NCBI GenBank assembly: GCA_963777605.1
Contig: CAVZRV010000017.1
Span: 1 to 15,606 of the forward strand
DNA: 15,606 bases
DNA from: an uncultured Acidobacteriota bacterium
Lineage (GTDB): Bacteria > Acidobacteriota > UBA6911 > RPQK01 > JAPXNP01
Direction: 5' to 3'
The position numbers and the translations under genes are program-made. This document shows positions 1 to 15,606 of this stretch, in pieces. Positions within the stretch are counted from its first letter, which is position 1, and each line of letters begins with the position of its first letter. The notes under the pieces are model-generated. The model was not told the DNA's origin and searched no databases. It saw only the letters and a program-made list of their open reading frames with translations.

Positions 1-64
1 CTGTCAACCGCCGCTTCACAAAACGCTCCGATCCTTTTCGAGAAAGACATTGTTATCTTGGCTG

Positions 65-471
65 TCAACACCTTACGGAAGAACCGCTTAGCTGCTTTCG
101 TGTTTCGTTTCTTGGTTGCCGGGATCTCGAGAACATCGCCATCCTGATCGACTGCTCTCCAAAGAGAGAACTGTTGGCCCTGAATCTTCACGAAGATTTC
201 GTCTACGTGCCAGATATCACCGCCTCGCCCATGTCTGCTTCAGATTTTCCGGGCGAATTCTGGCCCGAACTTGAGACACCAGAATCGGATTGTCTCGTAG
301 GAGACGATGATTCCACGCTGGGCAAGAAGGTCCTCGATAACTCGGAAACTGAGTGTGAACCGGTAATAGAGCCACACTGCATGGCTGAGGATCTCCGCCG
401 GGAAGCGATCCCTCGATAGCTGGGTTCCATTTCCTAATTGTCGCCGACTGGTGCTCAACTTGAACAGTGCC
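65..471 (-). mobile_element. IS6-family element, 5' part only (copy A), with transposase pseudogene
   Basis: Left IR GGCACTGTTCAAGTTGAG ends at 471. ATG at 430. Translation gives MEPSYRG/RFPAEILSHAVWLYYRFTLSFRVIEDLLAQRG...WHVDEIFVKI...LWRAVDQDGDVLEI...RFFRKVL, typical of IS6 transposases. There is a 1-nt deletion near 409 relative to the copy at 14773 and a premature TGA at 240-242. Similarity stops near 65. Confidence 0.9.
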
Positions 472-522
472 ATCCCTCGACCGCCCGATTATCAGAACCC
501 CTCGGCTGTTGCTGTGGTCCCC

Positions 523-1883
523 TCAGTCTACGCGGTGAGCCGCGAATTCGCGCAGTCCCATCAGGCTGAAGCGTAGTTCATCGACCGTTCCCCCCTGGCT
601 GCGGAGGAACGTGATCGTGGCCGGAAATCCAACCGGATGAAATACCGTCTCCGAGTCCGCAAACAGCTCCTCTTTCCCATTCTTGCTTTCTCCCAGGAGG
701 TGGCCGTCTTCGAGGGTGATGGTGAAAATTTCGCCGGACTCGCTGGTGATCTGTGCCGGGGCATCAAGGCGATAGCGCCCCACGTAGGTGCGCAAAACGG
801 ACGCATCGACCTCAACGGGAACTGGAACCTGGTCGGGAGCCAGCTTTCATCCAGGAAAATGGCTGCAATCGCGTGGGCCAGATCGGCGGCGCTGGGCAGG
901 GGCCCGGGCGGACGCATCCCGATATTGCTCAGCACCACAACACTGAAGTGCAGGTCCGGATATCGAGCGATGAACGAGTTGAACCCGGTGATGTCGCCTC
1001 CGTGGGAGATTTCACGCGCACCGCGAAACTCGGTGATCATCCAGCCGAATCCATAGGGGGCCTTTCGGCCATCGTTTAACTGTACCGGCGTCAATGCTGC
1101 CTCGATACTGGCGGGACGAAGCAGGCGATTGTCATACCAGGACTGGTCCCACAGATAGAGATCCTCGACCGTAGAATGCAGACCGCCTGCGGCATAGGCG
1201 TCTTCCACGGAATGGGGAGGCGTCGCCCGAAGACCATTGCCGTCGTTCAGGTAGCCCTGGGCTCGCGAGGAGACCGATGCCGCCGAGTCGAGACCCGTGT
1301 TTTCCATCATCAGGGGCTTGAAGATGTTCTCATCCAGAAACACGGCATAAGAGAGGCCCGAGACTTCCTCGATGAGTTTGCCCAGCACCATGTACCCCGT
1401 GTTGCTGTAGTTCAGCCGATCCCCCGGGCTCGCGTCGAGAGGCATCGCGTTCGCCTGATCATAACTGACAAAGTCCGGCAAGCCGGAGGTGTGGGTGAGC
1501 AGCTGTCGGACCGTGATATCGCTGTGTGAGAAGTCGGGCAGATAAGCCTGAACCGGCTGATCGAGATTGATCCGACCTCGCTCGCTCAAAATCAGGACGG
1601 CGGCAGCGGTGAACTGTTTGGTCACCGATGCGATACAGACCCGGGTGGTCGGGGTCAGGGGCACCTCTTTTTCGACGTCTGCCAGGCCGTATCCCTGCTC
1701 GTACAGCACCCGGCCGTTTTCGGTAACCAGGATCGCGGCTCCCGGTGCCGTTGCGCCAATCGTCTGAAACAAGGCATCTACTTTCCGGGCAGGGGAATTG
1801 TCCATCACCGGAGCCGCCCCCAGAAAGGAAGACAGCAGCATCGTGAAGGCTGGAAACAGAATCGCGTGTCGGTCGCAGTGCAT
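523..1883 (-). CDS. Secreted serine hydrolase (beta-lactamase class C/PBP-like fold) with a DUF3471-like C-terminal domain, split by a 1-nt frameshift near 845-847
   Basis: RBS GAGGAG 5 nt before ATG at 1883. Signal-peptide-like N-terminus. Motifs SxxK (ASVTKQF), LLTHTSGL, YSN (NYSNTGY) and HGG (SHGGDITGF). Adding one A at GAA-AG-CTG joins it to ORF 523..795 (FLDEKLAPDQVPVPVEVDASVLRTYVGRY...). Confidence 0.88.
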
Positions 1884-2195
1884 GTGAACTCCTCGGGCAC
1901 TCTGAATCTGGCGCAGAGGCCACAGCAGGAGAACGCATCCAGTACTTGGAAGGTTCTCCGGACCGGCCGGGAACTCCCCGGTGGCGGGTTTCCGATTCCG
2001 CGAGATTCTCGGGGTTCCGAGGTTTCGAGTTTCGGCGCGTAGGGTGCGATCGAGGCACGGATCTCGCGAAGCCTCCCTGAGCCGGACCCTTTTCCGCGGC
2101 GCACCTCATAACCGAATCGCTCGGGTAGGCCACTGACCCGTTACAAGAAGTAACTTTGCCTCATCCCGTCTTGGCGGTTTATGCAATATTCGGGC

Positions 2196-2786
2196 TCAGG
2201 TGCTCGAGGTGATATCGTCATGGTCCACGTGATCGGTGTGGTCGTCGTGCCAGTCACAGTGAAACTCCCGATGGGTCTGATCCGTGTGATCGGAATGTGA
2301 CTTCGGCAGATCGACATGCCGAGGGTTGGCTTCGTCCGTATGATCTCCGTGATCGTCCCAGTGCCGGCCTTTGTCCGCATGATCGTCCACATGGTTCGGG
2401 TGAGGGGGCACGGGATCGGTGCCCCGGCTGTCCGAATGATAGTCCAGGTGGGGGTCGCGATAATCGGCGTGGGGAAATCCCGAGTCGTAATGCGGACTAC
2501 CGACATTGGTCTGGTCGGCATGCCAGTCAACGTGAGAACGCCGGGCCGACGGGAGATCGTGACCGGGAAAGCCGGCTATCCCCTCGATTTCCCCCCGTAA
2601 TCCCACTTCGTGGAAAAATAGGTGGAGCGCGAACAGGTCCAAACCGGCAAGGGACTTCGGATCGACCCCCACCTTTTCCCAGGTCTCCGGCGCGACGCGC
2701 CCCAACACCTCCTTGGTGCTGGGCGGACCGATCGAATCCTGGTGTTGGCCGGAATCGGCGTGATCTTGATGTTTGCTGTCTTTCAT
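2196..2786 (-). CDS. His-x-Asp repeat protein (196 aa), putative multi-core RiPP precursor or metal-binding protein
   Basis: Strong RBS AAGGAGG lies in the last codons of the upstream gene, and the ATG is 3 nt after its stop. 22 of its 27 His residues have Asp two residues later. Precursor role is inferred from context. Confidence 0.85.
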   Translation of the reverse strand: MKDSKHQDHADSGQHQDSIGPPSTKEVLGRVAPETWEKVGVDPKSLAGLDLFALHLFFHEVGLRGEIEGIAGFPGHDLPSARRSHVDWHADQTNVGSPHYDSGFPHADYRDPHLDYHSDSRGTDPVPPHPNHVDDHADKGRHWDDHGDHTDEANPRHVDLPKSHSDHTDQTHREFHCDWHDDHTDHVDHDDITSST

Positions 2787-2789
2787 TCG

Positions 2790-4289
2790 TTAGCCTCCTT
2801 GATGGACTCGAGCCCAGAGGACCGAAGGGGCGGTCGCTTCGAGGGGCAGGAAACCCGCCTTGCGCGCCAGAGACGCAAGGCCCCCTTCCCGCTGCAGCCA
2901 GTCTCCATAGGCATAGAGCAGTAGTTTCGCCGAGCTGCTTTGCAGCCACGATCTGAGTTTGGCGCCCTCTCGATCCTCTACCTCCAGAAGCCTGCCCGGC
3001 GTCAACAAAATGATCGAATAGCGCTTTCCGGACCAGCTCTTTGCGAGTTTGAAGAGGTCGCCGCAAAAAAAACGGTCTGCGTCATCGGGCAGCAATCGTC
3101 CGGCGTGTGCGACGGCCTTAGGGTTCCGGTCCACGCCGAAGGGCTGGATCCGAGGATTCAAGCGCCGGACCGACGCCAGAAGCGCCCCATTGCCACAGCC
3201 CAGATCCAAGACCGCTCCTTCCTGCTGCTGTTCCACCGACCGGCAGATCGCCTGGACGATGGGATGGTGGGCCGTCTTCATGGCCTGCAGTGAAGGGAAA
3301 CCGTTATCTTCGAAATACCACGAGGGGGGCTTCTCGTTCGGGCTCTGGTGGGAAAGCCCTTTCTGAAAAGAGGGCGAAACGGTGAGGGGGCGCTTGCGGG
3401 GAGCCTGGTAGGGAAATCGAATGCCGTCGGCACCCTCTTCCGGGTACCCTTCTCCCCGCCTCCTGACGACCAGTTTGGTGGGCGTGGCGTCGGTGCGGAC
3501 GGTTACCTTAACCACAGGAGTCTTGATCTCCGCGATTCCGTGCAAAGCCGACCACTCAACCGGCCAGGAAAGCATCTCCAGGAGCCGGTCCATCTCCGCC
3601 TCGTAACCGAGCTCGTTGCCCACTTCGCGGAGCCTCTGGGCCACTTCCACCGTCGACGGACAGCGGAAACTGCAAGGGAGATGAAACACCGCCCGAACTC
3701 CCAGCCAGCGCAGGAGAATGTTGGCTTCGGGAGGGCCGGAAAGTTGGACCGCCTGGTCAGAAAATTCAGCATCCGGCGTATTGGCTGCCATCGACCAGGT
3801 GGTATCGAGCCACCGTTCGCGAATCCAGACTCGTTCAAAGAACCGGCGACAGCAGCGAGGGTAGCCCAAAAGTTCTCCCAGTGCGCTCTGGTCATTCTTC
3901 GTCCAGAATTCCTGAAACTTCGCCAGGGCGTCAATCTTCCCCGCCACCACCCGGAAGGTAAAAGGCTTCCCGGGCTCAGGTGGTTCGAGAACGGACGAAT
4001 AGGGGAGATCGGTGGCTGCCCCCTTGGCCAGGGGGAGGACGCTCAGGCCGAAGGAAGCCAACTGCGCGCTGTAGTCGGGGAGCCGCTCGGGCGAGACGCT
4101 CTGCAGGGCGCAAGCTCGAACCTGTTCTGCCACGGAGCGCCATTCGAGTTCGGACCACGCTCGAGAAATGCGTTGGATTTCAGGTTCCCACTTCCGCCGG
4201 GCCAGATCGCTGACCCAGCTGTAGCGGGTGAACTCGGGAAGAGTTGCCGGCAGCCGGTCGATGCCCGCCGCATCGGAACCGGACGGCAT
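2790..4289 (-). CDS. Two-domain protein: uncharacterised N-terminal Cys/His-motif domain plus C-terminal class I SAM-dependent methyltransferase
   Basis: Motif I VLDLGCGNGALL, then GVDRNP and GDLF in the C-terminal part. The N-terminal part has LLGYPRCC and HLPCSFRC. The start is uncertain: ATG 4289, ATG 4346, or fused to the rSAM. The first ~200 aa of the 700-aa ORF call overlap the rSAM in another frame. Confidence 0.82.
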   Translation of the reverse strand: MPSGSDAAGIDRLPATLPEFTRYSWVSDLARRKWEPEIQRISRAWSELEWRSVAEQVRACALQSVSPERLPDYSAQLASFGLSVLPLAKGAATDLPYSSVLEPPEPGKPFTFRVVAGKIDALAKFQEFWTKNDQSALGELLGYPRCCRRFFERVWIRERWLDTTWSMAANTPDAEFSDQAVQLSGPPEANILLRWLGVRAVFHLPCSFRCPSTVEVAQRLREVGNELGYEAEMDRLLEMLSWPVEWSALHGIAEIKTPVVKVTVRTDATPTKLVVRRRGEGYPEEGADGIRFPYQAPRKRPLTVSPSFQKGLSHQSPNEKPPSWYFEDNGFPSLQAMKTAHHPIVQAICRSVEQQQEGAVLDLGCGNGALLASVRRLNPRIQPFGVDRNPKAVAHAGRLLPDDADRFFCGDLFKLAKSWSGKRYSIILLTPGRLLEVEDREGAKLRSWLQSSSAKLLLYAYGDWLQREGGLASLARKAGFLPLEATAPSVLWARVHQGG

Positions 4290-4317
4290 CGCGTCTGTCC
4301 GGTTGTCCAGCTTTTCA

Positions 4318-5565
4318 CTATCTCCGATCGTCCCAGTGATCCCCATGACCGTGTTCCTTGCTCGGGCTGGCCGCCCCCTGGTGTGGGCGGAGGACCGTCT
4401 CGTAGTAAGCGGTTTCCAATTTCTCCAGTGCGGCGGACATACTCGTGTTTTGCCCTTCGCTCCAGCATCGGAGAAACTCCTTTTCCATAGCCGTCCGGAC
4501 GGGGTGCGCCGAGATCGGCATGCGGCCTGCCTCGAGAGCCTCTTCTTCGAGTTCACGGAAAAGCGTCTTCCAGATCTCGCAGTGTTCGGTTCGGTTCCGC
4601 CAATCTCCATCGATGGCGGTTCCCGGGCACTGACCCTTGCACATGAGAAAAAAACGACAGCCCTGGCAGCCCCCCCACTCCTGGGGCGTCTGGTAGAGAG
4701 CCAGATAGCGTTCGAAGCCGGGCGAGTCCGATTTCGTGAAGTCGACCCCATCCTTATTGGTCCTGCCGCAATTGCTTCTTTGTCCCCTTCCCTCGACGCC
4801 TCGAACCGCCCGCGTCGTGTTCGGATCGCAGGCCATCCAGACGCAGGTGGCGGCGGCGTCCTGGGCGAAGAGCAGCTTCTCCATGTCTTCAAAGACGTCG
4901 AAGCGGATGAACTTCAGCTGTTTCTGAAGTTCCCGGAAGCTCCGAAGGGCCCGGATATTCTCTTCCGGCGTCAAGGCGTATTTGCGCCGAATGGCTGCAC
5001 TCTCTACCTCCAGCAGATGGAGGCGGATGGAACGGACTCCGATCGACTCCAGGTAAAGGACCCATTGCTGGAGTCGGGGCAACTTTTCCGAGGTCGCATT
5101 CGTGCGATGGAGAGTGAGAATCAGGCTGGGAGGAATCCTCTCGGAGCAGAGGCGCTCGATGGCCTGCTCCGTCTTCTCTGTGGCCTGACGGGTGCGCTCC
5201 GGAGAGCCGGCCCAGCGGGCGTCGTTGAGTGCTCCGGGGCCGTCCACCGAAATCCCTACGTGCACGCGGTACTTCTTGAACAACTCGATATGCCGGTCGG
5301 TAATCAGGGATCCGTTGGTCTGCACGCCATTGGAGCCGAAACGCTCGAGCCCCCAGGCCCACAGATCTTCCAGATCCTCGACGGGAACCATGAGAGGCTC
5401 CCCGCCGAAAAGTGTGAAGGGGCCGCCTTCGGTCTCGATGGCCTCCTTCATCGCCTCCAAATCGTAGGAACGGGTCAGGTTGCCGGCGTCTCTCTGCAGG
5501 TTCTGGTAACAGTACTGGCAGGCAATGTTGCAGTTGACGCCGAGCGGCCGGAGTTCGATGCTCAT
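4318..5565 (-). CDS. Radical SAM/SPASM-domain enzyme (415 aa), putative peptide maturase
   Basis: RBS AAGGAG 5 nt before ATG at 5565. CxxxCxxC (CNIACQYC), GGEP, QTNG and ISVDGP motifs. C-terminal Cys set CVWMAC...C...CQGCRFFLMCKGQC...C includes the SPASM Cx2Cx5Cx3C signature. Confidence 0.95.
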   Translation of the reverse strand: MSIELRPLGVNCNIACQYCYQNLQRDAGNLTRSYDLEAMKEAIETEGGPFTLFGGEPLMVPVEDLEDLWAWGLERFGSNGVQTNGSLITDRHIELFKKYRVHVGISVDGPGALNDARWAGSPERTRQATEKTEQAIERLCSERIPPSLILTLHRTNATSEKLPRLQQWVLYLESIGVRSIRLHLLEVESAAIRRKYALTPEENIRALRSFRELQKQLKFIRFDVFEDMEKLLFAQDAAATCVWMACDPNTTRAVRGVEGRGQRSNCGRTNKDGVDFTKSDSPGFERYLALYQTPQEWGGCQGCRFFLMCKGQCPGTAIDGDWRNRTEHCEIWKTLFRELEEEALEAGRMPISAHPVRTAMEKEFLRCWSEGQNTSMSAALEKLETAYYETVLRPHQGAASPSKEHGHGDHWDDRR

Positions 5566-5663
5566 CTGCACTCCTTGTCGAAACCGGAGCCCCGAGCGGA
5601 CGGGTTCCGACGTACCTGTTCCGTCTAAGAATAGTTGACAGAGGTAGTAATTTAGTTACCGGA

Positions 5664-5692
5664 ATTCTATAGGCGAGCAAGAGCCCTGTCAA
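5664..5692 (-). promoter_or_regulatory. sigma70-type promoter for the rSAM cluster
   Basis: Minus strand reads TTGACA (5692-5687), 17-nt spacer, TAGAAT (5669-5664), about 100 nt upstream of the rSAM start. Confidence 0.75.
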
Positions 5693-5912
5693 GACGTCGA
5701 ATTGCCTCTGTCAAGTTGTCGAGTCGCCAGCCAGTTCGACCCAGAATATGCCCGGGTTCAGTTCCTGTTCAGCAGGCACACGTGACCACTTTCCAATCTG
5801 TGAACGCTCGGTCGCGAAGCAGTCGATAATGGATTGTTTTCAGATGGTGCCGGCCAACCCGGAACAGACTTTGAACTTGACCATGGACAACCGGCAATCG
5901 TTGAGCCTGGGC

Positions 5913-7193
5913 CAGTAGTGTCCGGGGAAAATAAAAGGGGCTAGACGGCTTGAAGAGCCTCCTGTAGTTATTGGCTTGTCCAAACCCAACAAATAAGGAG
6001 GGTTCAAGCCGTGGCTCATGAGAATACCATCTTCAGCCAACTTTTCCACTTCATTCCTCGACATGTTTTTGCGCAGGCCGTCGACCGCTTTCGGGCGGAC
6101 CGATATAGCAAACGCTTTTCAGCCTGGCAGCAGTTGCTCGTGCTGCTCTACGCACAGATCTCGGGCAAGGACTCGTTGCGGCCAATTGTCAGTGGCTTGG
6201 GAGCCCACGGACCCCGCCTCTATCACCTGGGGCTGTCGAGTGTCTCCCGTTCCACACTGGCCGACGCCCTCAGCCGCCGTCCGGCCGCGTTGTTCGAACA
6301 CCTGTTTTATGCCGTTCTCGCCCGGGCCCAGCATCTGGCGCCGCCCCACAAGTTTCGCTTCAGAAATCCCCTGTATTCGCTGGACTCGACCACCATCGAC
6401 CTCTGCCTGAGCGTCTTTGACTGGGCTCGCTTTCGCCGACGAAAGGGTGCCATCAAGCTCCATTTCCAGTTGGACCACCGCGGGCATCTGCCGGTCTTTC
6501 TGGTTCTGACCGAAGGCAATGTCCATGACATGACCGTCGCTCGGAATCACTTTCCTCCCCAACCCGACAGCATCTACTGCTTCGATCGGGCCTATCGGGC
6601 CCTCGACTGGTGGAACCAATTCCAGCGCTGTGGCGCTTTCTTCGTGACCCGGGCCCTGGCCAATCAAAGTTTCCGGGTTATCGGACAGCACGCCTCGCCG
6701 ACTGCTCCTTCGATCCTCGCCGACGAGTTGATCGAGCTCGAAGGACAGGTCTCCCATCGGAAATACCCCCATCCCCTGCGCCTGATCACCTTCCAGGATC
6801 CCGTCACCGGCCGCACCTACCGCTTCCTCACCAACCACTTCCGTCTCGCCGCCACCACCATCGCCGAGATCTATCACCAGCGCTGGCAAATCGAGACCTT
6901 CTTCCGTTGGGTCAAGCAGAATCTCAAAATCAAAACCTTCCTCGGCACTTCCCGCAACGCCGTCCTGGCTCAGATCTGGGTGGCCATGATCTACTTCCTG
7001 CTGCTGGCCTACTTCCGTTTCCTCAGCCGCTCCCCCTTCTCCCTGACCGCACTCACCCAGCGCATCGCCGACACCCTCATGCACCGGGTCAACTTGCTCG
7101 AAGTCGTCGCTCTCGCCCGAATTCCGCCTCCTCCGGATCGACCTTCTCCTCAGCTCTCCCTGTTCCCTGCTTGAGGTTTACCGGACAGCACTG
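5913..7193 (+). mobile_element. IS4-family insertion sequence (1281 bp), apparently intact
   Basis: Terminal IRs CAGTAGTGTCCGG (from 5913) and CCGGACAGCACTG (to 7193) match at 11/13. A perfect 9-bp TSD AGCCTGGGC lies at 5904-5912 and 7194-7202. Confidence 0.95.
6011..7174 (+). CDS. IS4-family DDE transposase with DUF4372-like N-terminus
   Basis: RBS TAAGGAGG. Motifs SLDSTTIDL, FDRAY and YHQRWQIETFFRWVKQNL (YREK). Uninterrupted 387-aa ORF. Confidence 0.95.
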   Translation: MAHENTIFSQLFHFIPRHVFAQAVDRFRADRYSKRFSAWQQLLVLLYAQISGKDSLRPIVSGLGAHGPRLYHLGLSSVSRSTLADALSRRPAALFEHLFYAVLARAQHLAPPHKFRFRNPLYSLDSTTIDLCLSVFDWARFRRRKGAIKLHFQLDHRGHLPVFLVLTEGNVHDMTVARNHFPPQPDSIYCFDRAYRALDWWNQFQRCGAFFVTRALANQSFRVIGQHASPTAPSILADELIELEGQVSHRKYPHPLRLITFQDPVTGRTYRFLTNHFRLAATTIAEIYHQRWQIETFFRWVKQNLKIKTFLGTSRNAVLAQIWVAMIYFLLLAYFRFLSRSPFSLTALTQRIADTLMHRVNLLEVVALARIPPPPDRPSPQLSLFPA

Positions 7194-7242
7194 AGCCTGG
7201 GCAATCGATTTGAATCGACGAAACTGCCGTTCCTTCTCGGTA

Positions 7243-8037
7243 GGCATTGTCAACTTAAGGCGATAGCGGCGCAGATCAGGCTTTTCACCTTTCCTTCTAA
7301 TAAACGCACGTTGCCTCATTCCAGCACGTAAATGCCTGCTCTCGAAGCAGTCGGTGGTGCCTGGATTTGAGCAGATGACGTCCTACTCTGAACAAGTTCT
7401 GAACAGCGCCGTGCACCGAAAGAAAGCGTTGCGTTTGAGCGACAGACTTGAAGCCACGCAGTTTGCGTTCTTGTTGACGAGTTGGCTGGTGGGAGACTTC
7501 GGCCCGATTGTTCTGGTATTGACCCGTTTGGTGCACTACGGACGGAAAGACCTCACGATGGGCGGCTGAATAGCTCCGAAGTTTGTCAGTCACGAGCTGC
7601 CAAGGCACCCGGCCTTGGTGCTTGAGTGCCTTTCGAAAGAAGCGTTGAGCGGCCCGACGGTCTCTGCGCTTCGTGACCAGAATATCGATGACATCGCCGT
7701 CCTGGTCGACCGCCCGCCACAGGTAGTGGCGTTCGCCCCTGATCGTAATGAACAGTTCATCGACGTGCCAGATGTCTCCGAGCCGCCCCTGTTTCCGTCG
7801 CAGGGAACAAGCATAAGTCGGACCAAACTTTGCACACCAGTATCGAATCGCCTCGTATGAGACGCGATTCCACGTTCGGCGAGCAGGTCCTCCACATCAC
7901 GTAGACTCAACGTGAACCGATGGTATAGCCACACAGCGTGACTGATGATTTCCGGAGGGAAGCGGTGGCCCCTGTAGTTGGGTTTCATGGAGCAATTGTC
8001 GCTAATCACGCTGACCACGGCTCAACTTGACAAAGCC
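7243..8037 (-). mobile_element. IS6-family element, full length (copy C, 795 bp)
   Basis: IRs GGCATTGTCAACTT (7243-7256) and GGCTTTGTCAAGTT (minus strand from 8037). No flanking TSD found. Confidence 0.93.
7297..7988 (-). pseudogene. IS6-family transposase with one 1-nt frameshift near 7864
   Basis: MKPNYRGHRFPPEIISHAVWLYHRFTLSLRDVEDLLAERGI, then after a frame change VSYEAIRYWCAKFG...WHVDELF...VTDKLRSY...NNRAEVSHQPTR...TCVY. It lacks one C compared with copy D (ATCGCGTC vs ATCGCCGTC). Confidence 0.9.
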
Positions 8038-8080
8038 AGTGTTACCCCTACTGGCTCGAGCAAACAACTAACCGGTGCCG

Positions 8081-9088
8081 TTAGTCACTCCAGGTGTAGT
8101 GCCTTGGCACCCGCACGACCGGGCAGTTCACGATTACACCAGGCTCGGGTCCGACCGTAACCTCACCATTCAGTTCCAGCTTGTCGATCTGGGCCGTGGA
8201 ACGAACCAACGGATAATTATGCCGCCCCTGATCGACGAACAGCACCGGTACCACATCCCACAACGGGCTGTATTGCTCATCCGTGTTACCAGGGCCGATC
8301 GGCATCGGAGCAGAATCCAGGACATTGCGTTGCGCTGGATTGGCATTGCCGAAGACCGGGAAGATATCTGCCTCGGCGCCGCTTGCATGAGTCGCCGCCA
8401 GTTTCGGCGCATAGTTGGTGCCATCCGCAGCAGCGACGCCTTGATTCGAGGCCTCGGTATTGATGTAGAAAACCGTCTTGCCGTTCACGAAGCCCTTGGT
8501 CAGCGGCAAGGTGATTGTGCTGGTTTCCGCCTCCCCATCCTGGATATTCACTGCAACTGCATTGGGTATTGTTCCCTCTGGTGTAACTACGACGGGGCAG
8601 TTGACGACGATATCCGTCGTGTTCAACGTCACCTCGCCGGCATCCCGGGCGGCCAATACGGCGTCTTCGGAAGTCAATTCTTCCGGATCGGCATCCTCAT
8701 TCCAAGTAACCGTGGTCACGCGCCACAACGGGCTGTAGTCCATATCGGCGTTTTCCGAACCCAGCGGATAGGGAATCGAGTCAACGATGTTATGTTGCGT
8801 GAAATTGGTCACCGCATAAATGTCCGCGGTGGCGCCGACATCGATGGCAATGCTCAGCTGGGGCACGAAAGTCGTGCCGTCGGCAATCGCGACATTGAGG
8901 TTCGATGCCTCTGTATTGACATAGTAGATTTTGTAGCCATCATAAAATCCCGTCACCAGTGGCATCGTGATGTTCGGTGCCGCATGTGCGATCCCGGTCA
9001 CGGCGATAAGCGACAGCATTAAGCCCGATAGCAGAGTGAAATACCTCCTACCGCCAATTGACGTACGGAATTTGAAGATTGAATTCAT
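8081..9088 (-). CDS. Secreted protein with two tandem homologous domains (DUF7482-like, from recall)
   Basis: RBS AGGAGAAGG. Signal peptide ending ...GIAHA-A. Two ~145-aa repeats each have ITxPLxxGF, NTEASN, YSPLW and VNCPVV. Confidence 0.85.
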   Translation of the reverse strand: MNSIFKFRTSIGGRRYFTLLSGLMLSLIAVTGIAHAAPNITMPLVTGFYDGYKIYYVNTEASNLNVAIADGTTFVPQLSIAIDVGATADIYAVTNFTQHNIVDSIPYPLGSENADMDYSPLWRVTTVTWNEDADPEELTSEDAVLAARDAGEVTLNTTDIVVNCPVVVTPEGTIPNAVAVNIQDGEAETSTITLPLTKGFVNGKTVFYINTEASNQGVAAADGTNYAPKLAATHASGAEADIFPVFGNANPAQRNVLDSAPMPIGPGNTDEQYSPLWDVVPVLFVDQGRHNYPLVRSTAQIDKLELNGEVTVGPEPGVIVNCPVVRVPRHYTWSD

Positions 9089-9229
9089 GTTCCTTCTCCT
9101 GTGTTGATGGATAACGTCCCGTCGGGACTGTTTTCTTACTGCAGCGCTGTGAATACTAAGCTGCAGTTTAGGCAGACCGCATTTTATTGTGAAGAAACCC
9201 GTGAGTCCGTGATCAACGGACGCTGCGGG

Positions 9230-9244
9230 TGTGACTTTGTCACA
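9230..9244. promoter_or_regulatory. Palindromic Crp/Fnr-type operator candidate TGTGAC-TTT-GTCACA
   Basis: Perfect 6-bp inverted repeat with CRP half-sites TGTGA/TCACA. It lies just past the Crp/Fnr gene stop and about 140 nt upstream of the secreted repeat protein. Confidence 0.65.
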
Positions 9245-9253
9245 GAATCCTAC

Positions 9254-9913
9254 TCACGGGCTTGCGACGTAGAGTTTGTTGTAGATTTCAATGGTTCCCC
9301 GGGAGAGGACAACTTTCCCCTGTCTTTCGAAATGCTTGAGAAGTCGACTAATCACCTCTCGAGACGTGCCCAGGTCATTCGCAATCTCCTGGTGGGTCTT
9401 TCTTAAAGTGTTCTCTTCAGATTTCTCAATCAGGTAGTCGATGAGCCGCTCATCCATCTTTCCAAACGAAATCTCTGAGACGAGCATCATGATCGAGCTC
9501 ATTGCTTCGTTGATCCGAGCATAGATGAAGGCGCGCATTTCTTCATAGTCCCCAATTAGTTTTCGAAAATGCACTGCAGGAATGAGAATGATCTCGGTCT
9601 CGGCGGTGGTGGCCGCATTAGCCAATAATCTTGTGCCGGATAAAAGACACGAGGCGTTCAGGACGCAAATATCTCCGACGCCGATCTCATAGAGAGTAAT
9701 CTCCCGATTGGAGGTCCCCATTTTGAATATTCGTTTCCCACCCGACAAGATGAGGACGAACTCATGGCACTTGTCGCCCTCGAGCTTGACGAGCAAGTCG
9801 GTCGGCAGTTTTTGATATCGAGCTACCGCGAGAAATCTATCTACTAAAGACTGAGGCGCCTTTTTGAAGAAGGGGAAGGCCGCTAAGAGGCGGTCCTTGA
9901 GAGTGCTTTCCAT
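9254..9913 (-). CDS. Crp/Fnr-family transcriptional regulator
   Basis: cNMP-binding-like domain (EGDKC...ILSG...REITLYEIGVGDICVLNASCLL) plus Crp HTH (THQEIANDLGTSREVISRLLKHFERQGKVVLSRGTIEI). Start is 9913 or 9970. Confidence 0.93.
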   Translation of the reverse strand: MESTLKDRLLAAFPFFKKAPQSLVDRFLAVARYQKLPTDLLVKLEGDKCHEFVLILSGGKRIFKMGTSNREITLYEIGVGDICVLNASCLLSGTRLLANAATTAETEIILIPAVHFRKLIGDYEEMRAFIYARINEAMSSIMMLVSEISFGKMDERLIDYLIEKSEENTLRKTHQEIANDLGTSREVISRLLKHFERQGKVVLSRGTIEIYNKLYVASP

Positions 9914-10100
9914 GAAGTCATCAATCTCCCGTCGAGAACTTTTCAGCTGGCTTACGAGCTGCCAGTTCATTCTATGTTCAAGTGGTTCACACCGTATTAG
10001 TTTGCATCTTGGAGGCCACTGGTTACACAAACCATCAAAATCTTGTCCTTTTGTTCTGAAGGAGCCCGTCTCTTAAAGTTGCCCTTGGAGAATTCGAGCG

Positions 10101-11559
10101 ATGGTGAAAACCGCAGCGTGGGTGGTTCTGTTGGTGTTGTGGATCGCAGGAAGTGGCCCCGTCAGGGCGGAAGACCAACTCCTGCGCGCATCTGGTGTCC
10201 GATCACATGGCTCTGTGCAGGCGCAGGAGCGCCCGGGACCGGTCGATGAAGCGGGATCCCCCGACGCTCGACTCGAATCACAGGTCGCGGCTCCGGATAT
10301 CGGGGCCGGGGAAAAGACTCCAACGAAGGACGGGGCGGGTACACCGATGTCCCGGTTACTGAAATTTCATGGATTTCTCGACAGCGTCATGCCCTTCGAG
10401 GAACTCCGGGAGAAGGAACGCGAGTGGTGGCTCAGCACCACTCGGGCTACTCTACGCGCATTCGGTACCGTCAACGAACACTTCGATTTCAAGGTCGGAT
10501 TGGTCGGGCGGATGCTGGTCGGAACGAAGACGATCGACTACGTTCCTTTCATGCCGTGGCACGTCCGGGATGAATTGATCCCGGACGACCCGTTAAGCGA
10601 GCGCCCAGGAACGGGCCACTACCTGGTCGGTGAAGCTGAAGGAGATCTCTACGTCCAGGAGGCCTACGGGAACATCAGCGCGGGGCGGCTCTTCCTGAGA
10701 TTGGGGCGTCAGAAGATTGAGACCGGCGTCGGCTATTCCTACACTCCCACAGATCTTCTCAACCGAAAGAACCCTCTCGACCCGACTTACGAGCCGGACG
10801 GCTTTGACGCTGCCCGGGTCGGGTTCAAGGTGTCGTCGCAGTCCGATTTCCAGTTGCTGGTGGTGCCCCGGGGTGTTCCTGCCTACCTGGCTCGGCTCGA
10901 GAAGCGGGCGGGGACCGGGAAGTTTGCTCTTCAGTTCACATCCGTTGCCAGGCCCAGGGTCAACTGGAACGCCATGAACACCTCCGCGGGGCTGGACCGG
11001 TTGTACGAAGGGGCCTTGGTCGCCGATTTCGAGTCCGACTACCGCTGGAACCAGGTTTCCGGAGAGCTCGTCCGTGAGGTTCAGGGAACGCGAGTTCACG
11101 GAGAGGCCGGGGTTGCGTTCATCCAGGACCGGCCCGGAAGTGACATCCCGCCCGAGTTCATCCGGAATCACCTTCGGATCCTGGCAGGACTCGAACGGAC
11201 TTTCGACTCAAGTCTCCGCCTGATATTCGAATACATGCGACAGGGTGACGGACGGGCCGGAGGCATTCCCATCGACCTCAACGACATGATGGCTTTCAAT
11301 GTCGGGGAAACCCTTGCAGCGGACCGGGACAACCTCTACGGTGAACTGTCAGACCCAGTCGCCCGAAAGACGGAGTTGAAGTTCAAGTCTCTGGCCGTCC
11401 TCAACCACGCGGCCGTATTCGTCAATCCCTGGCTCAACTTCGATCTCCGTTCCAATCTGAGATGTTCGGTCTCGGTTTATTAAGTTTTTCGGTACGACCG
11501 GAAGTTCGTGTGAGGACGTCGGGATCGGGGCCTACGGAGAGCTGAAAGCGAGCTTCTGA
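10101..11559 (+). CDS. Outer-membrane beta-barrel/porin-like protein, last 25 codons out of frame
   Basis: Signal peptide, and LRLGRQKIETGVGYSYTPTDLLN followed by amphipathic beta-strands. The ORF stops at 11483, but removing one T at 11480-11481 gives ...SVYKFFGTTGSSCEDVGIGAYGELKASF*, ending in the C-terminal Phe typical of OMPs. Confidence 0.75.
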
Positions 11560-11747
11560 GAGGGGTTCATCCGAGTGACGACGTCCGGAGAAGTGGCTGC
11601 CACGGTACTCCTCGTCCGACCCGGACAACTCGCTACCATGCCCGTCGCCCCCCCTCTGAGGAGACTCGTGGCGCGGAATCTGGTCTCCAGACGGTGTTCT
11701 CTGCGGGAAGTAAACCATTTCGGCAGGATCTACGTCTCGTAAAGTAA

Positions 11748-12614
11748 ATGAAGAATCGGTTGATCCTCGTCCTCATCTTCCTTGGGACACAGGTTCTGGC
11801 GCAGGAAGGGGCGCTCAAAGTCACTCCGGAGCCAGACCTCGACACGCTCATGGAGAAGGTCCTCGAGCGCCGCGATGTGAACTGGAGAGAGGCCCAGGAC
11901 TTCATCTTTCGGGAGCAGGTAGATCTGGAATGTAGGGGATTCGACGTCGCCCCGGAAGAAAGCTACCGCAAGGAATACGAATGGTATTACCGGGGCGGCA
12001 ACCTTGTGCGCCGTCTGGTCCGTTCTGATGGAGTCAAGGTAGACGGGCCGGAAGAGAAGTGGGACCCGGAGCAAAGCAAGAAGAAGCAGCCGCTCTCGCG
12101 CGAAAACTTCTTCGGATTCAAGTTCGAGCCGGGCAACTACTTTCTGGTGGGAAAAGAGGAGTTCGAAGGAAGAAACGTACTCGTCGTCGAATACTACCCA
12201 CAACATCTGTTCGACGATGCGGACGATGCTGGAGAAGAGGGGGAGGGGAGCGAAGCCGAACGCGACTTCGAGCAGGCCTTTGAAAAGACCTCTCTGGTCA
12301 GGCTCTGGATCGATCCGAGCGAATACCAAATCGTCAAAATGACCTTCGAAAACGTTGGCTTGGAATTTCTCCCCTATCGATGGCTCGTGCGGATCGACGA
12401 CATCAGCGCGACCCTGATCATGGACAAGCCGATCTCAACCATCTGGTTGCCCAAAAAGATCACGGCCACGGGAAAGGTTTCGACGGCAGCCGCTTCTCTT
12501 ACGGTGAAATTCGAAAGGACGTTTTTTGACTATCGCGAGGCCGATGTGAGCGTCCGCTTTCAGTTCGAGCGGCCTGCGCCGCAAAACAAGCCCGATCAAC
12601 CTCCTGTTCCCTGA
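11748..12614 (+). CDS. Secreted hypothetical protein, possibly outer-membrane lipoprotein-sorting/LolA-like fold
   Basis: Signal peptide MKNRLILVLIFLGTQVLA-Q. Beta-rich segments GKEEFEGRNVLVVEY, VRLWIDPSEYQIVKM and IWLPKKI. The fold is a guess. Confidence 0.75.
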   Translation: MKNRLILVLIFLGTQVLAQEGALKVTPEPDLDTLMEKVLERRDVNWREAQDFIFREQVDLECRGFDVAPEESYRKEYEWYYRGGNLVRRLVRSDGVKVDGPEEKWDPEQSKKKQPLSRENFFGFKFEPGNYFLVGKEEFEGRNVLVVEYYPQHLFDDADDAGEEGEGSEAERDFEQAFEKTSLVRLWIDPSEYQIVKMTFENVGLEFLPYRWLVRIDDISATLIMDKPISTIWLPKKITATGKVSTAAASLTVKFERTFFDYREADVSVRFQFERPAPQNKPDQPPVP

Positions 12615-12615
12615 C

Positions 12616-13824
12616 ATGATAAATCGGCGACTGCTCGAAATTGGAGTTGTTTTCAGCTTTCTCTGCGTGTGCCATGCCGATGTTCGGATTGCCGGAATCC
12701 GGTTTCATGGCAACTACTCGATCCCTGACGAGGAGCTCCGTCAGTTGGTGGAACTAAAGCCGGGAATGACGGTTTCCGAAGCCGACCTGAAGCAGGTACG
12801 GAGTCGGCTTTTGCGCACTGGCCGTTTCGAGTCCGTTGAAGTCAGAAGGCGTTATGGGGCCTTACAGCAGAACAGTAGGGTATTTCTCATCATCGCAGTC
12901 AAGGAGAAGGTCCCTTTTTCCAAAAAGATCCAGTTCGGTCCCCTCGTTCACTATGCGGACGAGTATGGATTTACGTACGGTGGTCGGACCACGTTCGAGG
13001 ATGTGTTGGGAGCCGGAGAGAGGCTCTCCTTTCCTTTGACCTGGGGTGGAGTTCGGGAGGCGGCTTCCGAGTCTCGTTTCCCGGCTCGGCTGGGCGTTGC
13101 GGATTCCGCCCTGGGGACAGCACGCATCCGACAGGCCGTCAATCCCGCATTCGATAGGGTCGATCGGCGGACGGAACTGGAGGCGGGCCTCGAAAAGCGA
13201 CTCGATCGCTTCCGCTATGGTGTAAACGTCGGCTGGTCCGACGTCTCGTTCGGTGGTGCCGGCGACAGCTTCTCATCGGTGGGGGCGGAAGCCGCTCTGG
13301 ACACGCGCCGGACGAGGATCCTTCCACGCAATGCTGTTTATGCCGGGTTGGACTGGAAACACGTTGCCTTTGGTGGTGACGCCGGCCATCAAGCGGTGCA
13401 CCGGTTCCGGATCGACCTACGCGGGTATCGGGCTTTCCTCGGCCGCTCGGTCCTTGCAGGCCAGGTGCTTCTTCTCCAGAGCACCGGGCCTCTTCCCGAC
13501 TACCTCAAGCCCTTTATCGGCGGTGGATCGACACTCCGGGGATATCCGGCAGGCCGGTTTGTGGGGGACCAGGCTGCGCTAACCTCGGTCGAACTGCGCA
13601 TTCCCTTGACTCCGCCGGGGACGGTCTATCGAGGCGGAATAGACCTCTTCTTCGACACGGGTACCACCTATGACCACGGTACGTCCCTGAGGGACGGCCG
13701 TTTCCACAACGGAGTCGGCGGGGGATTCTGGCTCTTCGTCTTTGGGCTGGGTTTGAAAGCCGATCTTGGATACGATTTGGATCATTCTGTCAGGCTCAAC
13801 GTCGGAACAGGCCTCCGCTTTTAA
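12616..13824 (+). CDS. Omp85/BamA-TamA family outer-membrane protein with a single POTRA domain
   Basis: Signal peptide, POTRA (IRFHGNYSIPDEELRQLVELKPG...RLLRTGRFESVEV), loop-6 motif GGGSTLRGY and terminal GLRF. Starts 1 nt after the upstream stop. Confidence 0.9.
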   Translation: MINRRLLEIGVVFSFLCVCHADVRIAGIRFHGNYSIPDEELRQLVELKPGMTVSEADLKQVRSRLLRTGRFESVEVRRRYGALQQNSRVFLIIAVKEKVPFSKKIQFGPLVHYADEYGFTYGGRTTFEDVLGAGERLSFPLTWGGVREAASESRFPARLGVADSALGTARIRQAVNPAFDRVDRRTELEAGLEKRLDRFRYGVNVGWSDVSFGGAGDSFSSVGAEAALDTRRTRILPRNAVYAGLDWKHVAFGGDAGHQAVHRFRIDLRGYRAFLGRSVLAGQVLLLQSTGPLPDYLKPFIGGGSTLRGYPAGRFVGDQAALTSVELRIPLTPPGTVYRGGIDLFFDTGTTYDHGTSLRDGRFHNGVGGGFWLFVFGLGLKADLGYDLDHSVRLNVGTGLRF

Positions 13825-13985
13825 TCGTGACTCGTCAGGGGAAGCCCGCATTTGGAAGCTACGACGAGAGACCTCCCTCATTTGGAGTGCGGAATCGAAA
13901 GGTTCCGCTTTTACCCAACCCAATTTCGGCACCACCCAGGCCGGGAAGCAACAGCCCCGAGCCTCCCACTCCGAGACCTCCTCCA

Positions 13986-14773
13986 GGCATTGTCAACTTA
14001 AGGCGATAGTGGCGCAGATCAGGCTTTTCACCTTTCCTTCCAATAAACGCACGTTGCCTCATTCCAGCATGTAAATGCCTGCTCTCGAAGCAGTCGGTGG
14101 TGCCTGGATTTGAGCAGATGACGTCCTACTCTGAACAAGTTCTGAACAGCGCCGTGCACCGAAAGAAAGCGTTGCGTTTGAGCGACCGACTTGAAGCCAC
14201 GCCGTTTGCGTTCTTGTTGACGAGTTGGCTGGTGGGAGACTTCGGCCCGATTGTTCTGGTATTGACCCGTTTGGTGCACTACGGACGGAAAGACCTCACG
14301 ATGGGCGGCTGAATAGCTCCGAAGTTTGTCAGTCACGAGTTGCCAAGGCACCCGGCCTTGGTGCTTGAGTGCCTTTCGAAAGAAGCGTTGAGCGGCCCGA
14401 CGGTCTCTGCGCTTCGTGACCGGAATATCGATGACATCGCCGTCCTGGTCGACCGCCCGCCACAGGTAGTGGCGTTCGCCCCTGATCGTAATGAACAGTT
14501 CATCGACGTGCCAGATGTCCCCGAGCCGCCCCTGTTTCCGTCGCAGGGAACAAGCATAAGTCGGCCCAAACTTTGCTCACCAGTATCGAATCGCTTCCTA
14601 TGGGACGGCGATTCCACGTTCGGCGAGCAGGTCCTCTACATCACGTAGACTCAACGTGAACCGGTAATAGAGCCACACTGCATCGCTGAGGATCTCCGCC
14701 GGGAAGCGATGCCCTCGGTAGCGGGGTTCCATTTCCTAATTGTCGGCGGATCGTGCTCAACTTGAACAGTGCC
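13986..14773 (-). mobile_element. IS6-family element (copy D), chimeric, with transposase pseudogene at 14028-14732
   Basis: IRs GGCATTGTCAACTT (13986-13999) and GGCACTGTTCAAGTT (minus strand from 14773). ATG at 14732. In-frame stops TAG (14598-14600) and TGA (14577-14579). Confidence 0.92.
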
Positions 14774-14888
14774 GAACAAAGGCTGCAACAGGACCGGAAC
14801 GGAGACGCATAGGAGCCCAGGATCGCATAGCCATGTGCCGCCTAACTCCTTGAAAAGATGCGTTTGCGTATTATTTGCGCACGACAAC

Positions 14889-14981
14889 GGTCGACATATT
14901 GTGGCACCGCCGGGAAACCAGACGGAAAACTGAGAAGACAAACCTCGACCTACGACTTTGGGAGGAGCCCGTCTACTCGCC
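14889..14981 (+). other. Possible group II intron 3'-end (domain VI) remnant
   Basis: Stem GGTCGA/TCGACC encloses a GAAA-tetraloop hairpin (CCGCCGG-GAAA-CCAGACGG) and is followed by GTCTACTCGCC. This resembles extended DVI ends of bacterial group II introns from recall. No DV or RT is present. Confidence 0.4.
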
Positions 14982-15088
14982 CGGTACCGTCAGGGCAACG
15001 GTCCCGCCAGAACGAGCCTGTCCTCCTCGGAAAACGCCAAGGATGAGATTAGAAGGGCGTTGGGGCGCGAATGAATTGTCTGACCTGA

Positions 15089-15606
15089 TCAATTATTGAT
15101 TGCCGGAATGATTTCGCCGCCGACAATGTCGTCGCGCCAGCGCAGCCAGATGCTTCCTTGCCCGAAGTTCCCCCCGGTGAAGACAACGACAAGATCGAAA
15201 TCGGGAACAACGATCAATTGCTGGCCGCCGTTCCCGGCCGCTGAATAGGCCCGGAAGGTCCCCTCGCGCGAATGCACGGGATTCAGATGCCAGCTAAAGC
15301 CATCTGCACCGCCGATATAGACATTGGAAAATTGGTCGGGTGCGAGACCTGTCGTCGCCGGCGTGATTTCGATTTTCGGCGTGGTCGATTCCTTGACCCA
15401 GTTTTCGCTGACGATGCGCGTTTCATTCCAGACGCCGCCGTCGAGATAGGTTTGGCCAAGTTTGAGGAGATCGCGAGGCAGTATATAGGCCCCGCCGCCG
15501 AGATAGCCCTCCCCCGTCGGCATCAGGTTCCAGTACCATCGCCCGAATTTCAGCGGCCGAGCGATCGCCTGTTCAAAGAGCGCCGGAACGGGGCTTCCTG
15601 TCGCGG
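15089..15606 (-). CDS. Serine hydrolase (beta-lactamase class C/NylB-like), 3' part only, 5' end outside the window
   Basis: The frame is open to the window edge: ...LFEQAIARPLKF...GGGAYILPRDLLKLGQTYLDGGVWNETRIVSENWVKEST...AAGNGGQQLIVVPDFDLVVVFTG. Confidence 0.88.
   Translation of the reverse strand, partial: ATGSPVPALFEQAIARPLKFGRWYWNLMPTGEGYLGGGAYILPRDLLKLGQTYLDGGVWNETRIVSENWVKESTTPKIEITPATTGLAPDQFSNVYIGGADGFSWHLNPVHSREGTFRAYSAAGNGGQQLIVVPDFDLVVVFTGGNFGQGSIWLRWRDDIVGGEIIPAINN

Follow-up and report, generated by a model that had tools for sequence, protein, structure and literature searches.

A radical SAM/SPASM enzyme (rSAM), a Cys-motif partner domain with a methyltransferase fused to it, and a protein with many His-x-Asp (HxD) triplets are encoded side by side in the window, i.e. 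the whole 15,606-nt stretch of Acidobacteriota DNA that was analyzed. The rSAM/partner pair adjoins repeat proteins in many unrelated bacteria and therefore looks like an undescribed protein-modifying system. The initial annotation did not recognize the gene set as a characterized pathway, and no published description of an rSAM plus HxD-repeat system was found; published triceptide networks (Sugiyama 2022 JACS, Morishita 2024 Nat Chem) could already include the cluster as an uncharacterized node. On balance we favor, by a modest degree of confidence, the proposal that the operon modifies the repeat protein by triceptide-type crosslinks, followed by tailoring by the methyltransferase.

Table 1. 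Features of the three-gene cluster, numbered as in the window
Feature	Positions	Strand	Basis or remark
Sigma-70-like promoter	5664..5692	-	TTGACA-17-TAGAAT, 11/12 matches; rSAM start ~100 nt downstream
Radical SAM/SPASM enzyme, 415 aa	4318..5565 (incl. stop codon)	-	Pfam Radical_SAM, conserved Cys set
Two HxD triads (HGD, HWD), rSAM residues 407-412, C-terminal tail	4330..4347	-	Translation
Partner-methyltransferase gene	2790..4346	-	ATG at 4346
Partner domain, about 345 aa	3312..4346	-	Conserved CC...C-x3-C + His; distant DUF483 relative
Class I SAM-dependent methyltransferase domain	2790..3269 (incl. stop codon)	-	Residues about 360-518, fused to partner domain
HxD-repeat protein, 196 aa, 22 HxD, proposed substrate	2196..2786	-	Triplet counts, RBS
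HxD-dense core, residues 85-191	2214..2534	-	19 triads, spacing 3-15 residues

The three co-oriented minus-strand ORFs lie where the initial annotation placed them, and the single sigma-70-like promoter that it saw ahead of these packed genes was found as well (Table 1). This promoter is the sole minus-strand match between positions 1800 and 6100; counting both strands there are 2 matches, against 0.6 in shuffled sequence. The rSAM frame can be read from a GTG (4318-5571) or from the ATG at 5565 (4318-5565), which has AAGGAG ahead of it. The ATG reading is more likely from these signals, and a 415-aa database entry matches it. The start of the partner-methyltransferase gene overlaps the end of the rSAM gene by about 29 nt, and the HxD gene has an AAGGAGG box 7 nt ahead of its ATG, with the preceding stop 3 nt away.

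The earlier count of HxD triplets in the 196-aa protein proved exact, and they take up 22 of its 27 His residues. When the protein's residues were shuffled 20,000 times with the composition preserved, triplets averaged 4.4 (sd 1.8, maximum 12). Could this frame be non-coding, or an unrelated low-complexity sequence that follows the methyltransferase gene by chance? High-GC DNA yields many long spurious ORFs, and the HxD protein has no match to any Pfam or NCBIfam family. Nevertheless such an explanation is very improbable: of the 59,890 stop-to-stop frames (60 aa or longer) that the complete 6.7-Mb genome contains, no other has more than 9 triplets, the HxD frame has a strong ribosome-binding site, its GC content at codon positions 1/2/3 (0.71/0.41/0.69) is coding-like and similar to that of the adjoining genes, and the association is found in several phyla but in none of the control loci.

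This last point comes from 30 homologous loci of other species, found by means of the rSAM alone. The family ranges over Acidobacteriota, Gemmatimonadota, Myxococcota, Bacteroidota, Nitrospinota, Bacillota, Proteobacteria and one haloarchaeon. (One archaeal example lies within a phage-tail-like baseplate/fibre cluster.) The initial annotation had proposed asking whether rSAM homologs generally have an HxD-rich ORF or tail nearby, and 24 of the 30 loci do have a co-oriented neighbor with aromatic-x-(Asp/Lys/Arg) repeats. The repeats make up either small HxD proteins or the C-terminal tails of proteins that are 870-1860 aa long. Sixteen loci have a co-oriented ORF with 6-36 HxD, four have giant proteins with short terminal F/H/Y-x-D tails, and another four have giant proteins with terminal H/Y/F-x-K/R tails. 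A density of at least 4 HxD per 60 aa was reached in 16/30 family loci versus 0/30 control loci around distant rSAMs. In a second, metagenomic sample, 14 of 30 loci reached 6 or more aromatic-x-D per 40 aa, many of the contigs being short. Six of the first 30 loci have no aromatic-x-(D/K/R) array; two of these are at contig ends, and L018 has no more than a small ORF with 3 HxD plus VD/ID repeats. Position 1 of the motif is always H, Y or F and position 3 is D or K/R, often with Pro ahead. The earlier idea of an HxD precursor thus holds in that the repeats adjoin the rSAM, but elsewhere the motif is aromatic-x-(D/K/R) and giant-protein tails would be the usual substrate.

The repeat proteins themselves are hard to classify. 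None of eight HxD and giant proteins belongs to an NCBIfam family; the matches from Pfam and PHROGs were weak, tape-measure-like and confined to one giant protein, and the ESM Atlas gave only 'hypothetical protein' clusters under 0.9. The window's HxD protein has no tblastn match at E<=1e-3 in the 30 loci, and neither a giant-protein homolog nor a second partner domain was found in its own genome. Because the repeat proteins have the motif in common and no alignable sequence, the association rests on motif counts. Several of them are evidently leaderless, since their triads begin at residues 3-8, and NCBIfam and Pfam detected no PqqD/RRE in the window. Seven of the 30 related loci encode an aKG-HExxH peptide beta-hydroxylase (TIGR04267, at 57-79 bits for a cut-off of 40), one has PqqD and one an NHLP leader protein. 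As hallmarks of RiPP pathways these genes support the modification reading. Taken with the recurring adjacency, this makes it a strong inference from genomic context that the HxD repeats are the substrate of the rSAM.

The rSAM belongs to the radical SAM superfamily (PF04055, 49.5 bits, cut-off 29.5). C12, C16 and C19 (CxxxCxxC) are invariant in 31/31 sequences, and C241, C246, C266, C300, C303, C309, C313 and C329 are kept in at least 30 of the 31. The spacing C300-x2-C303-x5-C309-x3-C313 is the CX2CX5CX3C pattern of SPASM proteins with two auxiliary 4Fe-4S clusters; no Pfam SPASM model matches at E<=0.01. The closest structures to the AF2 model (pLDDT 83.5) are the anaerobic sulfatase maturase anSME and the triceptide synthase ChlB. 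HxD triads are also found on the enzymes: tails with at least two occur in 9/46 homologs, or 10/47 with the window's own rSAM, and speak for a substrate carried in cis. A second, distant rSAM is encoded on contig C31 of the same genome (32% identity over 152 aa).

The window's rSAM cannot be assigned to any curated NCBIfam model. Its best matches there are mostly cyclophane maturases (AmcB, DynA, YhhB, GrrM/OscB), all of the triceptide models scoring below their cut-offs (bits/cut-off: AmcB 81/425, YhhB 56/445, GrrM 51/310, FxsB 41/370, XyeB 40/450). Membership in a sulfatase-maturase or cofactor family had been named at the outset as an outcome that would speak against a new system, and the rSAM falls outside both, scoring 74.4 bits where TIGR03942 (anaerobic sulfatase maturase) demands 349.45. 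Because it lies far under the cyclophane cut-offs (40-81 vs 310-450 bits) and anSME scores about equally, homology leaves the chemistry unfixed. The same enzyme and substrate could accordingly be paired in some other radical reaction without a His-Asp cyclophane, such as an anSME-like two-electron C-beta oxidation, an epimerization, a dehydrogenation, or a crosslink of other register or atom (C-N, C-O). In line with this, no solved structure matches better than anSME, whether by profile (64 bits, full length) or by fold (E 1e-11, TM 0.60-0.70), its NCBIfam score nearly equals that of the best cyclophane model (74 vs 81 bits), and the Cys4 partner domain could redirect the reaction. That said, the repeat offers neither a Cys nor a Ser that an anSME-type enzyme could target, and all that is kept across subtypes is the aromatic first residue and the D/K/R two positions later, which is the triceptide pattern; moreover, the co-occurring aKG-HExxH hydroxylases have a characterized relative that requires a preformed cyclophane (PMC12636437). 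We therefore regard other chemistry as the rather unlikely, though serious, competitor.

The crosslink that we prefer, an aromatic-to-C-beta bond of the triceptide type (His to Asp) with later methylation, is a moderate inference by analogy. The aromatic-X2-X3 form is described as defining triceptides (PMC11499958), and 22 HxD in the window protein and the repeats in 24/30 loci are of this form. Precedents are a Tyr-C3 to Asp-C-beta link made by YxdB and a His-C2 to Ala-C-beta link made by HaaB (PMC11002830), as well as a His-C2 to Lys-C-beta link made by HtkB (PMC11499958); the portions of the triceptide literature examined report no His-to-Asp link. By this scheme the three genes would be a single operon whose enzymes modify a repeat protein post-translationally. 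The rSAM, acting together with an obligatory Cys4/His partner domain, would target the HxD triads of the 196-aa protein and probably also the two on its own tail. The 5'-deoxyadenosyl radical would take the C-beta hydrogen from residue 3 (Asp), and the resulting Asp C-beta radical would attack the aromatic residue 1 at C2 of the His ring. The predicted product is a three-residue cyclophane, with a change of -2 Da per triad and up to about 22 triads per protein. The fused class I methyltransferase would tailor this product afterwards, at the Asp carboxyl or a His nitrogen as a guess.

The partner domain directly follows the rSAM in 27 of the 30 homologous loci, and in six of these the two share one reading frame. 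Its near-invariant residues are C165, C166, C225, C229 and H269. Against DUF483 (PF04467, gathering score 25) the window's domain scores 16.9-18.1 bits, its homolog in locus L031 scores 26.5 bits, and 7/23 homologs match at E<=0.01; by these scores it is a distant relative of DUF483 rather than a clear member. No literature on DUF483 was found. The AF2 model (pLDDT 86.6) has no PDB match at E<=0.001 with Foldseek, and the domain's profile found nothing under E 0.2 among PDB sequences. A wider structure search (VIA) gave 2guk, of unknown function (Z 8.8, rmsd 3.4, 104 aligned residues), and NleE (Z 5.5, rmsd 2.9, 98 aligned residues), both matches spanning only model residues 58-179. The fold has no clear counterpart in the PDB and gave no clue to function. 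A complex prediction with three chains (rSAM and partner alignments, HxD protein) gave scores of 0.38, 0.00 and 0.00, without controls, and is counted neither for nor against the scheme. The methyltransferase domain (residues 367-417) passes two Pfam cut-offs marginally (Methyltransf_31 27.6, cut-off 27; MTS 26.7, cut-off 23). It is fused to 85 of the 150 best partner-domain representatives, and the family is large: a search with the partner-domain profile at E<=1e-30 returned 1,056 representatives (50%-identity clusters). Of the set first described as an rSAM with a Cys-domain methyltransferase, then, the rSAM and Cys-motif domain stand as a conserved core, whereas the methyltransferase is an optional fusion.

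The choice of residue 3 may be written in the rSAM itself. In the clade with K/R tails position 268 is L/N and position 270 is D; in the Asp-type enzymes 268 is R/K throughout and 270 is mostly N, a difference that matches the charges of residue 3. Because the K/R clade is monophyletic this covariation counts as one evolutionary event, and it stays so with the 30 new metagenome loci of the family, among which there is no K/R-type enzyme. A more far-reaching reading, which we advance tentatively and with less than even confidence in its several parts being true together, is that of a widespread, undescribed system for stapling at the protein level. In it, a new family of rSAM/SPASM enzymes that relies on a likewise new partner domain, of the Cys4 (DUF483-like) type, would install dozens of His/Tyr/Phe-to-Asp/Lys/Arg cyclophanes on leaderless polymers, on the tails of giant (1000-1800 aa) proteins and on the enzyme's own tail; a charge code at 268/270 would set residue 3, and the methyltransferase would cap Asp-type products.

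His and Asp are classical metal ligands, and His-rich enzyme tails resemble metallochaperone tails. The HxD protein and the tails, including those of the rSAM itself, might thus bind Fe, Zn or Ni for storage, for delivery to the Fe-S enzyme or Cys4 partner, or as a buffer, the rSAM having its substrate elsewhere; that several repeat proteins have no visible leader would suit such a role. This is improbable in our judgment, given that the PYIK/PHIK-type tails of the sister clade would be poor metal sites and yet keep the aromatic-x-basic form, that no other substrate is conserved across the 30 loci, and that the peptide hydroxylase, PqqD and NHLP genes of related loci point to peptide modification. 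In the stapling reading, for its part, the modified HxD arrays could be rigid, pre-organized metal-binding or structural elements.

If the preferred crosslinking scheme is true, chemistry of the triceptide kind reaches whole proteins and polymers of up to 36 motifs, beyond short leader-bearing peptides, and involves an accessory domain that nobody has studied, in a family spread over many phyla. The window offers a compact three-gene test case, R268/N270 versus L/D is a candidate specificity switch for engineering, and the system may open a way to His/Asp peptides that carry many staples and perhaps bind metals.

How does the system compare with known ones? Like the window's rSAM, anSME has a SPASM domain with two auxiliary clusters and no RRE; unlike the situation of anSME, there is neither a sulfatase gene nor a Cys/Ser target motif nearby, and the neighborhood is different and conserved. 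In the His-Xaa-Ser system, the HxsA repeat protein has His-x-X triplets and is accompanied by two rSAMs, HxsB and HxsC. The likeness is that a His-x-X repeat protein adjoins rSAM/SPASM enzymes, as PMC9062424 also mentions; the differences are that residue 3 is Asp (or K/R) and not Ser, that there is one rSAM and not two, and that the partner domain and methyltransferase are specific to the present system. No Hxs model is among the best 25 of the 55 NCBIfam matches. ChlB/ChlH, a fused rSAM and aKG-HExxH protein, forms a cyclophane that is then beta-hydroxylated, ChlH acting on Asp and His (PMC12636437). An rSAM plus TIGR04267 occurs likewise in the seven related loci noted above, where the hydroxylase is a separate gene, and the window has no HExxH gene. 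The triceptide synthases as a group (XyeB/XncB, GrrM/OscB, FxsB/MscB, YxdB, HaaB, YhhB, HtkB, ChlB) are also rSAM/SPASM enzymes without an N-terminal RRE and share with the present family tandem aromatic-X-X triads in which D, K or R is the third residue, and the co-occurrence with aKG-HExxH proteins. They differ from it in their curated scores, and the nearly always retained DUF483-like Cys4 partner has no precedent in described triceptide pathways. Furthermore, known triceptide precursors are short and leader-bearing, whereas here they would be repeat proteins of 110-320 aa that lack a leader and carry as many as 36 triads, or the tails of proteins 870-1860 aa long, and over half of the closest partner domains carry a fused methyltransferase.

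The window is the complete 15.6-kb contig C17 of a 6.7-Mb metagenome-assembled genome in 53 contigs. The three genes of its cassette encode a radical SAM/SPASM protein (rSAM), a partner domain with a Cys motif fused to a methyltransferase, and the proposed substrate, which is rich in His-x-Asp triplets (HxD, also called triads). All three have a gene-like GC content by codon position.

Features of the three-gene cassette and its promoter
Feature	Position	Strand	Remarks
Promoter-like TTGACA-17-TAGAAT	5692-5664	-	11/12 matches
rSAM, 415 aa	4318-5565	-	AAGGAG before ATG 5565; start supported by a 415-aa database entry
Partner-methyltransferase, 518 aa	2790-4346	-	overlaps the rSAM gene end by ~29 nt
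HxD protein, 196 aa	2196-2786	-	begins 3 nt past the second gene's stop; AAGGAGG box in front

Two other regions of the window are of note. A beta-lactamase-family protein of 440 aa (561-1883, minus strand) is covered by Pfam over residues 35-322 only; the final ~115 residues, rich in Arg, Ser and Pro, have the look of a shifted frame or a misplaced stop. GC content falls to 0.49-0.52 between 8500 and 10000 (0.56-0.62 elsewhere), a stretch that takes in the gene of a Crp-family regulator (9254-10030) and the first part of a DUF7482 protein gene.

The HxD protein contains 27 His and 32 Asp residues and exactly the 22 HxD triplets counted in the initial annotation, 19 of them within residues 85-191. 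This number is extreme: shuffling the protein's own composition (n=20,000) gave 4.4 +/- 1.8 HxD with a maximum of 12, and of the 59,890 genomic frames with 60 aa or more, no other has more than nine.

Are such proteins found beside related enzymes, as the initial annotation expected? A scan with rSAM peptides through one genome per species gave 60 loci: 30 with close homologs (family loci; 46-65% identity, with a single archaeal one at 32%) and 30 with distant rSAMs, which served as controls. Hosts of the family loci include Gemmatimonadota, Myxococcota, Acidobacteriota, Bacteroidota, Nitrospinaceae, Paenibacillus, Pseudoalteromonas, Plesiocystis and a Halorubellus. The expectation was borne out, since at least 4 HxD per 60 aa occur in 16/30 family loci versus 0/30 control loci. 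A co-oriented ORF with 6-36 HxD is present in 16/30, either as a small protein of 106-319 aa or as the C-terminal 60-180 residues of an 865-1404-aa protein, where the repeat period is ~7-8 residues (locus L005, for instance, has 22 triads). Short F/H/Y-x-D tails close the giant proteins of four more loci (L023, L025, L027, L028), and PHIK-, PYIK- or PHIR-type repeats those of four loci of one clade (L024, L026, L029, L030), bringing the total with repeat-bearing neighbors to 24/30. Outside these, L018 has a 96-aa ORF with three HxD and long VD/ID repeats, contig ends truncate L010 and L021, L019 was counted here without separate translation, and no repeat neighbor was seen in L012 and L032. 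A further 30 metagenome loci, sampled independently and many of them on very short contigs, were scored on the rSAM strand; 14 reach six or more aromatic-x-D per 40 aa. The repeat proteins thus track the rSAM enzyme.

Some of these proteins have further features. In the four loci with K/R tails, the last 250 aa include many tandem helical repeats of ~18-19 aa ahead of the tail, with a G-Y-x-A-x-x-V pattern and weak matches to tape-measure proteins in PHROGs. In Halorubellus litoreus (L033:28-5660) a 319-aa protein with 31 HxD lies just before the 32%-identical rSAM and its partner and directly follows phage baseplate wedge (phrog_6, 194 bits), baseplate and tail-fibre family genes; this gene order places the archaeal repeat protein inside a phage-tail-like cluster. 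As read from their sequence, some small HxD proteins (L004:8757-9491, L013:5225-5884, L014:1500-2408) start with twin-arginine-like signals or hydrophobic segments, and could be exported after modification in the cytoplasm.

Besides the CxxxCxxC motif, eight Cys of the rSAM are conserved; they include C-x2-C-x5-C-x3-C and make up a full SPASM set. The enzyme ends in two triads of its own (HGD and HWD, residues 407-412), as do 9/46 homologs, with 2-8 HxD at the C-terminus. L085:1827-3665 is a natural fusion in which the rSAM, with a 4-HxD tail, continues into a segment with a methyltransferase-like glycine motif. Databases call the homologs only 'radical SAM protein' or 'uncharacterized'. Fifty-five NCBIfam models match the enzyme weakly and none reaches its cut-off, the best being AmcB (81 bits, cut-off 425) and anSME (74 bits, cut-off 349), then DynA, YhhB and GrrM/OscB; membership of the sulfatase-maturase family, which the initial annotation had set against its own proposal, is therefore not indicated. 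The best solved relatives by family profile are anSME (64 bits, full length) and the triceptide synthase ChlB (61.6 bits), and both again come first with the AF2 model (pLDDT 83.5). The enzyme reaches no curated cut-off, and from homology by itself one cannot tell cyclophane formation apart from anSME-like or other radical chemistry.

His/Asp arrays may do no more than bind metal. All repeat subtypes share an aromatic residue, a single spacer, and then Asp or Lys/Arg. An aromatic-X2-X3 motif is reported as the defining triceptide feature (PMC11499958), and described crosslinks join Tyr-C3 to Asp-C-beta (YxdB) and His-C2 to Ala-C-beta (HaaB) (PMC11002830), His/Tyr to Arg-C-beta (YhhB; PMC11002830, PMC11499958) and His-C2 to Lys-C-beta (HtkB; PMC11499958). 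Because the motif is that of triceptides and these precedents are documented, we propose an Asp-to-His crosslink: the rSAM would abstract the C-beta hydrogen of Asp in a triad, the Asp radical would add to His C2, and both steps would recur along the array. At enzyme positions 153 and 268, all Asp-type rSAMs have H and R/K, and at 270 mostly N; the K/R-tail clade has T/G, L/N and D at these three sites. The charges complement the type of residue 3, in line with what is reported for D214 of HtkB. The K/R-tail clade is monophyletic, however, so the difference counts as one event.

The partner domain (~345 aa) has a near-invariant CC, C-x3-C and His, and is a distant DUF483 relative (E<=0.01 in 7/23 homologs); its model (pLDDT 86.6) had no informative PDB neighbors. 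It directly follows the rSAM in 27/30 family loci, in six as one reading frame (L008, L009, L010, L024, L025, L027); L017 and L020 lack it, and in L028 the contig stops at this point. The domain may serve to dock the substrate or as a second catalytic metal site. Searched against a library of 1.84 billion proteins, its profile matches 3,153 representatives at E<=1e-3 and 1,056 at E<=1e-30. The C-terminal class I methyltransferase domain, whose Pfam matches are marginal, is present in only 4/30 family loci, and in 85 of the best 150 partner-domain representatives.

Other neighbors are of RiPP type. A TIGR04267 gene (aKG-HExxH-type peptide beta-hydroxylase) scores above the curated cut-off in 7/30 loci (57-79 bits vs 40), one of which also has PqqD; ChlH, a characterized aKG-HExxH enzyme, is reported to hydroxylate Asp and His of a peptide already bearing a cyclophane (PMC12636437). 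Directly upstream of the rSAM are a 158-aa tandem NHLP-leader protein at L010:442-918 (94.8 bits, cut-off 50.9) and a 167-aa protein with two NHLP-leader-like halves at L028:5504-6007 (44.5 bits, under that cut-off); neither has HxD repeats. In a variant neighborhood (L018:2039-5989, L012, L019), the rSAM comes after two genes, one for a 965-976-aa protein whose N-terminal domain is of tetrapyrrole-methylase type (43 bits) and one for a 2OG-oxygenase-like protein of 238-267 aa; the 96-aa ORF of L018 lies between these genes.

An IS4-type transposase gene (6011-7174, plus strand; DUF4372 and DDE_Tnp_1, 92-93 bits) is divergent from the cassette, ~320 nt upstream of its promoter. This adjacency, and rSAM identity of 60-65% across many phyla, suggest that the cassette moves horizontally.

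No HxD-repeat/rSAM system and no such partner domain appeared in the literature searched, similarity networks in the supplements of triceptide papers lying outside the search, and the June 2026 release of NCBIfam has no model that names a protein of the cassette. We regard the system as triceptide-like rSAM maturation in which enzyme family, obligatory partner, substrate classes and motif are all new. Against this reading, the putative substrates do not resemble classical leader-core peptides; for it, their repeat motif agrees with the aromatic-X2-X3 motif of the triceptides.

Follow-up and report, generated by a model that had tools for sequence, protein, structure and literature searches.

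A histidine-x-aspartate repeat protein encoded with a radical SAM enzyme and a DUF483-like partner: a candidate substrate for triceptide-like modification

Introduction

Triceptides are defined by an omega1-X2-X3 motif, on which radical SAM/SPASM enzymes act (HaaB on HAA, YhhB on HNR, HtkB on HTK and ChlB on YDR); in HtkB, residue D214 selects Lys at X3 (PMC11499958). The HXS antiphage system comprises HxsA, which carries five His-Xaa-Ser repeats, the radical SAM proteins HxsB and HxsC, and HxsD, and its modification maps to the His-containing repeat, with +8 Da on SHRSS (PMC13128918). The Thermus phages Cumys and phiMa carry an 'rSAM module' (Cumys_13/12/11), to which the describing paper assigns no function; DNA modification is offered there as a guess, and homologues are placed near deazapurine DNA-modification genes in cyanobacteria (bioRxiv 10.1101/2024.08.14.607894, also PMC11437467). 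That text is silent on repeat arrays and contains the word 'histidine' 0 times.

Here, we describe a related locus in an uncultured Acidobacteriota bacterium, on a contig (C17) that was analysed as a whole stretch of 15,606 nucleotides, referred to as the window. To our knowledge, all described cases of radical SAM stapling at aromatic-x-X triplets concern short peptide natural products, and we know of no study of the DUF483-like partner family encoded at the locus. Our literature search found no paper on HxD or His-Asp repeats and no relevant paper joining HxD repeats with radical SAM enzymes; it covered main texts, and supplements may list H-x-D or Y-x-D precursors.

Results

A three-gene cassette encodes a protein with 22 H-x-D triplets

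The coordinates of the cassette and its surroundings are collected in Table 1. The unique 3.8-kb cassette holds, in order of transcription, the genes for a radical SAM (rSAM) enzyme, for a partner in which a DUF483-like domain is fused to a methyltransferase and, last, for the HxD protein. All three genes are intact. The rSAM and partner genes overlap by 17 nt, and the HxD gene starts 3 nt after the partner stop codon with a perfect Shine-Dalgarno sequence.

Table 1. Features of the window discussed in the text
Feature	Coordinates	Strand	Basis or remark
HxD protein gene (predicted substrate), 196 aa, including stop	2196..2786	-	triplet excess and coding-like GC
N-terminal mini-array, residues 6-17: HQD, HAD, HQD	2736..2771	-	triplet count
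Main array, residues 85-191: 19 H-x-D plus YRD and HRE variants	2214..2534	-	triplet count
Non-repeat core of central segment, residues 21-67, predicted small helical bundle	2586..2726	-	single-sequence AlphaFold2
Shine-Dalgarno AAGGAGG, inside 3' end of upstream partner gene	2794..2800	-	7 nt before ATG at 2786
Partner gene: N-terminal DUF483-like domain and class I SAM methyltransferase	2790..4334	-	domain matches
DUF483-like domain of partner	about 3318-4265	-	weak DUF483 match, E 0.0024
Class I SAM methyltransferase domain of partner	about 2790-3317	-	matches at residues 366-444
Radical SAM/SPASM enzyme, 417 aa	4318..5571	-	Pfam Radical_SAM E 6.9e-13
HGDHWD doublet, C-terminal tail of rSAM, residues 409-414	4330..4347	-	read from translation
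Promoter-like site TTGACA-17-TAGAAT, upstream of rSAM	5664..5692	-	11/12 positions, consensus match only
IS4-family insertion sequence bounding the cassette	5914..7195	+	transposase 6011-7174; NCBIfam IS4 E 8.4e-80
Duplicated segment bounding the other side of the cassette	464..2098	-	98.8% identical to C31, 94% to C35
Frameshifted beta-lactamase-fold gene within duplicated segment	561-1883	-	frame changes near residue 335

A recount of the H-x-D triplets agreed with an earlier note made from the DNA letters of this locus: 3 are found in the N-terminal mini-array and 19 in the main array. The resulting total of 22 compares with a mean of 4.4 (sd 1.8, maximum 12) in 10,000 shuffles of the same residues, and 22 of the 27 histidines sit in such triplets. 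The view that this is not a simple DNA tandem repeat was borne out as well, as the middle position is occupied by 11 different residues (Q, A, V, Y, L, S, W, G, T, C, D), His (CAC 16, CAT 11) and Asp (GAC 17, GAT 15) each draw on both of their codons, and Tandem Repeats Finder detected no tandem repeat across positions 2100-2900. The five H-x-D-x-H-x-D heptads and the contiguous run HDD-HTD-HVD-HDD at residues 180-191 (terminal fragment HDDHTDHVDHDD) were also recovered. Both proposed variants, YRD (residues 109-111) and HRE (residues 172-174), are present; since relatives contain Y/F-x-D units, YRD makes sense as a variant unit.

Of the 59,890 stop-to-stop ORFs in the genome that reach 60 aa, this one alone contained 10 or more HxD triplets; the runner-up count was 9, in frames of 564-684 aa. 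The GC content at the three codon positions (0.71/0.40/0.69) was similar to that of neighbouring genes and represents a coding-type pattern, and the antisense ORF overlapping the gene (2297-2956) gave values of 0.72/0.67/0.45. Judged by these sequence features, the ORF encodes a real 196-aa protein. Both arrays were predicted as coil or disordered by single-sequence AlphaFold2 (pLDDT 39-63 for the main array), and they would thus be accessible to enzymes. The protein matched no family in Pfam, NCBIfam, PADLOC or PHROG, and a BFVD search gave no fold match. A search of 5.8 billion proteins gave no sequence homologue, and neither the same genome nor 40 related genomes contained one; both results count against the explanation preferred below.

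The central segment is not shared with related loci

Between the arrays, single-sequence AlphaFold2 predicted helices at residues 24-30, 33-39, 43-46, 51-60 and 64-67, with a block of pLDDT 86-91 at residues 21-60, so that a small helical bundle (residues 21-67) would separate the 3-unit array from the 19-unit array. The best structural matches of the HxD protein (VIA) were death-fold-like bundles with a Z score of 3.4, which is not significant. The central segment showed no detectable similarity to any ORF of 56 genome loci or to the ORFs of 63 metagenome and viral loci, and a profile built from the regions that precede the arrays in 16 large homologues scored it no better than shuffles (rank about 398 of 1001). 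An 'FPG-H-x-D' junction, which by eye resembled the junctions of large proteins, was not borne out by this profile comparison. The hydrophobic stretch was also considered as a Tat/Sec signal, and this was rejected on reading it, as a twin-arginine motif is missing and the residues D, H, H and E occur within it.

In relatives, the arrays are attached to Tat-like signal peptides (L002, L003, L021, L080), triple beta-repeat N-domains (L022, L031, L078, Cumys_13), the C-terminal ends of 870-1660-aa proteins or a C-terminal coiled coil (L008, L013, L082, L090). The HxD protein of the window is found in none of the fibre-like, Tat-signal or large-protein contexts of its relatives, which counts against the preferred explanation. 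Repeat number, which the earlier note had suggested comparing among homologues, varied from 7 to 93, but no conservation of the central segment was seen in the related loci, and the proposal that it is a conserved recognition element was not upheld. The pairing of H-x-D units into heptads holds for this protein, but it is not a general spacing rule: the spacing modes in relatives ranged from 3 to 14 residues, and only the triplet was conserved.

The rSAM enzyme and its partner

The CX3CX2C motif of the rSAM begins at residue 14, and an N-terminal recognition domain is absent. C14, C18 and C21, together with eight C-terminal cysteines (including CX2CX5CX3C), were kept in 30-31 of 31 homologues, which corresponds to a full SPASM set. 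The solved structure closest in sequence was the anaerobic sulfatase-maturating enzyme anSME (PDB 4k36), which the family profile matched at E 2.1e-18; for the triceptide synthase ChlB (9gm3) the E value was 1e-15. The best NCBIfam match was the cyclophane-forming AmcB, with 81.3 bits versus a cut-off of 425. The scores for YhhB (55.8 versus 445), GrrM (51 versus 310), FxsB (41 versus 370) and XyeB (39.7 versus 450) were lower still, so that the enzyme fell below every NCBIfam cut-off of the curated cyclophane-synthase families (AmcB, YhhB, GrrM/OscB, FxsB, XyeB). Since these scores lie far below the cyclophane cut-offs and the match to anSME is about equal, the chemistry is not fixed by homology. 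The anSME family TIGR03942 itself gave 74.4 bits versus a cut-off of 349. Only one other, weak relative of the enzyme is encoded in the genome (C31, 25.5% identity). PADLOC returned only generic viperin-like rSAM matches and a methyltransferase match, and Pfam detected no PqqD domain in either the rSAM or the partner.

The partner family counted 1,015 representatives at 50% clustering with E <= 1e-30, and DUF483 was detected in 11 of 21 partner homologues (best E 5.2e-7). The partner domain was modelled with a pLDDT of 90.2. Its fold had no Foldseek match in the PDB at E <= 0.001, and no PDB sequence was matched significantly in a profile search; the best VIA match was 2guk (function not known; Z 7.6, rmsd 3.5, 104 aligned), with NleE at Z 4.7, values in the common range. 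Judged from their length (class 470-560 aa), a methyltransferase is present in 76 of the 150 best representatives, and Pfam confirmed it in 6 of 14 long forms. DUF364/DUF4213, annotated in Pfam as 'putative heavy-metal chelation', was found on 5 of the 14 long fusions, and two representatives (P0015, P0091) are fused to PqqD-type peptide-recognition domains. In 27 of 30 related genome loci, the gene immediately downstream of the rSAM encodes the partner domain, and the two are fused in five loci (L005, L006, L009, L016, L024) and in the representatives P0026 and P0075. This linkage speaks for a joint action of the two enzymes.

The enzyme pair is accompanied by triplet arrays

An ORF with at least 7 HxD was present in 15 of 29 genome loci whose rSAM was 46-65% identical to that of the window (14 of 29 after removal of L026, a spurious antisense frame) and in 0 of 26 loci with distant rSAMs. 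Using a limit of at least 5 HxD, such ORFs were found in 14 of 27 metagenome loci, which had been collected through the partner protein, and in 33 of 36 viral loci, the sole such ORF in L125 and L128 being the rSAM itself. By reading, a protein that terminates in aromatic-x-[D/K/R] units is encoded in 23 of the 29 close loci. The other six (L007, L012, L016, L018, L019, L020) have no aromatic-x-X3 protein in the fetched flanks, and in L008 and L013 the array and the rSAM are present but a partner match is absent; these loci count against the preferred explanation. At least two HxD follow the DWRN motif in 27 of 47 rSAM ORFs from the metagenome and viral loci. A small HxD protein downstream of the partner-methyltransferase gene was also found in L002, L017, L068, L069, L070 and L080, so the layout of the window is a recurring form. 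Taken by its sequence distribution, the module is widespread, occurring in bacteria, an archaeon and many phages.

The first position of the triplet varied only among H, Y and F. A synthase for Y-x-D, YxdB, is known. Outgroup enzymes (L031, L022, L009) sit with H-x-D, and one derived sister clade is associated with basic tails, namely H-x-K (L024, L028), Y-x-K (L029) and H/F-x-R/N (L030). At position 270 of the rSAM, all 18 HxD-associated enzymes have R/K, and the 4 enzymes that go with a basic X3 have L/N; position 272 was N in 15 of 18 of the former and D in 4 of 4 of the latter. As the covariation comes from a single clade of 4 enzymes, it amounts to one evolutionary event. It parallels the selection of Lys by HtkB D214, and at the level of sequence the aromatic-x-X3 grammar of the arrays matches the substrates of triceptide cyclophane synthases.

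Surroundings of the cassette

The IS4 copy on one side of the cassette is 100% identical to C41:1-1282, and paralogues of the frameshifted beta-lactamase-fold gene on the other side encode 453 aa. Pfam searches with ten window ORFs identified an IS transposase, a Crp-like regulator, an Omp85/POTRA protein, DUF7482 and others, and eight smaller ORFs matched only IS6 DDE fragments. None of the three cassette proteins matched a phage structural protein in PHROGs. The module was not found in the 40 related genomes, and no large HxD-tailed protein is encoded in this genome. With an insertion sequence on one side and a duplicated segment on the other, and on a contig of 15.6 kb from a bin with 5.7% contamination, the cassette could be a decaying fragment, a point against the preferred explanation. 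The sequencing runs for the window were three DNA runs with small shares (0.06-0.08) and no RNA run, which have no bearing on expression or habitat.

Discussion

Since the enzyme pair accompanies triplet arrays in many bacteria and phages, the HxD protein is very probably their substrate. We regard it as moderately probable that the complete reading applies, i.e., that the two co-transcribed upstream enzymes recognise the triplets of the HxD protein and carry out triceptide-like chemistry. Its parts differ in strength. Modification of the protein in some form is highly probable, and the suggestion that the product is multiply modified agrees with an ORF that looks like a multiply targeted rSAM substrate and with arrays that travel with the enzyme pair. 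One His-to-Asp crosslink per triplet, argued by analogy with the triceptide pattern, has close to an even chance, and metal binding by the protein is possible.

What is recognised would be the triplet, made up of an aromatic residue (usually His), a freely variable residue and Asp, and not a leader, so that the enzyme could act many times along a disordered array attachable to almost any protein. A 5'-deoxyadenosyl radical would take hydrogen from C-beta of the third residue (Asp), and the resulting radical would add to the imidazole, at C2 in known His triceptides, so that each H-x-D would become one three-residue cyclophane and lose 2 Da. Methylation by the fused methyltransferase may follow. 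A bolder version, which we put forward tentatively and hold to be rather doubtful, is a protein-sized poly-cyclophane: about 22 leaderless His-to-Asp staples, perhaps methylated, would form in two disordered arrays flanking a small helical hub, the HGDHWD tail of the rSAM could be self-modified or autoinhibitory, and the cassette would be a bacterial, IS-borne stand-alone form of a module that acts in phages on fibre-like virion proteins.

Other explanations share part of this evidence. The same substrate might undergo other radical chemistry, in which Asp or His is altered without ring closure (e.g., oxidation, hydroxylation, decarboxylative conversion of Asp to products such as aminomalonate, epimerisation, or C-methylation with the fused methyltransferase) and a modified metal-binding array results, close to what the earlier note had in mind. 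We consider this unlikely, yet it has several points in its favour: the rSAM stands equally near to the cyclophane synthases and to anSME, which acts on whole proteins as a C-beta oxidase; methyltransferases and the putative heavy-metal chelation domain recur on the partner family in the proportions given above; and Ma et al. reportedly described, in 2021, an rSAM that forms aminomalonate from Asp. What speaks against it is the behaviour of the triplet, as position 1 is only H, Y or F and the sister clades keep this aromatic residue while exchanging Asp for Lys, Arg or Asn, a pattern that a 1-3 link would fit better than Asp-specific chemistry. The view of the earlier note, in which the central segment is a leader-like docking element and the enzymes then process the flanking triplets, can draw on the confident single-sequence prediction for that segment, the sole part predicted to fold, on relatives with one non-repeat helical element beside the array (L008, L013, L082, L090) and on the few partner homologues with PqqD-type fusions. 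We judge it improbable, as neither ORFs of related loci nor the pre-array profile resembled the segment, the arrays of relatives are attached to unrelated modules, and the window rSAM begins directly with the cluster motif and, like the partner, is devoid of PqqD.

The HxD protein might also remain unmodified, as an intrinsically metal-binding or structural protein, with the enzymes acting elsewhere, e.g., on DNA. His/Asp arrays would, by our reasoning, bind divalent metals without modification, and DNA modification is what the Thermus phage paper, the only one to mention the module, proposes (10.1101/2024.08.14.607894), which also counts against the preferred explanation. However, the paper leaves the arrays unmentioned, the link between arrays and enzyme pair spans phyla and viruses, the type of substrate tracks the enzyme clade, and many rSAMs themselves carry HxD tails, all of which makes this explanation very improbable. 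Finally, the cassette might be the decaying remnant of a phage or large-protein module caught between mobile elements, leaving the 196-aa ORF functionless. Its position between the IS4 copy and the duplicated segment, the further IS fragments nearby, the frameshifted neighbouring gene, the lack of a large HxD-tailed protein in the genome and the failure to find the module in the 40 relatives would all suit such a history, but the three genes are intact and tightly coupled, a strong Shine-Dalgarno sequence and a promoter-like site are present, and the layout with a small HxD protein recurs in six other loci, so we give decay little credence.

If the preferred reading, triplet recognition with triceptide-like chemistry, is true, triceptide stapling logic would be applied dozens of times to whole proteins, and an explanation would be at hand for the 'rSAM module' of the Thermus phages, which the literature has left open. 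The set in the window is among the smallest complete ones, with three genes in 3.4 kb and a predicted substrate of 196 aa, and is thus suited to heterologous expression addressing the chemistry, the question of motif versus leader and the role of DUF483. Were the poly-cyclophane version true, it would provide a compact test bed for whole-protein modification without experimental precedent.

Among the described systems, the cassette is homologous to the 'rSAM module' of Cumys and phiMa, as judged from sequence. Along its full length, the window rSAM shows 56% identity to Cumys_12, and both carry the terminal HGDHWD; the partner domain aligns over 94% of its length with Cumys_11, a 'DUF483-domain protein', at 41.6% identity, and the order of rSAM and partner genes is common to both. 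Cumys_13 is an H-x-D array protein, like the window ORF, but the two differ in position and outside the repeats: in Cumys_13 the array comes after three beta-repeats, and the gene lies upstream of the rSAM, whereas the HxD gene of the window is last. The Cumys partner lacks the methyltransferase to which the window partner is fused. The phage module adjoins baseplate and tail-collar-fibre genes, whereas the scanned ORFs of the window provide no phage or prophage tail context.

The HXS system is alike in that a whole His-x-X repeat protein is matured by rSAMs with a small or uncharacterised partner. [quoted passage not shown] The HxsA family TIGR03979 had no match on the window contig and two matches below the cut-off elsewhere in the genome, and the six genome matches to the HxsC family TIGR03977 were sub-threshold and lay on other contigs. 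The sulfatase-maturing anSME resembles the window rSAM in having no N-terminal recognition domain and in acting on a short local motif in a folded-protein substrate via C-beta hydrogen abstraction. Its motif is Cys/Ser-based, in contrast to His-x-Asp here, and Pfam identified no sulfatase among the ten window ORFs.

Triceptide precursors are short leader-core peptides with 1-3 or few motifs, whereas 7-93 triplets are found on whole proteins here. The arrangement of a short leader and a C-terminal core is absent from the 196-aa protein, in which arrays lie on both sides of the predicted bundle, and from relatives of up to 1660 aa. The DUF483-like partner is obligatory in modules of the window type, unlike in triceptide systems, and H-x-D is not among the motifs named in PMC11499958. 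On the other hand, both have an rSAM/SPASM enzyme and allow His as the first residue of the motif, and the often repeated aromatic-x-X3 motif of triceptides has its counterpart in the 22 H-x-D and the YRD of the window. In both, an enzyme residue of opposite charge tracks the third residue of the motif, as seen here at positions 270 and 272.

Results

The HxD protein, the product of the last gene in the cassette, contains 22 H-x-D triplets, three within residues 6-17 and 19 within residues 85-191, and 22 of its 27 histidines lie inside them. Shuffling its residues 10,000 times yielded 4.4 +/- 1.8 triplets (maximum 12), and of the 59,890 ORFs that reach 60 aa across the 6.7-Mb genome, no other encodes 10 or more. 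The earlier note had described this 3 + 19 layout around a non-repetitive segment, a varied middle position and mixed codons, and all were borne out by a recount (11 different middle residues; His and Asp each encoded by both codons). Its statement that the array is not a simple DNA tandem repeat was upheld by the codon usage and by Tandem Repeats Finder, which detected no repeat at the gene; the five H-x-D-x-H-x-D heptads, the terminal run HDD-HTD-HVD-HDD and the YRD and HRE units were also present. A Shine-Dalgarno-type AAGGAGG was located 7 nt 5' of the ATG, within the final codons of the upstream gene. The GC content at the three codon positions (0.71/0.40/0.69) was like that of the neighbouring genes, whereas the overlapping antisense ORF was unlike them. 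The frame looks coding, and the array is a real feature.

Features of the window discussed in the text
Feature	Position	Strand	Remarks
PF00144 gene	561-1883	minus	beta-lactamase fold
Single-copy block	2099-5913		
HxD gene	2196-2786	minus	ORF of 196 aa; third in cassette, 3 nt past partner gene
Partner gene	2790-4334	minus	second in cassette; 17-nt overlap with rSAM gene; ~310-aa N-terminal domain and C-terminal class I methyltransferase
rSAM gene	4318-5571	minus	first in cassette; 417 aa
HGDHWD doublet	4330-4347		rSAM residues 409-414; same doublet in the rSAM of Thermus phage Cumys
Promoter-like site	5692-5664	minus	11/12 consensus positions
IS4 copy	5914-7195		flanks cassette
IS6/IS240-type repeats	7242-7988, 13985-14732		95% identical; each with a DDE transposase fragment
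DUF7482 protein	8081-9088	minus	335 aa; two DUF7482 repeats
Crp-family regulator	9254-10030		adjoins DUF7482 protein

The radical SAM (rSAM), partner and HxD genes lie head to tail 3' of the promoter-like site. The block holding them is single-copy in the genome, with a segment 98.8% identical to contig C31 of the same genome, carrying the beta-lactamase-fold gene, on one flank and an IS4 copy, matched exactly by contig C41, on the other. Searches of 40 related genomes returned no match to the HxD protein and none to the partner domain. The window is a complete 15.6-kb contig, and the genome bin has an estimated contamination of 5.7%. Taken together, these observations fit horizontal acquisition of the cassette. 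Judged by the IS4 copy and the two IS6/IS240 repeats, the contig is a mobile-element patchwork. Compared with its 453-aa paralogues (97% identical on C31, 91% on contig C35), the PF00144 gene shifts frame near residue 335, and its final ~100 residues look like out-of-frame sequence; either gene decay to a pseudogene or an error in assembly could account for this. The DUF7482 protein, with an N-terminal signal-like hydrophobic stretch, is unrelated to the HxD finding.

The rSAM has a CX3CX2C motif (residues 14-21), and eight more cysteines, including CX2CX5CX3C, are conserved in 30-31 of 31 homologues; it therefore has a full SPASM domain, and it lacks an N-terminal recognition domain. Among solved proteins, its family profile matched anSME most closely (E 2.1e-18), followed by the triceptide synthase ChlB (E 1e-15). 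It scored far under threshold for every curated NCBIfam family, the top match being cyclophane-forming AmcB (81 bits, cut-off 425). Two positions next to an auxiliary-cluster cysteine covary with the third residue of the triplet: position 270 is R/K in all 18 enzymes associated with HxD and L/N in the four of basic type, and position 272 is N in 15/18 of the former and D in 4/4 of the latter. Those four belong to a single clade, so the covariation counts as one event. In the clade of the window rSAM, the enzyme's C-terminus often bears its own substrate-like H-x-D-H-x-D doublet, which in many viral loci reads HADHTD or HGDHTD; further examples are in L131:2737-3987, L073, L095, L098, L114, L119, L120, L123 and L125-L128 (L-numbers denote related loci). 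At least two HxD follow the DWRN motif in 27/47 rSAM ORFs from the metagenome and viral loci, and the metagenomic L073 enzyme has a 21-HxD extension. Such tails could serve self-modification, as a pseudo-substrate or as a metal site.

The N-terminal domain of the partner has a distant DUF483 likeness (11/21 homologues, best E 5.2e-7), four near-invariant cysteines (CC...C...C) and the block LSWPxEWSALHGIAEIKTP. Its predicted structure is confident (pLDDT 90.2), and structure searches returned no convincing solved relative (best 2guk, Z 7.6). The family is large: among 1.84 billion sequences, 2,601 of its representatives pass E <= 1e-3, and 1,015 pass E <= 1e-30. The 14 long ones scanned showed fusion to rSAM (2), methyltransferase (6), a PqqD-type peptide-recognition domain (2) or DUF364/DUF4213 (5).

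The survey of related loci supplied the decisive evidence. Enzymes 46-65% identical to the window rSAM were found in 29 genome loci from Acidobacteriota, Gemmatimonadota, Nitrospinota, Nitrospirota, Bacteroidota, Bacillota, Myxococcota and Proteobacteria, and a haloarchaeal locus held one 32% identical. The partner domain was directly 3' of the rSAM in 27 of these 30 loci, and the two were fused in five. ORFs with at least seven HxD occurred in 15/29 close loci (one being a spurious antisense frame) and in 0/26 control loci having only distant rSAMs. The arrays either make up small proteins of 120-320 aa or form the C-terminal ends of 870-1660-aa proteins that are homologous to one another, and nearly all of their histidines lie inside H-x-D. 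The paired-heptad arrangement is no general rule, and inter-triplet distances, like the middle residue, differ between families. Short mixed H/Y/F-x-D tails were seen in myxobacterial or alphaproteobacterial loci (L025-L027), and a derived enzyme clade adjoins H-x-K (L024, L028), Y-x-K (L029) or H/F-x-R/N (L030) tails. Read by eye, an aromatic-x-[D/K/R] array is present in 23/29 close loci, with none in the fetched flanks of the other six.

The 870-1660-aa proteins lie directly 5' of the rSAM (L004-L006, L009-L011, L014, L015, L017, L024-L030), and the window's genome holds no homologue. They have almost no Pfam match, L015 alone matching Tectonin and Tachylectin; a helical GY....V...LK..F repeat region immediately precedes the aromatic-x-X3 tail, and in L024 and L028 it is weakly similar to phage tape-measure PHROGs. 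In one enzyme subclade, the large protein is separated from the rSAM by a nitrile-hydratase-leader-like protein (L016:397-915, L025-L027). The one in L016 matches Pfam NHase_alpha (E 8.7e-9), and this type of protein may point to a second substrate, of the classical RiPP kind. A weakly PhyH-like (Fe/2OG dioxygenase) ORF is directly 5' of the rSAM in L012:4142-4972 and in L019 and L020:4273-4986, none of which has an HxD array. The acidobacterial L008 and L013 pair an rSAM with a 34-36-HxD protein ending in a coiled coil, and tblastn detected no partner domain within their flanks.

Scanning metagenomes with the partner protein yielded 27 loci, and ORFs of at least five HxD were present in 14 of these; viral contigs gave 36 loci, 33 with such ORFs, the sole one being the rSAM itself in two. 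Among annotated phage genomes, the partner domain matched three Thermus phages. In Cumys, the gene order is Cumys_13, Cumys_12 (rSAM, sharing 56% identity with that of the window along its entire length) and Cumys_11 (DUF483-domain protein), adjoining baseplate and tail-collar-fibre genes; in the Cumys_13 translation, three beta-repeats precede a long H-x-D array. By homology, the window cassette is a member of this Cumys/phiMa-type module.

The earlier note had taken the central segment of the HxD protein for an enzyme-recognition element and proposed checking its conservation beside related rSAMs. Single-sequence AlphaFold2 predicted a small helical bundle at residues 21-67 (block pLDDT 86-91) and coil for the arrays (pLDDT 39-63), and structural matches to the segment stayed below significance (best Z 3.4). 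No sequence likeness was found in any ORF of the related loci or in a profile built from the pre-array regions of relatives. The relatives closest in layout (L002, L080) have a Tat-like signal peptide at this position, and unrelated domains occupy it in others. The idea of a leader recognised by the enzymes therefore lacks support, with a low probability left for this one protein.

Discussion

The conserved array element consists of three residues, the first aromatic, the second free and the third varying with the enzyme clade, and corresponds to the omega1-X2-X3 motif of the triceptides. In these, the rSAM/SPASM enzyme abstracts H from the C-beta of residue 3, which is then joined to the aromatic ring, and His motifs receive a link from His C2 to C-beta (HaaB, YhhB, HtkB); D214 of HtkB selects Lys (PMC11499958), which the 270/272 covariation echoes. 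Given the shared motif and this covariation, the HxD protein is very probably modified at its triplets by the rSAM and partner. By analogy, the rSAM would take H from the Asp C-beta and then join this carbon to the His ring. We put a His-Asp cyclophane at just under an even chance, the main rival being a different radical reaction at Asp or His. The window system would work in the manner of a triceptide system, but its curated family scores and precursor architecture place it outside that group.

We found no literature linking H-x-D arrays to rSAM enzymes; the JACS 2022 survey of triceptides, or supplements to papers in general, could list such families. The available text of the Thermus phage paper (10.1101/2024.08.14.607894) describes a three-gene 'rSAM module', notes that DUF483 fusions exist and offers DNA modification as a guess; H-x-D arrays are unmentioned in that text. 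HxsA and HxsC models had no match on the window contig. As far as the available text of its description goes (PMC13128918), the antiphage system HXS nevertheless relies on an rSAM-matured His-x-X repeat protein, as proposed here for the HxD protein. In comparison with the Cumys/phiMa module, the window cassette is non-phage and IS-flanked, and its putative substrate is minimal.
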